Shown here: positions 1 through 10,444 of the stretch, piece after piece
Layout of the letters: every line of letters starts with the position of its first letter
How positions within the stretch are numbered: position 1 is the first letter of the stretch
Notes under the pieces: generated by a model
What the model was told of the DNA's origin: nothing
Databases searched by the model: none
The model's input: the letters and a program-made list of their open reading frames with translations, nothing else
Program-made: the position numbers and the translations under genes
DNA from: a virus
Taxonomy: Duplodnaviria; Heunggongvirae; Uroviricota; Caudoviricetes
Reading direction: 5' to 3' (one strand)
IMG/VR virus record: IMGVR_UViG_2703718785_000025
DNA: 10,444 nucleotides

Positions 1-1020
1 CTACTTGCTAACCACGAGCGGCAAATCCAGTGTTGGTGTGATTTTTGTTTTACGATCGTAAATCAACACCTGATTTTCTGTTTTATGCCCGCTGAAAATT
101 TGTTTGTCGCGACTGCTGCCTTCGTAATCTGAGATCCCCTTGGCTTTTATGTCGTGAAAATTGCACCCGAACGGAACGCCAACTTTTTGCTCGGCTGCGC
201 GTTTAGCCTGATTCCACCAGTTATTCAGCGTTTTAGCTATGACTTTCCCGCCTTTGGTTGTATTGATCACATATTCGCATGTACAGGAAGATACATTTCG
301 GGCTAACTGGATCGCTGTACGTAATCGCGGTGACCATTCCTTGATTTGTTTGGTGCCGGTTTTGTTTTGCTCAATGTAGATCCCTTTATCCATAATATCC
401 TGCCATTTCAACTCAAGCACATCACCGAGTCTTGCCGCACAGAGATAGGAAATCTCCATTGCAATGCGTAACTGTGGAATTGCTTCCGCATATATCGCCG
501 CATACTGTTCATCGGTGATGTAAACAGTGCGGGCTTTAAGAGAGAATTTTCTGACTCCTTTGCATGGGTTATTCTTCACATACCCACGCTCATATCCCCA
601 CCCGTATACTCGACTCAGGCTTGCCAGTTCATGATTTGCCTGGGTCTTGCTCTCAAGCCCTCGTTTATCCATGAAAATTCTTACCTGCTCAGTTTTGACA
701 TTATCAGCAAGCACTTTTCCGAATACCATCAGCAACGCCTTCTGATGTTGTCGATAATCTTTTTGGGTTCGGGGGGCCAGTTCTGTAAATGCAGGGGAGT
801 CCATAAACATGTGCCATAATTTAGCTACGGTCATTATGTTGTGGAGTTTTGCTTTTTCCAGTTCATAATTTTGCCAGACTTTAGCTACGCTGGTTTTCCG
901 CACTCTTCCTAGCCCTATACTTCTTGTACTTCCTTCGGGTTTCCACACGTAACTGTAACCATTCGATCTAACCCGCGGTGGCAGTACATTATCTTTTTTA
1001 TTTTTTCTTGGTCTTCCCAT
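1..1020 (-). CDS. int: Lambda-family tyrosine recombinase (prophage integrase)
   Basis: 339-aa ORF ending at the window edge (TAG at 1..3 on minus). N-terminus MGRPRK...LPPRVRSNGYSY resembles the lambda Int arm-binding region. C-terminal region (NFHD...GHKT...LIYDR) fits a tyrosine-recombinase catalytic tail. ATG at 1018..1020 with GAGG about 10 nt upstream; 5' end overlaps the xis 3' end as in lambda. Confidence 0.9.
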   Translation of the reverse strand: MGRPRKNKKDNVLPPRVRSNGYSYVWKPEGSTRSIGLGRVRKTSVAKVWQNYELEKAKLHNIMTVAKLWHMFMDSPAFTELAPRTQKDYRQHQKALLMVFGKVLADNVKTEQVRIFMDKRGLESKTQANHELASLSRVYGWGYERGYVKNNPCKGVRKFSLKARTVYITDEQYAAIYAEAIPQLRIAMEISYLCAARLGDVLELKWQDIMDKGIYIEQNKTGTKQIKEWSPRLRTAIQLARNVSSCTCEYVINTTKGGKVIAKTLNNWWNQAKRAAEQKVGVPFGCNFHDIKAKGISDYEGSSRDKQIFSGHKTENQVLIYDRKTKITPTLDLPLVVSK

Positions 1021-1240
1021 TGTTCAGCGCCTCAAAATCGGGTTCAGCAGAAACCAGTTCAGATGTTTTTGGCATCGTTGTCAGACCGTGTGGAATATCC
1101 CTGCGGAGAACTATGGGTTCGTTTTTAGGGCCGATTACAAATGGGATGCCGTGCAGTCTTAACTGGTGTTGCTGTTTTGTGTATCGCTCGTATTTCGTGA
1201 TCTCTTTAATCTCTGCTGGAGATAGAGTTAATTCGTACAT
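998..1240 (-). CDS. xis: Excisionase (lambda Xis-like)
   Basis: 80-aa product MYELTLSPAEIKE...NGKTKKK; the MY-LTL start and lysine-rich C-terminal tail resemble lambda Xis. ATG at 1238..1240 with AAAGG upstream. The longer 126-aa frame (to 1378) would overlap the exonuclease gene and was not used. Overlaps the int start by 23 nt. Confidence 0.7.
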   Translation of the reverse strand: MYELTLSPAEIKEITKYERYTKQQHQLRLHGIPFVIGPKNEPIVLRRDIPHGLTTMPKTSELVSAEPDFEALNNGKTKKK

Positions 1241-1307
1241 GTGGTCACGTGCCTTTACAGCATGACCGCCGCCACTATAGCTGGTGGGCGGCGATATGGG
1301 TTGAACA

Positions 1308-2749
1308 TCAAAAATCAGCCTGACTCGGGAGCAGTTTTTGCCAGATGGCTGAAACGTATTTCGCCTGGTAACGTGCATCGTTCAGAGCGTTATGGCGTTC
1401 ACCTTCGAATGGAATAGTCGTTCTTGCGTCGAAATCCATCACCAGTCCCAGAGCAACCATCGTTCTTACATCGCGATCATTGGTGTAACGCCACGGGCAG
1501 GGGATCCCCTGCCGTTCATATGAACGGCGTAAAATCACGTTGTCGAAAGTTGCACCGTTACCCCAGACCTGAACAAAAAATTCACCGGAGTTTTCGTCGA
1601 TAAATTCCCGTAATTGCAGCAGTGCATCATCTAACGGGATTTCATCGGTAAGAATGGCGGATTGCGCTTCGCGTGACTGTTTCAGCCACCACTTAATGGT
1701 GTCCCGATCAATGACTCCGCCAGCAGTTTCCAGATCGATAGTTTTGCTGAATTCTGGCCCCATCTCTCCGGTTTGCGGATCGAAAAATATTGCACCTATT
1801 GAGATAATCGGGGCATCAGGATTTTTTCCCATGGTTTCAAGGTCGATCATCAGATGAATCCCCGCTCTGCTGGTGGATGTGAGATTATGATGACCGTTCG
1901 CCTTAATTAAGGGATCTGACGCCTCGCCAGTTTCACTATCGCTGGCATGATGCTGATTGCCGCCAGTGTTCTCCTTGTGCTGATGCGCAGTGCCTTCCAT
2001 TTCCTCCGGATCATTTTCCTGAACTTCAGGCTGATTCTCTTCATCGAATATTTCCTGGTATGTTGCGTCACTTATCACCGCACCACAATCAGGGCAGCTA
2101 CCGCCGCCGGTCTGACCGCAGGCGGTGCAGGCTTTTTCCGGCTCCTGTTTCGTTTCTGGCTCGTTTTGTTGCGCATTTGGGCTGTTTTGTTCCGTTTTCT
2201 GGTCGTTCTGTTCCGATTCTTGCTGGTTCTGGTTCACAGAATCGCAGGTTTCAATCCCCTTCACCCATTTCGGATCATTCGGATCGCTAATCCCTTCAAC
2301 AAATTCACCACGTGATGCAGCAAGCAATTTATCGGCGTCAGGCTGGCTGATATTGGCTGCCTGCATAATTTTGTTTACTTCGTCAGCGGTAACTTTTACC
2401 GGCTCCGGTTGTACGGAATCTTCAGCGGTATCCACATTTTGCGGTAAGTCCGTGTATGTTCCGTTTTTGCGGGCAAGATATTCTTCTTTCGTGATTTCAG
2501 TAGCCCCGGCAGCCAGTGCCTTATCCAGACCAGAAAGTTTGTTTGCGCGACCGTATTTTTCGCCATCCTTGTCGGTGAAGAGGAAGTAGAACGGCCCCTC
2601 ACGCTCTACAGATGGTTCGACTTCCACTTTGCATTCGGTTTTTTCGTTGTCCGGAATTGCCGTTTCCACTGCATCAGTTTCTGGTACTGGCGACGAGAGA
2701 GTATCAGTTGCGCTCTGATTTGTTCCTTCATCTTCAAACACGCCCTTTG
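1308..2749 (-). CDS. Prophage exonuclease, C-terminal portion: Q/N/E-rich linker, CxxC-x9-CxxC zinc-ribbon motif and DEDDh (DnaQ-like) 3'-5' exonuclease domain; 5' end runs into the assembly gap
   Basis: Frame is open from the stop at 1308..1310 up to the first N at 2750. Exo motifs are visible in the translation: DLETMG (Exo I), WGNGATFDNVIL (Exo II), HNALNDARYQ (Exo III, H-x4-D). CTACGQTGGGSCPDCG gives the zinc-ribbon motif. The M at 2741 in the ORF track is a GTG and not the true start. Confidence 0.8.
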
Positions 2750-2850
2750 NNNNNNNNNNNNNNNNNNNNNNNNNNNNNNNNNNNNNNNNNNNNNNNNNNN
2801 NNNNNNNNNNNNNNNNNNNNNNNNNNNNNNNNNNNNNNNNNNNNNNNNNN
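2750..2850. other. Assembly or scaffold gap (101 N), true length unknown
   Basis: Uninterrupted run of n characters; coding frames on both sides are open into it. Confidence 0.97.
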
Positions 2851-3547
2851 TGATTTTTCCTGTTGAATTTTCAGTGTGCTGTTGATTGGCTCTGGCGCGG
2901 GCGAGATCAACAACAGACGTGTATTTTCCGGTTTCCTTGCGTTCACCTTCGCGACGTTTTTTCCAGATGCGCATCTCTGCCTGAATTTCGGGCCATTTGG
3001 CACCTGGCTTACATTTATGCTTAACCCACCCGATGGCATGCAGCTTAAGCTCCGGATACATGGCGTTAACTTCTGGCATTTTCATCAACGCTTCAACGAT
3101 ATGTCCGTCGAATGTTGCCATGTCTTCCTGCAACAGTTCCTGCGCGCTAATCACCATATCAACGGTGATGTTTTCACATGTGTCGAACTTAACCATGACA
3201 GCGTTCTGTACTTCAGGGGCCAGCTTGTCAAAAGTGACGTTTATCGGATCTGATTCAGTCTCAACCGGGACAAAGGAAGCAGACTCCTCATCCCAGCGGT
3301 TTTCCTGCATATATTCAGCATCCCAGGAATCGAGGGCAGGGCGGGGAATACCGGGTTTATCCTCGCAAACAAGAAATTTATAAGCGCAGTCCTGAGCAGC
3401 CGGATAATGTTCCAGGAATTGCCAGTGAAATTTTGCGCGGGCGCGACGTTCATCACCGGCTTCAATGGCAGTGGCTACAGCGACTGCACCTTCTTCCTTT
3501 ATTGCCTGTTCGTCCGGAATGGCGGCGCAAATAAAGACTTTACTCAT
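2851..3547 (-). CDS. Prophage exonuclease, N-terminal portion (probably the same gene as 1308..2749; proteins of this kind are often annotated exodeoxyribonuclease VIII-like)
   Basis: ATG at 3545..3547 with GAGGT about 8 nt upstream. 232 codons (MSKVFICAAIPDEQ...NSTGKI) are open to the gap edge. The apparent frame shift on the far side of the gap is expected if the gap length is arbitrary. Confidence 0.7.
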
Positions 3548-3641
3548 TTTGTTTTACCTCATTACAGATTTCAGGGTGAACGAATCCCTGCCATTGCTGG
3601 CATTTTTAATCCGTTGGTATGGTGTTAATATGGCTGGAGGG

Positions 3642-3809
3642 TTATCCAGCCGGTGTTTCGTTATTCAGGTACAGCGATACTTTTTTTACCGGGAGGCATT
3701 CACCAGAAATTTTTTGCTCGTCTCTTGCCTGGAGGCAGGATTCTTTACTGGCATAAATTCCGGTAATCACATTCTGTGATTCACCCGTTATAAGAAAAAC
3801 CGTCATCAT
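3642..3809 (-). CDS. Hypothetical small protein (55 aa)
   Basis: Hand translation of the minus strand gives MMTVFLITGESQNVITGIYASKESCLQARDEQKISGECLPVKKVSLYLNNETPAG. It sits 17 nt downstream of the 3827..4015 gene in operon-like spacing. No Shine-Dalgarno seen, and it is below the ORF-track length cutoff. Confidence 0.25.
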   Translation of the reverse strand: MMTVFLITGESQNVITGIYASKESCLQARDEQKISGECLPVKKVSLYLNNETPAG

Positions 3810-3826
3810 CAGTGCAAATGCTGAAG

Positions 3827-4015
3827 TTATTGACGTTCTCCGAAAATACCAAGTTCAAGAAGAGCAATTCGGGAAAGTATGGAATTATCATTGAGCAGAT
3901 AAGGCTCATATTTCCTCATATTAATGGCATCTTCAGTAAACTCCCGGTTACTGAGCAGAACACCAATATCAAAACAACCTTCAGACGTATTAACGTTTGG
4001 TAATAACGTTTCCAT
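3827..4015 (-). CDS. Hypothetical small protein (62 aa)
   Basis: Internal ATG at 4013..4015 of the 97-aa track ORF, with GAGGA 7 nt upstream. Product METLLPNVNTSEGCFDIGVLL...GIFGERQ. No family recognised. Confidence 0.45.
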   Translation of the reverse strand: METLLPNVNTSEGCFDIGVLLSNREFTEDAINMRKYEPYLLNDNSILSRIALLELGIFGERQ

Positions 4016-4032
4016 TATCGCGTCCTCAACAA

Positions 4033-4180
4033 TGAATTTTGTGATGCGGTGCCTGGTGCCTCCAGGTGACGTTAACCAGTTAACAATTAACGCCGGATAC
4101 AGAGAATCCACCCATAACACTGTTTTTGGTTTTAACTGTTCCGCGTGCGCTGAGCCGCATTCACCGCATCACAAAATTCA
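4033..4180. repeat. Perfect 19-bp inverted repeat flanking 110 bp
   Basis: TGAATTTTGTGATGCGGTG at 4033..4051 and its exact reverse complement CACCGCATCACAAAATTCA at 4162..4180. The left arm lies just upstream of the RBS of the 3827..4015 gene. The enclosed segment contains GTTAACCAGTTAAC (4071..4084). Confidence 0.7.
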
Positions 4181-4583
4181 CTTTAAAAAGGGCGGCAGAG
4201 CAGCCACGGAGTAAAACTGATACCGCCAAACGTCACCAGAAAATTGATAACAGAGGGCGTTGCAGCGGGGTTGTCACTTAAGCGTATGGTCAACCTGACA
4301 ACCCGGTGTCCTCAACTGGGGAAGGAATAACCCCGCCATACTTACCGCCGCGCCATTTCGCGGATTGCCACAACCGGAAGCGCACGGTCGACGAAAATTT
4401 AACGACAGGCTATCTATGAACCAGCTACCTCGCCGTGCGCTTTCGCGTTATGGTCTGACTTTTCAGGGAAATATCCTTTCAGTAAACTGTCAGTGCCGGA
4501 TGCTCACCCGTGTCCGGCGCACGCACTCCACCTCACCCGTGGAGAACTCCTTAATTACCAACCTTAGCTTCGTTGGTTAGCTA

Positions 4584-4802
4584 TTAACGCGGGTATGTAA
4601 TCATTCTGGCAATGCTTAATGCCGCTGCTTTTTCCAGATTGGTGATATCCTGCTCCAGAGCGGACAGATTTTCAGCCTGCTTAGCCCTGGCTTCATTGGC
4701 CCATTTCAGGTCCTGCGCTGCCTTAATTTTCTGGTGCATCCACTCATAAAGTTCATCATCGGTATAGTCTGGCGCGATGATGACGGGTTCTCGTTTCTGC
4801 AT
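4584..4802 (-). CDS. Hypothetical small protein (72 aa)
   Basis: ATG at 4800..4802 preceded by a strong AAGGAG 5 nt upstream. Product MQKREPVIIAPDYTDDELYEWMHQKIKAAQDLKWANEARAKQAENLSALEQDITNLEKAAA... No family recognised. Confidence 0.55.
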   Translation of the reverse strand: MQKREPVIIAPDYTDDELYEWMHQKIKAAQDLKWANEARAKQAENLSALEQDITNLEKAAALSIARMITYPR

Positions 4803-4894
4803 GTCGGCTCCTTGTGGTTAGCGCTGCCTGCTTTTAACCACGTCAGGCGAGGTGGTATCCTCTGAGGGGTCTGTTACTCGAGAGGAAATTGGTT

Positions 4895-5095
4895 ATGAAT
4901 ACAATCAAGTTTTCTTGCCCAGAATGTGGTGGCGAAGTCTTTGACACATCCTTTAAACCGCATGGCTCTGACAGTTTCGCGGGAGCCATCTGCAAAAATT
5001 GTGGTCACCTTGTAACTGAAGATGAGTCCTCGCAGTTTGATGACGAAATCGTTGACAATATCTTCGGTGCACTCACCAGAGACTTTCTGAAGTAA
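4895..5095 (+). CDS. Small zinc-ribbon protein (66 aa), CPEC...CKNC
   Basis: ATG at 4895 with GAGG in AGAGGAAA 7 to 8 nt upstream; the track start at 4889 is TTG. Two CxxC pairs (CPECGG and CKNCGH) spaced 21 residues apart, with an acidic C-terminal tail. Confidence 0.5.
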   Translation: MNTIKFSCPECGGEVFDTSFKPHGSDSFAGAICKNCGHLVTEDESSQFDDEIVDNIFGALTRDFLK

Positions 5096-5473
5096 AGGCG
5101 CATACCGCTTAGTTACCGCTCTGATAATTCTTACCTGTCCGGCAATGGCGCTGATATCAATATAAAGCGCCATCGCTGTTTCTTTGCTGATCCCTGGATG
5201 CCTTCCATTCTGATGTTTGACTTCGCCCACTGAGAAATCCTCTGTTTCCCCTTAACGCCGGGGTAGCGGAACAAAAAACCTGCTGCATAGTTAAACGTAA
5301 TCCCCGCCGTCATGTTCATACGCCTCAGGCTGGCTACTTAACCCCTGACCACTGCCGGGTAACTCGAAGTATTGCCCTGCGTTCTGTGGGGCGGGGTGGG
5401 TTTATGGATACAATTTACAAATTAAAATTTAACTGGTCAACATGTTTATTATTAAATTTGTAATTGCGGGCTG

Positions 5474-5502
5474 TTGCATCAGTCCCAAAATGGGACTACT
5501 AT
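5474..5502 (+). promoter_or_regulatory. Putative higBA promoter with operator-like inverted repeat
   Basis: -35-like TTGCAT (5474..5479), 17-bp spacer, -10-like TACTAT (5497..5502). The spacer holds a 7-bp inverted repeat AGTCCCA-aaa-TGGGACT (5481..5497). The predicted transcript start is within a few nt of the higB ATG at 5509 (little or no leader, no SD seen). Confidence 0.4.
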
Positions 5503-5508
5503 ACAGTT

Positions 5509-5811
5509 ATGAAGATTATCTCAGTTAAAACACTCAGGGATTTTTGGGCGGAGAATCCTGATGCAGAACAACCGCTAAGGGCATGGGTGGATGAGGCGGC
5601 AAAAGCTGACTGGAAAAGCCCAGCAGACATTAAGGCACAATACCGAACGGCCAGTATATTGAAAAACCGGCGCGTGGTATTCAACATAAAAGGTAATCAT
5701 TACCGTTTAATTGTTGCAATTGCGTATCAGCGAGGATGGGTATTTGTTAAATTCATCGGAAACCACAAGGAATACGATGCTATTGATGCTGATACCATCG
5801 AACTGGAGTAA
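5509..5811 (+). CDS. higB: Type II toxin, HigB family (RelE/ParE superfamily)
   Basis: 100-aa product MKIISVKTLRDFWAENP...FNIKGNHYRLIVAIAY...GNHKEYDAID, resembling E. coli HigB as recalled from memory. Toxin is upstream of antitoxin, the reversed order typical of HigBA. The track start at 5464 adds 15 residues with no support. Confidence 0.85.
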   Translation: MKIISVKTLRDFWAENPDAEQPLRAWVDEAAKADWKSPADIKAQYRTASILKNRRVVFNIKGNHYRLIVAIAYQRGWVFVKFIGNHKEYDAIDADTIELE

Positions 5812-5813
5812 GC

Positions 5814-6173
5814 ATGAACATCAAACCTATTCGTACAGAGCAAGATTATGAAGCCGCGTTGCGTGCTGTTGAACCCATGTTCGACAATGAGCCCGAAATT
5901 GACACGCCTGAGGGGGATTTTTTTGAGGTGATGTGTTTGCTAATAGAGGAATATGAAAAAAAACATTATCCCATTGAGCCACCATCCCCAATTGAAGCTA
6001 TAAGATTTCGCATGGAACAGCAGGGGCTGACTGTGAAAGATTTGGAACCCGCAATTGGGAAAAAAAATCGGGTTTATGAGGTGTTGAATGGTACCAGAAG
6101 CCTTACGTTACCAATGATTCGCCGTCTTCATAATCAATTTGGTATCCCCCTGGAAAGCCTGGTTGGATTATAA
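5814..6173 (+). CDS. higA: Type II antitoxin, HigA family (XRE-type HTH at the C-terminus)
   Basis: 119 aa; ATG is 2 nt after the higB stop with GGAG 5 nt upstream. C-terminal HTH region LTVKDLEPAIGKKNRVYEVLNGTRSLTLPMIRRLHNQFGIP resembles HigA. Confidence 0.85.
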   Translation: MNIKPIRTEQDYEAALRAVEPMFDNEPEIDTPEGDFFEVMCLLIEEYEKKHYPIEPPSPIEAIRFRMEQQGLTVKDLEPAIGKKNRVYEVLNGTRSLTLPMIRRLHNQFGIPLESLVGL

Positions 6174-6189
6174 AATCTGCTAGTCATTT

Positions 6190-6238
6190 GCCTGATGCTC
6201 GTTCCAGAAAAGGAATGCATCAGGCAGTTTTGTTTTTC
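6190..6238 (+). terminator. Putative rho-independent terminator after higA
   Basis: Stem GCCTGATGC (6190..6198) pairs with GCATCAGGC (6217..6225), followed by GTTTTGTTTTT. The stem overlaps the stop codon of the convergent repressor gene. Confidence 0.5.
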
Positions 6239-6612
6239 TGCCGCAGTAACTCTTCAAGTTTCCGTTTATAGAAATCGCGTTTTTGCTCCATATCACGAAT
6301 GATCTGCTCTGCGTCGCTTTGAGGTAACTCATCTAAAAGCGATATGATTTTTCGTTGTTGTTCTGTAAGTTGCGGTTGGTTGTCATTACTGGATACAGCC
6401 ATTTTATCGCCGAGAGTTTCTTCTTCCATAAAGAACCAATGGACGGGATGTTGTGAGAGCTCTGCTAATTTTTCCAGTTTATCCATTCTTGGCATCACGC
6501 CTTTCAACCAACCTTGCACGGATTGGGGTTTTACACCAAGACGTCTTCCCAGCTCTGACTGGTTTATATTCAATTCCTGCAACACCTGCTGAAGGCGTTT
6601 TACAAAGATCAT
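6220..6612 (-). CDS. Prophage repressor, HTH XRE/cI-type, RacR-like, with no S24 peptidase domain
   Basis: ATG at 6610..6612 with GAGGGG upstream; the track start at 6618 is GTG. 130 aa: MIFVKRLQQVLQELNINQSELGRRLGVKPQSVQGWLKG..., with a C-terminal charged, coiled-coil-like tail. Divergent from the Cro-like gene. Confidence 0.8.
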   Translation of the reverse strand: MIFVKRLQQVLQELNINQSELGRRLGVKPQSVQGWLKGVMPRMDKLEKLAELSQHPVHWFFMEEETLGDKMAVSSNDNQPQLTEQQRKIISLLDELPQSDAEQIIRDMEQKRDFYKRKLEELLRQKNKTA

Positions 6613-6667
6613 CACCACCCCTCGTAAACTAGTTCCGCGATCCTACAGAAAAAATTGATAAGTGGCA

Positions 6668-6706
6668 TTACAAATAGAAGTTGAAATTTAAATTTAAATT
6701 TGTAAT
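6668..6706. promoter_or_regulatory. Operator-like inverted repeat in the divergent repressor/Cro-like promoter region
   Basis: ATTACAAAT (6668..6676) and ATTTGTAAT (6698..6706) form a perfect 9-bp inverted repeat 21 bp apart. Three tandem AAATTT units lie between them (6685..6702). Rightward -35-like TTGAAA at 6681..6686 and -10-like AATTAT at 6704..6709. Confidence 0.5.
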
Positions 6707-6738
6707 TATCGGTGTCATCGTAAAGTTCGGAGGGAAAC

Positions 6739-6999
6739 ATGCAAAAAAGTACTCAAGTGAAAATCCTGTCAATAATGAGCCAATCAGAATTAGGGCGTCG
6801 TCTTGGTAAAACACCGCAAACCATAAGTGGGTGGTTTAAAAAACGAGTGCCAGCGGAGGAGGTTATACCAGCATGTGAGGCGCTTGACTGGGGAGTAACT
6901 CCGCATGAATTGCGCCCTGATAAATACCCTAATCCAACCGATGGTTTACCTGTTGAGTATCAGGCTAACGCACAAGCAGCGGCGGGAGTTGATTCATGA
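6739..6999 (+). CDS. Cro-like HTH protein (YdaS-like)
   Basis: 86 aa; GGAGGG 3 to 8 nt upstream of the ATG. HTH SQSELGRRLGKTPQTISGWFKK is nearly identical to the repressor recognition region. The ...PAEEVIPACEAL...ELRPD region recalls Rac YdaS. Stop overlaps the next start (ATGA). Confidence 0.8.
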   Translation: MQKSTQVKILSIMSQSELGRRLGKTPQTISGWFKKRVPAEEVIPACEALDWGVTPHELRPDKYPNPTDGLPVEYQANAQAAAGVDS

Positions 7000-7433
7000 A
7001 AATCAAGCATGAGCACATCCGCATGGCGATGAATGCGTGGCTGCTTTATCCGAGGGTAGGGCGCAAAAAAATCGCTGATGATATAGCGACAGCATATTTT
7101 GAGCTTGAAATGACTTATCCACCAATGCATGACACCTCTACGACAGAGGGTATTGGATTGAACATACAAAATATTTTTCGCTGGCTTGAAAAGGATACGC
7201 CTGATGCTGTTGAAAAAATTCAGGCACTAATTCCAGCTATCCTGACTGTTCTTCCGCGTGAACTGCGTTATCACCTCAGTATTTTTGACACTGTTGAGCG
7301 CCGTGCATTACTGGCGGCCCAGGAAGCGTTGAGCACGGCAATTGATGCGCATGATGATGCAGTCCAGGCAGTTTACCGGAAAGCGTATTTCAGCGACGGC
7401 GGGTCATCCGGCGAGTCTGTTGTGGTGCATTGA
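6996..7433 (+). CDS. ydaT: YdaT-like protein (Rac prophage YdaT family, CII-analog or toxin)
   Basis: 145 aa: MKIKHEHI...KIQALIPAILTVLPRELRYHLSIFDTVERRALLAAQEALSTAIDAHDDAVQAVYRKA... matches my recollection of E. coli YdaT. GGGAG 7 nt upstream of the ATG. Confidence 0.8.
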   Translation: MKIKHEHIRMAMNAWLLYPRVGRKKIADDIATAYFELEMTYPPMHDTSTTEGIGLNIQNIFRWLEKDTPDAVEKIQALIPAILTVLPRELRYHLSIFDTVERRALLAAQEALSTAIDAHDDAVQAVYRKAYFSDGGSSGESVVVH

Positions 7434-7519
7434 TATTTATGCCAGACCCCTGCTGATTCTGTTGATTGGGGAATCACAGAATATCACCAGAGGATGGTTC
7501 GTCACAAGATGAGGCAATT

Positions 7520-8530
7520 ATGGCCGCATTACCATACATGCAACTGTACATAGCTGATTACCTGGCTGACACCATGCATTTGTCCGCAGAGGAGCACGGT
7601 GCGTATTTGTTGCTGATGTTCAATTACTGGCAAACAGGGAAACCAATACCTAAAAACAGGCTGGCAAAAATTTCCCGTCTGACTAACGAGCGATGGGCTG
7701 ATGTGGAACCATCCTTGCGGGAGTTTTTTTGCGATAACAGCGATGAATGGGTGCATCTTCGGATTGAGGAAGATCTGGCATCAGTCAGGGAAAAATTGAC
7801 CAAAAAATCAGCCGCCGGAAAAGCATCTGTTCAGGCCAGAAGAAGCAGAAAGGAAGCATATGTTCAAACAAAACAAGAGAGAGATTTAACAGGTGTTCAA
7901 ACAAATGTTGGTGTTGTGTTTGAACATGACGCAAACACAAAAGCAACTAATAAAGATACAGATCTAAAAGAATTAAACCCCACACATAACGTGCGTGAAC
8001 GCGAGAGTATTCCGACCAGTGAGTCGCATGGTGCGCCGTTGCAGACAGCCGAACCTGAATACCTGGACGGCCTGAGCGAACCGATCGGGAAATTTTCGAT
8101 GACTACTGTCTGGCAGCCGTCGCCGGATTTTCGACAACGGGCAGCAGTGTGGGGTATGGCTCTGCCTGAGCCGGAATTTACACCTGCTGAGCTTGCCGCA
8201 TTCCGGGATTACTGGATGGCGGAGGGGAAGGTTTTCACGCAGGTTCAGTGGGAGCAGAAATTTGCCCGCCACGTGCAGCACGTCAGGGCACAGGTAAAAC
8301 CAGTCAGCAAGGGGGTAAGCCATGCAGCATCAGGTGGCACGGCATCACGGGCAGTTCAGGAAATCCGGGCAGCACGCGAACAGTGGGAACGTGAAAACGG
8401 ATTTATCAGCAACGGAAACGGCCTGGAAGCTGTGGGAGCTTATGGGGGAGGTGTATTCGAACCGCTGGACTCAGAAGAACGGGGCCGCACCTTCGAAGCT
8501 CTGGATTGCCCAGATTGGTGCGATGACTGA
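7520..8530 (+). CDS. Replication initiation protein, O-like: YdaU/DUF1376 N-terminal domain fused to a DnaT-like C-terminal domain
   Basis: ATG at 7520 with GAGG 5 nt upstream; the track start at 7466 is TTG. N-terminus MAALPYMQLYIADYLADTMHLSAEEHGAYLLLMFNYW fits DUF1376. C-terminal ...VWQPSPDFRQRAAVWGMALPEPEFTPAELAAFRDYWMAEGKVFTQVQWEQKFARH... resembles E. coli DnaT (recalled). Confidence 0.8.
   Translation: MAALPYMQLYIADYLADTMHLSAEEHGAYLLLMFNYWQTGKPIPKNRLAKISRLTNERWADVEPSLREFFCDNSDEWVHLRIEEDLASVREKLTKKSAAGKASVQARRSRKEAYVQTKQERDLTGVQTNVGVVFEHDANTKATNKDTDLKELNPTHNVRERESIPTSESHGAPLQTAEPEYLDGLSEPIGKFSMTTVWQPSPDFRQRAAVWGMALPEPEFTPAELAAFRDYWMAEGKVFTQVQWEQKFARHVQHVRAQVKPVSKGVSHAASGGTASRAVQEIRAAREQWERENGFISNGNGLEAVGAYGGGVFEPLDSEERGRTFEALDCPDWCDD
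7861..7926. repeat. Iteron-like repeats inside the O-like gene (candidate replication origin)
   Basis: TGTTCAAACAAA at 7861..7872 and 7894..7905, plus an inverted copy TGTTTGAACA at 7917..7926. An AT-rich stretch follows (about 7940..7980). Confidence 0.45.
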
Positions 8531-8984
8531 ACAGCAAATCCGTCTGGTCTGCCGTCAGTGCATGGACCGCTGCCGGGCGGGTGAAACGTGGCCCCCGGAC
8601 CTGGCTGAGTTTGTTGCGCTGATTTCGGAGAGTGGGGCAAATCCATTTGGTCTTACGGTGGATGCCGTGATGGAAGAGTACCGGCGCTGGCGCAATGAAT
8701 CCTGGCGATACGACGGGAGTGATAAATACCCGTGGCCACAGCCTGTGCTGTACCACATCTGCCTCGAAATGCGTACCAGAGGGATTGAGCGCCAGATGAC
8801 GCAGGGTGAGTTAAAACTACTTGCAGAACGGCAACTGACGAAATGGGCAAAGCATGTTGGTAACGGGATGAGTGTTCCGCCAGTGCGACGACAACTGGAA
8901 GGGGCGAAACACCCGCAAGGGCCAACGCCAATTGAGCGGCTGAAACAGGAATACGAACGCCGGAAGGCAGCTGGTTTTATTTGA
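8322..8984 (+). CDS. Replication protein P-like (helicase loader); start uncertain
   Basis: 220-aa frame with AGGGGG 6 nt upstream of the ATG at 8322. Segments align by eye to lambda P (ETWPPDLAEFVAL, YPWPQPVLYHICLEMR and TQGELKLLAERQ against PFLPSPGQFVAWC, YPWKSNAHYWLVTNLYQNMR and TDAELRRKAADE). With this start it overlaps the O-like gene by 209 nt out of frame. Alternative in-frame starts are at 8442 and 8523. Confidence 0.65.
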   Translation: MQHQVARHHGQFRKSGQHANSGNVKTDLSATETAWKLWELMGEVYSNRWTQKNGAAPSKLWIAQIGAMTEQQIRLVCRQCMDRCRAGETWPPDLAEFVALISESGANPFGLTVDAVMEEYRRWRNESWRYDGSDKYPWPQPVLYHICLEMRTRGIERQMTQGELKLLAERQLTKWAKHVGNGMSVPPVRRQLEGAKHPQGPTPIERLKQEYERRKAAGFI

Positions 8985-9017
8985 ATCTGAGAAACGATTT
9001 TGTCGGAGGAAATTTTA

Positions 9018-9743
9018 ATGGAAACCGTATTTGACGCACTGAAAGCACTGAAAAGAGCCTCTTCACAGGTAGTGGCGGCCCGCCTTGGAATCAGCCGTGA
9101 AGATGCGGTCAACGAACTGTGGAAACTGAAGCGCCGCGGTGAAGCGGATAACAAGGGGTCGATGTGGTGGCTGATTCAGGCTGGTGAAAGTGAACCGGTG
9201 TCACCGGTACCGAAAGTGACAGCGCAAATGCTGACTGAGGCGATTGAACAACATGGCCCACAAACGGCGGATGAGCTGGCACTGATGTTCGGGATTACCT
9301 CCCGCCGGGCGAATTCATCGCTGGCCATGGTAATCAGCAAAGGGCGTCTGATTCGCGTGAATCAGGGCGGTAAATTTCGTTACTGCATACCGGGCGCTGA
9401 TTTACCGGCAGAGCCGGAAGCTGCATCCGTAGCGGAAACCGATGGTAAAGCCTTTCCTCAGCCAGCAGGTGTTGCGTTACCAGTTCGGGAAGCAGAAACA
9501 CAGGAAGAAATTAAAACAGAAACTGTGGCGGACATTGTGCAGCCGTTGCCATCGTTTACCGAAACGCAAGCAGATGAGCTGATTTTTCCGTCCCTTCGCA
9601 GGGCAAACCTGGCGCTGCGCAGGGCGAAAAGTGATGTTCAGAAGTGGGAGCGAGTCTGCGCCGCGCTGCGGGAGCTGAACAAGCACCGGGATATTGTTCG
9701 ACAGATTACTGATTCTTCCCGCCGTGTTGTATCGGAAAAGTGA
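9018..9743 (+). CDS. Putative DNA-binding protein with two tandem winged-helix (PapI/FaeA-like) domains
   Basis: ATG at 9018 with GGAGGA 7 nt upstream; the track start at 9000 is TTG. Two helix-turn-wing-like segments (residues about 1..60 and 75..125), then an acidic linker and a basic C-terminus. Family name not confirmed. Confidence 0.65.
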
Positions 9744-9758
9744 TTGCCGGAGGCGCTT

Positions 9759-10151
9759 ATGGCAAAAGAATTTACACCAGAAGAGCGGGAAGAAGTGAAG
9801 GCGCGCATTGTGGAATTCGTGCGCCTGAGCGGACGAGAAACTTTTCGACAACTGGCAGATAAAACGGGTGTCAGTAAGACCGCTATTCGTCGTTTATCTG
9901 GTGCGCTTGCGGCCAGTGGTGATGTCTGGCTCTCTGGTTGCGGGGTATTTCCATCAGAGCAGGCGTATCGCGTATGGCGTAAGACACCGGAGAAGGCTGC
10001 TGACCCGACACTGATTCGAAAGTTACCTGACGGAGAAATACGTCGTTACAACAGACGGCAGAACATAATTTGTCGTGAGTGCCGCCAGAGCGAAGTTATG
10101 CAGCGTGTGCTGGCGTTCTATCGGGGAAACTTTCAGGAGGTGATGGAGTGA
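9759..10151 (+). CDS. Hypothetical protein with a probable HTH or winged-helix segment (130 aa)
   Basis: ATG at 9759 with GGAGG 5 nt upstream; the track start at 9744 is TTG. Segment ETFRQLADKTGVSKTAIRRLSGALAASGDV looks HTH-like. CRECRQ motif near the C-terminus. Confidence 0.6.
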   Translation: MAKEFTPEEREEVKARIVEFVRLSGRETFRQLADKTGVSKTAIRRLSGALAASGDVWLSGCGVFPSEQAYRVWRKTPEKAADPTLIRKLPDGEIRRYNRRQNIICRECRQSEVMQRVLAFYRGNFQEVME

Positions 10152-10444
10152 GGGTGAGAGTTTATATTGCCGGTCCAATGACGGGATATGAAAATTTCAA
10201 CCGTGAGGCGTTTCACAAGGCGGAAGAGGAACTGAAACGGGAAGGGCATACCGTCTTAACTCCGGCAGTACTTCCGGACGGGCTGACACAGCCGCACTAC
10301 ATGGATATTTGCATGGCAATGATTCGTTGTGTGGATGCGATTTACATGCTGAATGGCTGGCAGCGGTCAGCGGGCGCTAAGGCAGAGCTGGCACTGGCGG
10401 AGAAACTGGGGCATGCGGTGATTTATCAGGAGGTGGCTCGATGA
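10148..10444 (+). CDS. DUF4406-family protein (nucleoside 2-deoxyribosyltransferase-like fold)
   Basis: Conserved N-terminus RVYIAGPMTGYENFNREAF plus ...LNGWQRSAGAKAELALAEKLGHAV. Probable GTG start at 10148 overlapping the upstream stop (GTGA), with GGAGG 7 nt upstream. The track's 10079 start is also GTG and would overlap the upstream gene by 73 nt. Stop is at the window end. Confidence 0.7.
   Translation: MRVRVYIAGPMTGYENFNREAFHKAEEELKREGHTVLTPAVLPDGLTQPHYMDICMAMIRCVDAIYMLNGWQRSAGAKAELALAEKLGHAVIYQEVAR

Follow-up and report, generated by a model that had tools for sequence, protein, structure and literature searches.

The recombination slot of a lambdoid prophage

What kind of enzyme is encoded by a large exonuclease gene that sits where lambdoid phages carry their recombination functions, if no gene for an annealing protein stands beside it? 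Such a gene, split by an assembly gap, is found in IMG/VR virus record IMGVR_UViG_2703718785_000025 (Caudoviricetes), of which a stretch of 10,444 nt, hereafter the window, was analyzed. It runs along the minus strand at 1308-3547 (as do all of its features described below), its ends being those of a RefSeq CDS. The analysis covered the true length of the gene, the identity of its domains and the composition of its neighborhood in the window and in related genomes.

One gene across the assembly gap

The gap is a run of 101 N at 2750-2850 (no strand), and an open frame of the minus strand faces it on either side. The upstream piece starts with an ATG at 3547 and is open to the gap over 697 nt (aa 1-232), and the downstream piece is open in frame 2 from 2749 to a stop codon at 1308-1310, over 1442 nt. 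A megablast search with positions 1240-3600 retrieved complete E. coli chromosomes that matched both flanks with 100% identity. The matched chromosomal span was 2572 nt as opposed to 2361 nt in the query, and thus the placeholder stands for 312 nt. In NZ_AP018808.1, the two pieces form the exact start and the exact end of a single annotated CDS of 2451 nt, and the 312-nt fill keeps the frame and contains no stop codon. Since 697, 312 and 1442 nt add up to 2451 nt in frame, the real protein has 816 aa; the RefSeq product of this CDS is WP_000048499.1 ('exonuclease', 816 aa). The length of the fill was also checked with a 901-nt query in a spread of 60 among 4452 matching records. It was ∼312 nt in every sampled record holding both flanks (spans of 1111-1115 nt, nearly all 1112), and the two flanks were found together in one place in 3479 complete genomes. 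The bases missing from the window are the last two of codon 233, codons 234-336 and the first of codon 337, which removes most of a confidently predicted helical domain (aa 240-344).

The two flanking frames are one gene. This had been proposed in an earlier reading of the sequence alone (the sequence-only reading), and no stop codon interrupts the 312-nt fill of the matched chromosomes. Its lower bound of about 710 aa agrees with the 816 aa found in E. coli genomes with identical flanks. The hidden length is 312 nt and not about 100. It could be argued that the gene is broken in the source strain and that the N-run hides an insertion element or a rearrangement, because IS2 interrupts ydfE of K-12 within the stretch corresponding to the gap; moreover, repeats often break assemblies, and in strains such as E2865 this gene family can reach 7-9 copies. 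However, the flanks match intact alleles with 100% identity, their ends lie exactly 312 nt of gene sequence apart instead of abutting at a single insertion point, and the constant fill and the joint occurrence of both flanks across genomes point the same way. We consider a broken gene very improbable.

The complete form of ydfE

The first 256 residues showed 97% identity to ydfE, a pseudogene of K-12 Qin. There IS2 interrupts the reading frame at codon 256, and all later sequence is missing, the nuclease included. Both genes have the same neighbors, with dicF, dicB and ydfD upstream and int downstream, but the K-12 copy is truncated and the window gene is the complete form. In the window, the upstream neighbors (3642-4241, minus strand) are a ydfD-like DUF1482 gene (3642-3809), dicB (3827-4015) and the DicF sRNA (4190-4241), giving the gene order dicF-dicB-ydfD-ydfE of K-12 Qin. 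By analogy with Qin, the ydfD-like gene, dicB, DicF and the exonuclease gene presumably belong to one operon. In K-12 Qin the dic operon is silenced by the DicA repressor, and phage resistance has been reported by others for the dicB family. Downstream, 67 nt separate the stop codon from a DUF4224 excisionase-like (xis-like) gene (998-1240, minus strand), which is followed by the integrase gene (1-1020). The locus therefore reads repressor ... ydfC, DicF, dicB, ydfD, exonuclease gene, xis, int, and lies in the early-left arm, on the same side of the immunity region as the repressor. A scan of positions 1000-6800 for promoters and terminators gave counts no higher than those of shuffled sequence.

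The gene is real, common and already catalogued: an identical RefSeq protein exists, it has a full-length match to PHROG 2082, and Pfam families cover its structured parts. Precomputed matches to both PF27430 (YdfE_N) and PF27432 (YdfE_C) were present in all 120 relatives at 90-99% identity. A search for full-length homologs yielded E. coli proteins only, all at 90% identity or more. A near-full copy was found in ∼64% of complete E. coli genomes. In RefSeq the gene is sometimes or often named '3'-5' exoribonuclease'. That it is the intact counterpart of ydfE, and that databases already name it a 3'-5' exonuclease, had escaped the first reading. Our literature search found no study of ydfE, its intact homologs or the fused protein.

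Domain architecture and relationship to RecE

The protein starts with an N-terminal head (aa 1-206; 2930-3547) that bears the Pfam label YdfE_N (PF27430) in its relatives and comprises an alpha/beta subdomain (aa 1-95) and a helical subdomain (aa 105-206). The middle region after the gap (aa 338-465; 2364-2747), characterized by BLASTP against RecE and by AF2 pLDDT, contains the last residues of the helical domain and, beyond a disordered stretch, a small beta/alpha domain (aa 385-440; 2439-2606), for which structure prediction of the joined protein gave pLDDT values of 88-96. This region is weakly homologous to RecE residues 336-445 (BLASTP). Next comes a conserved RecE-like segment (aa 466-503, DKLLAASRGEFVEGISDPNDPKWVKGI; 2250-2363), nearly identical to RecE 452-482 by BLASTP and covered by a partial match to NCBIfam PRK09709. 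A low-complexity linker follows (aa 504-541; 2136-2249; pLDDT <50), in which 22 of the 38 residues are Q, N or E (9 Q, 7 E and 6 N), and then a four-Cys zinc ribbon (aa 542-560; 2079-2135), arranged as C544-x2-C547 ... C555-x2-C558 and kept in RecE (CNACGQTGGDNCPDCGAV). Both the ribbon and the Q/N/E-rich linker had been recognized from the letters alone. The same four-Cys module was also seen at the C-terminus of a Dam-like methyltransferase. The last part before the nuclease is an acidic linker predicted to be disordered (aa 561-634; 1857-2078).

RecE (exonuclease VIII of the K-12 Rac prophage, 866 aa) is likewise a large multi-domain protein encoded in the same early-left slot, and it shares the four-Cys zinc ribbon and the acidic linker with the window protein. 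By BLASTP, aa 262-618 aligned with RecE 277-590 (E 3e-56, 38% identity overall), with ∼75% identity over aa 466-618, including the zinc ribbon, as estimated from the printed alignment. This homology is a feature that the first reading did not see. It ends at aa 618, just ahead of the PD-(D/E)XK nuclease domain of RecE (PF12684). That domain was detected by Pfam scan in K-12 RecE, in line with the PD-(D/E)XK type ascribed to RecE in the sequence-only reading, but was absent from the window protein; a seed of RecE 595-865 had no phmmer match. The N-terminal Exonuc_VIII family (PF06630) was also absent from the window protein in the Pfam scan. The NCBIfam equivalog model for RecE (NF007259) scored 259.7 bits against a cutoff of 1269, with matches in the middle of the model only. 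From the homologous middle third onward, sequence comparison thus indicates that only the nuclease domain is exchanged relative to RecE, and that the body is shared. Considered as a whole, RecE has PF06630 at its start and the 5'-3' PD-(D/E)XK domain PF12684 at its end and is followed by recT, whereas the window gene encodes neither domain and is followed by xis. In a sister allele from phage vB_EcoS-813R8, PF06630 is joined to a DEDDh domain.

The DEDDh domain and its characterized relatives

The C-terminal domain (aa 635-806; 1341-1856) matched PF16473 (Rv2179c-like 3'-5' exonuclease) with 221.3 bits against a cutoff of 27 (E 9.7e-66), spanning profile positions 2-177 of 177. The motifs DLET (aa 639-642), FDNV (aa 738-741) and H789-x4-D794 are present, and D639, E641, D739, H789 and D794 align with D7, E9, D119, H186 and D191 of T4 DexA. 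In an alignment of DexA, an EcD-like protein (see below) and the window protein, this catalytic pentad was invariant, and the motifs were intact in 76 of 77 related loci. By its residues, the C-terminal domain is predicted to be a catalytically intact DEDDh exonuclease, and the assignment made earlier from the motifs is borne out by an HMM search that places it inside a DEDDh family. It is the sole nuclease domain in the protein, which has no 5'-3' PD-(D/E)XK domain. In the full-length AF2 model, this domain was poorly modeled (pLDDT 30-55) because the underlying alignment held only three non-identical DEDDh-bearing sequences; the model was kept out of residue-level arguments.

The nearest solved structure in a PDB sequence-profile search was that of DexA, the 3'-5' exodeoxyribonuclease A of phage T4 (PDB 8KEL, E 4.5e-17; a further entry is 8KEN). 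DexA belongs to the same Pfam family and conserves the five catalytic residues, but it is a stand-alone protein of 227 aa with extra loops, has 27% identity to the window domain and carries W152 where the window protein has Thr759. Another relative is EcD, the 'HREX' exonuclease of E. coli (Kang et al., NAR 2025, PMC12153337); enzymes of its family reportedly break down 5hmC DNA and confer protection against T4. A 189-aa EcD-like protein, recovered via the published primer sequence, was 38% identical to the window protein over the whole DEDDh domain. It is a DEDDh protein of the PF16473 family and also occurs on viral or prophage contigs; on the other hand, EcD stands alone, retains the Trp and carries Ala where DexA has D90, whereas the window protein has a 630-aa body fused to the domain, Thr759 and a retained Asp. 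The idea that EcD might be a fragment of the window gene was rejected: the primers give MIDTET..., which matches the 189-aa protein, only 38% identical.

The family is named after Rv2179c of M. tuberculosis, which therefore shares its Pfam family with the window domain and is an exoribonuclease according to the Pfam description. If the window protein were an exoribonuclease of this kind, it could trim RNA 3' ends of phage or host transcripts, for example those of the DicF precursor encoded just upstream; DicF lies ∼640 nt upstream on the same strand, and the frequent RefSeq name '3'-5' exoribonuclease' would also fit. However, no Rv2179c chain appeared in a sequence search of the PDB or in the PDB profile search at E up to 1, hence Rv2179c is more distant than DexA, and the nearest characterized relatives by sequence, DexA and EcD, are DNases. 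In addition, the body is common to the DNA exonuclease RecE and, in relatives, to a probable DNA annealase. A role on RNA thus seems distinctly unlikely.

Neighborhood and the possibility of recombination

In lambda, Exo and Bet (Red) occupy the same position of the early-left operon, and Exo, a 226-aa PD-(D/E)XK 5'-3' enzyme, stands beside bet and gam. By contrast, neither the window nor an 18.5-kb stretch of the matching E2865 chromosome contained relatives of RecT, Bet, Erf, Rad52-like proteins, Gam or lambda Exo. An annealase gene was likewise absent at the syntenic loci of strain E2865 and of phages mEp460 and vB_EcoS-813R8, and none of the six kinds of gene was found near any of 80 related viral loci. 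As a control, RecT accompanied all 80 RecE-type (PDDEXK) loci; neither set of 80 represents independent samples, because the first shares at least 90% identity in the DEDDh domain and the second consists mostly of Rac copies. The gene does occupy the recombination slot, between the kil-like genes and xis, and no Bet/RecT-like gene separates it from xis, as the sequence-only reading had stated. Its further proposal, that this is probably not a classical recombineering exonuclease, agrees with a protein that appears to have a DEDDh domain only, lacks PF12684 and has no annealase neighbor.

Relatives of the gene combine heads and C-terminal domains in several ways. The DEDDh domain occurs with YdfE_N or RecE_N heads, and the YdfE_N head is also fused to a PDDEXK (RecE-type) nuclease, to a probable Rad52-like domain or to an unknown domain. 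The Rad52-like assignment comes from weak Pfam matches (E 0.027 and 0.12) together with depositors' annotations of stand-alone phage homologs, and a PDB profile search with this C-terminal domain found nothing; the probable annealase fusion adjoins a Gam-like gene. These combinations bear on another possibility, namely that the window protein is a recombination exonuclease which works, via its RecE-like body, with an annealase or strand-exchange protein of the host or from a distant locus. The slot, the segment shared with RecE (aa 262-618) and the fusion of the same head elsewhere to RecE-type nucleases and to the putative annealase beside the Gam-like gene would all be compatible with it, and full-length RecE has been reported to enhance linear-linear recombination (PMC11611040). 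Nevertheless, a DEDDh enzyme degrades the very 3' strand that RecT/Bet-type annealases need, and annealase seeds matched at 0/80 loci compared with RecT at 80/80 PDDEXK loci. Together with the lack of an annealase in 18.5 kb of the matching chromosome, this leaves little room for a recombination role, which we regard as distinctly unlikely.

Codon 759 and a possible recognition of modified DNA

Codon 759 (ACC, Thr; 1482-1484), whose counterpart in DexA is Trp152 by alignment, proved hypervariable in a comparison of close relatives. Its entropy reached 2.04 bits and that of the next column 1.06; of the 180 columns, 127 were invariant. Seven amino acids occur at this position with the third base fixed: Thr in the window protein and Tyr, Cys, Asp, His, Ser or Asn, but never Trp, in relatives. 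The variability partly tracks lineages and is lower in the subset with a YdfE_N head, and the equivalence of residue 759 with W152 is taken from a four-sequence alignment only, because AF2 predicted the DEDDh domain poorly. In DexA, W152 stacks on 5hmC, and the W152A change abolished activity on T4 DNA (PMC12153337). There W152 borders the active site of another subunit. The variation at codon 759 suggests that the target of the enzyme may vary, a pattern that conflict with other phages or with inhibitors would be expected to produce. With regard to the other features described for HREX enzymes, the acidic residue at the DexA D169 position is present as D775, in a part of the alignment that is less well anchored. 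The loss of the tetramer-forming D90 that is typical of the defense type (Ala78 in EcD) was not seen, D711 being retained, and the equivalent of DexA S87 is Pro708.

These residues bear on the reading in which the gene encodes an anti-phage nuclease of the HREX type. Like EcD, it would selectively destroy the DNA of superinfecting phages that contains hydroxymethylcytosine or other modifications, thereby protecting the lysogen or the induced cell. In its favor are the Pfam family shared with DexA and the EcD-like protein, the 38% identity to the latter, the protection against T4 reported for EcD (PMC12153337), the hypervariability of a position linked to 5hmC recognition (PMC12153337) and the presence of D775. 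The presumed operon also includes dicB, a member of a family reported to confer phage resistance. On the other hand, Trp, on which the activity of DexA on T4 DNA depends, is replaced by Thr and never occurs in relatives, and D711 is retained where EcD has its hallmark loss. The gene also lies deep in the early-left region and, by analogy with Qin and DicA, would be silent in lysogens; the promoter scan gave no additional signal beyond chance level. PADLOC gave only a weak generic DEDDh match, although its library is older than the HREX system. An anti-phage role of this kind is therefore conceivable but, in our view, unlikely.

Proposed role

Our preferred reading, to which we assign a probability of roughly 0.55, is that this 816-aa early-left lambdoid gene, the intact ydfE, encodes a stand-alone DEDDh 3'-end DNA exonuclease that would act on prophage induction, and not a recombinase of the Red or RecET type. 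The C-terminal domain would strip nucleotides from 3' ends with the help of two metal ions. Since T4 DexA and E. coli EcD, its nearest characterized relatives, act as DNases, DNA would be the most likely substrate. The DEDDh domain may be guided by the RecE-like body and the zinc ribbon to the site or partner that RecE also uses, with a long acidic and probably disordered tether between the segments shared with RecE and the DexA/EcD-type domain; this delivery of the nuclease is something that we infer, since structure searches with the scaffold domains gave no informative match. Because its polarity is opposite to that of RecE and lambda Exo and it has no RecT or Bet partner, the enzyme would not be able to make the 3' tails used by annealases and thus should not belong to the Red/RecET type. 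It would more likely be a nuclease that degrades 3' ends on its own and is made when the prophage is induced.

A broader view can be offered tentatively. The YdfE/RecE body may be a portable platform for swappable effectors acting on DNA ends (PD-(D/E)XK, DEDDh, Rad52-like and unknown domains), the DEDDh form being a conflict nuclease rather than a recombination enzyme, with its substrate set by the diversifying residue 759, the counterpart of the base-recognition tryptophan of DexA. Taken in all its parts, this proposal is about as unlikely as the anti-phage reading above.

Implications for the family

The gene itself is ordinary, with an identical RefSeq protein, a PHROGs family and a copy in roughly two of every three complete E. 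coli genomes. The annotation 'exodeoxyribonuclease VIII / RecE', which is common for such genes, is wrong, and searches for recombineering exonucleases should leave them out, because they belong to the opposite polarity class and have no RecT. A cheap and testable lead to the substrate comes from the one hypervariable codon, located at the presumed site of base recognition. Finally, the function of the long non-catalytic region of RecE is still described as unknown (PMC11611040). This region is part of a shared body that carries at least four different C-terminal domains, which offers a comparative handle on its role.

Prophage setting and reconstruction of the split gene

The window belongs to an Escherichia coli lambdoid prophage, of which it covers the integration, early-left and immunity-to-replication part. 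From the immunity region to the attachment site, all on the minus strand, it carries an HTH repressor gene (6220-6612), ydfC (4584-4802), the DicF small RNA (4190-4241; Rfam RF00039, 75 bits), dicB (3827-4015), a ydfD-like DUF1482 gene (3642-3809), the exonuclease gene studied here (3547-1308), a DUF4224 excisionase-like gene (1240-998) and a tyrosine integrase gene (1020-1). DicF, flanked by ydfC and dicB, precedes the exonuclease gene by ~640 nt. The K-12 Qin prophage shows the identical order (dicA, ydfABC, dicF, dicB, ydfD, ydfE and intQ), and its early-left arm is repressor-controlled. Where Qin has ydfA and ydfB, the window has a HigB/HigA toxin-antitoxin pair (5509-6173, plus strand), which separates the ydfC-dicB block from the repressor gene and is on the strand opposite to the early-left genes. 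Between this pair and ydfC, also opposite to the surrounding early-left genes, is a gene (4895-5095, plus strand) for a small CxxC...CxxC protein (RefSeq 'ECs_2282 family putative zinc-binding protein'), and a DUF4406-type gene with a VYIAGPMTG... motif occupies the right end (10148-10444, plus strand).

The exonuclease gene is interrupted by an N-run at 2750-2850 (101 N). The sequence-only reading had joined the two flanking pieces into one gene, and this could be verified in complete chromosomes. When 5426 complete E. coli genomes were searched by megablast with 1240-3600, many chromosomes matched both flanks with 100% identity. Every match listed spanned 2572 nt, compared with the 2361 nt of the query; thus, the placeholder conceals 312 nt. 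In NZ_AP018808.1 (strain E2865), a single annotated 2451-nt CDS (product WP_000048499.1, 'exonuclease') begins with exactly the 697 nt of one piece and ends with exactly the 1442 nt of the other, and the 312-nt fill between them keeps the frame without a stop codon. When the region across the gap (window 2350-3250) was used as a further query, 3479 genomes had both flanks at a single place; in a spread of 60 rows through the ranking, the 901-nt query spanned 1111-1115 nt at every two-flank place, which again gives a fill of ~312 nt. The K-12 lineage was the visible exception, in which the N-terminal flank alone matched because IS2 interrupts ydfE at codon 256. Strains of the source type contain up to 7-9 paralogous copies of the gene, a possible reason for the break in the assembly. 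It should be noted that the placeholder, 101 N rather than 100, does not keep the reading frame, so that mechanical ORF lists wrongly continue the N-terminal piece in another frame (ORF 2606-3547).

Domain architecture compared with RecE

The head of the 816-aa product (aa 1-206; precomputed Pfam label YdfE_N) is composed of an alpha/beta and a helical subdomain (AF2 model, pLDDT 88) and is 97% identical to K-12 ydfE. It is followed by a helical domain (aa 240-344, pLDDT 90-97) that is mostly inside the gap, a small beta/alpha domain (aa 385-440), a conserved segment (aa 466-503), a Q/N/E tract (aa 504-541), a zinc ribbon (aa 542-560; C544, C547, C555 and C558), an acidic linker predicted to be disordered (aa 561-634) and the DEDDh domain (aa 635-806). 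The DLET, FDNV and H-x4-D motifs, the zinc ribbon and the low-complexity tract were all found where the sequence-only reading had placed them, and an HMM search confirmed its assignment of the C-terminal domain to the DEDD family (PF16473, 221 bits, E 9.7e-66).

BLASTP against K-12 RecE aligned RecE 277-590 with aa 262-618 (E 3e-56), with an identity, estimated from the printed alignment, of ~75% from aa 466 on, including CxxC...CxxC. The alignment ends at the start of the PDDEXK-type nuclease domain of RecE (PF12684, aa 614-849), the RecE N-terminal domain (PF06630) is not common to the two proteins, and the NCBIfam RecE equivalog was matched in the middle of the model alone (260 bits vs a cutoff of 1269). 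The protein thus has a body like that of RecE, whereas its head and its nuclease differ. Together with the intact catalytic residues, this architecture supports the prediction of a 3'-5' exonuclease tethered to a RecE-like body. A literature search found no experimental work on the 816-aa protein.

Relationship to DexA and EcD

The only solved structures found by sequence were those of phage T4 exonuclease DexA (8KEL/8KEN; E 5e-7 for the single-sequence query and 4.5e-17 for a small profile). DexA and its stand-alone E. coli homologue EcD were described in a 2025 paper, in which EcD was reported to cut 5hmC DNA and, from a plasmid-borne copy, to protect against T4 (PMC12153337). Using the published EcD primer, we recovered a 189-aa EcD-like protein on six viral contigs, which agrees with that paper in its MIDTET start and Ala at position 78 and is 38% identical to aa 637-809 of the window protein; PF16473 covers both DexA and this protein. 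Its presence on viral contigs makes the 'bacterial' EcD look prophage-borne. At one such locus (L020 4110-5953; also L021, L023 and L026), the gene is directly upstream of that of a Dam-like DNA methyltransferase (motifs LKWVGGKSR ... DPPY), whose C-terminus has the zinc-ribbon module common to YdfE and RecE (C.ACG..GGG.CPD.G.V.GDATY); hence this ribbon appears to be portable. An ORF resembling the DUF4406-type gene of the window is also nearby (L020 6430-6780).

Alignment of four sequences showed all five catalytic residues to be invariant and DexA D169 to correspond to D775 of the window protein. DexA D90 is kept as D711, whereas EcD has Ala. DexA lost its activity on T4 DNA when W152 was mutated (PMC12153337); the residue at this position is Trp in the EcD-like protein and Thr759 in the window protein. 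By the criteria of PMC12153337, the DEDDh domain is not of the EcD type, though related. DNA would be a more likely substrate than RNA, since DNases are the closest relatives that have been characterised and DNA-processing proteins share the body. A simple defence role like that of EcD is weakened by the missing Trp, by the retained D90 equivalent and by the location of the gene in the early-left arm, which is under repressor control in Qin.

The annealing partner follows the nuclease domain

The sequence-only reading had noted the lack of an adjacent annealing-protein gene and doubted a classical recombineering role, and both points stood in a wider sample. No annealase could be found in 18.5 kb of the matching chromosome. 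For 80 IMG/VR loci with a DEDDh domain at least 90% identical to that of the window protein, all ORFs, including those in flanks of up to 8 kb to either side, were then compared with lambda Exo, Gam, the RecE nuclease, RecT (two seeds), Bet, Erf and the probable Rad52-like domain described below (E 1e-5 or better), and none of the 80 contained a match. By the same procedure, RecT was present in each of 80 loci retrieved through the RecE nuclease domain, which are mostly near-identical Rac copies and serve as a method control rather than as 80 independent observations; the RecE-type protein of Salmonella phage SPN3UB is likewise paired with RecT. The partner gene therefore tracks the PD-(D/E)XK nuclease domain and not the protein body. 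Phages mEp460 and vB_EcoS-813R8 share the gene order dicB, ydfD, exonuclease, xis and int, and recT is likewise absent at the vB_EcoS-813R8 locus (L031). The predicted opposite polarity of the nuclease and the absence of a partner gene argue against a Red/RecET-type role.

Domain shuffling in the family

An exhaustive search of 1.84 billion proteins with aa 1-232 yielded only 97 cluster representatives; 44 long ones were examined, their C-terminal tails being grouped by BLAST where long enough. Three had a DEDDh tail and three a RecE-type PDDEXK tail, about 16-20 shared a conserved ~260-aa domain, and nine a further, uncharacterised domain. The ~260-aa domain (motif KKSLTDAxKKALSxLGF) showed weak matches to Rad52_Rad22 (E 0.027 and 0.12), and some stand-alone phage homologues have been labelled by their depositors as RAD52-like annealing proteins. 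Proteins with this tail would combine an annealase and a RecE-like body in one chain. It replaces the nuclease in P0123, P0128, P0129, P0134 and others (alignment A2); P0123 (locus L033 5001-7337) is preceded by a Gam-like gene and followed by Gp157, Exc and Int. A fourth YdfE_N-head group (P0130, P0185, P0189, P0193, P0197, P0202, P0211, P0213 and P0214) has a conserved C-terminal domain without a Pfam match, PHROG 26058, annotated as function unknown.

Heads were also exchanged. The vB_EcoS-813R8 protein (813 aa, L031 4194-6635) joins RecE's own head and middle region to DEDDh, and the 80 DEDDh loci had 46 YdfE_N and 27 RecE_N heads. Such mixed pairings indicate that heads and C-terminal domains were swapped around a common middle region.

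A hypervariable codon in the nuclease domain

The 80 loci (L035-L114; relatives at least 90% identical) provided 33 distinct DEDDh domains, in which 127 of 180 columns were invariant, whereas position 759 (window 1482-1484) was occupied by seven amino acids (Tyr, Cys, Thr, Asp, His, Ser and Asn), with an entropy of 2.04 bits vs 1.06 for the next most variable column. The codons (TAC, TGC, ACC, GAC, CAC, AGC and AAC) changed in the first two bases with the third fixed, and flanking synonymous differences suggest several independent changes. Position 759 aligns with DexA Trp152, which has been linked to 5hmC recognition (PMC12153337). Its variability hints at conflict with other phages or with inhibitors; the variation partly tracks lineage and is lower within the YdfE_N-head subset.

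Both the observation and the interpretation of the sequence-only reading were correct, and the finding as stated is not new, the gene being a very common and already catalogued prophage gene. What may be new is the exchange of domains around the RecE-like middle region, as well as the one hypervariable codon; both are offered as leads for experiments rather than as conclusions.

Follow-up and report, generated by a model that had tools for sequence, protein, structure and literature searches.

A gene-poor early-left stretch of an enterobacterial prophage reads as a dicBF-type operon with structured RNAs

What does a lambdoid prophage encode between its exonuclease gene and its immunity region when this stretch appears to hold few genes? 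The question is raised by positions 3548-5100 of a Caudoviricetes record (IMG/VR IMGVR_UViG_2703718785_000025), whose whole 10,444-nt stretch of DNA is referred to here as the window. The initial annotation rightly assigned these positions to the early-left part of the prophage, with the exonuclease on one side and the immunity region on the other, and read them as small genes without recognisable families next to about 570 bp free of ORFs of 60 aa or more. From sequence comparison, we conclude that they correspond to a leftward early (PL-type) operon, namely the dicBF operon of the K-12 Qin prophage, which is long studied and already known. Very probably, the stretch is the promoter-distal core of a dicBF-type lambdoid early-left operon in a mosaic prophage, in which Rac-like immunity is joined to Qin-like early-left genes. 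Because the stretch is a named operon, the finding is ordinary; as flagged, it is a textbook prophage locus and matters little. The least-described element of the locus is a structured RNA domain 5' of DicF. The features of the locus are listed in Table 1.

Table 1. Features of the early-left operon, in window coordinates
Feature	Position	Strand	Basis or remark
PL/dicBp-like early-left promoter with operators	5411-5466	-	promoter scan, sequence reading; function inferred
Leader hairpin ACCCCGGCGUUAAGGGGAAA	5245-5264	-	direct sequence reading
First operon ORF, replaces ydfA-ydfB	4874-5230	-	118 aa from GTG 5230 or 99 aa from ATG 5173
Zinc-ribbon ORF, 66 aa, CPEC...CxNC	4895-5095	+	wholly within the 99/118-aa ORF, antisense
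ydfC, 72 aa	4584-4802	-	70/72 identical (97%) to K-12 YdfC
Long imperfect stem, ydfC 3' UTR	4369-4453	-	minimum-free-energy fold
Conserved structured RNA domain, ~116 nt, directly 5' of DicF	4259-4374	-	comparative structure
Domain, outer helix	4374-4367 with 4266-4259	-	
Domain, hairpin	4363-4359 with 4352-4348	-	
Domain, variable hairpin	about 4337-4315	-	
Domain, hairpin	4304-4296 with 4276-4268	-	
Domain, pseudoknot	4341-4336 with 4289-4284	-	
DicF sRNA, seed and intrinsic terminator	4190-4241	-	Rfam RF00039
dicB leader	4016-4189	-	fold -73.2 kcal/mol, z = -5.8
dicB, 62 aa, cell-division inhibitor family	3827-4015	-	PF05358, NF049927
ydfD/DUF1482 homologue	3642-3830	-	PF07358, 56 bits; 44% identical to K-12 YdfD

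Identity and layout of the locus

The window is 100% identical to a prophage of E. coli O26:H11 11368 and to many other EHEC chromosomes, in which RefSeq uses the names ydfC, dicB, DUF1482 and ECs_2282. Alignment with the K-12 Qin prophage is colinear through ydfC-dicF-dicB-ydfD, with an overall identity of 92%; from ydfC to mid-dicB the identity is about 97-98%, and nearly all mismatches lie 3' of mid-dicB. The spacers are alike in the window and K-12 (341/342 nt from ydfC to dicF and 174 nt from dicF to dicB), and dicB and ydfD overlap by 4 nt in both. That is, ydfC lies 5' and ydfD 3' with their spacing kept, and a DicB of the PF05358/NF049927 families stands directly 3' of dicF at the K-12 distance. 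As in Qin, the block has the immunity region on one side and a RecE-type exonuclease on the other. Among 5426 complete E. coli genomes, 4768 carry parts of this dicBF stretch. What is established here is which parts the operon has and in what order, the families to which they belong and the conservation of RNA structure.

The profile searches also assigned the products to families. DicB scores 125.5 bits against PF05358 (cutoff 27) and 114.2 bits against NF049927 (cutoff 100), in both cases over residues 1-62, and YdfC belongs to PHROG 1744 (134 bits) and is called 'protein YdfC' in RefSeq. With the matches to DUF1482/YdfD and ECs_2282, these assignments overturn the view that the products lack families. 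The three leftward ORFs first described, of 55 aa (3642-3809), 62 aa and 72 aa, do exist, but they are not the only ones, as a fourth at 4874-5230 had been overlooked; the rightward CxxC...CxxC zinc-ribbon ORF is present as described, at 4889/4895-5095. The 62-aa ORF is the ATG-start portion of a 97-aa ORF that begins at a GTG (3827-4120). This extended form of dicB was rejected because the family profiles cover only its residues 36-97. A further 62-aa ORF, at 5131-5319, gave only a weak partial PHROG match and was not retained.

The window differs from Qin on the promoter-proximal side. The genes ydfA and ydfB are absent, and between PL and ydfC lie only the 99/118-aa ORF and the antisense zinc-ribbon ORF. 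The immunity region is Rac-like (YdaS/YdaT), with a HigBA module between the repressor and PL. The predicted promoter has the -35 element TTGACC (5440-5435) and the -10 element TAAATT (5417-5412), and is flanked and overlapped by the candidate operator half-sites CAATTACAAATT and AATTTGTAAATTG; the ATTACAAAT/ATTTGTAAT motif is found again between the repressor gene and cro (6667-6707). Promoter and operators are consensus-level predictions, as promoter-like sites were no commoner in the scan than in shuffled sequence. Hairpin ACCCCGGCGUUAAGGGGAAA is shared with the K-12 dicBp leader, where it lies just upstream of ydfA. The repressor is a short DicA-like helix-turn-helix protein, with HTH_3 only and no protease domain; its full-length identity to DicA is 22%. 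With no ydfA/ydfB and so distant a repressor, regulation may differ from that in K-12.

Overlapping frames and the dicB-ydfD junction

Both of the antisense frames at 4874-5230 look conserved at the sequence level. The leftward ORF, whose GTG start is preceded by the Shine-Dalgarno sequence GAGGA, belongs to PHROG 21318 (222 bits) and has homologues of 58-99% identity. The zinc-ribbon ORF falls within the ECs_2282 zinc-binding family (NF047912, 57.4 bits; cutoff 37), and its homologues in Citrobacter, Klebsiella and Enterobacter, at 60-70% identity, keep the 66 codons. We rate just below even the reading that a single strand is protein-coding here and the other ORF is its shadow. Shadow ORFs arise most readily in the exactly antiparallel codon phase seen here, in which stops pair with the rare codons TTA, CTA and TCA. 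The leftward ORF is, moreover, always co-directional with its own operon, in both genomic contexts, and its AlphaFold2 model is the better one (mean pLDDT 79.5, pTM 0.65, topology alpha-alpha-beta-beta-alpha); that of the zinc-ribbon protein, at pLDDT 53, is too low in confidence to be usable. The substitution patterns argue against a shadow. Within the overlap the + frame is better conserved, with 226/103/311 differences at its positions 1/2/3 and hence a peak at third positions (311 vs 226), whereas in the 81 nt of the leftward ORF outside the overlap it is the third positions of the - strand that change most (114/100/188; 188 vs 114). The zinc-ribbon ORF also remains at exactly 66 codons, and its conserved Shine-Dalgarno sequence and ATG persist past the end of the leftward ORF. 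Three of its four cysteines (C8, C11 and C36) are invariant among nine sequences, and the fourth, C33, is present in eight and lost only in P0002. A fold search with the leftward-ORF model returned no significant match, and a sequence search of solved structures gave nothing useful for this ORF (orf99), YdfC or DicB.

At the other end of the operon, the question is whether dicB and ydfD are intact. In K-12, DicB acts via MinC to inhibit division and keeps out phages that use ManYZ for injection (PMC5069750, PMC10448788). The DicB of the window is 63% identical to that of K-12 overall (BLASTP), with a near-identical N-terminal third and a divergent C-terminal half. The ancestral start codon of ydfD (3830-3828) shares bases with the dicB stop; in the window it reads ATA, and no full-length YdfD (62-63 aa) begins there from an ATG or GTG overlapping that stop. 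Translation from the next ATG, at 3809, would yield 55 aa, and this ATG lacks a Shine-Dalgarno sequence; RefSeq still annotates 62 aa from the ATA codon.

These features raise a second alternative, namely that this dicBF is partly decayed, with the ydfD start lost, the DicB C-terminus replaced, some toxic functions attenuated and the operon carried as silent cargo. Among 47 dicB/ydfD junctions the ydfD start is ATG in 36, GTG in 8 and ATA in 3, and all three ATA cases are the sequence of the window itself. N-terminal deletions of 1-5 residues already weaken lysis by K-12 YdfD (PMC8835842), and the neighbouring integrase is frameshifted according to RefSeq; the divergent half of DicB points the same way. 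On the other side, the dicB ORF is intact and exceeds the curated cutoffs over its full length, DicF and all of the RNA structures are intact, and the DicB allele, RefSeq WP_000449175.1, is conserved in many EHEC genomes. We regard decay as a rather doubtful account of the locus.

RNA elements between ydfC and dicB

The gap between the 62-aa and 72-aa genes does measure close to the 570 bp first given (568 bp, 4016-4583), but it is not free of ORFs of at least 60 aa if GTG and TTG starts are allowed: three were found, at 3827-4120 (-), 3924-4214 (+) and 4365-4580 (+), none of them credible as a gene. A 54-aa ORF (4416-4580, +) annotated in some RefSeq records is likewise not a gene, as it has no family, is annotated inconsistently and lies antisense within the ydfC-dicF spacer, which is ~98% identical to K-12. 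Nor is the gap empty, since it contains DicF with conserved structured RNA on either side. It is RNA-coding and, as RNA, the most information-dense part of the stretch.

DicF matches RF00039 over its full length (1-52); its score of 75 bits (E 1.6e-15) exceeds the gathering score of 48. It differs from K-12 dicF by a single substitution, A to G in the hairpin; its terminator-like site is at 4207-4192. Besides DicF, an Rfam search of the gap at E ≤ 5 returned only a sub-threshold match to STnc100 and a chance match to tsr32. [quoted passage not shown] The window carries stems and an AU-rich linker compatible with processing of this kind. Alignment to K-12 would place the 5' end of the 190-nt precursor at ~4380, and the long stem in the ydfC 3' UTR is a probable RNase III substrate.

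The dicB leader, on the other side of DicF, is closed by a 20-bp long-range stem (4181-4162 with 4051-4032) around a multibranch fold, and this stem stops just short of the dicB Shine-Dalgarno sequence GAGG (about 4026-4023). A 72-nt DicF species has been described (PMC5069750), and the leader stem is probably the RNase III site that yields its 3' end, a link between stem and species that we infer. The leader can be aligned over the whole of the 206-nt STnc100/PasD model (RF02076), with which it shares the GGUGAAU...CACCUGGAGGCACCAGGCACC core; because its score of 37.7 bits (E 3e-6) lies under the gathering score of 47, membership is not established. It differs from STnc100 in that, in the window, the element is a 5' UTR running into the dicB start codon. 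STnc100 marks Stx-phage-like prophages (bioRxiv 10.64898/2026.05.13.724894).

The domain directly 5' of DicF had no match in Rfam at E ≤ 5. It was analysed in an alignment of 64 distinct IMG/VR sequences. RNAalifold gave a partly different, nested structure, and a hand-built structure with a pseudoknot was tested instead. In this structure 97.5% of the cells are paired and five pairs are changed on both sides; pairing this complete was not attained in any of 500 shuffles, and controls slid along the alignment paired at 28-56%. More compensatory changes are found in Izhakiella, Citrobacter and Erwinia. Folded alone, the domain has no thermodynamic support (z = 0.2). Prophages across the Enterobacterales carry it, with Escherichia, Erwinia and Izhakiella among their hosts, and so does phage P1. 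The seeds that follow it are interchangeable, DicF being the commonest seed-plus-terminator cassette, and a hairpin with a T-run lies within about 50-140 nt downstream of it in all 82 distinct sequences.

The P1 copy, known as the 'dicF-like region' in the ban operon leader (NC_005856 68791-68892), is 79% identical over 98 nt. It shares with the window the structured domain, the intrinsic terminator after it and the location just downstream of a repressor-controlled promoter; it differs in that the post-domain segment is unrelated to the DicF seed and is followed by tRNA genes and ban instead of dicB.

Such a placement could mean that the domain is no passive precursor segment, but a cis regulator of the terminator that follows, akin to a put- or nut-like antiterminator or an attenuator, which would set transcription of dicB and the downstream early genes. 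The terminator-like element in each of the 82 sequences fits this alternative. So does the setting in phages Ayreon and cdtI, where the domain lies ~300 nt after PL/cI and before all early-left genes and no N is annotated, and that in P1, where it lies ~100 nt past the C1-controlled ban promoter. The invariant loops and pseudoknot suggest a specific binding partner, and copies of the cdtI, Trabulsiella and Erwinia types have a boxA-like UGCUCU(C/U)U 6 nt upstream. In the window, however, this motif is degenerate (GUGCGCUUCC), and the canonical boxA (YGCTCTTW) has no match across the whole of it. The likeness to HK022 put is one of analogy only, in that both are structured RNAs past an early promoter and before terminators, in phages without annotated N. 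The put RNA has about 70 nt and two stem-loops, follows both PL and PR, and acts on the zinc-binding domain of RNAP beta' (PMC9378689). The domain, in contrast, has about 116 nt, four helices and a pseudoknot, without sequence similarity to put, and is present in one copy per phage, with none after PR; in size, stem number and copies, it is thus not of the put type. In addition, transcription in K-12 mostly ends at the DicF terminator (PMC10448788), and a role as an RNase III/E processing scaffold or stabiliser accounts for the same data. We consider specific cis regulation unlikely on balance. The broader proposal is tentative, though somewhat better placed: it takes 4259-4374 as a distinct RNA family outside Rfam, which may act in cis on the terminator (antitermination or attenuation, gating dicB and the early-left genes) or may be a biogenesis platform for a family of prophage sRNAs, and, jointly, takes the zinc-ribbon and 99/118-aa ORFs as possible true, fully overlapping antisense genes.

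Operon function and meaning

Processing, regulation and phenotypes in the window would follow the published mechanism of the K-12 operon (PMC10448788, PMC5069750, PMC9438474). Leftward transcription would start from the repressor-controlled PL-like promoter near 5412-5440 and cross the 99/118-aa ORF and ydfC, and then a long untranslated region. By analogy with K-12, RNase III would cut at the base of the long stem to release a ~190-nt precursor composed of the 116-nt structured domain and DicF, and RNase E would cut in the AU-rich linker to give the 53-nt DicF, with its 3' end formed by its own intrinsic terminator. Polymerases that read through would copy the strongly folded leader, probably a second RNase III site, and past it dicB, the ydfD homologue and the exonuclease. 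On derepression, if the K-12 homologues are a guide, DicF (with Hfq) would repress ftsZ, manX and other mRNAs, DicB and MinC would block septation, and DicB would inhibit ManYZ, so that phages injecting by that route would be excluded.

Compared with the early-left region of lambda (kil, the N leader and PL), the operon is alike in position and in encoding a division inhibitor. The lambda N leader holds an RNase III site, and the window likewise has a long stem just upstream of the first downstream gene. The window differs from lambda in having neither an N-like ORF nor a canonical boxA, and in having an sRNA gene embedded in the operon. DicB targets FtsZ assembly via MinC and ZipA (PMC5069750), and Kil acts via ZipA (PMC3961180); DicB and Kil are analogous in function but not homologous.

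The initial annotation had named clear homology to known lambda early proteins as a ground on which it would fail; in searches of Pfam, NCBIfam and PHROGs at E ≤ 0.01, none of the ORFs in 3548-5320 matched the Kil, CIII, Ral, SieB or N families, so this ground does not literally arise. Its proposal of novel, family-less accessory proteins (morons) with a host-takeover or exclusion role and a non-functional spacer between them is nonetheless highly improbable, and for dicB, dicF and ydfD the families to which they belong by sequence already refute it: YdfC, the 99/118-aa ORF and the zinc-ribbon protein do have no known function, and PADLOC defence models found nothing meaningful in the region, but all of the ORFs belong to existing named families, the spacer is DicF with conserved structured RNA, and the block is the K-12 dicBF operon. 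The guess at host takeover or exclusion was right in kind for the K-12 homologues of DicB and DicF, which are known parts and not unrecognisable morons; that annotation had missed DicB, and DicF was beyond what it could see. The observations in that annotation were thus partly confirmed, and its interpretation partly supported.

Four points may bear on the wider biology of these prophages. The loss of the ydfD start and the divergent tail of DicB may be signs that EHEC lineages with several dicBF copies have attenuated toxic genes. In the conserved antisense pair, both strands may truly be coding. Before an early-left gap without ORFs in an enterobacterial prophage is called empty, it should be searched for DicF-type RNA. 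Finally, every copy of the RNA domain has its terminator and the seeds can be exchanged, which suggests that these prophage sRNAs form a modular system, and possibly that readthrough into the early-left genes is controlled independently of N.

Identity of the early-left stretch

The stretch at 3548-5100 is a long-known locus. The initial annotation described its ORF content correctly, but its view that the products match no recognised family does not hold, since DicB, a DUF1482 protein, YdfC and the zinc-ribbon protein all have assignments (see table). The three small leftward ORFs that it counted (55 aa at 3642-3809, 62 aa and 72 aa) are present in the ORF list, as is the rightward CxxC ORF (4889/4895-5095); a fourth leftward ORF, at 4874-5230, had been missed. 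The 62-aa ORF is the inner part of a 97-aa GTG ORF. The reported interval of about 570 bp lacking ORFs of at least 60 aa, which separates the 62-aa gene from the 72-aa gene, measures 568 bp; mechanical ORFs of at least 60 aa with GTG or TTG starts do occur there, none of them credible as a gene. The 54-aa hypothetical protein WP_001331716.1, antisense in the ydfC-dicF spacer, is annotated in some RefSeq genomes and absent from others; it belongs to no family and is probably a spurious call. Pfam, NCBIfam and PHROG scans gave no match of any ORF to Kil, CIII, Ral, SieB or N, and the PADLOC defence models matched none either.

Features of the stretch and its flanks (window positions)
Feature	Position	Strand	Evidence or detail
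DUF1482 protein	3642-3830	-	PF07358, 56 bits; 44% identity to K-12 YdfD
DicB, 62 aa	3827-4015	-	PF05358, 125.5 bits; NF049927, 114.2 bits against a cutoff of 100; full length
20-bp dicB-leader stem	4181-4162 with 4051-4032	-	ends just 5' of dicB Shine-Dalgarno sequence
DicF	4241-4190	-	Rfam, 75 bits (gathering score 48)
AU-rich linker, 17 nt	4258-4242	-
Domain of ~116 nt	4374-4259	-
Long imperfect stem	~4453-4369	-	fold prediction
54-aa ORF	4416-4580	+	WP_001331716.1
Small hairpin	4575-4555	-	after ydfC stop
YdfC, 72 aa	4584-4802	-	70/72 residues identical to K-12 YdfC
Zinc-ribbon ORF, 66 aa	4895-5095	+	NF047912, ECs_2282 family
Leftward ORF	4874-5230	-	118 aa from GTG 5230 (Shine-Dalgarno GAGGA) or 99 aa from ATG 5173
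Leader hairpin	5245-5264	-	ACCCCGGCGUUAAGGGG
Promoter-like site	5440-5412	-	TTGACC (5440-5435), 17-nt spacer, TAAATT (5417-5412)
HigB/HigA	5509-6173	+	toxin-antitoxin pair
Repressor	6220-6612		short HTH_3 protein without protease domain

Many EHEC chromosomes match 3400-5500 at 100% over the full length by megablast, one being E. coli O26:H11 str. 11368 (NC_013361.1 1223992-1226092). Of 5426 complete E. coli genomes, 4768 have partial matches, at a median of two sites each. RefSeq gives the order, from left to right, as integrase (frameshifted), DUF4224, exonuclease, DUF1482 family protein, dicB, ydfC, ECs_2282 family zinc-binding protein, HigB, HigA, HTH repressor, transcriptional regulator, YdaT and replication genes. 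The same block appears in phage records under the names 'cell division inhibition protein', 'ydfC' and 'DicF antisense sRNA'. Within the exonuclease gene, a masked run of 101 N (2750-2850) breaks the single RefSeq CDS (2451 bp, 1097-3547) into apparent ORFs at 1308-2741 and 2606-3547.

Alignment shows the layout ydfC-dicF-dicB-ydfD to be common to this prophage and the cryptic prophage Qin of K-12, including a dicF-dicB spacer of 174 nt and a 4-nt dicB/ydfD overlap. The ydfC-dicF spacer is 342 nt here and 341 nt in Qin, through a single 1-nt indel, whereas ydfA and ydfB of Qin are absent. From ydfC to about codon 17 of dicB the two differ by a handful of mismatches, one being an A-to-G change in the DicF hairpin. 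Thus, the non-coding stretch is as conserved as the genes, because, according to the K-12 literature, DicF RNA is made and processed from the operon transcript. Beyond that codon the sequences diverge sharply (3827-3965), as does everything further left, and DicB as a whole is 63% identical to its K-12 counterpart, with changes mostly in the C-terminal half. This pattern suggests a recombination breakpoint inside dicB.

In K-12, DicB blocks division via MinC and protects from phages injecting through ManYZ, DicF represses ftsZ, manX, xylR and pykA (PMC10448788), and YdfD, which binds IspG, causes lysis (PMC8835842). The proposal that the small proteins serve host takeover or exclusion was therefore right in kind, but wrong about novelty. 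The ydfD homologue here begins with ATA (3828-3830), whereas all other loci examined have ATG (36 related loci) or GTG (8). Translation from the next ATG (3809), which lacks a Shine-Dalgarno sequence, would give 55 aa; RefSeq annotates a 62-aa protein from the ATA codon all the same. Loss of one to five N-terminal residues weakens lysis by K-12 YdfD (PMC8835842).

Structured RNA between ydfC and dicB

In K-12, DicF is processed by RNase III to a 190-nt species and by RNase E to a 53-nt species; its 3' end is set by an intrinsic terminator or, in readthrough transcripts, by an RNase III cut that yields 72 nt (PMC10448788; PMC5069750; PMC9438474). By alignment, the published RNase III cut at +813/814, which creates the 5' terminus of the 190-nt RNA, would map to about 4380. 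The domain lies directly 5' of DicF, so that the 190-nt precursor would consist of domain plus DicF, and by the same analogy the RNase E cut must fall in the AU-rich linker. For the dicB leader a fold of -73 kcal/mol (z = -5.8) is predicted, in which the 20-bp long-range stem is the likely equivalent of the RNase III site for the 72-nt species. This leader aligns end to end with Rfam STnc100 at 37.7 bits, below the 47-bit threshold; STnc100/PasD is a prophage sRNA family (bioRxiv 10.64898/2026.05.13.724894).

Distant blastn searches revealed that the gap is modular. Stx2c phages, cdtI, Ayreon and 2H10 carry the 124 nt directly upstream of DicF at about 89% identity but lack DicF; P1 and SJ46 carry them at 79% identity. 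The P1 record labels a 'dicF-like region' right behind the C1-controlled ban promoter, and Ayreon and cdtI have the domain some 300 nt past PL, before the early-left genes. An exact-pattern scan of IMG/VR found at least 120 loci with the domain, and a less stringent scan, limited to a single genome for each species, placed it in Escherichia, Shigella, Citrobacter, Trabulsiella, Erwinia and Izhakiella, besides about 30 chance matches (copies: loci L005, L006, L171, L007-L126 and L155-L169).

An alignment of its 64 distinct sequences supports an outer helix, two conserved hairpins, one variable hairpin and a loop-to-junction pseudoknot. In this alignment 97.5% of cells are paired and both sides have changed in five pairs; none of 500 shuffles was as good, and slid partners gave 28-56% pairing. 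Distant copies add compensatory changes, e.g. GGGUAACCA/UGGUUACCC in Izhakiella. By thermodynamic stability alone the domain does not stand out (z = 0.2), and nothing in Rfam matches it. The HK022 put RNA, considered as its identity, bears no resemblance. Conservation of the region 5' of DicF may have been described already by Faubladier and Bouche in 1994.

The sequence 3' of the domain falls into at least 10 clusters with differing 'seed' segments and terminator hairpins, DicF being the commonest cassette (82/121 copies). A hairpin with a T-run follows within about 50-140 nt in all 82 distinct downstream sequences. The domain may be a processing or stability platform only, or may act on the terminator. 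Some relatives carry UGCUCU(C/U)U directly upstream of the domain, whereas the window contains no canonical boxA. PPompW/Stx2a phages (L003, LC567822.1 2118-3318) carry about 630 bp of inserted DNA, with two additional ORFs (78 and 135 aa), at the equivalent of about 4563, some 20 nt past the ydfC stop and upstream of the conserved RNA region.

Promoter end and immunity region

The K-12 operon is driven by dicBp, a PL-like promoter repressed by DicA (PMC10448788; PMC5069750; PMC9438474). Here, ATTACAAAT/ATTTGTAAT motifs bracket the promoter-like site and recur at 6667-6707, between the repressor and cro-like genes. The leader hairpin is conserved in the K-12 dicBp leader (about 2975-2998 of L002, the K-12 copy), though the following genes differ. 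The repressor is 22% identical to DicA over its full length, and the cro position is held by a YdaS-like protein, followed by YdaT; the immunity region is therefore Rac-like. This region (6220-7433), whose repressor is of DicA/RacR type, is joined to Qin-like early-left genes, so that the prophage is a clear mosaic. HigB/HigA, transcribed opposite to the repressor, occupy the place that rexAB has in lambda, with the PL-like promoter on one side and the repressor gene on the other. The putative palindromic operators (5411-5466) directly precede higB, which they might control as well.

A possible antisense gene pair

The zinc-ribbon ORF lies wholly within the leftward ORF between PL and ydfC, with codons exactly antiparallel. 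Pipelines differ in which of the two they annotate, and none gives both: RefSeq has the zinc ORF alone, and PPompW phage records have the leftward ORF alone. Both frames are open, with coding-like conservation across four genera, in homologues at 60-70% identity (Citrobacter, Klebsiella, Enterobacter), where the leftward ORF spans 93-99 aa with a conserved start.

That one of the two is a shadow ORF is a real possibility, to which we give tentative weight. AlphaFold2 models the leftward protein as alpha-alpha-beta-beta-alpha at pLDDT 79.5 but the zinc ribbon at only 53, and the leftward ORF is co-directional with the operon in both contexts of the pair, after PL and after cro. A search with the leftward model gave no significant fold match. 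However, the zinc ORF always keeps 66 codons and its Shine-Dalgarno sequence, and three of its four cysteines are invariant, the fourth missing only in P0002. Moreover, differences in the overlap peak at plus-strand third positions (311, against 226 at minus-strand thirds and 103 at second positions), whereas in the 81 nt coded by the leftward ORF only they peak at its own third positions (114, 100 and 188 at codon positions 1, 2 and 3). Both ORFs may be real. Within this long-known locus, only the antisense pair and the RNA domain that precedes DicF might reward more work.

Follow-up and report, generated by a model that had tools for sequence, protein, structure and literature searches.

The inverted repeat between dicF and dicB of an E. 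coli O26/O103 prophage closes a predicted multi-helix RNA element distantly related to STnc100

The N leader of phage lambda, in the pL operon, contains an early-left hairpin that lies a few nucleotides upstream of an early gene's ribosome-binding site and is a target of RNase III. [quoted passage not shown] The region is covered by a 1,608-nt K-12 transcript, ydfABC-dicFB-ydfD (PMC10448788). An RNase III-dependent site flagged as known lies between dicF and dicB at 1649470, with 26 reads in an rnc deletion versus 0 in the wild type (PMC5371410, Table S1), a position that is imprecise given the 26 reads and the reporting of one position per 400 bp. The same source places an RNase III-dependent coverage site of the Rac prophage at 1418510, next to the 5' end of KilS (PMC5371410). 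Canonical STnc100 and PasD have in turn been characterised as sRNAs that are expressed and associate with Hfq. STnc100 is connected with PasD in a 2026 preprint, which locates PasD near Q and makes no mention of dicF, dicB or kilR.

The window considered here is the whole stretch of DNA that was analysed, 10,444 nt of a Caudoviricetes record (IMGVR_UViG_2703718785_000025). With 100% identity to prophages found in E. coli O26:H11 and O103:H2, it is assigned to a lambdoid E. coli O26/O103 prophage. RefSeq annotates minus-strand genes for an integrase, an exonuclease, a DUF1482 protein, dicB and ydfC. Beyond ydfC come HigB/HigA, a cI-like repressor, a cro-like gene, a ydaT-like gene and replication genes; 101 masked positions (N) fall within the exonuclease gene (2750-2850). 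The stretch from the repressor gene to the dicB operon holds a HigB/HigA toxin-antitoxin pair (5464-6173 (+)) and the ECs_2282 zinc-binding protein gene (4889-5095 (+)), in the place of ydfA and ydfB in the pL region of K-12 Qin. Operator-like repeats of the TTAAATTTAAATTTGTAA type occur at 5415-5465 and recur at 6667-6707 beside the repressor gene, so that TTAAATTTAAATTTGTAA and its inverse flank the immunity region. A leftward promoter-like site at 5440-5412 (-) sits among the first set, which it overlaps, and is probably pL/OL of the ydfC-dicF-dicB transcript. The features of the dicF-dicB interval are collected in Table 1.

Table 1. Features of the dicF-dicB interval in the window, and the corresponding Rac-type loci
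Feature	Sequence	Position	Strand	Description and basis
dicB	window	3827-4015	(-)	62 aa; Pfam DicB 6e-37 and RefSeq annotation
Shine-Dalgarno GAGGA	window	4023-4027	(-)	precedes the dicB ATG (4013-4015, read as reverse complement)
P1 3' strand	window	4031-4051	(-)	left arm 4033-4051 plus two pairs; repeat search and fold
P4	window	4052-4066	(-)	predicted 5-bp hairpin CCUGG-AGGCA-CCAGG; near-verbatim in Rfam STnc100
P3	window	4068-4094	(-)	predicted 10-bp hairpin, loop GUUAACU; RNAalifold and covariation
P2	window	4095-4142	(-)	predicted hairpin, conserved base GGA/UCC, hypervariable top; RNAalifold and covariation
P1a	window	4143-4158	(-)	predicted small hairpin (GCGGC...GC.CGC); RNAalifold columns 30-34/40-45
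P1 5' strand	window	4162-4182	(-)	right arm 4162-4180 plus two pairs; repeat search and fold
DicF intrinsic terminator U-run	window	4185-4189	(-)	terminator-like site at 4207-4192(-)
DicF sRNA	window	4190-4242	(-)	53 nt as annotated; Rfam RF00039, 75 bits over 4190-4241
Rac three-part layout	L135 (K-12 Rac)	1750-2003	(-)	
Rac three-part layout	L007	1445-1678		

A repeat search of the window returned two arms of 19 nt, 4033-4051 and 4162-4180, which are 100% complementary and 110 nt apart. This is the perfect 19-bp repeat enclosing 110 bp from which the sequence-only reading started, and it is the longest perfect inverted repeat in the window with a loop of up to 200 nt. That reading had judged a chance origin very unlikely, in agreement with 300 first-order Markov simulations of the window, where the longest repeat arising by chance was 14 nt. 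The repeat fills the dicF-dicB spacer, with the DicF terminator on one side and the dicB ribosome-binding site on the other. On the leftward RNA, an A-U and a G.U pair extend it to a 21-bp helix (4031-4051 with 4162-4182), P1, and folding 4000-4260(-) returns a z-score of -4.8. AAAG separates the DicF U-run from the 5' arm of P1, leaving only 2 nt before the extended helix (4182). On the other side, 5 nt separate the end of the 3' arm (4033) from GAGGA, or 3 nt if the extended helix is taken. The coordinates thus confirm an arm about 5 nt before the GAGGA of the 3827..4015 gene. The stem proposed on the leftward transcript just upstream of this small gene's ribosome-binding site also holds: the gene is dicB, and the 1,608-nt K-12 transcript spans the region. 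What did not hold was the picture of a 19-bp stem closing an open loop of 110 nt. The stem was retained, at 21 bp, and the 110 nt are predicted to form four further helices. The same description had included neither DicF with its terminator directly upstream nor the conserved multi-helix interior.

The spacer is 98% identical to the K-12 Qin dicF-dicB spacer (mean column identity over 311 nt), in the same locus and orientation. The K-12 arms differ from those of the window at two positions, both C-to-U on the sense RNA, so that a C-G and a G-C pair become U.G and G.U there, whereas this copy keeps 19 perfect pairs. Because the 1,608-nt transcript covers the region, RNA spanning both arms exists in K-12. 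Counting the 72 nt given in the later accounts from the DicF 5' end (4242 - 71) leads to 4171, position 10 of the 19-nt 5' arm, and the 72-nt 3' end remains inside this arm even if the ends given there are off by 5 nt. P1 is the sole duplex predicted at 4171, and site 1649470 lies 8 nt from the boundary of the K-12 5' arm. The window element therefore shares with the RNase III site of the dicBF operon, as those accounts present it, a location between dicF and dicB on the sense strand, homology to the K-12 spacer and a helix of about two turns (21 bp) that contains the 72-nt 3' end. By analogy with K-12, this copy is probably cleaved by RNase III as well. An RNase III stem downstream of DicF has, on the same accounts, been essentially known at the near-identical K-12 locus since 1990.

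We consider it probable, as a whole, that P1 forms in the early-left transcript and that an RNase III cut within it separates DicF from the dicB-ydfD mRNA. In this model the leftward RNA of the early-left operon, which is dicB-sense, would bring the two arms together as the 21-bp P1 that closes the junction, and read-through past the DicF terminator would produce a transcript with the complete P1. RNase III would cut the 5' strand of P1 after 4171 to generate 72-nt DicF, the exact position in this copy being projected from the DicF length given in the later accounts of the 1990 work. The opposite strand would be cut near 4040, as expected from the rule of a 2-nt 3' overhang, and this cut would create the 5' end of the dicB mRNA. 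The two cuts would uncouple the sRNA from the dicB-ydfD mRNA, and the leader left to dicB would be A/U-rich and only some 25 nt long. Expression of dicB may change as a result, in a direction that the model does not specify.

Upstream of DicF, another long hairpin, irregular and with about 23 bp, is predicted at 4366-4453 (-), with a fold z-score of only -2.7. An RNA of 190 nt with the 3' end of DicF would start at 4379, on the 3' strand of this hairpin. This agrees with K-12, for which a 190-nt DicF precursor with a 5' end dependent on RNase III has been reported.

The position of the stem also raises the possibility that it is mainly a translational gate for a toxic gene in the manner of lambda N, with the helix hindering the 30S subunit and RNase III cleavage relieving the hindrance. 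We treat this reading as tentative and rather unlikely. It would be in keeping with a helix base only 3-5 nt from GAGGA, with a Shine-Dalgarno sequence and start codon 30-43 nt after inner P1 in every subtype of the element (upstream of dicB, kilR, rha-like genes, tciA/terB and a 40-aa ORF), and with the literature, in which several of the downstream products are toxic division inhibitors. However, partition-function folding, which addresses pairing only and not steric effects, gave the Shine-Dalgarno an unpaired probability of 0.12-0.21 in all six constructs, with and without the element and before and after the inferred cut, and the element folded as a closed module that did not pair with the ribosome-binding site. 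With accessibility this constant, relief of a lambda N-style occlusion is unsupported by the thermodynamics. A pairing of CCUC, 5' of DicF, with the Shine-Dalgarno in the minimum-free-energy fold was dropped, ensemble accessibility being unchanged. The comparison with an RNase III-processed leader like that of lambda N, made in the sequence-only reading, is thus upheld for processing, by the identity to K-12, the 72-nt end at 4171 (from the DicF length in the later accounts) and site 1649470, and gains no support from folding for the relief of translational repression. The likeness is one of position and of RNase III, drawn from established knowledge and not from homology of sequence or structure. 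Unlike the lambda N leader, the element follows an sRNA terminator, is predicted to close a five-helix junction and leaves the predicted accessibility of the ribosome-binding site constant.

Beyond the cleavage model, the spacer recurs in phages with other genes downstream. BLAST of the spacer against phage genomes returned 43 records, just 20 of them with DicB. In the DicB-less phages the homology ends exactly at the stem base (window 4031), and the next gene begins about 20 nt further on: kil/kilR in Rac-like and Stx phages, tciA/terB in the P1-like P7 and D6, and a 40-aa ORF in a Klebsiella phage. A DicB search of genome contigs found two E. albertii loci only, and the comparative set was thus built from the phage BLAST together with viral contigs scanned for a sequence pattern. 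The scan added 120 loci, and 67 distinct elements resulted. The downstream gene is dicB in 35 of these, kil in 15, a Rha/Ash-family gene in eight, tciA in three, the Klebsiella ORF in three and another gene in three. No annotation lies under the element match in the RefSeq E. coli records listed. Judged from sequence, the element seems to act as a point at which phage mosaics are joined.

Several individual copies merit description. Some are recombinant, with breakpoints inside the element: L069 is missing the 5' half, and L085 combines a dicB-type 3' arm with a rha-like gene. In three P1-like phages (L006, L014 and L027), a boxA-like TGCTCTT(A/T)CC occurs about 10 nt 5' of the core, which may be chance. 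Aeromonas phage AP1 (MT713136.1, 249906-250152) carries DicF and a spacer 98-99% identical to E. coli, and Actinobacillus phage vB_Apl-pPE4 (PP818812.1) a spacer 87.7% identical in a Rac-like context (DicA-like repressor, ydaT, kil, exodeoxyribonuclease VIII). Both segments are unexpected for these hosts, which suggests contamination or misassignment.

The interior of the element is structured and conserved. RNAalifold on 36 representatives predicted inner P1, P1a, P2, P3 and P4 (Table 1), with compensatory changes in 9 of 32 pairs that stem from four or five lineages only and so amount to few independent events. When outer P1 was included, 94.1% of cells were paired versus 33-41% in slid-partner controls, and 13 pairs changed on both sides versus 3-8. 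The covariation score was 0.160, which 0 of 500 shuffles reached, versus at most 0.048 in the slid-partner controls. Outer-arm sequences differ between subtypes, and pairing is kept. P1a hardly varies, with four of its five pairs unchanged throughout and one-sided variation in the remaining pair; with 100% of cells paired and no compensatory change, this helix is neutral evidence. The base of P2 shows compensatory changes from A-U to C-G and from G-C to A-U, and its top, 20-46 nt long, exists in at least 12 unrelated versions. P3 changes on both sides in 4 of 10 pairs, with 98% of cells paired; its loop and the GUCACC columns are invariant by construction, part of the alignment set having been gathered by a pattern in P3/P4. 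In P4, a U-A pair becomes G-C in seven sequences. On this model of the fold, the interior and stem, about 150 nt, are predicted to be a conserved five-helix junction RNA with P1 as its closing helix. The P3 loop (4078-4084 (-)) holds the palindromic hexamer GUUAAC, and the STnc100 of an Stx phage has GGUACC (L136, about 1583-1592). A palindromic loop could permit dimerisation through loop-loop contacts; in the Rfam consensus the loop is no palindrome, and the likeness may be coincidence.

At its gathering thresholds, Rfam reported DicF alone. By E-value reporting, the element matched STnc100 (RF02076) with 37.4 bits (E 8e-7), which falls below the gathering score of 47 and therefore makes it a non-member of the family. 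The match extends over model positions 21-154 and includes all helices in the same order, in agreement with the independent RNAalifold run, and the element and STnc100 have the motifs GGUGAAU and CC(N)GGAGGCACC(N)GGCACC in common. The kil, P7 and Klebsiella subtypes scored 33-44 bits against the same model, and the canonical copy 207.7. Model positions 1-20 (the 5' seed) and 155-206 (the 3' terminator), which belong to a stand-alone sRNA, are unmatched: the 3' arm in the window is followed by the Shine-Dalgarno and dicB, with no hairpin and U-run. The window element is a distant relative of STnc100 and, by the Rfam criterion, not a member.

Both the element and STnc100/PasD are prophage-borne and intercistronic, and both consist of a closing stem followed by small, variable, long and CC(N)GG-AGGCA-CC(N)GG hairpins in that order. 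They differ in the closing stem, 21 bp here versus 8 bp in STnc100, in the 5' seed and own terminator, which this element is without, and in location, which is the early-left operon upstream of dicB/kilR here and downstream of stx or Q for STnc100/PasD. Canonical STnc100 (L136), with its 8-bp closing stem and own terminator, sits between stxB and an esterase gene of an Stx2 phage. PasD as the same locus was rejected, its place being near Q. A more far-reaching proposal, which we offer as speculative and think unlikely, is that the dicF-dicB and kilS-kilR spacers form an unrecognised early-operon branch of STnc100/PasD. Each would belong to a cassette of a DicF-family sRNA, a five-helix RNA and a division inhibitor or other toxic gene, in which the junction would have a function of its own (factor binding or an excised RNA of about 130 nt) and the long stem would be an RNase III add-on.

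Because a double-stranded helix is all that RNase III requires, the cleavage model leaves the conserved interior junction unaccounted for. The short-stem relatives (9 bp in P1-like phages and 8 bp in canonical STnc100) are unlikely RNase III substrates, and the primary function of the fold may lie elsewhere than in RNase III cleavage. One version of this, to which we give a low probability, makes the junction the functional unit: RNase III would cut both P1 strands, and the STnc100/PasD-related RNA thereby excised, about 130 nt long, would be a trans-acting or factor-binding molecule. An interior conserved beyond the needs of a spacer, with compensatory changes, would be explained in this way, as would the match at model positions 21-154 to a family whose canonical member, like PasD, is an expressed, Hfq-associated sRNA. 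Such an RNA would, however, be without the 5' seed and the 3' terminator of a stand-alone Hfq sRNA, and the K-12 interior position 1649470 had 26 reads in the rnc deletion and 0 in the wild type, which speaks against a stable excised RNA, even though the operon was repressed in that experiment.

The long outer stem is linked to the terminator that precedes it, an association that bears on the cleavage model. It was found in all 72 distinct variants that have a DicF-family terminator in front (hairpin GGCGG...CCGCC with a T-run and AAAG), and in 0 of 9 without such a terminator. The nine terminator-less variants, of the P1-like and Klebsiella types, have only an inner stem of 9-16 bp, and plasmid matches to P1-like phage-plasmids comprise the core only. 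Given this linkage, the long stem seems to have been added specifically where the element stands behind an sRNA terminator in a polycistronic mRNA. The linkage fits a defined cut between sRNA and mRNA in read-through transcripts.

The variation of P1 itself bears on whether the arms are sites in DNA, either a pair of repressor operators or the terminal repeats of a miniature mobile element, both of which the sequence-only reading had allowed. We regard this as very improbable. The repeat is indeed a perfect 19-bp inverted repeat in DNA, but its perfection is a peculiarity of this copy: Watson-Crick pairing at all 19 positions occurs in only 10 of the 58 distinct long-stem variants, and the others have G.U pairs or a bulged A. 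Over these 58 variants, P1 comprises 1106 Watson-Crick, 101 G.U, 7 A.C and 4 other pairs. Arm variation is mostly to G.U on one strand, and the outer arms diverge while pairing stays, a pattern that fits selection on the sense-strand RNA and not on DNA symmetry. The arms are also unrelated to the real operator-like repeats of the window at 5415-5465 and 6667-6707, which speaks against paired operators. The presence of 1-9 copies of the element per E. coli genome might suggest a mobile element, but the number tracks that of lambdoid prophages. Apart from a few incomplete ones, the fetched copies all precede a start codon within phage operons, in a constant position and orientation, and neither empty sites nor target duplications were seen.

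A small peptide or a second intrinsic terminator is scarcely credible, since the ATG-initiated frame MRLSARGTVK... (ATG 4156-4154(-), 26 aa), though present in 66 of 67 variants, is conserved only over its first 10 codons, which overlap a conserved RNA motif, varies in the remainder in sequence and in length (11 to >46 aa) across a variable region of 20-46 nt with no 3-nt periodicity, and has no usable Shine-Dalgarno spacing, and since the 3' arm is followed by CAUUGUUGAGGA, with no U-run, the minus-strand scan giving the DicF terminator only. The dicB frame is open upstream to a GTG at 4120 (3827-4120 (-)), through the 3' arm and P3/P4, which is probably not meaningful; it recalls the title of a 1988 paper, according to which DicB is reportedly translated from an in-phase internal start.

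The closest parallel to the whole arrangement is KilS-kilR of K-12 Rac, which has the same three-part layout (Table 1) of a DicF-like hairpin with terminator, a long-stem STnc100-like element and the gene of an FtsZ inhibitor. KilS, an annotated K-12 Rac sRNA, scores 39 bits on the DicF model (39-41 bits for the Rac-type layout), which is sub-threshold. Rac differs in a 3' arm with a bulged A and a U.G pair, in having kilR and not dicB downstream, and in another sRNA seed.

Rediscovery of the RNase III stem from raw sequence is correct and adds nothing new by itself. The added value lies in the STnc100-like junction, its reuse before several toxic early genes and the coupling of the long stem to DicF-family terminators. 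In the literature searched, we did not find a STnc100/PasD-like junction at this place, its reuse before dicB, kilR, rha-like genes and tciA, or the coupling of long stem and terminator. Together, the kinship of the junction, its reuse and the terminator coupling point to a single cassette, in which sRNA, spacer and toxin would share both inheritance and processing. For work on DicF, DicB and KilR, one arm of P1 would offer a mutational target for parting DicF output from DicB or KilR output.

Follow-up and report, generated by a model that had tools for sequence, protein, structure and literature searches.

A covarying pseudoknotted RNA domain upstream of DicF in the ydfC-dicB spacer of Qin-type prophages

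The ydfC-dicB spacer and its DicF transcript

The window analyzed here, a stretch of 10,444 nt from the IMG/VR virus record IMGVR_UViG_2703718785_000025, is an enterobacterial lambdoid prophage. A sequence-only reading had flagged positions 4181-4583 as an ORF-free candidate for a structured noncoding RNA or leader. We found this segment to be the untranslated spacer between ydfC and dicB on the minus strand of a Qin-type prophage dicBF operon, where it forms the 3' untranslated region of ydfC. The ydfC-like gene (72 aa, 4584-4802, minus strand) was taken from the ORF list, matches phrog_1744 (E = 2e-39), and is annotated as ydfC both in the near-identical locus L002 and in K-12. The next gene of the operon, dicB (62 aa, 3827-4015, minus strand), was recognized by the Pfam DicB family (PF05358, E = 6.8e-37), and beyond it, leftward in the window, lie ydfD and then genes for an exonuclease, an excisionase-like protein, and an integrase. 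On the other side, small minus-strand ORFs occupy the interval between ydfC and a promoter-like site at 5440-5412 (minus strand), a DicA-like repressor is encoded at 6220-6618, and a replication operon runs rightward on the plus strand. The order ydfC-spacer-dicB matches that of K-12 and of annotated near-identical loci. The ydfC-to-dicB stretch shares 98% identity with E. coli K-12 MG1655, whose annotation has dicF at the matching place, and of 5426 complete E. coli genomes, 4328 contain the 403-nt segment, with at most eight copies per genome, the copies being mostly more than 90% identical.

DicF is a small RNA that blocks cell division; for the dicBF operon of the K-12 Qin prophage it is credited to Faubladier et al. 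(1990), as cited in PMC10448788 and PMC5069750. The covariance-model scan that had been proposed as a check on the flagged segment returned a single match at the gathering threshold of Rfam in the whole window, namely DicF (RF00039) at 4241-4190 on the minus strand, with 75 bits (E = 1.6e-15; gathering score 48) over model positions 1-52 of 52. The RNA thus occupies 4190-4241 (4242-4190 for the 53-nt form), terminator hairpin included, with its U-tract at 4189-4185; a terminator-like site was called at 4207-4192, followed by UUUUU. A single substitution, within the hairpin, separates it from the K-12 RNA, the 5' seed is identical, and the RNA lies in sense orientation with ydfC (4802-4584) and dicB (4015-3827) flanking it on the same strand. 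In every feature that can be tested, this RNA is DicF, and we found essentially nothing that speaks against the identification. Based on the Rfam match, the identity to K-12, and the distribution among genomes, we equate the segment with the long untranslated region containing dicF that has been described for the dicBF operon (PMC5069750). The flagged finding is therefore explained as a textbook dicF locus. Downstream of the segment, the DicF-dicB spacer at 3983-4192 resembles the prophage small RNA STnc100 (RF02076) at a sub-threshold score (37.7 bits, E = 3e-6; gathering score 47), a likeness that is distinct from the domain described below.

The processing published for K-12 can be mapped onto these features. 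An RNase III cut in the operon transcript yields a 190-nt DicF and an RNase E cut a 53-nt DicF, both of which end at the Rho-independent terminator (PMC10448788; PMC5069750). The two species were seen as stable transcripts on Northern blots of the K-12 locus, which carried DicF probes only (PMC10448788), so a stable transcript of the kind that the sequence-only reading had called for does exist at a locus 98% identical to ours. Production of the 53-nt form depends on RNase E, and inactivation of this enzyme leads to accumulation of the 190-nt form (PMC10448788). A 72-nt DicF is made from read-through transcripts by a second RNase III cut (PMC5069750). The RNase III cut reported between transcript positions 813 and 814 in K-12 (PMC10448788) maps to about 4373-4379 of the window when the transcript numbering is anchored on the K-12 promoter (TTGACC-17 nt-TAATCT), which places it in the 3' arm of a large hairpin that we call hairpin B. 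The RNase E site, which is the 5' end of DicF, lies in a linker at 4243-4258 (minus strand; the K-12 dicF annotation maps to 4242-4190), and the cut at 4243/4242 would fall in the loop of a predicted 7-bp hairpin. Outside the flagged segment, a perfect long-range stem of 19 bp (4180-4162 with 4051-4033, spanning 4033-4180 on the minus strand; inverted repeat I1, 100% complementary) encloses the DicF-dicB spacer. This stem is probably the second RNase III site and the source of the published 72-nt DicF; because 4241 minus 71 gives about 4170, the 3' end of the 72-nt form lies in its 5' arm.

The anatomy of the locus agrees throughout with the published processing. If K-12 processing is carried over to the window on the strength of the 98% identity, a polycistronic transcript from the repressor-controlled promoter (the promoter-like site at 5440-5412) would pass the small ORFs and ydfC and then enter the spacer. 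RNase III would cleave the roughly 20-bp hairpin B near 4373-4379, the DicF terminator (4189-4185) would halt part of transcription to give the 190-nt RNA, and RNase E would cleave the linker at 4243/4242 to give 53-nt DicF, which would act as an Hfq-dependent repressor of ftsZ and other mRNAs. DicF, its processing, its terminator, and hairpin B as the likely RNase III substrate are already known biology.

Hairpins and coding potential of the segment

The five stems named in the sequence-only reading are all present and perfectly complementary: GGGTTGTCA at 4268 with TGACAACCC at 4296, GGGG at 4318 with CCCC at 4331, GCCGGA at 4495 with TCCGGC at 4513, CTCCAC at 4526 with GTGGAG at 4539, and ACCAAC at 4557 with GTTGGT at 4572. 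They differ in how far they stand out from chance. The first two are helices P4a and P3 of a covarying fold, the GCCGGA and CTCCAC stems are without covariation, and the ACCAAC stem shows one change. The segment had also been called hairpin-dense. The stems are real, but the folding energy does not go beyond that of shuffled sequences, either for 4100-4600 (z = -1.7, with 8 of 100 shuffles folding as well) or for the isolated 125 nt of the domain described below (z = -0.1). Hairpin density is thus not significant alone, and evidence for structure must come from comparison.

Directly 3' of the ydfC stop codon, the hairpin ACCAAC/GUUGGU (4557-4577, minus strand) is specific to the Qin lineage; it carries one compensatory change relative to K-12 (C-G to U-A) and is not kept in strain AR_0372. 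A Shine-Dalgarno-like UAAGGAG lies at 4547-4553 on the minus strand, seven bases away from the 4540-4546 first given for it, and a GUG 10 nt downstream opens a 10-codon frame that is probably not a gene. This motif had been taken as a puzzle, but variant lineages have other sequence in its place. Two adjoining hairpins, CUCCAC/GUGGAG and GCCGGA/UCCGGC (together 4495-4544, minus strand), hold the 10-nt repeat CACGGGUGAG (D4) in each loop; their stems are conserved and no compensatory changes were found in them. A further hairpin, CUGAC...GUCAG (4455-4493, minus strand), is visible in the sequence and in the minimum-free-energy fold.

Hairpin B (4367-4452, minus strand; inverted repeat I3) pairs 4452-4427 with 4392-4367 in a stem of about 20 bp topped by a variable apical loop, and is a probable RNase III substrate. 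At every position of the stem, 58-60 of 60 distinct variants are paired (RNAalifold), the loop has been replaced several times, and in Rac-SA53 an A-U pair has become G-C by a compensatory change. Within Qin-type sequences, hairpin B and the hairpins of 4455-4583 show only one-sided or disruptive changes, with ACCAAC/GUUGGU as the exception. The lower 3' arm of hairpin B, GUUGUGG, doubles as the 5' strand of P1, the closing helix of the domain. Because of this shared strand, we infer that hairpin B and helix P1 would be mutually exclusive until RNase III cuts or P1 displaces the arm. Hairpin B is the largest hairpin of the segment and had been missed from the sequence alone, as had the strand and the DicF match that marks the classical dicF region.

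The earlier judgment that the segment holds no convincing ORF is borne out. The longest frame, a 71-aa ORF starting with TTG on the plus strand (4365-4580), is open in 43 of 71 variants and broken in the other 28, and we rejected it as coding. Small minus-strand ORFs are broken by a 1-nt indel relative to K-12 and by length variation of the P3 hairpin, comparison with P1, Erwinia, Trabulsiella, and K-12 shows a lost start codon or frame in the mini-ORFs AUG-GCG-CGG-CGG-UAA and AUGGCGGGG..., and no frameshifted pseudogene was found that explains the region. Likewise, no match to a tRNA or tmRNA emerged: ARAGORN called none in the window and none in six related loci, and Rfam 15 had no match to 4242-4583 up to E = 10, nor to the P1 and divergent copies of the domain. 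The segment had been described as richer in GC than its flanks. With a GC content of 0.529, against 0.417 to its left and 0.494 to its right, it is clearly richer than the left flank only, and does not clearly exceed the right flank or the window as a whole (0.479).

The 116-nt pseudoknotted domain

Comparison of sequences indicates that 4374-4259, between hairpin B and the linker, is an autonomous multi-helix pseudoknotted domain under structural selection. The domain (116 nt, 4259-4374, minus strand) was defined by a covariance model, by covariation, and by the minimum-free-energy fold; its fold was suggested by an alignment of 33 representatives, and the covariance model was built from that alignment. 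All helices lie on the minus strand. The closing helix P1 pairs 4374-4367 with 4266-4259. Within it are the hairpin P2 (4363-4359 with 4352-4348), the short helix P2a (4346-4344 with 4307-4305), the variable hairpin P3 (4335-4331 with 4321-4316), and P4, a long hairpin with an internal loop that divides into P4a (4304-4296 with 4276-4268) and P4b (4295-4293 with 4283-4281). A pseudoknot connects the junction J2/3 to the P4 loop by pairing GUAUGG (4341-4336) with CCAUAC (4289-4284). The model scores 150.8 bits at 4382-4248, which is the sole copy in the window with filters off, and when the 125 nt are folded alone, the minimum-free-energy structure is identical to the comparative model.

A comparative alignment, the other check proposed with the original flag, places compensatory changes in this domain just upstream of DicF. 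In the MAFFT alignment of the 33 sequences, 11 pairs change on both sides, compared with 3.8 ± 1.4 in shuffles (none of 500 reaching the observed count) and 1-4 in slid controls. In alignments made with the covariance model, which are biased towards the model structure, 13 pairs change on both sides among 71 distinct sequences (shuffles, 3.8 ± 1.3), and 25 of 39 pairs do so among 80 distinct sequences that include the divergent Pantoea-type members (shuffles, 8.6 ± 2.1, 0/500; slid controls, 6-12). Two pairs of the pseudoknot covary among the 80 sequences (UA71/AU3/CG3/UG2 and AU74/CG6). P4a has been entirely recoded in three lineages (GCGGCCA/UGGCCGC, GCGGACA/UGUCCGC, and AGUAACC/GGUUACU), and the divergent members form the pseudoknot with GACUGG/CCAGUC or UCUGG/CCAGA and have a C-G pair in place of a U-A pair in P2a. 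Because G-U pairs are frequent, the fold is specific to the sense strand of the operon, with 96.3% of cells pairing on the minus strand vs 88.5% on the other. The suggestion of a structured noncoding RNA or leader is thus supported, and its strand is the minus strand. The junction and loop nucleotides are strongly conserved, and the peripheral hairpin P3 varies freely. Since the first retrieval patterns fixed most of the pseudoknot, four further scans were made that required a changed 3' strand of the pseudoknot. The patterns also fixed parts of J2/3 and the P4 loop, whose apparent invariance is therefore in part an ascertainment effect.

Five unpaired nucleotides, the 116-nt domain, a linker of 17 nt, and the 53 nt of DicF sum to 191 nt, so the known 190-nt DicF consists of this domain and DicF. 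The domain is therefore about two-thirds of the known precursor. Searches of the full-text literature with core sequences of the domain found nothing, and the DicF papers and the review that we consulted regard the 137 nt ahead of DicF as mere precursor and describe no structure there. As far as we found, the definition of the domain is apparently new; the older literature may hold an earlier description of the upstream block. The covarying pseudoknot has no name in K-12, in P1, or in the roughly 80% of complete E. coli genomes that have it, and it is the unexplained part of the 190-nt DicF.

Similarity searches also found window positions 4374-4251 in phages without an Rfam DicF, so the segment is a mosaic. 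In P1 and P7 the domain lies a short way downstream of the P1ban promoter, which is under C1 control, and it is also found in cdtI, the Stx2c phages, a phage of Salmonella, and others. Scanning IMG/VR and a set with a single genome for each species for sequence patterns gave further copies in Citrobacter, Erwinia, Izhakiella, Trabulsiella, and Serratia symbiotica. The domain is also present in about 500 P1-like plasmids, and the scans that required a changed pseudoknot strand added divergent members (33-41 bits) from P1-like plasmids 45-93 kb in size, among them Pantoea CP009882. The compensatory changes span P1, Citrobacter, Izhakiella, Erwinia, Serratia, and Pantoea plasmids, and the flanking sequences cannot be aligned. 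The copy in P1 lies at about 68739-68860 and is followed by an unrelated terminator. A misc_feature at 68791-68892 of the P1 sequence (AF234172) is labeled 'dicF-like region', so its annotators saw a similarity to the dicF region here; this similarity is to the upstream domain, not to DicF, and Rfam finds no DicF in P1.

These copies fall into three settings: spacers of the Qin type, lambda-like early-left leaders, and the P1-type ban-operon leader. The domain is on the sense strand of repressor-controlled early operons, where it follows three small ORFs in the Qin type, begins about 35 nt after the P1ban start site, and begins about 275 nt (cdtI, with no N ORF between) or about 480 nt (Erwinia) after a PL-like promoter. 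An intrinsic-terminator hairpin lies about 11-57 nt downstream in eight lineages; it is DicF-like in the lambdoids and unrelated in P1. In Erwinia, no promoter-like site was found between the terminator hairpin and the downstream genes. Searches with Pfam and PHROGs and inspection of the annotation revealed no N-like protein in carriers of the domain. Two phages that encode N have kept the DicF-like RNA without an intact domain: in phiSTEC1589 the domain is precisely absent, and in POCJ13 only a 3' remnant is left. Rac-SA53, which has neither N nor the domain, yet has a terminator of the same type ahead of kilR-recE. A Pantoea P1-like plasmid holds two copies in one operon, among tRNAs and a tRNA-like remnant, with no adjacent terminator. 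A second copy like putR was not found in the window (filters off, rightward operon included), and 75 loci each hold one.

Candidate functions and known systems

Our overall explanation is a Qin-type dicBF spacer and DicF precursor with a conserved pseudoknotted domain, an account to which we give a probability of roughly 0.85; for the domain we infer a role in cis on transcription elongation. The role itself is put forward tentatively, at well short of even odds: the domain may be a cis-acting leader RNA that influences elongation or termination through the downstream terminators. It is doubtful that it goes further and represents a new class of leader RNA that binds the host elongation complex and brings about terminator read-through without an N-type protein. 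In cis, the domain would act on the elongating RNA polymerase and favor read-through at the terminators that separate kil/dicB, the recombination genes, xis/int, or ban from the early promoter, with a function comparable to HK022 put or a nut site, and terminated transcripts would then supply the small RNA. The promoter-proximal position of the domain, the terminator that comes next in eight lineages, and the Erwinia downstream genes without an obvious promoter of their own are consistent with such control, as are the carriers without recognizable N and the loss of the domain from the N-encoding phiSTEC1589 and POCJ13. However, Rac-SA53 has a terminator before kilR-recE with neither N nor the domain, and the Pantoea copies have no adjacent terminator. 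Lambdoid genomes have a single copy each, with none in the rightward operon, whereas HK022 has putL and putR, and similarity to HK022 put does not extend beyond a 9-mer. The prominent K-12 products are the terminated 190-nt and 53-nt species (PMC10448788), and the boxA-like motif 5' of helix P1 is weak, is absent in phage P1, and might rather form one side of a long-range helix.

The two mapped processing sites flank the domain, which could accordingly be released by the RNase III cut upstream and the RNase E cut downstream as an independent structured RNA acting in trans, much like the tRNAs of the same P1-type operons, and then bind a small molecule or a protein of the host or the phage. We consider this possible but less likely than not. 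It would suit a discrete module whose presence does not depend on that of the DicF-like RNA and in which strongly conserved junctions and loops stand beside a P3 that varies freely, and it would suit the operons of P1 and Pantoea plasmids, which are shared with tRNAs and a tRNA-like remnant and of which one holds two terminator-free copies. On the other hand, a by-product of about 137 nt has never been reported, the published blots having probed for DicF only (PMC10448788), a consistent promoter-proximal leader position is not needed for an RNA released in this way, and there is no known partner. If released, it would be a new phage-encoded structured RNA. A role of the domain in the maturation or stability of the small-RNA precursor seems unlikely to us. 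Helix P1 would here place the 5'-monophosphate left by RNase III beside the linker and so lead to a precise RNase E cut, or the 190-nt form would be kept as an inactive reserve of DicF. The make-up of the 190-nt RNA (five unpaired nucleotides, domain, linker, and DicF) and its build-up on inactivation of RNase E (PMC10448788) agree with this, and the lambdoid domain always precedes a variable seed-like linker and a UGGCGG...CCGCC-U5 hairpin of the kind typical of Hfq-binding RNAs; upstream stem-loops also reportedly direct RNase E processing of the 3'-UTR small RNA MicL, according to a reference given in PMC9438474. Yet DicF-like RNAs come from the domain-less loci of Rac-SA53, phiSTEC1589, and POCJ13, no hairpin of that type follows the Pantoea copies, and a plain hairpin would suffice for the purpose, leaving the conserved pseudoknot that is common to P1 unexplained.

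The domain has what classically marks a riboswitch candidate, in which a ligand-dependent fold would decide the adjacent terminator: its junctions are conserved, it forms a pseudoknot, one peripheral stem is variable, and a terminator lies downstream. For the 194-nt RNA, an alternative in which J2/3 (GGCGCGGCGG) pairs with the terminator's 3' arm has a predicted energy near that of the modular fold, at -70.2 vs -64.4 kcal/mol before the pseudoknot is counted. A sensor of this type is nevertheless improbable, as the spacing to the terminator varies over about 11-57 nt with no conserved overlap and the alternative pairing is predicted for the Qin type only; the unrelated terminator of P1 cannot pair with J2/3, the Pantoea copies are terminator-free, and J2/3 differs in the divergent group. 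Finally, the upstream hairpins could be due to chance, or could have hitch-hiked on a recently spread prophage, with nothing functional beyond DicF. Folding energies no better than shuffled, the identity above 90% of most E. coli copies, and the little or no covariation in the hairpins of 4455-4583 all fit this very improbable reading, but for 4259-4452 it is contradicted by compensatory changes of 4259-4374 in many independent lineages and by hairpin B, which is kept in 60 of 60 variants despite loop variation. If the domain does bind the elongation complex and bring about read-through without an N-type protein, it would be a second RNA-only antitermination system, structurally unrelated to HK022 put, in K-12 Qin, P1, and many enterobacterial prophages. 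Production of the small RNA would be coupled to read-through into kil, recombination, and excision genes, and control of elongation would explain how N-less lambdoids and the P1 ban operon pass their leader terminators.

Some short motifs within the domain recall known elements, and we rejected these identities. The RfaH ops element (GGCGGTAGNNTG, non-template strand) is approached in J2/3, which reads GGCGGTAAGTATG, with A for G at position 8 and an extra base; the ops-like GGCGGUA is lost in the divergent Pantoea-type members, which read GCAAGACTGG. A put-like, -10-like AAGUAU in J2/3 is not conserved in the Pantoea-type members, and a CsrA-type GGA motif in J3/4 is not conserved.

Among known systems, K-12 DicF with its 190-nt species is the same locus, with the same gene order, terminator, and processing landmarks; what is added here is that its upstream part is a conserved pseudoknotted domain, which also occurs elsewhere without DicF. 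A lambda-type nut site consists of boxA and boxB and works with the N protein. The domain resembles it in its early-left leader position and, in several lineages, in a boxA-like UGCUCU immediately 5' of the domain. In contrast to nut, it has no 15-nt hairpin of the boxB type, no N gene was found in its carriers, and the boxA-like motif is absent in phage P1 and altered to GUGCGCUU in the Qin type. We therefore do not assign the domain to the nut family, with which it shares a 6-nt motif in some lineages only. The boxA reading of GUGCUCUC is itself weak. Alternatively, this stretch could pair, as the 5' strand, with AGAGCAU/AGCGCAC beyond the terminator to form a long-range helix, for which there is one compensatory change between lineages; the energies of the long-range duplex are no better than those of shuffled controls.

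The putL and putR sites of HK022 are cis-acting processive antiterminator RNAs (PMC9378689). Like the domain, put is a cis-encoded structured leader RNA found in the early operons of N-less temperate phages, and in enterobacterial phages only (PMC9378689), and both kinds of operon have downstream terminators that transcription must get past. The architectures differ: put is about 70 nt long with two stems and a triplex (PMC9378689), whereas the domain has 116 nt, four to five helices, and a loop-junction pseudoknot. HK022 put comes as a left and right pair, while the domain is a single copy per lambdoid genome whose activity on RNA polymerase is only proposed. The two have just the 9-mer GCGCGGCGG in common (short-word BLAST, E about 1.7), the covariance model of the domain finds nothing in the HK022 loci with filters off, and membership of the put family was rejected on these grounds. 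By analogy with these systems, we would tentatively liken the domain in function to put or nut, as an RNA that belongs to neither family.

Repeats and possible pairing around the domain and DicF

A direct repeat of 17 nt (82% identical) joins two neighbouring structures in the window: positions 4346-4362, at helix P2 of the conserved pseudoknotted RNA domain, resemble positions 4431-4447, within the 5' arm of hairpin B, the ~20-bp stem that overlaps the 5' edge of the domain. This sequence similarity suggests a partial duplication linking P2 with the hairpin B 5' arm. Deletion variants of the region from Shigella and E. coli (loci L136, L060, and L017) have their junction exactly at this repeat (CGCGAAA) and are missing the 5' strand of helix P1.

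Immediately 5' of the domain is a boxA-like motif, which reads GUGCGCU in Qin-type loci, with the ydfC-dicF-dicB arrangement of E. coli K-12, and GUGCUCU in the types with lambda-like early-left (PL) leaders. A conserved element after the terminator is complementary to it (AGCGCAC and AGAGCAU, respectively). The motif and its partner are found at 4385-4379 and 4150-4144 in the window, at ~1489-1495 and ~1688-1694 in the related locus L004, and at ~4524-4530 and ~4752-4758 in L144. Because the Qin and PL-leader types differ by one compensatory change in this pairing (G-C to U-A), the two elements may form a long-range helix around the domain and the small RNA. Duplex energies for the motif and the post-terminator element were no better than those of shuffled controls.

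Downstream of DicF, the spacer that separates it from dicB is enclosed in the minus-strand RNA by a perfect 19-bp long-range inverted repeat (4033-4051 and 4162-4180), and dicB starts immediately downstream of this repeat. The published 3' end of the 72-nt DicF falls within the 5' arm of the repeat, which is therefore probably where RNase III makes its second cut. This spacer also gives a sub-threshold Rfam match (3983-4192; 37.7 vs 47 bits) to STnc100, a prophage small RNA.

Other genes in the window

The gene for the DicA-like repressor (6220-6618) and the promoter-like site of the dicB operon (5440-5412), both on the minus strand, are separated by an inserted pair of genes on the opposite, plus strand that encode a HigB-like toxin (5464-5811) and an HTH antitoxin (5814-6173). 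A 68-aa ORF on the plus strand (4889-5095; phrog_4852), which has a good Shine-Dalgarno sequence and encodes a CxxC motif, is antisense to a 118-aa ORF on the minus strand (4874-5230; phrog_21318); likely just one of the two is real. GC content drops to about 0.32 at ~2550-3000, at the meeting point of two minus-strand ORFs that overlap: 1308-2741, which encodes an Rv2179c-like 3'-5' exonuclease domain, and 2606-3547, which has no Pfam match. In related loci, one exonuclease gene of 2.4 kb occupies this position, and the arrangement in the window could reflect either a frameshift or a mosaic junction.

The domain and its neighbours in other lineages

Copies of the E. coli-type region were found in two records named for phages of other hosts, Actinobacillus phage vB_Apl-pPE4 and Aeromonas phage AP1, as well as in metagenome-assembled genomes classified as Bacillota, Veillonella, and Collinsella (loci L006, L137, L138, and L141; database hit H136). 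Rather than a genuinely wider host range, these most likely reflect contamination or mis-binning.

The Pantoea sp. PSNIH1 plasmid CP009882 (L165) carries two copies of the domain within a single minus-strand operon, together with a tRNA-like sequence that encodes CCA and is without an anticodon arm, and a third segment of ~180 nt whose start is again CAGUGCUCUCAGCCGUUGUGG and which closes on AUCACAGCAAC, with a different interior (elements at 5788-5657, 5650-5590, 5063-4880, and 3413-3260). tRNA genes adjoin all of these. In L164, a divergent copy of the domain is followed, ~100 nt further downstream, by a segment of ~95 nt (5608-5700) with 76-85% identity to unannotated stretches of Acinetobacter phages and one Cylindrospermopsis phage. 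Neither Rfam nor ARAGORN called anything in this segment, a possible further structured RNA.

In Erwinia, Izhakiella, Trabulsiella, and Serratia symbiotica, the terminator-like hairpin that follows the domain contains a Shine-Dalgarno sequence and AUGUUCUACCG (L144 4660-4740; likewise L145, L142, and L134), so that the 3' arm of the stem overlaps the first codons; in Erwinia, AUGUUCUACCG starts a 36-aa ORF. In Shigella phage POCJ13, an Stx-type phage that encodes N, the domain is reduced to a 3' remnant, ACGCCUGAGUGACAACCCCGCUGCAAC (L149 ~4452-4478), immediately upstream of a DicF-like hairpin and kil.

Follow-up and report, generated by a model that had tools for sequence, protein, structure and literature searches.

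A HigB/HigA-type toxin-antitoxin pair adjoining the repressor gene in a lambdoid prophage immunity region

Gene content and family assignment

We analyzed a stretch of Caudoviricetes DNA of 10,444 nucleotides (IMG/VR record IMGVR_UViG_2703718785_000025), referred to here as the window. The region around its repressor gene contains the following features.

5404-5466: OL/PL-like region of the prophage, with two inverted 18-mer copies around a leftward promoter-like site
5474-5479, plus strand: candidate -35 (TTGCAT) of the higBA promoter, from sequence reading, 3/6 consensus positions
5482-5496: perfect palindrome GTCCCAaaaTGGGAC, probable HigA operator, filling the promoter spacer
5497-5502, plus strand: candidate -10 (TACTAT) of the higBA promoter, from sequence reading
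5509-5811, plus strand: higB, gene for a 100-aa toxin of the HigB family (RelE/ParE superfamily), from profile, PDB, and RefSeq matches
5814-6173, plus strand: higA, gene for a 119-aa antitoxin, from matches to Pfam HTH_3, K-12 HigA in the PDB, and PADLOC
6188-6239, plus strand: candidate intrinsic terminator of higBA, with a hairpin (6188-6227) followed by the U-run UUUUGUUUUUCU (6228-6239)
6220-6612, minus strand: DicA-like repressor gene (cI analogue, 130 aa), convergent on higBA
6667-6706: OR-like region separating the repressor gene from the cro-like gene, with the other two 18-mer copies

The two open reading frames, higB and higA, lie on the same strand with a gap of 2 nt and thus form the complete toxin-first pair that a preliminary description of this DNA had proposed. 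Its assignment of the two proteins to the HigB and HigA families was borne out by profile searches. HigB matched the entire Pfam profile PF09907 (HigB_toxin; positions 1 to 74 of 74; 113.7 bits; cut-off, 27), and its residues 1 to 93 matched the HigB entries 5IFG, 5YCL, and 6KML of the PDB (E = 3e-7; 34 bits). Along similar lines, the PADLOC model PD-Lambda-2_A was matched over its full length (136 bits), and the higB product, WP_000692026 in RefSeq, carries the name “type II toxin-antitoxin system HigB family toxin.” The family-conserved residues, defined as those present in at least 90% of 80 aligned sequences (R55, N59, K61, G62, N63, Y65, R66, H86, Y89, and D90), were all kept. On the strength of the profile and PDB sequence matches, we regard the family membership as settled. 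In NCBIfam, neither HigB nor HigA was matched by any model, and the PHROGs label for this toxin family is “unknown function.” We also considered an alternative TTG start of higB at position 5464, which would place the promoter and the palindrome inside the gene, and ruled it out because both RefSeq and the alignment of 80 homologues start at M5509.

HigA has two domains, a helical one at the N terminus and an Xre-type helix-turn-helix (HTH) one at the C terminus, the latter detected by Pfam HTH_3 at residues 63 to 115 (27.1 bits; cut-off, 23). Its residues 6 to 112 aligned with residues 24 to 132 of the K-12 HigA in the PDB (E = 3e-9; 40 bits), and part of the RefSeq records list it as “HigA family antitoxin.” Both proteins of the pair can thus be aligned over almost their whole length to the K-12 HigB/HigA complex, the structure of which is solved. 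The PADLOC model PD-Lambda-2_B gave 144 bits but was covered only at positions 1 to 119 of 402. The start codon of higA is preceded at 5 nt by a ribosome-binding site (GGAG, 5805-5808), while no Shine-Dalgarno motif is present before higB. Nearly all of the 80 homologous loci, which come from many phyla, have the same toxin-first order followed by an HTH antitoxin gene, the order also given for PF09907 in the literature (PMC11980606).

Promoter, operator, and terminator within the immunity region

The 18-mer TTACAAATWNAANTTNAA was found four times, against 0.10 matches expected, and only in the OL/PL-like region (5415-5432, plus strand, and 5446-5463, minus strand) and in the cI/cro intergenic region (6668-6685, plus strand, and 6688-6705, minus strand). 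It would be the operator bound by the repressor. In the OL/PL-like region, the copies surround a leftward promoter-like site (-35 TTGACC at 5440-5435, a 17-nt spacer, and -10 TAAATT at 5417-5412) that the promoter scanner scored at 9/12 on the minus strand, and these motifs were kept in diverged variants of the immunity region. The OR-like region has promoter-like sites on both strands, and beyond it lie a cro-like gene of the YdaS family and a cII-like gene of the YdaT family, the second of them belonging to phrog_163 (“CII-like transcriptional activator”).

Judged by these motifs, positions 5404-5466 are the prophage's own OL/PL-like operator region and lie outside the toxin-antitoxin (TA) unit. 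The interval 5400-6240, which the preliminary description had given for the TA unit, does contain that unit but also takes in this phage region at its left end. The candidate higBA promoter lies 10 bp from an OL operator copy, and the pair, as the same description had noted, occupies the slot between the OL/PL-like region and the repressor gene, which by sequence layout is the position of rexAB in lambda. An Rfam search of the whole window gave nothing in 5400-6240, its single match being DicF elsewhere, and the widely conserved segment 5290-5410 (minus strand), inspected for a structured RNA, folded no better than its shuffles (z = -0.27).

The repressor gene (RefSeq CDS, WP_000578360) is on the minus strand, so that higBA converges on it. 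Its product matched Pfam HTH_3 and, with a score below the cut-off, the NCBIfam DicA subfamily (50.1 bits); no S24 peptidase domain was detected in it. Its PHROG matches were transcriptional regulators and repressors, and it was 33 to 40% identical to proteins annotated as CI in Salmonella and E. coli phages.

The candidate higBA promoter combines TTGCAT and TACTAT with a 17-nt spacer, and its -10 ends 6 nt before the ATG of higB. It is weak, and the generic promoter scanner missed it because only 7/12 consensus positions match. The candidate terminator, whose hairpin folded with -23.5 kcal/mol (z = -2.9), was missed as well, probably because its stem has an internal bulge. Thus, the generic scan listed neither element, and the evidence is comparative for the promoter and comes from folding for the terminator.

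Comparison with relatives showed that the layout of the promoter is conserved across the family. A TTGnnn motif was found at an equal distance from the palindrome in proteobacterial homologues, the candidate -35 of the window being located just outside the DNA block homologous to nonphage relatives (the block begins at 5481). TAnnAT and its spacing were kept in all six diverged variants aligned (6/6), and a TAnnnT motif ending 4 to 9 nt before the higB start was present in 48/74 homologues, compared with 7.8% of random ATGs. A transcription start 7 nt beyond the -10 would fall on A5509, the A of the higB ATG. A Shine-Dalgarno-like motif preceded higB at 6/74 loci and higA at 41/78.

The palindrome GTCCCAaaaTGGGAC by itself is within chance, since at least one match was obtained in 45 of 200 shuffles with two mismatches permitted. 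However, 73 of the 80 homologous loci had an equivalent palindrome in the 60 nt preceding higB, in contrast to 34 of 1493 control 60-mers (2.3%). It is therefore the position of the palindrome in these sequences, and not the palindrome alone, that carries the weight. In the variants of the immunity region, the arms were kept, and differences fell in the three central bases and in the flanks. The classes of operator half-sites track residues 83 to 88 of the HigA HTH, a covariation that is not independent of phylogeny because the classes follow clades. The window contained the palindrome only once, as did 19.4 kb of an identical prophage, and a search of the same sequences for further HigA palindromes that might indicate cross-regulation of phage promoters found none. 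Taken together, the conserved arrangement of promoter and palindrome supports autoregulation by HigA and a leaderless higB mRNA.

The candidate terminator runs into the repressor gene of the opposite strand. It covers the final eight sense codons of that gene together with its stop codon (TCA on the plus strand, 6220-6222), which falls within the right arm of the stem. The same hairpin folds on the minus strand, without a U-run after it. It was kept in the immunity variants, including one A-to-G change that preserves a G-U pair, and it is missing downstream of the enterobacterial nonphage homologues, where other sequences are found. Thus, a promoter and a terminator of the pair's own, an operator-like inverted repeat, a stem that runs over the repressor stop codon, and convergence on the repressor gene, all put forward in the preliminary description, were recovered as sequence features, and its near-leaderless higB message gained comparative support.

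Linkage, selection, and proposed role

We then looked at how constant the association with the repressor is. In E. coli, higBA adjoined every sampled copy of this repressor gene (148/148 genomes), as it did in the IMG/VR viral contigs (23/23), and a version of this immunity region devoid of higBA was found neither in 5,426 E. coli genomes nor in IMG/VR. The INPHARED phage collection contained no close copy of the immunity region. In strain A34, the same repressor-higBA block has different flanks, and O26:H11 11368 has a prophage integrase whose annotation records a frameshift, yet its higBA-repressor module is intact. The G+C content was 42 to 43% for higBA, 40 to 45% for the repressor and cro-like region, and 46 to 50% for the flanks of the immunity region, that is, there was no compositional break around higBA, and the contrast is one of the whole immunity region with its flanks. 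The term “moron” used for the pair in the preliminary description is thus appropriate only in part. A predicted promoter and terminator of its own are present as sequence features, but higBA was never absent beside the sampled copies of this repressor gene and is not distinguished by its G+C content. DNA homology to nonphage relatives was limited to 5481-6166, and for this reason the terminator and the -35 appear to be local to the prophage and not imported with the genes.

Among diverged copies, the pN/pS ratio was 0 to 0.11 for higB and 0.02 to 0.06 for higA, and both reading frames were intact in 24 of the 25 copies checked. By this measure, the two genes are under strong purifying selection, and the genomic pattern is that of a pair passed on as a constant component of one lambdoid immunity module of the DicA type. 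A literature search found no paper citing the protein accessions of this pair.

The best overall explanation, to which we give a probability of ca. 0.8, is that of a functional and autoregulated type II TA operon of the K-12 HigB/HigA kind, residing in the immunity module. In other words, this is an ordinary HigB/HigA operon, the toxin of which is already labeled in public E. coli genomes. In the mechanism that we infer, which covers toxicity, operator binding, and transcript ends, HigB would, judged by its family, be a ribosome-dependent mRNA endonuclease (K-12 HigB cleaves translated mRNA [PMC2814082]). HigA would bind and neutralize HigB and would repress the operon by binding the palindrome between the -35 and -10 hexamers of its promoter. 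Transcription would probably start at or beside the A of the higB ATG, and a leaderless higB message devoid of a Shine-Dalgarno motif, together with the normal GGAG of higA, would lead to an excess of antitoxin despite the toxin-first order. The transcript would be terminated by the hairpin and its U-run, where the unit overlaps the tail of the repressor gene converging on it.

As for the biological role that we infer, it is most likely, although uncertain, a mechanism of the abortive-infection type by which the lysogen excludes other phages, with retention (“addiction”) of the immunity module as a likely side effect. In favor of defense are the 43% identity of both proteins to those of a HigBAC-like module at the RexAB locus and the strong PADLOC matches to PD-Lambda-2 (see below). 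Defense is not simply transferable to this pair from its proven relatives because their phage-sensing parts are missing here, namely, the ChAD tail and the SecB-like chaperone of HigBAC and the peptidase domain and third gene of PD-Lambda-2.

The pair may instead be mainly an addiction module, in which the longer-lived HigB would kill or arrest cells that lose the immunity region, so that the repressor region, and often a defective prophage with it, stays in the chromosome. The classical function of TA pairs on plasmids is post-segregational killing, and the complete linkage to the repressor in genomes and viral contigs would match it, as would the presence of the block in different prophage backbones, the intact module next to the frameshifted integrase of 11368, and the lack of a recognizable phage sensor. 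However, complete linkage would equally result if a young immunity type had acquired the pair just once, chromosomal prophages seldom suffer segregational loss, and proven defense systems are found at the same locus of other lambdoid phages. We consider addiction as the main function to be possible but doubtful.

It is also conceivable, though we think it improbable, that the prophage has rewired the TA unit to report the state of the immunity switch, via the repressor at OL or an antisense RNA. The nearest nonphage relatives have a second HigA palindrome ca. 30 bp upstream of the first one. In the prophage, where homology ends at 5481, the position of this second palindrome is occupied by the operator-like 18-mer at 5446-5463, and therefore an OL-bound repressor could coregulate higBA. 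On the other strand, the repressor transcripts meet the hairpin without a U-run and could continue as antisense RNA over higA. If so, release of the toxin would be tied to loss of the repressor (when the prophage is induced, on superinfection, or when the immunity region is deleted), and a plain two-gene TA pair would have a trigger that needs no sensor.

The short HigA raises the question of decay from a PD-Lambda-2 or HigBAC system through loss of the antitoxin C-terminal domain and the third gene. HigA covers less than a third of the PD-Lambda-2_B profile (119 of 402 positions) and stops about where the 218-aa HigA of the H-19B type runs into its tail, and the stop codons of higA and the repressor gene are only 46 nt apart. 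However, these 46 nt contain no open reading frame or residual coding sequence, both genes are under strong purifying selection, and enterobacterial relatives at 84 to 91% identity have, outside any phage, a HigA of the same 119 aa. Since a short HigA (116 to 144 aa) is the norm wherever higA is complete in the 80 homologous loci, and a 401-aa form was seen at one locus only, we reject the remnant reading as highly improbable. Equally hard to credit is a HigA acting chiefly as a phage regulator (a second repressor or antirepressor) beside an inactive or accessory HigB, for although it is an Xre-type HTH protein encoded within the immunity region and its promoter is so close to an OL operator copy, its palindrome is, within the window and 19.4 kb of the prophage, nowhere but in its own promoter, the conserved residues of HigB are intact and higB is under purifying selection, and the same pair exists without any phage in other genera.

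For the preferred reading of a functional HigB/HigA operon, the 0.7-kb unit (5474-6239) is a defined object with which protection can be set against mere retention of the immunity region. The question that it poses is whether a sensorless HigBA can protect lysogens of enterohemorrhagic E. coli (O26, O103, O111, and O45) from other phages. If the transcript starts as predicted, a family-wide rule (a leaderless toxin gene without a Shine-Dalgarno motif, a normal ribosome-binding site for the antitoxin, and an operator filling the promoter spacer) would explain the excess of antitoxin in toxin-first operons. The results also expose an annotation gap that concerns the PHROGs toxin family and the H-19B module described below. 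In practice, the findings serve annotation and the choice of experiments, with little in them to surprise specialists.

Relation to known systems

The K-12 pair HigB/HigA (YgjN/YgjM; PDB 5IFG and 6KML) resembles the pair in the window in its toxin family (PF09907), toxin-first order, and two-domain antitoxin, and its palindromes share the general form T-N-CC, 5 nt, GG-N-A. The K-12 promoter is autoregulated, being under repression by HigA, and K-12 HigB inhibits growth through ribosome-dependent mRNA cleavage, an effect neutralized by its partner (Christensen-Dalsgaard et al. 2010, PMC2814082). However, the similarity of the proteins is only distant (34 and 40 bits), and the K-12 operon is chromosomal, whereas ours is in a prophage. 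In addition, the candidate -10 and the second palindrome of K-12 are further upstream, which would give a leader of ca. 35 nt in place of the apparently leaderless start found here.

[quoted passage not shown] 2024, bioRxiv 10.1101/2024.02.24.581848). We saw a HigBAC-like three-gene architecture in phages H-19B, Stx1a, and Stx2a_WGPS9, and by this architecture the H-19B-type module would be the published NT1F31 HigBAC system. Its HigB and HigA are each 43% identical to those of the window, it likewise occupies the RexAB position, in the interval from the repressor gene to PL/N, and it has a palindrome of the same type upstream. The SecB-like chaperone gene of this locus matched PD-T4-9_C (41.6 bits). 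In the H-19B GenBank record, the module is unannotated. The HigA of the H-19B type has 218 aa, whereas the HigA of the window aligns to its residues 9 to 120 and then ends. Moreover, HigBAC has a leader and the same orientation as cI, while our pair is convergent on the repressor gene and looks leaderless. Neither a ChAD tail nor a SecB-like chaperone gene was found in the window, and we discarded membership in HigBAC on the grounds of the missing tail and third gene.

In the case of PD-Lambda-2 (Vassallo et al. 2022, PMC9519451), the A and B models of PADLOC match HigB and HigA, respectively, and defense requires a third gene (PMC9519451). Its second protein joins a HigA-like HTH to a C-terminal peptidase domain, in contrast to the 119-aa HigA of the window, where neither the peptidase domain (by Pfam) nor the third gene was found. 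Membership in this system, raised by the strong PADLOC matches, was discarded because both of these parts are missing.

Lambda rexAB and BstA, the latter reportedly a repressor-adjacent defense gene that Owen et al. are said to have described in 2021, are, like higBA, accessory units adjoining the repressor in the immunity region and presumably expressed in the lysogen. They have no sequence kinship with the pair in the window, for which Pfam gives only HigB_toxin and HTH_3. The rexAB genes are cotranscribed with cI; unlike them, higBA has its own predicted promoter and runs toward the repressor gene. Repressor-adjacent phage defense systems based on toxins had been described previously. The pair analyzed here is a new member of an already known kind of operon.

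The higB and higA genes and their family

The pair consists of two open reading frames on the same strand, toxin first, with 2 nt between them and a GGAG motif 5 nt upstream of the higA ATG:

5509-5811, + strand: higB, ORF of 100 aa
5814-6173, + strand: higA, ORF of 119 aa

The preliminary description had proposed a complete toxin-antitoxin (TA) pair of the HigB/HigA type, and profile searches place both proteins in these families, so that this assignment stands. HigB matched Pfam HigB_toxin (PF09907) at 113.7 bits (cut-off, 27), and its residues 1-93 align with the solved HigB of E. coli K-12 and a close relative (5IFG, 5YCL, 6KML; E = 3e-7). HigA carries a C-terminal Xre-type helix-turn-helix (HTH_3, 27.1 bits) and aligns with K-12 HigA over residues 6-112 (E = 3e-9). 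The HigB positions shared by at least 90% of an 80-sequence alignment (R55, N59, K61, G62, N63, Y65, R66, H86, Y89, and D90) are all present. PF09907 toxins are listed as acting by ribosome-dependent mRNA degradation and as having the toxin-first gene order (PMC11980606); K-12 HigB cleaves translated mRNA, and K-12 HigA represses the higBA promoter (PMC2814082). In RefSeq, the toxin is already entered as "type II toxin-antitoxin system HigB family toxin" and, in some records, its partner as "HigA family antitoxin." The pair is a new, uncharacterised member of a well-known family; a literature search for papers citing its protein accessions found none. In PHROGs, the HigB family (phrog_5734) is listed as "unknown function."

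Where copies of the entire immunity region differ by 3 to 7%, the changes are mostly synonymous, with pN/pS values of 0 to 0.11 for higB and 0.02 to 0.06 for higA. Both frames were intact in 24 of the 25 copies examined. The sole exception, a metagenomic IMG/VR contig (L092), has lost 1 nt from the higA A8 run (window 5953-5960), which shortens HigA to 62 aa and leaves higB intact; this is either a sequencing error in the homopolymer or a genuine frameshift of the antitoxin gene.

Predicted promoter, operator, and terminator

Upstream of higB, the following elements were read:

5474-5479, + strand: candidate -35, TTGCAT, read from the sequence, with a 17-nt spacer to the -10
5482-5496: perfect palindrome GTCCCAaaaTGGGAC, filling nearly the whole promoter spacer
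5497-5502, + strand: candidate -10, TACTAT, with the higB ATG 6 nt downstream

Given this spacing, a transcript starting 7 nt after the -10 would begin with the A of the ATG. The candidate promoter is a weak match to consensus (7/12 positions) and absent from the list of a generic promoter scan; the argument for promoter, operator, and leaderless start comes from comparison of 80 homologous loci from Enterobacteriaceae, Betaproteobacteria, Pasteurellaceae, Chloroflexota, Bacteroidota, Cyanobacteria, and other groups. A palindrome of the form T-N-CC, 4 to 6 nt, GG-N-A occurs within 60 nt upstream of higB in 73 of the 80, versus 34 of 1493 control 60-mers drawn from the same loci. In Proteobacteria and Chloroflexota, it lies between a TTG-type -35 and a TAnnAT/TATAAT -10 that ends ca. 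6 nt before the ATG, a recurrence that supports the predicted promoter with its operator-like inverted repeat. Along similar lines, a TAnnnT hexamer ends 4 to 9 nt upstream of the higB start in 48/74 loci (versus 7.8% of random ATGs), and Shine-Dalgarno-like motifs are rare before higB (6/74 loci) but frequent before higA (41/78), which argues for the near-leaderless higB mRNA suggested previously. A leaderless toxin cistron followed by a well-initiated antitoxin cistron would yield an excess of antitoxin despite the toxin-first order. Palindrome arms, TAnnAT hexamer, and ATG spacing were all kept in six aligned, diverged immunity variants.

Operator half-site classes pair with distinct residues within the HigA helix-turn-helix.

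Half-site class and residues at HigA positions 83-88
GTCCCA: K-x-N-R-V-Y
GCTCCC: S/T-R-A-R-V
GTTACC: S-K-E-R-V-S
TTCCC: L/F-K-S-R

This covariation fits HigA reading the operator directly, although it tracks clades and so is not independent evidence.

At the other end, 6188-6227 forms a bulged hairpin (-23.5 kcal/mol; z = -2.9) followed by the U-run UUUUGUUUUUCU. The repressor stop codon (6220-6222) falls within the right arm of the stem, the overlap noted before, and the U-run lies antisense to the repressor's Lys-rich C-terminal codons. The same hairpin forms on the minus strand, where no U-run follows it. We read the element as a predicted terminator that serves higBA in one direction only; transcription of the repressor gene may therefore carry on over higA and yield antisense RNA.

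Position within the prophage immunity module

The segment 5300-6700 is identical to prophage DNA of E. coli O26:H11 str. 11368 and many other enterohaemorrhagic strains, and the source of the window is a lambda-like prophage with this gene order:

integrase and exonuclease genes
dicB, DicF RNA, ydfC
leftward early promoter region
higB and higA
DicA-like repressor gene (6220-6612, - strand)
cro-like (YdaS family), cII-like (YdaT family), and replication genes

In the leftward operon, ydfC and dicB are separated by the gene of the antisense sRNA DicF (4190-4241, - strand), a full-length match to Rfam RF00039 (75 bits). In the ORF list, the reading frame of the exonuclease gene is broken by 101 consecutive N (2750-2850; masked or unresolved). 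Two ORFs overlap on opposite strands, each backed by a family match: 4874-5230 (-) matches the full phrog_21318 profile (222.6 bits; 99 aa from the ATG at 5173), and 4889-5095 (+) is annotated in RefSeq as "ECs_2282 family putative zinc-binding protein." A second TA pair, a RelE/ParE toxin with a ParD antitoxin, lies in the same prophage ca. 8 kb further right, outside the window (17436-17998 of the O26:H11 11368 locus, L001), and in strain A34, the leftward operon of the variant module includes a Phd/YefM-RelE pair (L135 3676-4238).

At the DNA level, the closest relatives from outside E. coli (Lelliottia, Kosakonia, Leclercia, Enterobacter, Trabulsiella, and Silvania; 84 to 91% protein identity) are homologous to the window over 5481-6166 only. 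No copy of the window's repressor was found near their higBA, and downstream of higA they have unrelated sequence, sometimes with its own terminators. A second palindrome ca. 30 bp upstream of the first, present in six of seven of them, is absent from the window. Within 5404-5466, a promoter-like site directed leftward, TTGACC-17-TAAATT, is bracketed by two inverted copies of the 18-mer TTACAAATWNAANTTNAA, whose remaining copies are confined to the interval separating the repressor gene from the cro-like gene (4 matches in all versus 0.10 expected), and we read this segment as the putative prophage OL/PL (leftward operator and promoter). The interval 5400-6240, earlier delimited as the TA unit, does contain higBA with its predicted promoter and terminator but therefore also takes in phage control DNA. 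The unit itself lies between PL/OL and the repressor gene, in the rexAB-like position described before, a locus already recognised as home of defence and TA systems.

Directly downstream (leftward) of the PL-like promoter, ca. 100 nt of non-coding DNA (5302-5400) are far commoner than the rest. A 5300-6700 query matched 3,034 E. coli records, only 148 of which match the remainder, so this segment is probably responsible for most matches. It also occurs, unannotated, in several E. coli phages (92 to 97% identity) and its fold is no more stable than that of shuffled controls (z = -0.27); the PL operon may use it as a leader or for antitermination.

The label of moron, used in the preliminary description, fits only in part. 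The pair has the look of an autonomous unit and came from outside the phage, but its behaviour is that of a constant component of a single immunity module, which moves as a block. Of 5,426 complete E. coli genomes, 148 (149 places) contain higBA and 148 (149 places) the repressor/OR segment (the repressor/cro-like operator region), contiguous in 148/148, and in IMG/VR a close HigB and the repressor occur in an identical set of 23 contigs. G+C content is even across higBA, the repressor, and the cro-like gene (40 to 45%) and higher in the flanks. Genes flanking the module vary by strain, A34 having different PL-operon and replication genes.

Biological role and comparison with known systems

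A toxin, an antitoxin-repressor, and an operator in the promoter spacer are well supported, from sequence comparison, as the molecular mechanism. As for the role, location and two defence-proven relatives point tentatively to abortive-infection exclusion of other phages, the reading that we favour. Retention of the immunity module is a serious alternative, given that the pair has no sensor and is completely linked to the repressor; both roles are compatible. It seems rather improbable that toxin release is coupled to the state of the immunity switch, whether through the OL operator copy, at the site of the ancestral second HigA operator, or through repressor transcripts possibly antisense into higA. 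Overall, the preliminary observation is confirmed and its interpretation supported, with the corrections to interval and label.

At 130 aa, the DicA-like repressor is short, and a Pfam search found no S24 peptidase (self-cleavage) domain in it, unlike in cI of phage H-19B; induction therefore probably does not proceed via RecA-stimulated self-cleavage.

A truncated remnant can be dismissed, since HigA proteins of 116 to 144 aa are usual among homologous loci with a complete higA. PADLOC gave strong matches to the A and B proteins of PD-Lambda-2, a three-gene defence system whose B protein is fused to a peptidase and whose third gene is required (PMC9519451). The window pair, however, has neither peptidase domain nor third gene and, compared with HigBAC (HigB, HigA, and chaperone), neither the chaperone-addiction (ChAD) tail nor the chaperone, so it belongs to neither system. 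A more distant HigB (43% identical) occurs in the immunity regions of H-19B, many Stx1a phages, and Stx2a_WGPS9. There, higB follows cI in the same orientation and is succeeded by a 218-aa HigA (43% identical to the window HigA across 112 shared residues) and a SecB-like protein. The module is annotated in the near-identical Stx2a_WGPS9, while in the H-19B record (AF034975.3) the cI-N interval is unannotated, yet holds it at L137 3501-4842. This arrangement has the architecture of HigBAC, a defence against lambda-vir that comes into play when the chaperone senses the phage tail protein gpV (Mets et al. 2024, bioRxiv 10.1101/2024.02.24.581848).

Follow-up and report, generated by a model that had tools for sequence, protein, structure and literature searches.

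The lysis/lysogeny switches of the Gifsy, Rac, Qin and CP-933P prophages have been studied experimentally. The Gifsy repressors are non-cleavable and are inactivated by antirepressors, and the paper that described them already put DicA and RacR in the same group, with homologues in most E. coli genomes (PMC3121763). In switches with YdaS and YdaT, YdaS is a functional Cro analogue and YdaT a CII analogue (PMC5917428, PMC8630535, PMC9986795, PMC11879457). The footprints of PaaR2 and YdaS overlap in CP-933P, for which the promoters PL933P and PRE933P, the latter activated by YdaT, have also been described (PMC8630535). The operator of YdaT, or YdaT-box, was validated experimentally in CP-933P and Rac (PMC9986795, PMC11879457), and the activation of racR depends on it in Rac (PMC11879457).

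Here we analysed a 10,444-nucleotide stretch of DNA (IMG/VR record IMGVR_UViG_2703718785_000025; hereafter the window) from a lambda-like prophage whose host is pathogenic E. coli. An initial annotation had recognised in it a repressor/YdaS/YdaT immunity module. As judged from its sequence, the region 6220-7433 very probably forms the CI/Cro/CII-type immunity region, which decides between lysis and lysogeny, of a Gifsy/Rac/Qin/CP-933P-class lambdoid prophage.

Results

Gene layout and distribution of the immunity module

All three open reading frames (ORFs) of the module were confirmed at the coordinates first assigned to them: a leftward gene for a 130-aa helix-turn-helix (HTH) repressor, a rightward gene for an 86-aa Cro of the YdaS family, and a rightward gene for a 145-aa YdaT. 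Gene order, Pfam families and homologous loci bore out the reading of these genes as an immunity module. The likeness to RacR/YdaS/YdaT held in part: the YdaS and YdaT families were recognised by Pfam, but the repressor was just 23% identical to RacR (over 129 aa, E = 4e-5), a distant relation only, and nearer to Gifsy-2 GtgR (32% identical over 106 aa, E = 1.6e-17).

The genes are arranged in the order int, a DUF4224 protein in xis-like position, exonuclease, dicB, dicF, ydfC, (higBA), repressor, cro, ydaT, a DUF1376/DnaT protein and a lambda-P-like protein, which agrees with the order in Sp12/CP-933P, Rac and Qin. Of 5,426 complete E. coli genomes, at least 136 carry this immunity type, O26 and O103 EHEC among them; Salmonella, Sodalis, Arsenophonus and Serratia have relatives of it. 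Phage Tritos was considered as a carrier of the same immunity and rejected; its layout is alike, but its repressor is 33% identical and its Cro unrelated.

The repressor is short and lacks an S24 autopeptidase

The repressor, the CI analogue, is encoded at 6220..6612 on the minus strand. Its ORF extends over 6220-6618, and the likely start is ATG 6612, which is also the RefSeq start (CDS WP_000578360.1) and is preceded by a Shine-Dalgarno sequence, GAGGG, at 6619-6623. Pfam recognised HTH_3 only (E = 6.6e-9). The AlphaFold (AF2) model is all-alpha, with a five-helix HTH domain (residues 1-61), a disordered linker (62-83) and two further helices (84-95 and 98-129); the linker, of about 20 residues, is variable in sequence and of low model confidence. 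An HTH with a charged C-terminal tail had been described for this protein. The HTH and the charge (42% of the C-terminal part) were both found, but according to sequence conservation and the AlphaFold model the "tail" is a conserved two-helix domain, a helix-turn-long-helix module (84-129) for which no Pfam domain exists and which is common to DicA, PaaR2 and GtgR. By analogy with PaaR2, which forms octamers, this module would mediate oligomerisation of the repressor and possibly cooperation between OR and OL.

The initial annotation had also stated that the repressor carries no LexA/cI-type S24 autopeptidase, and had proposed a search for such a domain. When this search was run, both the cleavage dipeptide and the S24 fold were absent, and each line of evidence upheld the statement. 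Peptidase_S24 (PF00717) gave no Pfam match to the repressor at E <= 0.1, and with 16 repressor homologues (E <= 1) it was missing from the list of the 25 Pfam families matched most often. The repressor sequence contains no Ala-Gly or Cys-Gly dipeptide, and a Foldseek search of the PDB with the repressor model returned HTH domains only and no S24 fold. The 77 homologues found in the databases are all about 125-154 aa long or fragments, and none of them could hold a fused S24 domain because they are too short. A cryptic S24 domain was rejected, as Pfam (the protein and 16 homologues), motif, predicted structure and fold search were all empty. Without an S24 autopeptidase, RecA-stimulated self-cleavage is not available to the repressor, and the absence of this domain from sequence and model supports the view that induction by that route is unlikely.

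Like the members of the GfoR/GtgR/DicA/RacR group, which measure about 130-160 aa, the protein is a short HTH repressor, homologous to GtgR, in the cI position and divergent from cro. Its score against the DicA subfamily (NCBIfam NF007257) was 50.1 bits, under the curated cut-off of 101 bits, and despite this low score the alignment ran from end to end (5-131 of 132 against 6-132 of 135). PaaR2 was rejected as a close homologue, since only the C-terminal 56 residues align (E = 1e-4); a PDB sequence search recovered no PaaR2 chain.

Cro and the repressor have similar recognition helices

The Cro analogue (86 aa; 6739..6999, plus strand) is divergent from the repressor and lies upstream of ydaT. 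It matched Pfam YdaS_toxin (PF15943) with 34.6 bits against a gathering cut-off of 30, PHROG 35 with E = 5.5e-25 and, in the PDB, Xfaso1 Cro (3bd1) with E = 0.0046. Among homologues, it was 44% identical to Gifsy-2 Cro over 72 aa (E = 3.6e-24) and 42% identical to Rac YdaS over 50 aa.

Nearly identical recognition segments had been reported for the repressor and Cro, and this observation was confirmed. Both of the 22-residue segments quoted are present, with 14 of the 22 residues in common, and BLASTP aligned the two proteins at 15/26 identical positions (E = 1.5e-9). HTH helices 2 and 3 of Cro nearly equal those of the repressor. The likeness is enriched in the partner pair: with its own repressor family Cro scores 35-38 bits, with RacR, DicA and PaaR2 14-26 bits. 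The similarity between the segments is also kept in three other genera. A recent gene conversion was rejected as the source of this likeness of the repressor and Cro HTH segments: over the recognition segment the DNA of the two genes agrees at just 50/78 positions and differs at many synonymous sites, and the HTH segments are not joined by any long inverted repeat.

The proposal that both proteins compete for the same operators is supported by the likeness of helices 2 and 3, by the conserved operator repeats described below and, by analogy, by the footprints of the homologous CP-933P switch (PMC8630535). Through its near-identical helices 2 and 3, Cro would occupy the operators of the repressor and shut off repressor synthesis.

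Conserved operators overlap the candidate promoters PR and PL

An 18-mer, TTAAATTTAAATTTGTAA, at 6688..6705 (plus strand) matches the consensus TTAAATTTWAATYTGTAA exactly and was taken as an OR operator. It lies over the spacer and -10 of the PR candidate (6681..6709, plus strand), which consists of TTGAAA, 17 nt and AATTAT, with TG before the -10. The 18-mer recurs as the OL operator at 5415..5432 (minus strand, TTAAATTTTAATTTGTAA), again an exact consensus match, over the spacer and -10 of the PL candidate (TTGACC, 17 nt, TAAATT; 5412..5440, minus strand); it is thus exact at both candidates, over each -10. A second OR site, ATTACAAAT ... TTGAAA at 6667..6686, is inverted relative to the 18-mer and lies over the PR -35; it was seen as inverted repeat I1 and in the four-taxon alignment. 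The second OL site is a 14-mer, TTAAATTTGTAATT, at 5452..5465 (plus strand), identical to 6694-6707 and inverted relative to the site at 5415-5432. CP-933P, Rac and Qin served as positive controls for the k-mer-sharing test used for OL, which recovered their published or expected OL sites. The two promoters are predictions only from a consensus scan of 4700-7500, which gave 6 matches against 5.7 expected by chance.

When four genera were aligned, the OR 18-mer was found to be kept in the intergenic regions of Salmonella, Sodalis and Arsenophonus, with diverging flanks, and the PR -35 and -10 were conserved across the four taxa. In the Sodalis stretch aligned to the second OR site, the hexamer TTGCAA occurs twice, at a distance of about one helical turn. 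In both Sodalis and Arsenophonus, the repressor gene is followed closely downstream by OL-like copies; in Sodalis their layout is PL-like, with an upstream inverted site, a TTGAC -35 and the operator over the -10. The half-site models TTNCAA-N7-TTGNAA and TTAMA-N8-TKTAA were both rejected, and because neither fits every operator copy, the operator is given only as the conserved 18-mer.

For PRM, we tentatively propose, with low confidence, a -10 at 6637..6642 (minus strand, TAGGAT), with a poor -35 beside the operator arm at 6667-6675. It lies in a conserved block in which CTACAG occurs in 3/4 taxa and ATACAA in Arsenophonus, and the four minus-strand sequences are TAGGAT, TAGTAT, TAGAAT and TATGCT. 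The promoter scan did not recover this candidate.

With these elements, the HTH of the repressor would bind 18-19-bp AT-rich operators over PR (6667-6705) and over the PL-like promoter (5412-5465). Binding would silence cro, ydaT and the replication genes rightward, and ydfC, dicF, dicB, exonuclease, xis and int leftward.

YdaT in the position of CII and its predicted operator

YdaT (145 aa; 6996..7433, plus strand), the functional analogue of CII, starts in overlap with the cro stop. It matched Pfam YdaT_toxin (PF06254) with 42.1 bits against a cut-off of 21, PHROG 163 ('CII-like transcriptional activator') with E = 5e-37, and the PDB entries 8bt1 (E = 5e-29) and 3c4r (E = 2e-30). Overall it is 58% identical to Rac YdaT. 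Residues 1-82, the DNA-binding part, are 65% identical to CP-933P and 47% to Rac, whereas residues 83-145, the tetramerisation helix, are 34.5% identical to CP-933P and 82.5% to Rac. These identities mark YdaT as a mosaic with a CP-933P-like N-terminal part and a Rac-like C-terminal helix.

A perfect inverted repeat, TTGATT-N6-AATCAA, spans the cro stop and the ydaT start at 6989..7006, and is the single exact match to this pattern in the window. This YdaT-box (OM) block is identical to the footprinted CP-933P site and one base off the Rac site. It is predicted to be the activator site of a leftward PRE-type promoter for repressor establishment. YdaT would bind the box at the cro/ydaT junction and turn on this leftward promoter, and the repressor would then be made during establishment.

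A different role is suggested by the Pfam family names, YdaS_toxin and YdaT_toxin. As first proposed for RacR-YdaST, the locus would be an atypical toxin-repressor/TA system in which YdaS and YdaT are dedicated toxins and the repressor is mainly their silencer. In Rac, racR is essential, its silencing derepresses ydaST with lethal effect (PMC5700377, PMC5700373), and expression of YdaT leads to filamentation and death via rcsA (PMC11879457, PMC11014345). Reports of toxicity in Rac thus exist, as the initial annotation said of derepressed YdaS and YdaT, but the toxin framing is dated, the two proteins being Cro and CII analogues. The genes here occupy the exact cro and cII positions, with the replication genes after them. 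YdaT forms a tetramer that binds DNA and has a defined operator (PMC9986795), and a perfect copy of that operator is found here at the PRE position. CP-933P YdaT displayed no toxicity, and YdaS and YdaT were shown to regulate PR, PRM, PL and PRE there (PMC8630535); the TA interpretation has, moreover, been explicitly rebutted (PMC5917428). We therefore regard a dedicated toxin system as scarcely credible and prefer to see in YdaS and YdaT the analogues of Cro and CII. Toxicity on derepression would be expected from the whole programme (DicB, DicF, YdaT and in-situ replication), not from a dedicated toxin pair.

The left operon and a HigBA module next to the repressor

A higB toxin gene (5509-5811, plus strand; Pfam HigB_toxin, E = 6.6e-33; RefSeq) and a higA antitoxin gene (5814-6173, plus strand; Pfam HTH_3, E = 4.3e-6; RefSeq) sit between the repressor gene and OL/PL, on the strand opposite to the repressor. 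They are in HigBA order, the HigB_toxin gene first and the HTH antitoxin second. The slot is that of rexAB in lambda and of paaA2-parE2 in CP-933P. In Sodalis and Arsenophonus, unlike the higBA-bearing locus here, OL directly follows the repressor gene. A strong hairpin (-23.5 kcal/mol, ViennaRNA fold) followed by GTTTTGTTTTT at 6188..6237 (plus strand) is likely the higBA terminator; it shares sequence with the end of the convergent repressor gene, namely with the final codons and the stop. Our terminator scan missed this hairpin, possibly on account of its loop limit.

The leftward operon contains the gene of the DicF sRNA (4190..4241, minus strand; Rfam RF00039, 75 bits against a gathering score of 48) and dicB, which encodes a cell-division inhibitor (3827..4015, minus strand; Pfam DicB, full length, E = 6.4e-37; RefSeq). 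Both would be kept silent by the repressor.

Routes of induction and state of the prophage

Induction of the prophage would most likely proceed via an antirepressor, from the same or a co-resident prophage, or else by stochastic bistable switching. The search for a LexA box in the window gave one match with one mismatch, at 8743-8758 inside the lambda-P-like gene, which is no better than chance, and none was found in a second locus (L011). Another locus (L001) has one exact CTGT-N8-ACAG outside the window (17949-17964); it precedes a 90-aa nin-region ORF. It was rejected as an antirepressor control, as its centre is GC-rich and the 90-aa ORF is unrelated to DinI or GftA. By tblastn, no homologue of DinI or of the presumed GftA (STM1020.1n) was found in the window or in 64 kb of the 100%-identical E2865 prophage. 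Gifsy-2 dinI-gftA DNA, searched against all complete E. coli genomes, had matches in 54 of them, exclusively to DinI genes, and none of the 54 is listed as a carrier of the prophage. Two O26-type hosts carry a P22-like arc/mnt/ant module, but an O103 host with an identical immunity region is without it; the P22-like Ant was therefore rejected as an obligatory inducer and a general answer.

The repressor could also be proteolysed by a separate protease, either an ImmA/IrrE-type M78 enzyme, as for DdrO and ICEBs1 ImmR, or host Lon/Clp acting on the linker. We consider this very unlikely. The variable, low-confidence linker of about 20 residues between the HTH and the C-terminal helices would suit such cleavage, DdrO is among the HTH proteins of similar layout returned by Foldseek, and a Salmonella locus with a repressor 72% identical to this one encodes an HTH + Peptidase_M78 protein about 1.8 kb away. 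This M78 gene, which has its own HTH and other genes in between, may belong to another system. Neither the window nor the 20-kb region round the identical locus contains an M78 or other protease gene, and the homologous Gifsy repressors are stable during induction (PMC3121763).

Possible, though doubtful, is that the locus is a non-inducible frozen silencer in a decaying prophage. Like DicA in Qin, it would then serve only to hold down division inhibitors and YdaT, and would at most flip stochastically in the bistable manner of CP-933P. The E2865 prophage is defective, its integrase being split by an IS3 element and its portal gene frameshifted, so in some hosts the switch may serve only as a silencer. 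The LexA-box and GftA/DinI searches found no SOS-linked input, and PaaR2 of CP-933P was reported to be unresponsive to mitomycin C, with a bistable locus (PMC8630535). The window itself, however, has an intact 339-aa integrase ORF and complete replication genes, and its switch is whole, with intact genes for repressor, Cro and YdaT and intact operators and YdaT-box. Conservation of the repressor and the operator core across genera argues for selection on a working switch, and free phages such as Tritos have switches of the same layout. A frozen state would in any case concern the prophage and be compatible with the switch mechanism proposed here.

Discussion

Non-cleavable repressors of the same class were published in 2011 (PMC3121763), so nothing in the mechanism of this module is new, and the present understanding of how such switches work stays unchanged. 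The operator TTAAATTTWAATYTGTAA, the predicted promoters and the YdaT-box provide a map for tests of immunity specificity and cross-talk among EHEC lambdoid prophages, and the "toxin" labels still given to YdaS and YdaT by annotation pipelines are corrected when the two are read as Cro and CII analogues. HigBA is a second, unrelated TA pair in the repressor-PL slot that holds PaaA2-ParE2 in CP-933P, which agrees with the idea of a stabilising effect of TA modules on immunity regions. More speculatively, and in our view rather unlikely, the short repressor may be a receiver of trans-acting antirepressors (for example the P22-like Ant of O26 hosts in an immI-type module, or those of co-resident Stx or other lambdoid prophages), with HigBA anchoring the immunity region against loss or swapping. 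If so, the locus would be a node in a prophage-to-prophage induction network in pathogenic E. coli.

Phage 434 offers a parallel for two proteins acting on common operators, as the N-terminal domain of its repressor and its Cro, which have similar HTH sequences, compete for shared sites. The 434 Cro and repressor domains were among the best Foldseek fold matches of the repressor here. There is no close sequence relation, and the 434 repressor, unlike this one, has an S24 C-terminal domain and is RecA-cleavable.

The repressors of Gifsy-1, -2 and -3 (GfoR, GtgR and GfhR, with the antirepressors GfoA, GftA and GfhA; PMC3121763) are 136-138 aa long, against 130 aa here. They and the present repressor have an N-terminal HTH without an Ala-Gly site or a Ser/Lys dyad, and a common C-terminal LLxLFxxLPE motif. 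Operator specificity differs from that of Gifsy, and where YdaT stands in the CII position here, Gifsy-2 has a P22 C1-like protein. Gifsy has a LexA-controlled antirepressor cassette of the dinI-gftA type, whereas none was found in the same prophage here.

In Rac of E. coli K-12, the repressor and YdaS-YdaT are divergent and are followed by a DUF1376 replication protein, as here. RacR, at 158 aa, has a C-terminal module that is longer than that of this repressor by an insertion of about 20 residues, and the left operon of Rac carries kilR in contrast to dicF/dicB. Qin (dicA-dicC, ydfABC-dicF-dicB) has a repressor of the same size and architecture and a repressed left operon with ydfC, dicF and dicB. 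DicA is 22% identical to the repressor here, and the YdaS-type Cro has no similarity to DicC.

CP-933P/Sp12 of E. coli O157:H7 shares the overall layout found here, and with it the ECs_2282-like zinc-ribbon gene, ydfC, dicB and the exonuclease. Its repressor is likewise short and non-S24, with a related C-terminal module, and a TA module lies between repressor and PL in both. The specificities are unrelated, as the repressor HTHs gave no alignment and the Cro proteins are 23% identical (E = 0.03). The repressor gene here has a Shine-Dalgarno leader whereas that of CP-933P is leaderless, and HigBA lies on the opposite strand with its own promoter whereas paaA2-parE2 is co-transcribed with the repressor. 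The operators differ in sequence, TTAAATTT.. here against GTTTAGTAA repeats in CP-933P.

Gene organization of the immunity region

Within a lambdoid prophage, the window covers the left arm and the regions for immunity and replication. Its left arm carries, in order, genes for an integrase, a DUF4224 protein, a RecE-like exonuclease, a DUF1482 protein, full-length dicB (3827-4015, minus strand), DicF sRNA (4190-4241, minus strand; Rfam, 75 bits), ydfC and a zinc-ribbon protein, with dicB and DicF in the left operon. These are followed by higBA, repressor, cro, ydaT, a DUF1376/DnaT protein, a lambda-P-like protein, DUF1627 and DUF977. The repressor is encoded leftward by the ORF at 6220-6618, with a likely ATG start at 6612 (130 aa) that agrees with the RefSeq start and has a Shine-Dalgarno sequence, GAGGG, upstream at 6619-6623. 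Rightward lie the YdaS-type cro (6739-6999, 86 aa) and ydaT (6996-7433, 145 aa), whose start overlaps the cro stop. The 2.1 kb around these three genes was 100% identical to prophages of E. coli O26, O103 and related strains, and at least 80% of this stretch was found in 136 of 5,426 complete genomes.

Three further features were observed. A run of 101 N at 2750-2850, which is a masked or unassembled stretch and no biological feature, breaks the exonuclease gene into ORFs 1308-2741 and 2606-3547. The zinc-ribbon protein (ECs_2282 family; 4895-5095, plus strand; 66 aa, CxxC...CxxC) is read from the strand opposite to the predicted PL transcript, and its place is conserved in Sp12/CP-933P. The replication protein (7466-8530) fuses a YdaU-like DUF1376 domain to a DnaT DNA-binding domain; its RefSeq start is ATG 7520, versus TTG 7466 from the ORF finder.

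The repressor lacks an S24 peptidase and ends in a helical domain

The initial annotation described the repressor as an HTH with a charged tail and no S24 autopeptidase. Pfam matches were restricted to HTH families (HTH_3, E 6.6e-9) with no S24 match, nor did S24 appear in the list of the 25 Pfam families matched most often by 16 repressor homologues. No Ala-Gly or Cys-Gly dipeptide occurs in the repressor sequence, and every relative in the databases is at most 154 aa long. The AlphaFold model (mean pLDDT 78) consisted of a five-helix HTH (residues 1-61), a disordered linker (62-83) that is also variable in sequence, and helices at 84-95 and 98-129; with this model, Foldseek against the PDB returned HTH domains only (P22 C2, 434 repressor and Cro, SinR, DdrO and C proteins). 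All these lines agree, and the sequence shows directly that the S24 domain is lacking. The HTH also stood, but the "tail" did not: the C-terminal part is a conserved helical domain with the motif LTxxQxxxxxLLdeLPxS(D/E), common to this repressor, DicA, PaaR2, the CI of phage Tritos and Gifsy-2 GtgR. Octamer formation by PaaR2 (PMC8630535) makes it likely that oligomerization is driven by the C-terminal helices.

Shared recognition segments of repressor and Cro, and candidate operators

Cro and YdaT passed the Pfam cut-offs of the YdaS (34.6 vs 30 bits) and YdaT (42.1 vs 21 bits) families. The nearly identical recognition segments claimed for repressor and Cro were both present, sharing 14 of 22 residues, and BLASTP aligned the two proteins with 15/26 identities (E 1.5e-9). 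This similarity is stronger between partners, Cro scoring 35-38 bits with its own repressor family and 14-26 bits with RacR, DicA and PaaR2; the matching pair is retained in Salmonella, Sodalis and Arsenophonus. At the DNA level only 50 of 78 positions were identical, which rules out recent gene conversion of the segments and points to old paralogy or selection.

A 14-mer, TTAAATTTGTAATT, was found in the repressor-cro intergenic region (6694-6707) and again at 5452-5465. The 18-mer operator consensus TTAAATTTWAATYTGTAA has exact copies at 6688-6705 (plus strand) and 5415-5432 (minus strand), each lying over the spacer and -10 of a promoter that fits the consensus: candidate PR (6681-6709, rightward, TTGAAA-17-AATTAT) and candidate PL (5440-5412, leftward, TTGACC-17-TAAATT). 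A second, inverted copy, ATTACAAAT, lies upstream of the exact 18-mer at both. As a control, the same search for k-mers shared by OR and another site picked up the PL933P region published for CP-933P, as well as the sites expected downstream of racR and dicA. The intergenic core is conserved in the Salmonella, Sodalis and Arsenophonus loci (repressors 52-72% identical) while the flanks diverge, and in the latter two the 18-mer copies lie just downstream of the repressor gene, the position expected for OL/PL. For the maintenance promoter PRM, a conserved TAGGAT/TAGTAT/TAGAAT beside an operator arm is a putative -10 (6642-6637, minus strand).

A complete toxin-antitoxin pair occupies the repressor-PL slot

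A complete higB-higA pair (5509-6173, opposite strand) is inserted between the repressor gene and OL/PL, with its own promoter-like region containing a GTCCCA-AAA-TGGGAC palindrome. Transcription of higBA probably terminates at a strong hairpin at 6188-6237 (-23.5 kcal/mol) with a trailing T run; the 3' arm and the T run extend over the final codons and stop of the convergently oriented repressor gene. This hairpin escaped the terminator scan, possibly because of the scan's loop limit. In CP-933P, the slot holds paaA2-parE2 instead of higBA, and toxin-antitoxin capture at this place looks recurrent. In a Salmonella relative, this position is taken by an orphan PaaA2-like gene, with its first 45 residues 76% identical to PaaA2.

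YdaT, its box and the question of toxicity

The YdaT-box TTGATT-N6-AATCAA has a single zero-mismatch occurrence in the window, at 6989-7006, spanning the cro stop and ydaT start; the sequence block around it matches CP-933P exactly and Rac with one base difference. This box has been footprinted with YdaT of CP-933P (PMC9986795) and of Rac; in Rac it switches on a reverse promoter, with higher racR expression as the result (PMC11879457). The Cro proteins of this prophage, CP-933P and phage Tritos all end in GVDS, corresponding to the left arm of the box. YdaT itself is a mosaic: residues 1-82, the DNA-binding part, are 65% identical to CP-933P YdaT, and residues 83-145, the C-terminal helix, match Rac YdaT at 82.5% identity, so that recombination may have joined the two parts near residue 82.

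The initial annotation pointed to YdaS and YdaT of Rac as toxic when derepressed. Silencing of racR in K-12 derepresses ydaS/ydaT and kills (PMC5700377, PMC5700373), with Rac YdaT toxicity running via rcsA (PMC11014345, PMC11879457). On the other hand, CP-933P YdaT showed no toxicity, and position, structure and function tested in homologues mark YdaS and YdaT as Cro and CII analogues (PMC5917428, PMC8630535). Loss of the repressor is expected to be harmful here, with DicB, DicF, YdaT and in-situ replication all set free at once, and a toxin-antitoxin pair is not required to explain this.

Proposed working of the switch and induction

By analogy with bench-tested homologues, the repressor would occupy OR and OL, shutting PR (cro, ydaT, replication) and PL (ydfC, dicF, dicB, exonuclease, xis, int). 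Cro, with nearly the same recognition helix, would bind the same sites and turn off repressor synthesis, and YdaT would act as a CII analogue via the box at the cro/ydaT junction. The proposed operator competition is consistent with the overlapping PaaR2 and YdaS footprints of CP-933P (PMC8630535).

As the S24 domain is missing, induction would not proceed through RecA-stimulated self-cleavage. Support comes from the Gifsy repressors, for which induction leaves the protein intact and inactivation is the work of small LexA-controlled antirepressors (PMC3121763), as well as from PaaR2, reported to be insensitive to mitomycin C (PMC8630535). The window showed no LexA box, and the prophage of strain E2865, which is identical, showed no GftA or DinI homologue. 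In E2865 and O26 RM10386, tail genes L and K are separated by a P22 immI-like arc/mnt/ant module (two Arc-family genes and an Ant antirepressor; 24134-25729 and 3991-5586 in the O26-type host loci L011 and L012, respectively), which is missing from O103 RM8385 (L013), a host with the same immunity region. A Bro-N antirepressor-like gene is present in the lysis cassette. Induction may rely on an antirepressor, acting in cis in some hosts or in trans from other prophages, or else on stochastic bistable switching.

Two additional sites were recorded outside the window. The E2865 prophage (L001) carries an exact CTGT-N8-ACAG with a GC-rich centre (CTGTTGACGACAACAG) at 17949-17964 in the nin region. 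It is flanked by a parD antitoxin gene on one side and, on the other, by a 90-aa ORF that is unrelated to DinI and GftA and precedes a DUF968 gene; the site may serve as an operator for ParD and not be a LexA box. At the Salmonella locus L005, a 366-aa HTH and Peptidase_M78 (ImmA/IrrE-like) protein (6156-7256), about 1.8 kb from a 72%-identical repressor, may belong to an unrelated system or offer anti-repression through a protease.

Comparison with known systems

The closest characterized relatives are in Gifsy-2, Rac, CP-933P/Sp12 and Qin. For Gifsy-2, the repressor is 32% identical over 106 aa (E 1.6e-17) and Cro 44% over 72 aa (E 3.6e-24). For Rac, YdaT and YdaS are 58% and 42% identical, but RacR only 23%. 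CP-933P/Sp12 has the same prophage layout, with YdaT 47% identical overall. The DicA subfamily model of Qin aligns end to end with the repressor, at a score far under the model cut-off. Qin also has the same ydfC-dicF-dicB left operon; with DicF and full-length dicB in that operon here, the repressor would be functionally DicA-like regarding cell-division inhibitors. Phage 434 is the classic case of a Cro sharing the repressor's recognition sequence. Described counterparts exist for all elements, namely the non-cleavable short repressor, the Cro with repressor-like recognition, YdaT with its box, and a toxin-antitoxin pair between repressor and PL; specific to this prophage are an uncharacterized immunity specificity with its own operator, the mosaic YdaT, and HigBA in the PaaA2-ParE2 slot.

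Follow-up and report, generated by a model that had tools for sequence, protein, structure and literature searches.

RESULTS

Organization of the initiator gene

The window, by which we mean the whole 10,444-nucleotide stretch of DNA analyzed here, carries a CI-like gene on the minus strand, followed by a cro-like gene, a YdaT gene, and a gene for a replication initiator. The next gene encodes a P-like helicase loader, and its start overlaps the initiator stop codon. Both the initiator gene and the loader gene are intact. The main features of this region are as follows.

6681-6709, plus strand: promoter-like site in the pR position, upstream of the cro-like gene (consensus scan, 9/12, with a TG extension)
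7520-8530, plus strand: initiator gene (336 amino acids) in the position of lambda O, with a DUF1376 domain, a linker bearing the candidate origin, and a DnaT-like domain
7532-7780, plus strand: part of the gene encoding the DUF1376 domain, presumed to be a winged helix that binds the iterons
8069-8293, plus strand: part of the gene encoding the DnaT-like C-terminal domain (single-stranded-DNA-binding fold)
8523-8984, plus strand: P-like helicase loader gene (Pfam Phage_lambda_P, E 1.4e-14; phrog_109, "P-like helicase loader," E 5e-53)

Only two Pfam families matched the initiator: DUF1376 (PF07120) at amino acids 5 to 87 (E 8.8e-26; 90.6 bits against a gathering cutoff of 30.1) and DnaT at amino acids 192 to 258 (E 2.8e-17). 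The Pfam families of lambda-O-type replication proteins gave no match. For the DUF1376 domain, a winged-helix fold is predicted. Sequence matches to PDB entries 6aep, 4ou6, and 9zbt (E of about 1e-20) covered amino acids 184 to 258, and the NCBIfam DnaT equivalog model NF002770 scored 94.7 bits, below its cutoff of 201, with the C-terminal domain alone matching. The PHROGs labels for the protein are "primosomal protein" or "replication initiation protein," and its RefSeq name in O26:H11 strain 11368 is DUF1376 domain-containing protein. The preliminary description had called the gene O-like. This designation applies to position and architecture only, as BLASTP detected no similarity of the protein to lambda O (E 3.2).

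The N-terminal third of the P profile has no counterpart in the P-like protein. Transcription from the promoter-like site would, we suggest tentatively, cross the candidate origin described below. The integrase gene of the prophage is annotated as a frameshifted pseudogene in strain 11368, and the element may therefore be defective even with an intact origin.

Repeats and an AT-rich tract in the linker

The segment of the initiator gene between the two domains, together with one site inside the DUF1376 coding region, contains the following features.

7617-7626, plus strand: weak extra iteron-like site, TGTTCAATTA, with 2 mismatches, inside the DUF1376 coding region
7861-7870, plus strand: iteron 1, TGTTCAAACA, exact copy
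7894-7903, plus strand: iteron 2, TGTTCAAACA, exact copy
7917-7926, minus strand: iteron 3, TGTTCAAACA, exact copy, forming an inverted pair with iteron 2
7927-7947, plus strand: phased half-site-like motifs GCAAAC and GCAAC, which prolong an AAC lattice of about 11 bp from the iterons to the AT-rich tract
7939-7978, no strand: AT-rich tract of low stability, the presumed DNA unwinding element (from duplex stability and GC content)

A search of the whole window found TGTTCAAACA exactly three times, at 7861, 7894, and 7917, confirming an earlier claim of two direct copies and one inverted copy of a 10- to 12-bp unit. The identity of copies 1 and 2, which lie 33 bp apart, extends over 12 nt (TGTTCAAACAAA). 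Copies 2 and 3 are perfect inverted repeats of each other over 10 bp, their arms separated by 13 nt, and copies 1 and 3 can pair over 16 nt at 94%. No other 10-mer of the window has three copies within an 80-bp span, and 2,000 first-order Markov simulations yielded no such cluster. The repeats lie at +341 to +406 from the gene start and correspond to amino acids 114 to 136, between the DUF1376 domain and the DnaT-like domain (amino acids 184 to 258), so their placement in the interdomain linker was also described correctly. The further claim that they encode VQT(K/N) was borne out for the two direct copies, which read VQTK and VQTN; the inverted copy reads VFEH.

Read from the sequence, AAC trinucleotides end at 7869, 7890, 7902, 7925, 7936, and 7947. 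With regard to the weak extra site at 7617-7626, relatives have a hot spot of the GTTSAA motif at about +90 from the gene start. DnaA boxes were not found near the repeats, and a scan of the window found no similar site in the CI/cro intergenic region. Among the phage and plasmid records that matched, none has an annotated rep_origin feature.

As had been noted, the repeats are followed by an AT-rich stretch. The GC content is 0.32 to 0.37 across 7850-7970, compared to about 0.57 downstream, and among the 40-mers of the window, 7939-7978 ranks third lowest in stability, behind two intergenic promoter regions. The tract includes a GATC site at 7961-7964 and, at 7950-7967, the degenerate hexamer array ATAAAG/ATACAG/ATCTAA. 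A likeness of 7952-7964 (minus strand) to the oriC 13-mer was rejected as being at chance level (5 matches versus 4.8 expected).

The AT-rich tract also contains a mosaic joint: similarity to K-12 Rac stops exactly at 7963 (amino acid 148), and similarity to PPompW prophages begins at GATCTAAA. The position of the joint, at the edge of the candidate origin, would explain why initiator genes recombine at this point. The tract could accordingly be viewed mainly as a recombination joint that promotes exchange of initiator domains, rather than as an unwinding element. We consider this extremely improbable, since lambda, too, has a joint where its origin module ends, as is expected from modular exchange, and since a joint would leave unexplained the iterons, their 11-bp phasing, and the hexamer tracts found across families (see below). 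The two roles of the tract, joint and unwinding element, are compatible.

Conservation of the repeats among E. coli prophages

The preliminary description had proposed that conservation of the repeats be checked in related prophages. In a comparison of 32 distinct E. coli-type sequences, the repeats proved to be conserved islands in an otherwise variable linker. Iterons 2 and 3 were nearly invariant, with per-site differences of 0.3% and 0.9%, respectively, and iteron 1 was the least conserved of the three (2.2%). The 13-bp spacer between iterons 2 and 3 (7904-7916) differed at 26% per site, and third codon positions of the DUF1376 domain differed at 7%. The pattern of nearly invariant iterons 2 and 3 around a variable spacer resembles a footprint. 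Iteron 1 is degraded in Rac-SA53 and is apparently dispensable in some variants.

The repeats cosegregate with the N-terminal DNA-binding domain, independently of the C terminus, the loader, and the immunity genes. In K-12 Rac, YdaU is 94% identical to the window protein over amino acids 1 to 148, and all three TGTTCAAACA copies and the AT-rich tract are shared. The C terminus of YdaU is unrelated, and the loader is the DnaC-like YdaV, whereas the window combines a DnaT-like initiator domain with a P-like loader. PPompW prophages present the reverse case, with a shared C terminus, a different N-terminal domain, and ACACCCAAA-type repeats at the equivalent position. The module of N-terminal domain and candidate origin is present in 880 of 5,426 complete E. 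coli genomes, EHEC O26 and O103 among them.

An active origin, oriJ, has been reported for Rac (PMC3945230), and oriJ plasmids are cited in PMC11014345. The primers said to "frame oriJ" (PMC3945230) map inside K-12 ydaV, about 700 bp downstream of the repeats. Since these primers are the sole positional clue available and point to ydaV, the identity of the ydaU linker repeats (K-12 NC_000913.3, about 1421511-1421620) with oriJ is inferred. The primer positions suggest an alternative, namely, that the repeats in the window are the nonfunctional relic of an origin, with replication starting at another site (the true oriJ), such as one within or close to the loader gene. Decay of iteron 1 in some variants and the annotation of the integrase as a pseudogene are in keeping with such a relic. 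However, the ydaV amplicon codes for the Walker A region and contains neither repeats nor an AT-rich tract, and we treated the "framing" of oriJ in PMC3945230 as loose usage. The intact initiator and loader genes, the retention of the module in so many genomes with iterons 2 and 3 nearly unchanged, and the lack of any other comparable repeat cluster beside an unstable tract inside the replication module of the window also argue against a relic, which we regard as improbable. A paper on the "Eru" replication regions of Stx phages does not mention the DUF1376/YdaU family, and neither the Jobling letter nor a 2025 paper on Rac transcription factors contains anything about ydaU or an origin.

DUF1376 loci in other phyla

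We extended the comparison to 129 nonredundant DUF1376 loci from many phyla. The motif GTTCAA/TTGAAC occurred 9.3 times per kb in the linker, compared to 0.72 times per kb outside it. Distant loci carry lineage-specific repeats at the equivalent position in the linker, followed by a hexamer tract. Repeat density was scored with an 8-mer pair-density profile with one mismatch allowed, as ranking by clusters of exact 7-mers was uninformative because of ties. With this profile, the window of densest repeats in the locus coincided with the linker in 27 of 75 loci, compared to about 2 expected by chance. The repeats are spaced in steps of 11 bp (11, 22, and 33 bp) rather than in codon-sized steps, and AAC spacing across the family peaks at lags of 11, 22, and 33 to 34. 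Among 10 diverse loci sampled, the gene after DUF1376 encoded a DnaC-like loader, a P-like loader, or a helicase in 7. A strict correlation between the type of C-terminal domain and the type of loader was rejected, as DnaT-like C termini occur with both DnaC-like and P-like loaders.

The wider set bears on whether the repeats simply result from duplication or low complexity of a peptide linker (VQTK/VQTN, DT rich) and have no function at the DNA level. The direct copies do lie in one frame at a distance of 33 bp and encode VQT(K/N), and in relatives, translation of the hexamer tract nearly always gives (DT)n. A peptide origin nevertheless fails to account for the third copy, which is inverted and encodes a different peptide, or for the 11-bp spacing, which is no multiple of three. 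The reading frame of the core also differs: it is GTT-CAA in E. coli and xGT-TCA-Axx in other genera, and both frames are used inside one Rahnella gene. Further, the iterons are far more conserved than the adjacent codons of the linker, and repeats that would encode (DT)n by synonymous codons show no association with initiator genes. Taken together, these observations make a peptide by-product very unlikely.

The arrangement of the repeats varies among lineages. In Pseudomonas phage UFJF_PfDIW6, CGTTCAACG and CGTTGAACG are separated by 13 nt between the arms, matching the geometry of iterons 2 and 3. Only direct repeats occur in Rahnella and Serratia, and the arrays of Methylorubrum and Azospirillum are likewise direct, with an 11-bp period. 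This variation is relevant to another alternative, in which the repeats are a cis-regulatory element, either an operator or roadblock at which the initiator (autoregulation) or another prophage regulator acts, or a hairpin in the initiator mRNA that affects translation or stability. A hairpin can indeed form from the inverted copies (-21.8 kcal/mol; z = -2.4), and several helix-turn-helix proteins are encoded nearby. The hairpin potential is not conserved, however, as the direct repeats of the four genera named above show, and no Rfam family matched at the repeats. An operator would be at odds with the lack of a similar site in the CI/cro intergenic region and with the finding that the repeats follow the DUF1376 domain rather than the downstream genes or the cro-like gene, which is 42% identical to that of K-12. 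We therefore consider it improbable that the repeats are regulatory rather than an origin, although a regulatory role could exist alongside origin function.

Repeats followed by a (GATACA)n tract in the middle of the gene were also found in Phage_rep_org_N, Lin1244_N, and DUF6291 proteins. The AT-rich tract of the window is positionally homologous to the (GATACA)n tracts of its relatives, and the hexamer tract, (GATACA)n in many lineages, has probably degenerated in the window to the array at 7950-7967. The (GATACA)n tract appears to be shared by the DUF1376, Phage_rep_org_N, DUF6291, and Lin1244_N families and by an unnamed WFRLY...RQ..SD family. Separately from the question of the origin in the window, we observed that (GATACA)n tracts mark an equivalent position in several unrelated phage initiator families.

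DISCUSSION

Comparative evidence from the E. coli variants, K-12 Rac, and about 130 DUF1376 loci supports a role of the repeats that is probably exerted at the DNA level. All predictions made at the sequence level for a candidate origin inside the initiator gene held, including those for conservation, covariation with the N-terminal domain, repeats at the equivalent position in distant homologues, offset in the gene, and the loader or helicase gene that follows. We conclude that 7861-7978 is, in all likelihood, the vegetative replication origin of a Rac-like lambdoid E. coli prophage, situated within its own initiator gene.

We propose that transcription from the pR-like promoter would lead to synthesis of the 336-amino-acid initiator, whose N-terminal DUF1376 winged-helix domain would bind the TGTTCAAACA sites. 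Binding would occur chiefly at the inverted pair at 7894 and 7917, with the site at 7861 lying three helical turns upstream, and the weaker AAC-ending half-sites on the same helical face might also be bound. The resulting nucleoprotein complex would destabilize the adjoining hexamer-derived AT-rich tract at 7939-7978. The DnaT-like C-terminal domain and the P-like loader encoded next to it would then recruit host DnaB. Initiator binding, DNA unwinding, helicase recruitment, and firing of the candidate origin at 7861-7978 are steps that we infer from these comparisons.

A broader reading, to which we assign roughly even chances, is that DUF1376/YdaU constitutes a large, uncharacterized family of winged-helix initiators with 11-bp-phased, lineage-specific iterons inside the gene, followed by a hexanucleotide microsatellite, and that (GATACA)n is a DNA-level origin element common to unrelated families. 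The tract may be a site of unwinding or of helicase loading. At the same time, it appears to be under a constraint at the protein level, in that it must encode an (Asp-Thr)n linker that is tolerated. Should the (GATACA)n observation prove correct, it would provide a simple sequence marker for origins in uncultivated phages, and the function of the DNA could be separated from that of the peptide by a clean experiment. For Rac-like prophages, the present analysis offers a precise, testable candidate origin. It also gives DUF1376, a Pfam domain of unknown function, a concrete proposed role as an origin-binding initiator, and it suggests that the coding linker here has been shaped mainly by selection on DNA.

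As an intragenic origin, the proposed Rac-like prophage origin is a further example of an already known kind. The oriL of SPP1 lies inside gene 38 and is a replisome-organizer origin embedded in an initiator gene. Origins of this type have repeats beside an AT-rich tract, followed by a gene for a helicase loader or helicase. The families of the N-terminal domains and the sequences of the repeats differ between replisome-organizer origins, such as that of SPP1, and the window. The winged-helix Rep initiators of iteron plasmids (RepA/RepE/pi type) are among the closest known systems. The single-stranded-DNA-binding domain of E. coli DnaT is matched by amino acids 184 to 258 of the window protein, but the N-terminal half is unrelated, and the context is that of a phage initiator rather than replication restart.

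The parallel with lambda drawn in the preliminary description is well founded in arrangement. The lambda iterons lie inside O at +348 to +432, nearly the same offset as the +341 to +406 of the window repeats, and in both cases the linker that the repeats occupy joins a DNA-binding N-terminal part to the C-terminal part. In both, an AT-rich tract follows the iterons, the next gene encodes a P-type loader and overlaps the stop codon, and the cluster is downstream of the genes in the cro and cII positions. Unlike lambda O, the initiator in the window has a DnaT-like C terminus. The four iterons of lambda measure 18 to 19 bp each, whereas the window has only three sites of 10 bp, two of them direct and one inverted; this difference counts against the proposed origin, as does the apparent dispensability of iteron 1. 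Lambdoid phages are not uniform in iteron number, with four in lambda and six in Stx phages (PMC7466680).

Three repeats and an AT-rich tract lie within a putative initiator gene

Positions 7400-8600 are 100% identical to a lambdoid prophage in E. coli O26:H11 strain 11368 and many other EHEC genomes. The RefSeq gene order in the strain 11368 region is integrase (frameshifted in 11368), exonuclease, dicB, ydfC, a HigB/HigA pair, a CI-like repressor (minus strand), a cro-like regulator, a YdaT-family protein, "DUF1376 domain-containing protein," "replication protein P," and DUF1627 and DUF977 proteins, and Pfam searches of the window's own ORFs agreed with these assignments. The gene at 7520-8530 sits where lambda has O. 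Elsewhere in the window, the HigB/HigA-type toxin-antitoxin pair between ydfC and the CI-like repressor (7110-7774 in L001, a fetched comparison locus) falls at about 5509-6173, the DicF antisense RNA (Rfam RF00039, 75 bits) lies at 4190-4241 on the minus strand, 5' of dicB (an arrangement shared with the Qin/Kim prophage), and a run of masked bases (N) occupies 2750-2850 in the exonuclease gene region.

Features around the candidate origin
6681-6709, pR-like promoter, weak consensus match
7520-8530, putative initiator gene, 336 aa
7861-7870, plus strand, iteron 1, exact match to TGTTCAAACA
7894-7903, plus strand, iteron 2, exact match to TGTTCAAACA
7917-7926, minus strand, iteron 3, exact match to TGTTCAAACA
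7939-7978, AT tract, presumed unwinding element
8523-8984, P-like helicase loader gene, overlapping the initiator stop codon and without the N-terminal third of the profile

The preliminary description had reported a three-copy unit (two direct, one inverted) followed by an AT-rich stretch, and its account of the repeats was right in every detail. Iterons 1 and 2 are the same over 12 nt and lie 33 bp apart; iterons 2 and 3 are perfectly inverted copies separated by 13 nt. The reiterated peptide already recognized appears as VQTK and VQTN in the direct copies, and the inverted copy encodes VFEH. TGTTCAAACA is the sole 10-mer with three copies inside 80 bp in the whole window, and a comparable cluster arose in 0 of 2000 first-order Markov simulations, which keep dinucleotide-level composition only. 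GC content is 0.32-0.37 across 7850-7970, and nearest-neighbor energies place 7939-7978 third among the least stable 40-mers in 10.4 kb, behind only the intergenic promoter regions at 6669-6708 and 5420-5459. Just 3' of the AT tract is a weak terminator-like hairpin (7979-7999, minus strand), which is only a consensus match and one to be expected by chance. A T/G-rich low-complexity segment with many short repeats (2141-2240), inside the long minus-strand ORF at 1308-2741 in the exonuclease gene region, is the sole window segment to score slightly above the candidate origin in repeat pairs.

The encoded protein has a DUF1376 domain (residues 5-87) and a Pfam DnaT domain match (residues 192-258). 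A PDB sequence search matched residues 184-258 to the ssDNA-binding C-terminal domain of E. coli DnaT (E about 1e-20) and found no solved DUF1376 structure; the whole protein scores far under the DnaT equivalog cutoff. An AlphaFold2 model of residues 1-112 (pLDDT 84) contains a helix-turn-helix and short beta wing, then a long helix, and the fold matches were modest. In the literature searched, we found nothing on DUF1376 function. BLASTP detected no similarity to lambda O (E 3.2), so the earlier term "O-like" holds for position and layout, not for descent.

The iterons are conserved in close relatives

Conservation of the repeats in related prophages, proposed earlier as a check, was measured as difference per site from the window over nucleotides 1-470 of the gene in 63 E. 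coli-type loci (32 distinct sequences). Iterons 2, 3, and 1 differed by only 0.3%, 0.9%, and 2.2%, respectively, versus 26% for the 13-bp spacer between iterons 2 and 3, 16% for the 21 nt 3' of iteron 3, and 7% for third codon positions of the DUF1376 domain. The iterons are therefore conserved islands in a fast-evolving linker, a contrast that rests on few independent events since the E. coli sequences are phylogenetically close. Iteron 1 has decayed in Rac-SA53 and some other variants, indicating that the conserved core is the inverted pair of iterons 2 and 3. This pair has hairpin potential in the window, and a regulatory hairpin or operator is possible as an additional role; however, the hairpin potential is not conserved, and the immunity region contains no related site. 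In loci L087 and L090 (one E. coli and one Shigella flexneri genome), ydaU diverges directly after iteron 3, at about +400, and iteron 3 is GTGTTCGAACA, a perfect palindrome; these sequences suggest a truncated or rearranged module.

The repeats segregate with the N-terminal domain

Over residues 1-148, the window protein shares 94% identity with YdaU, the putative initiator of the E. coli K-12 Rac prophage; beyond that point the two are unrelated. K-12 ydaU retains the three repeats and the AT tract and is followed by the gene for DnaC-like YdaV; between the two prophages, the cro-like proteins share just 42% identity. By megablast, the module of N-terminal domain and origin region occurs in 880 of 5426 complete E. 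coli genomes. PPompW prophages have the DnaT-like C-terminal half in common with the window (66% identity from residue 100) and a different N-terminal helix-turn-helix domain. Their linker carries five or six ACACCCAAA-type repeats at the equivalent position (2469-2665 of L003, from prophage PPompW_EH2246) and no TGTTCAAACA. Together, these swaps indicate that the repeats go with the N-terminal domain, as iterons are known to do in lambdoid O proteins. YdaU identity ends at residue 148 and K-12-type megablast matches end at 7963, within the AT tract, which is also a recombination joint; a joint of this kind would fit the edge of an origin.

An origin, oriJ, has long been attributed to Rac (PMC3945230); we found nothing on its fine structure in the literature searched. 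Primers said in that paper to frame oriJ yield a 155-bp amplicon within ydaV, in the part coding for the Walker A region (L006 11241-11395; K-12 NC_000913.3 1422240-1422394), about 700 bp 3' of the ydaU repeats. These primers are the sole support for the alternative that the repeats are a relic origin and the real oriJ lies elsewhere, against which the amplicon contained no origin-like features that we could find.

Distant DUF1376 genes carry helically spaced repeats

An alignment of N-terminal domains yielded 80 viral and 80 genomic loci of 100% to 39% identity, a non-random set of the best 80 per scan. Most of these loci have short repeats in both orientations just 3' of the domain-coding part: CGTTCAACG/CGTTGAAC, with the GTTCAA core found in the window, in other enterics, Pseudomonas, Serratia, Rahnella, and Azotobacter; GCGAACGCT in Bosea; AGCAATGCT in Methylorubrum and relatives; and CAACTAA in Azospirillum. 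GTTCAA/TTGAAC occurs at 9.3 per kb in a 150-bp linker window versus 0.72 per kb elsewhere (129 non-redundant loci). After masking of simple tandem repeats, the linker was the densest-repeat 100-bp window of the 5.3-kb locus in 27 of 75 loci (about 2 expected). The downstream gene encodes a DnaC/IstB-like loader, P-like loader, or helicase in 7 of 10 diverse loci.

A repeated peptide linker could by itself produce repeated DNA. However, the reading frame is GTT-CAA in E. coli and xGT-TCA-Axx in other genera, with both in one Rahnella gene. According to a repeat finder, copies lie 11, 11, and 11 bp apart in Pseudomonas phage UFJF_PfDIW6 (where, as in the window, an inverted pair has arms separated by 13 nt), 11 and 22 bp apart in Rahnella, and 11, 11, and 22 bp apart in Methylorubrum. 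Among 30 representatives, linker AAC spacings peak at 11 (94 pairs), 22 (51), and 33-34 (60), with no three-base periodicity seen. Inverted copies, frame changes, and the 11-bp period are beyond what a peptide repeat can produce and are accounted for by helically phased protein-binding sites; the frame and phasing results in practice exclude the pure by-product explanation.

Many non-E. coli loci have two or three further CGTTGAAC-type sites, 11-bp spaced, within the DUF1376 domain coding region (encoding DVERSLNEFFNE), at about +90 and +180 to +210 in L004 and L093-L111, with a weak window equivalent at 7617-7626. GTTSAA hot spots fall at +90, +180 to +210, and +360 to +390 from the gene start. 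The in-domain sites may serve the initiator as auxiliary sites, or conserved codons may produce them by coincidence. Five loci (L110, L112, L114, L115, and L117) have an extra segment inserted after the domain (about +330 to +480) and a different repeat, CCGTAGTAGCTACG, in three or four copies; P0040, a related protein fragment, matches Pfam PF10544/PF13455.

A hexamer tract follows the repeats in several initiator-like families

In many gamma- and betaproteobacterial loci, the repeats are followed by (GATACA)2-8, and in alphaproteobacteria by (CACTCA)n, (CACCTT)n, or similar. Exact tracts of period 6 (16 nt or longer) fall at +300 to +600 in 30 of 129 loci; the other 618 kb of sequence contains 4. 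The window tract reads ATAAAG, ATACAG, ATCTAA (7950-7967) and that of K-12 reads ATAAAG, ATACAG, ATAAAG, ATCTAA, AAACAG. Both are degenerate, AT-enriched forms of the hexamer tract, each with GATC, and the window holds only a degenerate GATACA remnant (7950-7967).

Scanning viral contigs for exact (GATACA)x4 gave at least 120 loci (L168-L287) with at least 123 tracts. Among the matches listed, 115 of 123 tracts read as (Asp-Thr)n, and 85 of 123 lie mid-ORF (aa 90-230) in an ORF of 180-450 aa. The ORFs listed are initiator-like, come from several unrelated families, and include DUF1376 (at least 13), Phage_rep_org_N (at least 6), DUF6291 (at least 5), and Lin1244_N (at least 2) members; most have no Pfam match and a common WFRLY...W..RQ..SD.S..R consensus. 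In 26 of the 89 non-DUF1376 loci listed, the densest-repeat window is the 100 bp directly 5' of the tract, with family-specific repeats (for example, CGAACGCA, GTAACG, or GTCACTGTGACG); an A-rich run lies 3' of the tract. The next gene, for 75 listed, encodes a DnaB-like helicase (21), DnaC/IstB-like loader (10), G39P-like loader (6), Toprim primase (4), or P-like protein (1).

Synonymous (DT)4-coding repeats in viral contigs
GATACA x4: at least 123 loci; mid-ORF architecture in 85 of those listed; N terminus like the GATACA set in 90
GACACC x4: at least 120 loci; mid-ORF architecture in 5 of those listed; N terminus like the GATACA set in 0
GATACC x4: 45 loci; mid-ORF architecture in 9; N terminus like the GATACA set in 0
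GACACA x4: 66 loci; mid-ORF architecture in 8; N terminus like the GATACA set in 3

Because the synonymous repeats lack the initiator association, the link is specific to the DNA unit rather than the peptide. Two genes were examined from Azotobacter and Pseudomonas prophages (60-66% GC), and most of their ACA (Thr) codons belong to the tract. The tract could be an unwinding element, a helicase-loading site, or a priming site. We found no paper describing a (GATACA)n-initiator link in the literature searched.

Comparison with the lambda origin

Iteron conservation, cosegregation with the N-terminal domain, 11-bp phasing, and a lambda-like offset support the candidate origin proposed within the initiator gene, and from these sequence comparisons 7861-7978 is very probably the prophage's replication origin. 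By analogy, the predicted DUF1376 winged helix would bind the TGTTCAAACA sites, and weaker AAC-ending half-sites, on a roughly 11-bp lattice continuing to 7947, would probably be bound too. The resulting nucleoprotein complex would strain and open the adjacent hexamer-derived AT tract, and DnaB would then be delivered by the DnaT-like C-terminal domain and the P-like loader.

Iteron number varies among lambdoid phages (PMC7466680). By its annotation, lambda O begins at 38686, with four iterons at 39034-39118, +348 to +432 from the start codon; in the window, the three sites lie at +341 to +406 and the AT tract at +420 to +458, in agreement with the lambda-like arrangement first suggested. As in lambda, transcription from the pR-like promoter may run through the origin. 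The window would thus contain an intragenic origin in the lambda style with an initiator nonhomologous to O.

Follow-up and report, generated by a model that had tools for sequence, protein, structure and literature searches.

A modular initiator gene and a lambda P-type helicase-loader gene that probably overlap by 209 nucleotides in different frames in a lambdoid E. coli prophage

Introduction

In phage lambda, the replication origin (ori) sits inside the initiator gene O, and O overlaps the helicase-loader gene P by 4 nt (ATGA). Four domains of the lambda P protein, I to IV, and their limits have been described (PMC12661323). In the bacterial host, the C-terminal domain of E. coli DnaT forms a filament on ssDNA (PMC13377028). 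The locus analysed here lies in a viral record of 10,444 nt (IMGVR_UViG_2703718785_000025), the whole of which is referred to as the window, and can be compared with both of these systems as well as with the Rac prophage of E. coli K-12. As in lambda O/P, an initiator gene and a P-like gene follow cro/cII-like genes. As in Rac, YdaS/YdaT-type genes are found upstream, and the DUF1376 part of the initiator gene has 95% DNA identity to ydaU (positions 7513-7963 of the window); this similarity stops short of the initiator's DnaT-like domain. The K-12 gene ydaV is presumably of the DnaC type. In another genome (match H45), a short match lies on DNA that carries the annotations 'YdaU family protein' and 'DNA replication protein DnaC'.

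Overprinted gene pairs, in which two proteins are read from one stretch of DNA in different frames, include the phage pairs phiX174 A/B and D/E and lambda Rz/Rz1. Overprinting typically shows itself as predicted disorder in the less constrained reading. To our knowledge, same-strand overlaps that are conserved and reach about 200 nt are uncommon in bacteria and their phages. We found no description of the overlap reported here in the literature on DUF1376/DnaT-like prophage replication, lambdoid P overlaps, ydaU/ydaV or PPompW, and we present the arrangement as a previously undescribed variant of the lambda O/P module.

Results

Two open frames share 209 nt

The initiator frame is open from 7520 to 8530 on the plus strand (336 aa from its ATG) and the P-like frame from 8322 to 8984 on the same strand (220 aa). 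The stretch common to the two is 8322-8530, or 209 nt, and the P frame is +1 relative to the initiator ((8322-7520) mod 3 = 1). A sequence-only reading of the window had pointed to this out-of-frame overlap and to in-frame P ATGs at 8322, 8442 and 8523; both reading frames and all three ATGs are present, and the geometry recurs in 29 loci. Across these loci, drawn from about 17 Enterobacterales genera, the initiator ends 149-224 nt after the P-frame ATG, P is always in the +1 frame, and both frames are intact in diverged members (n = 29; P3 divergence 0.46-0.75). An SD-like GAGG precedes the initiator ATG, and PGAP gives the initiator identical coordinates in the identical record NZ_CP074982. 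Rfam gave no match within the overlap. The best explanation of the locus is a replication module belonging to a lambdoid (Rac-like) prophage of E. coli. Of 5,426 complete E. coli genomes, 1,253 carry the module, O157:H7 among them, at as many as 6 places in one genome and 2,467 places in total. Orphan P-like genes in Erwinia (loci L030 and L036), considered as non-overlapping cases, are remnants without an initiator and were set aside as uninformative. The coordinates of the features are collected in Table 1.

Table 1. Features of the replication module, numbered from the first base of the window.
Feature	Position	Strand	Basis or remark
Replication initiator gene	7520..8530	+	ORF; Pfam DUF1376 and DnaT; stop TGA 8528-8530
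DUF1376 domain, initiator residues 5-87	7532..7780	+	Pfam PF07120
Low-GC stretch, candidate origin	7820..7980	.	31-39% GC; three exact copies of TGTTCAAACA
DnaT C-terminal-type ssDNA-binding domain, initiator residues 192-258	8093..8293	+	Pfam PF17948
Shine-Dalgarno site AAGGGGGT for the P-like gene	8309..8316	+	6 nt before ATG 8322; inside initiator codons K-G-V
P-like helicase-loader gene, long form, 220 aa	8322..8984	+	ORF, Pfam, PHROG, AF2/Foldseek
P N-terminal stretch MQHQVARHHGQFRK			Peptide expected from initiation at 8322
Overlap part A	8322..8417	+	Initiator helix 277-292 (ASRAVQEIRAAREQWE, 8348-8395); P disordered leader 1-32
Overlap part B	8418..8530	+	P residues 33-69, first helices; initiator disordered acidic tail 300-336
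Internal ATG (M41), possible minor or secondary start	8442..8444	+	PGAP start in other genera
ATG 8523 (M68), RefSeq/PGAP P start	8523..8525	+	153-aa product WP_000139444.1; judged a false start

Domain organization of the initiator

The architecture proposed earlier for the initiator, a DUF1376 domain joined to a DnaT-like domain, was confirmed by profile searches, with both Pfam domains above their cut-offs. DUF1376 (PF07120) matched residues 5-87 with 90.6 bits against a gathering threshold of 30.1 (E = 8.8e-26), and the DnaT DNA-binding domain (PF17948) matched residues 192-258 with 62.6 bits against a cut-off of 25 (E = 2.8e-17). Residues 184-258 match residues 81-154 of E. coli DnaT, within its C-terminal domain (E of about 1e-19 to 1e-20; PDB 4OU6, 6AEP and 9ZBT). 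In the AF2 model, the DUF1376 domain is helical with a hairpin (pLDDT 70-80), residues 114-176 form a disordered linker, and the DnaT-like domain has a pLDDT of 85-90. Against the NCBIfam equivalog for full-length DnaT (NF002770), the initiator scored 94.7 bits, below the cut-off of 201, and matched only positions 80-156 of the 179 in the profile; the DnaT N-terminal domain was not found in the initiator, the ssDNA-filament C-terminal domain being the only part of DnaT there. A Pfam search for Phage_rep_O (PF04492) gave no match in the initiator of this prophage. The DnaT-like domain is found in 20 of 25 homologous initiators. It moves together with the P gene of the phage itself, and this suggests that it acts in phage P-dependent helicase loading. 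The sequence-only reading had taken the domain to suggest direct recruitment of the host's restart or primosome machinery; that proposal is speculative.

The initiator is a functional analogue of lambda O, and the DUF1376 domain is presumed to be its origin-binding N-terminal domain. In homologous loci the same N-terminal position is occupied by unrelated domains, for example Phage_rep_O or HTH_36, and in one locus (L021) Phage_rep_O is joined to the same initiator tail and the long overlap. P proteins with a lambda-type N-terminal half pair with lambda O-type initiators, with an overlap of 4-17 nt, yet carry the C-terminal half of the present P family. In these comparisons, the C-terminal end of the initiator and the N-terminal half of P are co-inherited, with their neighbouring domains swapped.

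The low-GC stretch within the initiator gene codes for the disordered linker at residues 114-176, and its three repeats are direct at 7861 and 7894 and inverted at 7917. Because lambda ori sits inside O, we infer by analogy that this stretch may be the origin of replication.

Family and fold of the loader

Profile searches also bore out the P-like domain. Phage_lambda_P (Pfam PF06992) matched P residues 58-187 with 56.1 bits, above the gathering cut-off of 26 (E = 4.9e-15), and PHROG 109, 'P-like helicase loader', matched residues 11-220 (E = 7e-62). The AF2 model of the 220-aa protein has a disordered segment at residues 1-24, a helix at 24-45, helical blocks at 24-104 and 113-180 and a helix at 203-216, with a pLDDT of about 89 for residues 31-60. 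When this model was used in Foldseek, the best PDB matches were the lambda P chains of the DnaB-P complex 9OA1 (E = 3e-6, probability 1.0). The global TM-score to lambda P is just 0.45, so that any residue-by-residue equivalence in the N-terminal half is tentative. The model has the four-domain layout of lambda P, with a disordered domain I, compact domains II and III and a C-terminal domain IV. Together, the profiles and the model argue for a lambda P-type DnaB loader.

The sequence-only reading had derived the long P frame from an alignment to lambda P that begins upstream of the initiator stop. This proved a weak basis: BLASTP aligned only residues 85-192, hhalign paired residues 73-220 with lambda P 82-230 (E = 3e-45), the profile comparisons (hhalign and hmmsearch) begin at residues 69-73 (lambda P 81/82), and the Pfam match begins at residue 58. 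BLASTP, a PDB profile search and hhalign detected no lambda P sequence homology in the N-terminal 72 or so residues, nor did Pfam when given residues 1-75 or 1-40. By these searches, the N-terminal segment is a sequence type particular to this P family. The real evidence for the long P frame is conservation within its own family, not the alignment to lambda P.

Start of the P-like gene

The Shine-Dalgarno site upstream of ATG 8322 pairs with the 16S tail with a duplex energy of -11.9 kcal/mol. Over the 29 loci, the mean energy is -10.0 kcal/mol at the equivalent of 8322, against a background of -3.4, compared with -6.7 at 8442 (M41) and -4.2 at 8523 (M68), the last being at background. A GGAGG-type site lies 5-8 nt upstream of the long-form ATG in nearly all of the 29 loci, and the purine motif is maintained despite differing initiator residues there among loci. 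Within P, residues M41, R48, W49, K52, N53, G54, P57 and W61, all upstream of 8523, are invariant or nearly so down to 45% identity; upstream of M41, A33/W34 are conserved for the most part and W38 throughout. The long-form homologues (216-223 aa) themselves reach down to 45% identity. The evidence that P starts inside the initiator gene is thus comparative, consisting of the conserved SD-ATG and of conserved residues and a helix that precede both later ATGs. These data favour the long overlap over a P start at 8442 or 8523, the choice that the sequence-only reading had left open, and indicate that the loader is most probably translated from ATG 8322 by means of its own strong SD within the initiator gene.

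Initiation at 8442 would shorten the overlap to 89 nt and make the P reading of 8322-8441 an untranslated by-product of the initiator. Such a start is unlikely, but it is the alternative with the most in its favour. The M41 codon is ATG in 28 of the 29 loci, PGAP calls products of 180-181 aa from it in Citrobacter, Klebsiella, Salmonella and others, the SD-like match is fairly strong in some loci (-9.3 to -9.8 kcal/mol), and the P leader is without constraint at the amino-acid level, its openness being expected from the initiator protein. As the sole start, 8442 is unlikely because W38 and A33/W34 are conserved upstream of it, because the codon is CTG in the remaining locus (L022) and because its SD-like GGAG or GGGAG lies just 2-3 nt from the ATG; this motif derives from conserved W-E codons. 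M41 also falls midway in the confidently predicted helix 24-45, and the SD-ATG at 8322 is far stronger and persists even in loci whose initiator residues differ there. M41 could serve as a secondary start.

A start at 8523, as in RefSeq, would leave an overlap of 8 nt (ATGACTGA) and make the open P frame upstream a matter of chance. It is the PGAP annotation in the inspected E. coli genomes, it would resemble the ATGA junction of lambda O/P, and detectable lambda P homology begins nearby, at residues 69-73. Against it, the M68 codon is TTC, CTG, TGC, TGT or CTC, and therefore no start, in 9 of the 29 loci, and the SD there is at background. A protein begun at M68 would lose three helices predicted with confidence by AF2 together with strongly conserved residues, residues 33-67 being under purifying selection as strong as that on the rest of P (see below), and homologues of only 45-50% identity retain the long reading frame. 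We regard this explanation as very improbable and consider 8523 effectively excluded as the conserved P start. The RefSeq start is most probably a mis-annotation, placed 201 bases late and thereby concealing the overlap, and the 153-aa product is probably truncated by 67 residues.

Division of the overlap between the two frames

At the amino-acid level, the initiator frame dominates in part A of the overlap and the P frame in part B. In part A, variability follows the initiator codon phase, O3 being highest, and the values for O1/O2 (0.33/0.27) are as low as those of the DnaT domain (0.27/0.25). The omega estimates are 0.61-0.74 for the initiator (omega_O) and 0.71-0.91 for P (omega_P), the confidence interval of the latter including 1, and no codon-like variability pattern was seen for the P frame in this part. 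The initiator motif ASRAVQ.IRAAR..W is retained even behind unrelated upstream domains. Openness of the P frame in part A is unsurprising given the initiator amino acids (p = 0.78 from run lengths), and synonymous-codon shuffles leave it open with a chance of about 0.7 per locus. What speaks for translation of P through part A is accordingly the conserved SD-ATG together with conserved residues 33-40; selection upon the leader sequence has no part in the argument.

In part B, variability tracks the codon phase of P, as it also does in P-only DNA. The codon-position variability for P residues 33-67 is 0.117/0.094/0.407, compared with 0.128/0.110/0.504 for P-only DNA; omega_P is 0.16-0.39, the same as in the controls (0.31-0.44), and omega_O is about 1. 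By these sequence measures, P residues 33-67 are under purifying selection equal to that on the rest of P. The initiator tail in part B is conserved in length but not in sequence. Several of its motifs (EPLD, EE[RW] and a terminal D-[WF]) were considered as signs of selection upon the initiator and rejected, being largely forced by the invariant P residues R48-W49, K52-N53-G54 and W61...I65. The I65 codon is freely ATT, ATA or ATC in the codon alignment.

The second frame in each half left weaker signals only, in wobble diversity, in the position of the stop with no earlier stops, and in one biased codon. Among variants from E. coli and E. albertii, wobble diversity is halved in the overlap (O3 0.095 vs 0.19; P3 0.096 vs 0.18-0.21), although this lower diversity could partly reflect mosaic history. 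In 18 of 20 loci the initiator terminates within P residues 69-74, different codon pairs supplying the stop. All 20 near-saturated lineages, which are not fully independent, pass at least 3 contexts in part B in which a synonymous change to T would create an initiator stop codon, T having a background frequency of 24% in such contexts. The number of risky contexts passed (83) is in no excess over a geometric expectation of 63 +/- 16 (p = 0.12), and it is the narrow spread alone, 3-6 per locus in all 20 loci, that is unusual. K52 is encoded by AAG in 17 of 20 loci, compared with a background of 41%, which preserves Glu in the initiator frame; this is a post hoc observation at a single site. Two apparent tests of stop avoidance were discarded as invalid: the absence of T-ending codons at 83 positions against 24% (p of about 1e-10), for which the regions are delimited by the first stop itself, and 0/26 against 36% (p = 8e-6), for which they are delimited by the open frame itself. 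Multiplying across loci the chance from synonymous-codon shuffles of part B (about 0.23 per locus) involves the same circularity. The refuting outcome named in the sequence-only reading, selection on a single frame, is borne out in part at the local scale: one frame dominates each half at the amino-acid level.

Frameshifting and decay as improbable alternatives

The overlap might instead exist for a programmed +1 ribosomal frameshift that makes an initiator-P fusion. A single profile, PHROG 15931 (482 positions), covers residues 93-335 of the initiator as well as residues 1-220 of P, databases contain fused proteins such as P0106 (333 aa, DUF1376 and Phage_lambda_P), and a locus in Leclercia (L035) changes frame within the overlap. 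Against this, P has a conserved SD-ATG of its own. The fused database proteins are either rare, isolated cases or pseudogenes with frameshifts, one E. coli copy being flagged as frameshifted by PGAP; the initiator stop reads GAC-UGA-A, with no prfB-like CUU-UGA; and the overlap varies in length and sequence, and inspection of the alignment by eye showed no conserved slippery site. We give frameshifting very little credence.

Decay in a defective prophage, in which the initiator gene has lost its stop codon and extends into P to no functional end, would suit the many copies in cryptic prophages (IS insertions or frameshifts occur in some copies) and the omega_O of about 1 in part B. It is highly improbable given that the arrangement is also found in phage genomes that were deposited as complete (Rac-SA53 and Stx2a-converting phages with PPompW) and in some 17 genera with synonymous sites near saturation, and that different codon pairs keep the initiator stop within a span of 6 codons.

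Discussion

We conclude that this locus probably has a genuine 209-nt overlap, in different frames, between the gene of a modular initiator and that of a lambda P-type DnaB loader. The initiator is like lambda O in that its N-terminal DNA-binding domain is exchangeable, it contains a disordered linker and its gene probably houses the origin. The loader is homologous to lambda P in domains III-IV and half of domain II, and a disordered domain I leader is found in both (PMC12661323). As in lambda, the C-terminal end of the initiator and the N-terminal half of the loader behave as a matched pair. Unlike in lambda, where the overlap is the short O/P junction, the overlap here is long and out of frame. 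A DnaT-CTD-like domain, a helix and a tail take the place of the C-terminal domain of lambda O, Phage_rep_O is lacking, and the first 72 or so residues of P are without detectable similarity to lambda P. The domain shared with E. coli DnaT is its C-terminal one; unlike in DnaT, the N-terminal oligomerisation domain is missing, and the domain is fused to a presumed origin-binding domain, its genetic partner being a P-type loader and not dnaC.

The locus also resembles the phiX174 and Rz/Rz1 pairs in that a single piece of DNA codes for two proteins in different frames, with the less constrained reading in each part predicted to be disordered. It differs from them in that the overlap is partial and reciprocal, the disordered end of each gene lying over an ordered segment of the other, and in that both products are expected to be partners in one pathway.

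The following reading of the overlap is well supported. The initiator is translated through to its own stop. In part A the constraint lies on the initiator frame, which encodes a short helix after the DnaT-like domain, and all that is asked of the P frame is an open, disordered leader corresponding to lambda P domain I (the 'N-terminal lasso'). In part B the constraint lies on the P frame, which supplies the first helices of the folded domain II, with the initiator frame giving a disordered acidic tail.

A mechanism can be proposed on this basis. The variable N-terminal domain, here DUF1376, would bind the repeats in the AT-rich stretch within its own gene, and the DnaT-CTD-like domains would coat the unwound single strand. 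The C-terminal helix and tail of the initiator may then recruit the P-DnaB complex through the N-terminal half of P. With the partner segments on the same DNA, recombination among mosaic phages could not part them. We tentatively suggest, as a possibility that we consider doubtful, that the overlap is a genetic interlock, in which the initiator helix and tail and the loader leader and first helices bind each other and are co-encoded on the 209 nt.

The arrangement bears directly on annotation. The loader gene is currently annotated with three starts, giving products of 153, 180 and 220 aa, and the commonest call in E. coli probably drops 67 residues that include part of a folded domain; a wrong start affects structural, proteomic and functional work on these proteins. 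The module also places a DnaT-type ssDNA-filament domain in the setting of origin initiation. The overlap itself shows a clean reciprocal split, one frame being ordered where the other is disordered, and ties together two proteins that need mutual recognition to begin replication. It provides a short, defined segment in which to seek the determinants of initiator-loader specificity in a large, non-lambda class of lambdoid modules. If the interlock is real, a matched pair would never be separated by recombination in mosaic lambdoid phages, the ordered element of each surface would overlie in the DNA the disordered element of its partner, and co-evolving partners would be physically co-encoded, so that the segment would predict initiator-loader specificity.

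Overlap of the initiator and P-like genes

The P frame is open from its first ATG to its stop (220 aa) and lies in the +1 frame relative to the initiator, with 209 nt in common; the long out-of-frame overlap, one of the two alternatives of the sequence-only reading, is most probably real. RefSeq/PGAP begins the P-like gene at M68, giving 153 aa and an overlap of 8 nt, and other records hold versions of 180–181 and 220–223 aa. Scanning a single genome from each species yielded 41 loci. In 29 of these, from about 17 Enterobacterales genera (among them Escherichia, Citrobacter, Enterobacter, Klebsiella, Salmonella, Pectobacterium, Serratia, Erwinia, Rouxiella and Limnobaculum), the initiator ORF ends 149–224 nt past a P-frame ATG, with P always in the +1 frame; nine remoter loci with lambda O-type initiators overlap by merely 4–17 nt. 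Third codon positions of the P-only region differ by 46–75% among 20 representatives, indicating that synonymous sites are near saturation. Of the 5,426 complete E. coli genomes, 1,253 carry the module. Searchable literature yielded no account of such an overlap; the domain families and the names "DnaT-like" and "replisome organizer" are already in databases. The present data demonstrate which domains the proteins contain, that the overlap is conserved, where P probably starts and how constraint is divided between the frames.

The window is an E. coli prophage of lambdoid (Rac-like) type, and the region of interest is 100% identical to NZ_CP074982 and other genomes. The gene order is integrase, DUF4224 protein, Rv2179c-like exonuclease, DicF RNA, HigB/HigA pair, cI-like repressor (minus strand), YdaS-type Cro, YdaT-type CII, initiator and P-like gene, followed by DUF1627, DUF977 and DUF4406 genes. 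The HigB and antitoxin-like genes are situated between the DicF region and the repressor. Elsewhere, the record named Actinobacillus phage vB_Apl-pPE4 (PP818812.1) carries the module together with YdaT and Ead/Ea22-like genes; its DNA is 87% identical to the E. coli window there, surprisingly close given a Pasteurellaceae host. Two Erwinia genomes hold orphan P-like genes (L030, 2426–3052; L036, 2474–3043) that lack an initiator, adjoin host genes (a TtcA-like gene, a PTS transporter) and retain the W..W..M..Y..RW block behind a short leader.

Features of the window
Feature	Position	Strand	Detail
ORF, 313 aa	2606–3547	−	no family match
Run of 101 N	2750–2850		masked or unresolved; within the 313-aa ORF
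DicF antisense sRNA	4190–4241	−	full-length; Rfam RF00039, 75 bits (gathering score 48)
HigB-type toxin, then HTH antitoxin-like gene	5497–6173	+	toxin Pfam E 5e-33
cro- and cII-position genes	6739–7433		Pfam "toxin" families YdaS, YdaT; YdaT-like protein is a CII-like activator in PHROGs (E 5e-37)
Initiator	7520–8530	+	336 aa
Candidate origin	7820–7980		31–39% GC trough
TGTTCAAACA copies	7861, 7894, 7917		first two direct, third inverted; within 66 bp
Shine-Dalgarno of P, AAGGGGGT	8309–8316		−11.9 kcal/mol
P-like gene, long form	8322–8984	+	220 aa
Overlap part A	8322–8417
Overlap part B	8418–8530
M41	8442		later ATG in P frame
M68	8523		later ATG in P frame

Start of the P-like protein

Several observations make the first ATG the probable start. 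A GGAGG-like Shine-Dalgarno sequence lies 5–8 nt before it in nearly all loci, and pairing with the 16S tail has a mean duplex energy of −10.0 kcal/mol there, −6.7 at M41 and −4.2 at M68, against a background of −3.4. This purine motif is constant while the initiator residues that it encodes vary (GG, RG, GE, EV, GD and others), which points to selection on the nucleotides themselves. At the M68 equivalent, 9 of the 29 loci lack a start codon, and the M41 equivalent is CTG in one; the Shine-Dalgarno-like GGGAG upstream of M41 is part of conserved Trp-Glu codons and just 3 nt from the ATG. P residues M41, R48, W49, K52, N53, G54, P57 and W61 show little or no variation in alignments down to 45% identity, and W38 is present in every locus.

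The 220-aa protein was modeled with AlphaFold2 from a 41-sequence alignment (mean pLDDT 77.5). Residues 1–24 are disordered and residues 24–45 form a helix containing M41, with pLDDT about 89 at residues 31–60; M68 comes after three helices. In the PDB, the model is closest to the lambda P chains of 9OA1, a DnaB-P complex (Foldseek E 3e-6), and the layout agrees with the four domains of lambda P, of which domain I (1–29) is an intrinsically disordered N-terminal "lasso" (PMC12661323). PHROG 109 matches residues 11–220. The alignment to lambda P, which the sequence-only reading starts upstream of the initiator stop, is a weak basis for the long form: Pfam Phage_lambda_P covers residues 58–187, and profile-profile comparison restricts homology to lambda-type P to residues 73–220.

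Partition of constraint within the overlap

We examined codon-position variability and, by a site-class approach after Wei and Zhang, selection in each frame (omega_O, initiator; omega_P, P). A different frame dominates in each of parts A and B. Part A varies in initiator codon phase (third position highest) in genus-level and E. coli-level sets alike; its first and second positions (0.33/0.27) are as constrained as those of the DnaT-like domain (0.27/0.25), and omega_P is 0.71–0.91. In part B omega_O is about 1, and omega_P for residues 33–67 is 0.16–0.39, matching P-only controls (0.31–0.44); variability by P codon position is 0.117/0.094/0.407 for these residues and 0.128/0.110/0.504 in P-only DNA. 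P-frame openness in part A, taken as run length given the initiator protein, is unremarkable (p = 0.78), so translation of P there rests on the conserved Shine-Dalgarno-ATG and on the residues and helix that start upstream of M41, and not on constraint of the leader sequence.

For the initiator frame, the ASRAVQ.IRAAR..W motif is kept downstream of unrelated domains, and the AlphaFold2 model has a helix at 277–292 and disorder at 296–336. Most tail motifs were rejected as signs of initiator-frame selection because the codon alignment shows them forced by invariant P residues. Stop avoidance was judged by run lengths, since the regions are themselves defined by absence of stops; the summed run in part B was no longer than chance (p = 0.12). 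Weaker signals for the tail are that all 20 representatives pass 3–6 contexts in which a synonymous T would create an initiator stop (background T frequency 24%), with no earlier stop; that the stop falls at P residues 69–74 in 18 of 20 loci, through differing codon pairs and all three stop codons; and that AAG encodes K52, a single site chosen post hoc, in 17 of 20 loci versus 41% elsewhere, which preserves a tail Glu. In variants from E. coli and E. albertii, parts A and B have half the wobble-site diversity of the flanks (O3 0.095 versus 0.19; P3 0.096 versus 0.18–0.21).

Fusion-like proteins

PHROG 15931 (482 positions) matches initiator residues 93–335 and P residues 1–220, as if built from initiator-P fusions. 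The Leclercia locus L035 (2441–2692) switches from the P to the initiator frame within the overlap, and database protein P0106 (333 aa) joins DUF1376 to Phage_lambda_P. Such cases probably represent frameshift pseudogenes or sequencing errors; programmed frameshifting is an improbable alternative.

Initiator domains, candidate origin and modularity

The composition proposed for the initiator, DUF1376 plus a DnaT-like domain, was confirmed by Pfam (residues 5–87, E 8.8e-26; DnaT DNA-binding domain, residues 192–258, E 2.8e-17). A search of solved structures matched residues 184–258 to the C-terminal domain (CTD) of E. coli DnaT (E about 1e-19 to 1e-20). The full-length DnaT model scored 94.7 bits, under its cut-off of 201, and unlike E. 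coli DnaT the initiator lacks the DnaT N-terminal domain; PriA/PriB recruitment, a form of the host restart or primosome recruitment first suggested, is a hypothetical reading. The three exact TGTTCAAACA copies lie within the initiator gene where it codes for the disordered linker, likely an origin with iterons by analogy with lambda O. Some DUF1376 plus DnaT-like initiators (404–429 aa; database proteins P0133–P0137, P0145 and P0228, and L035 1774–2670) carry a T5orf172/MUG113 (GIY-YIG-related) insertion between the N-terminal and DnaT-like domains, roughly at the place of the candidate origin.

At least eight kinds of N-terminal domain occur among the initiators (DUF1376, Phage_rep_O, HTH_36 and some without a name), and 20 of 25 initiators have the DnaT-like domain. 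The initiator helix and tail are invariably paired with the window-type N-terminal half of P. Conversely, L038–L046, the nine loci with lambda O-type initiators, pair these with lambda-type P N-terminal halves and the window-family C-terminal half. Based on these pairings, the initiator C-terminal end and the loader N-terminal half behave as one inherited unit. The L038–L046 loaders are mosaics of lambda-type domains I–II and window-type domains III–IV, joined near lambda P residue 115. In lambda, genetics places O/P specificity in the O C-terminus and P N-terminus, which the co-inheritance seen here fits.

In the inferred pathway, the initiator N-terminal domain would bind the TGTTCAAACA repeats within its own gene. 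The DnaT-CTD-like domains would bind the unwound strand; the DnaT CTD forms filaments on ssDNA (PMC13377028). The C-terminal helix and tail would recruit P-DnaB.
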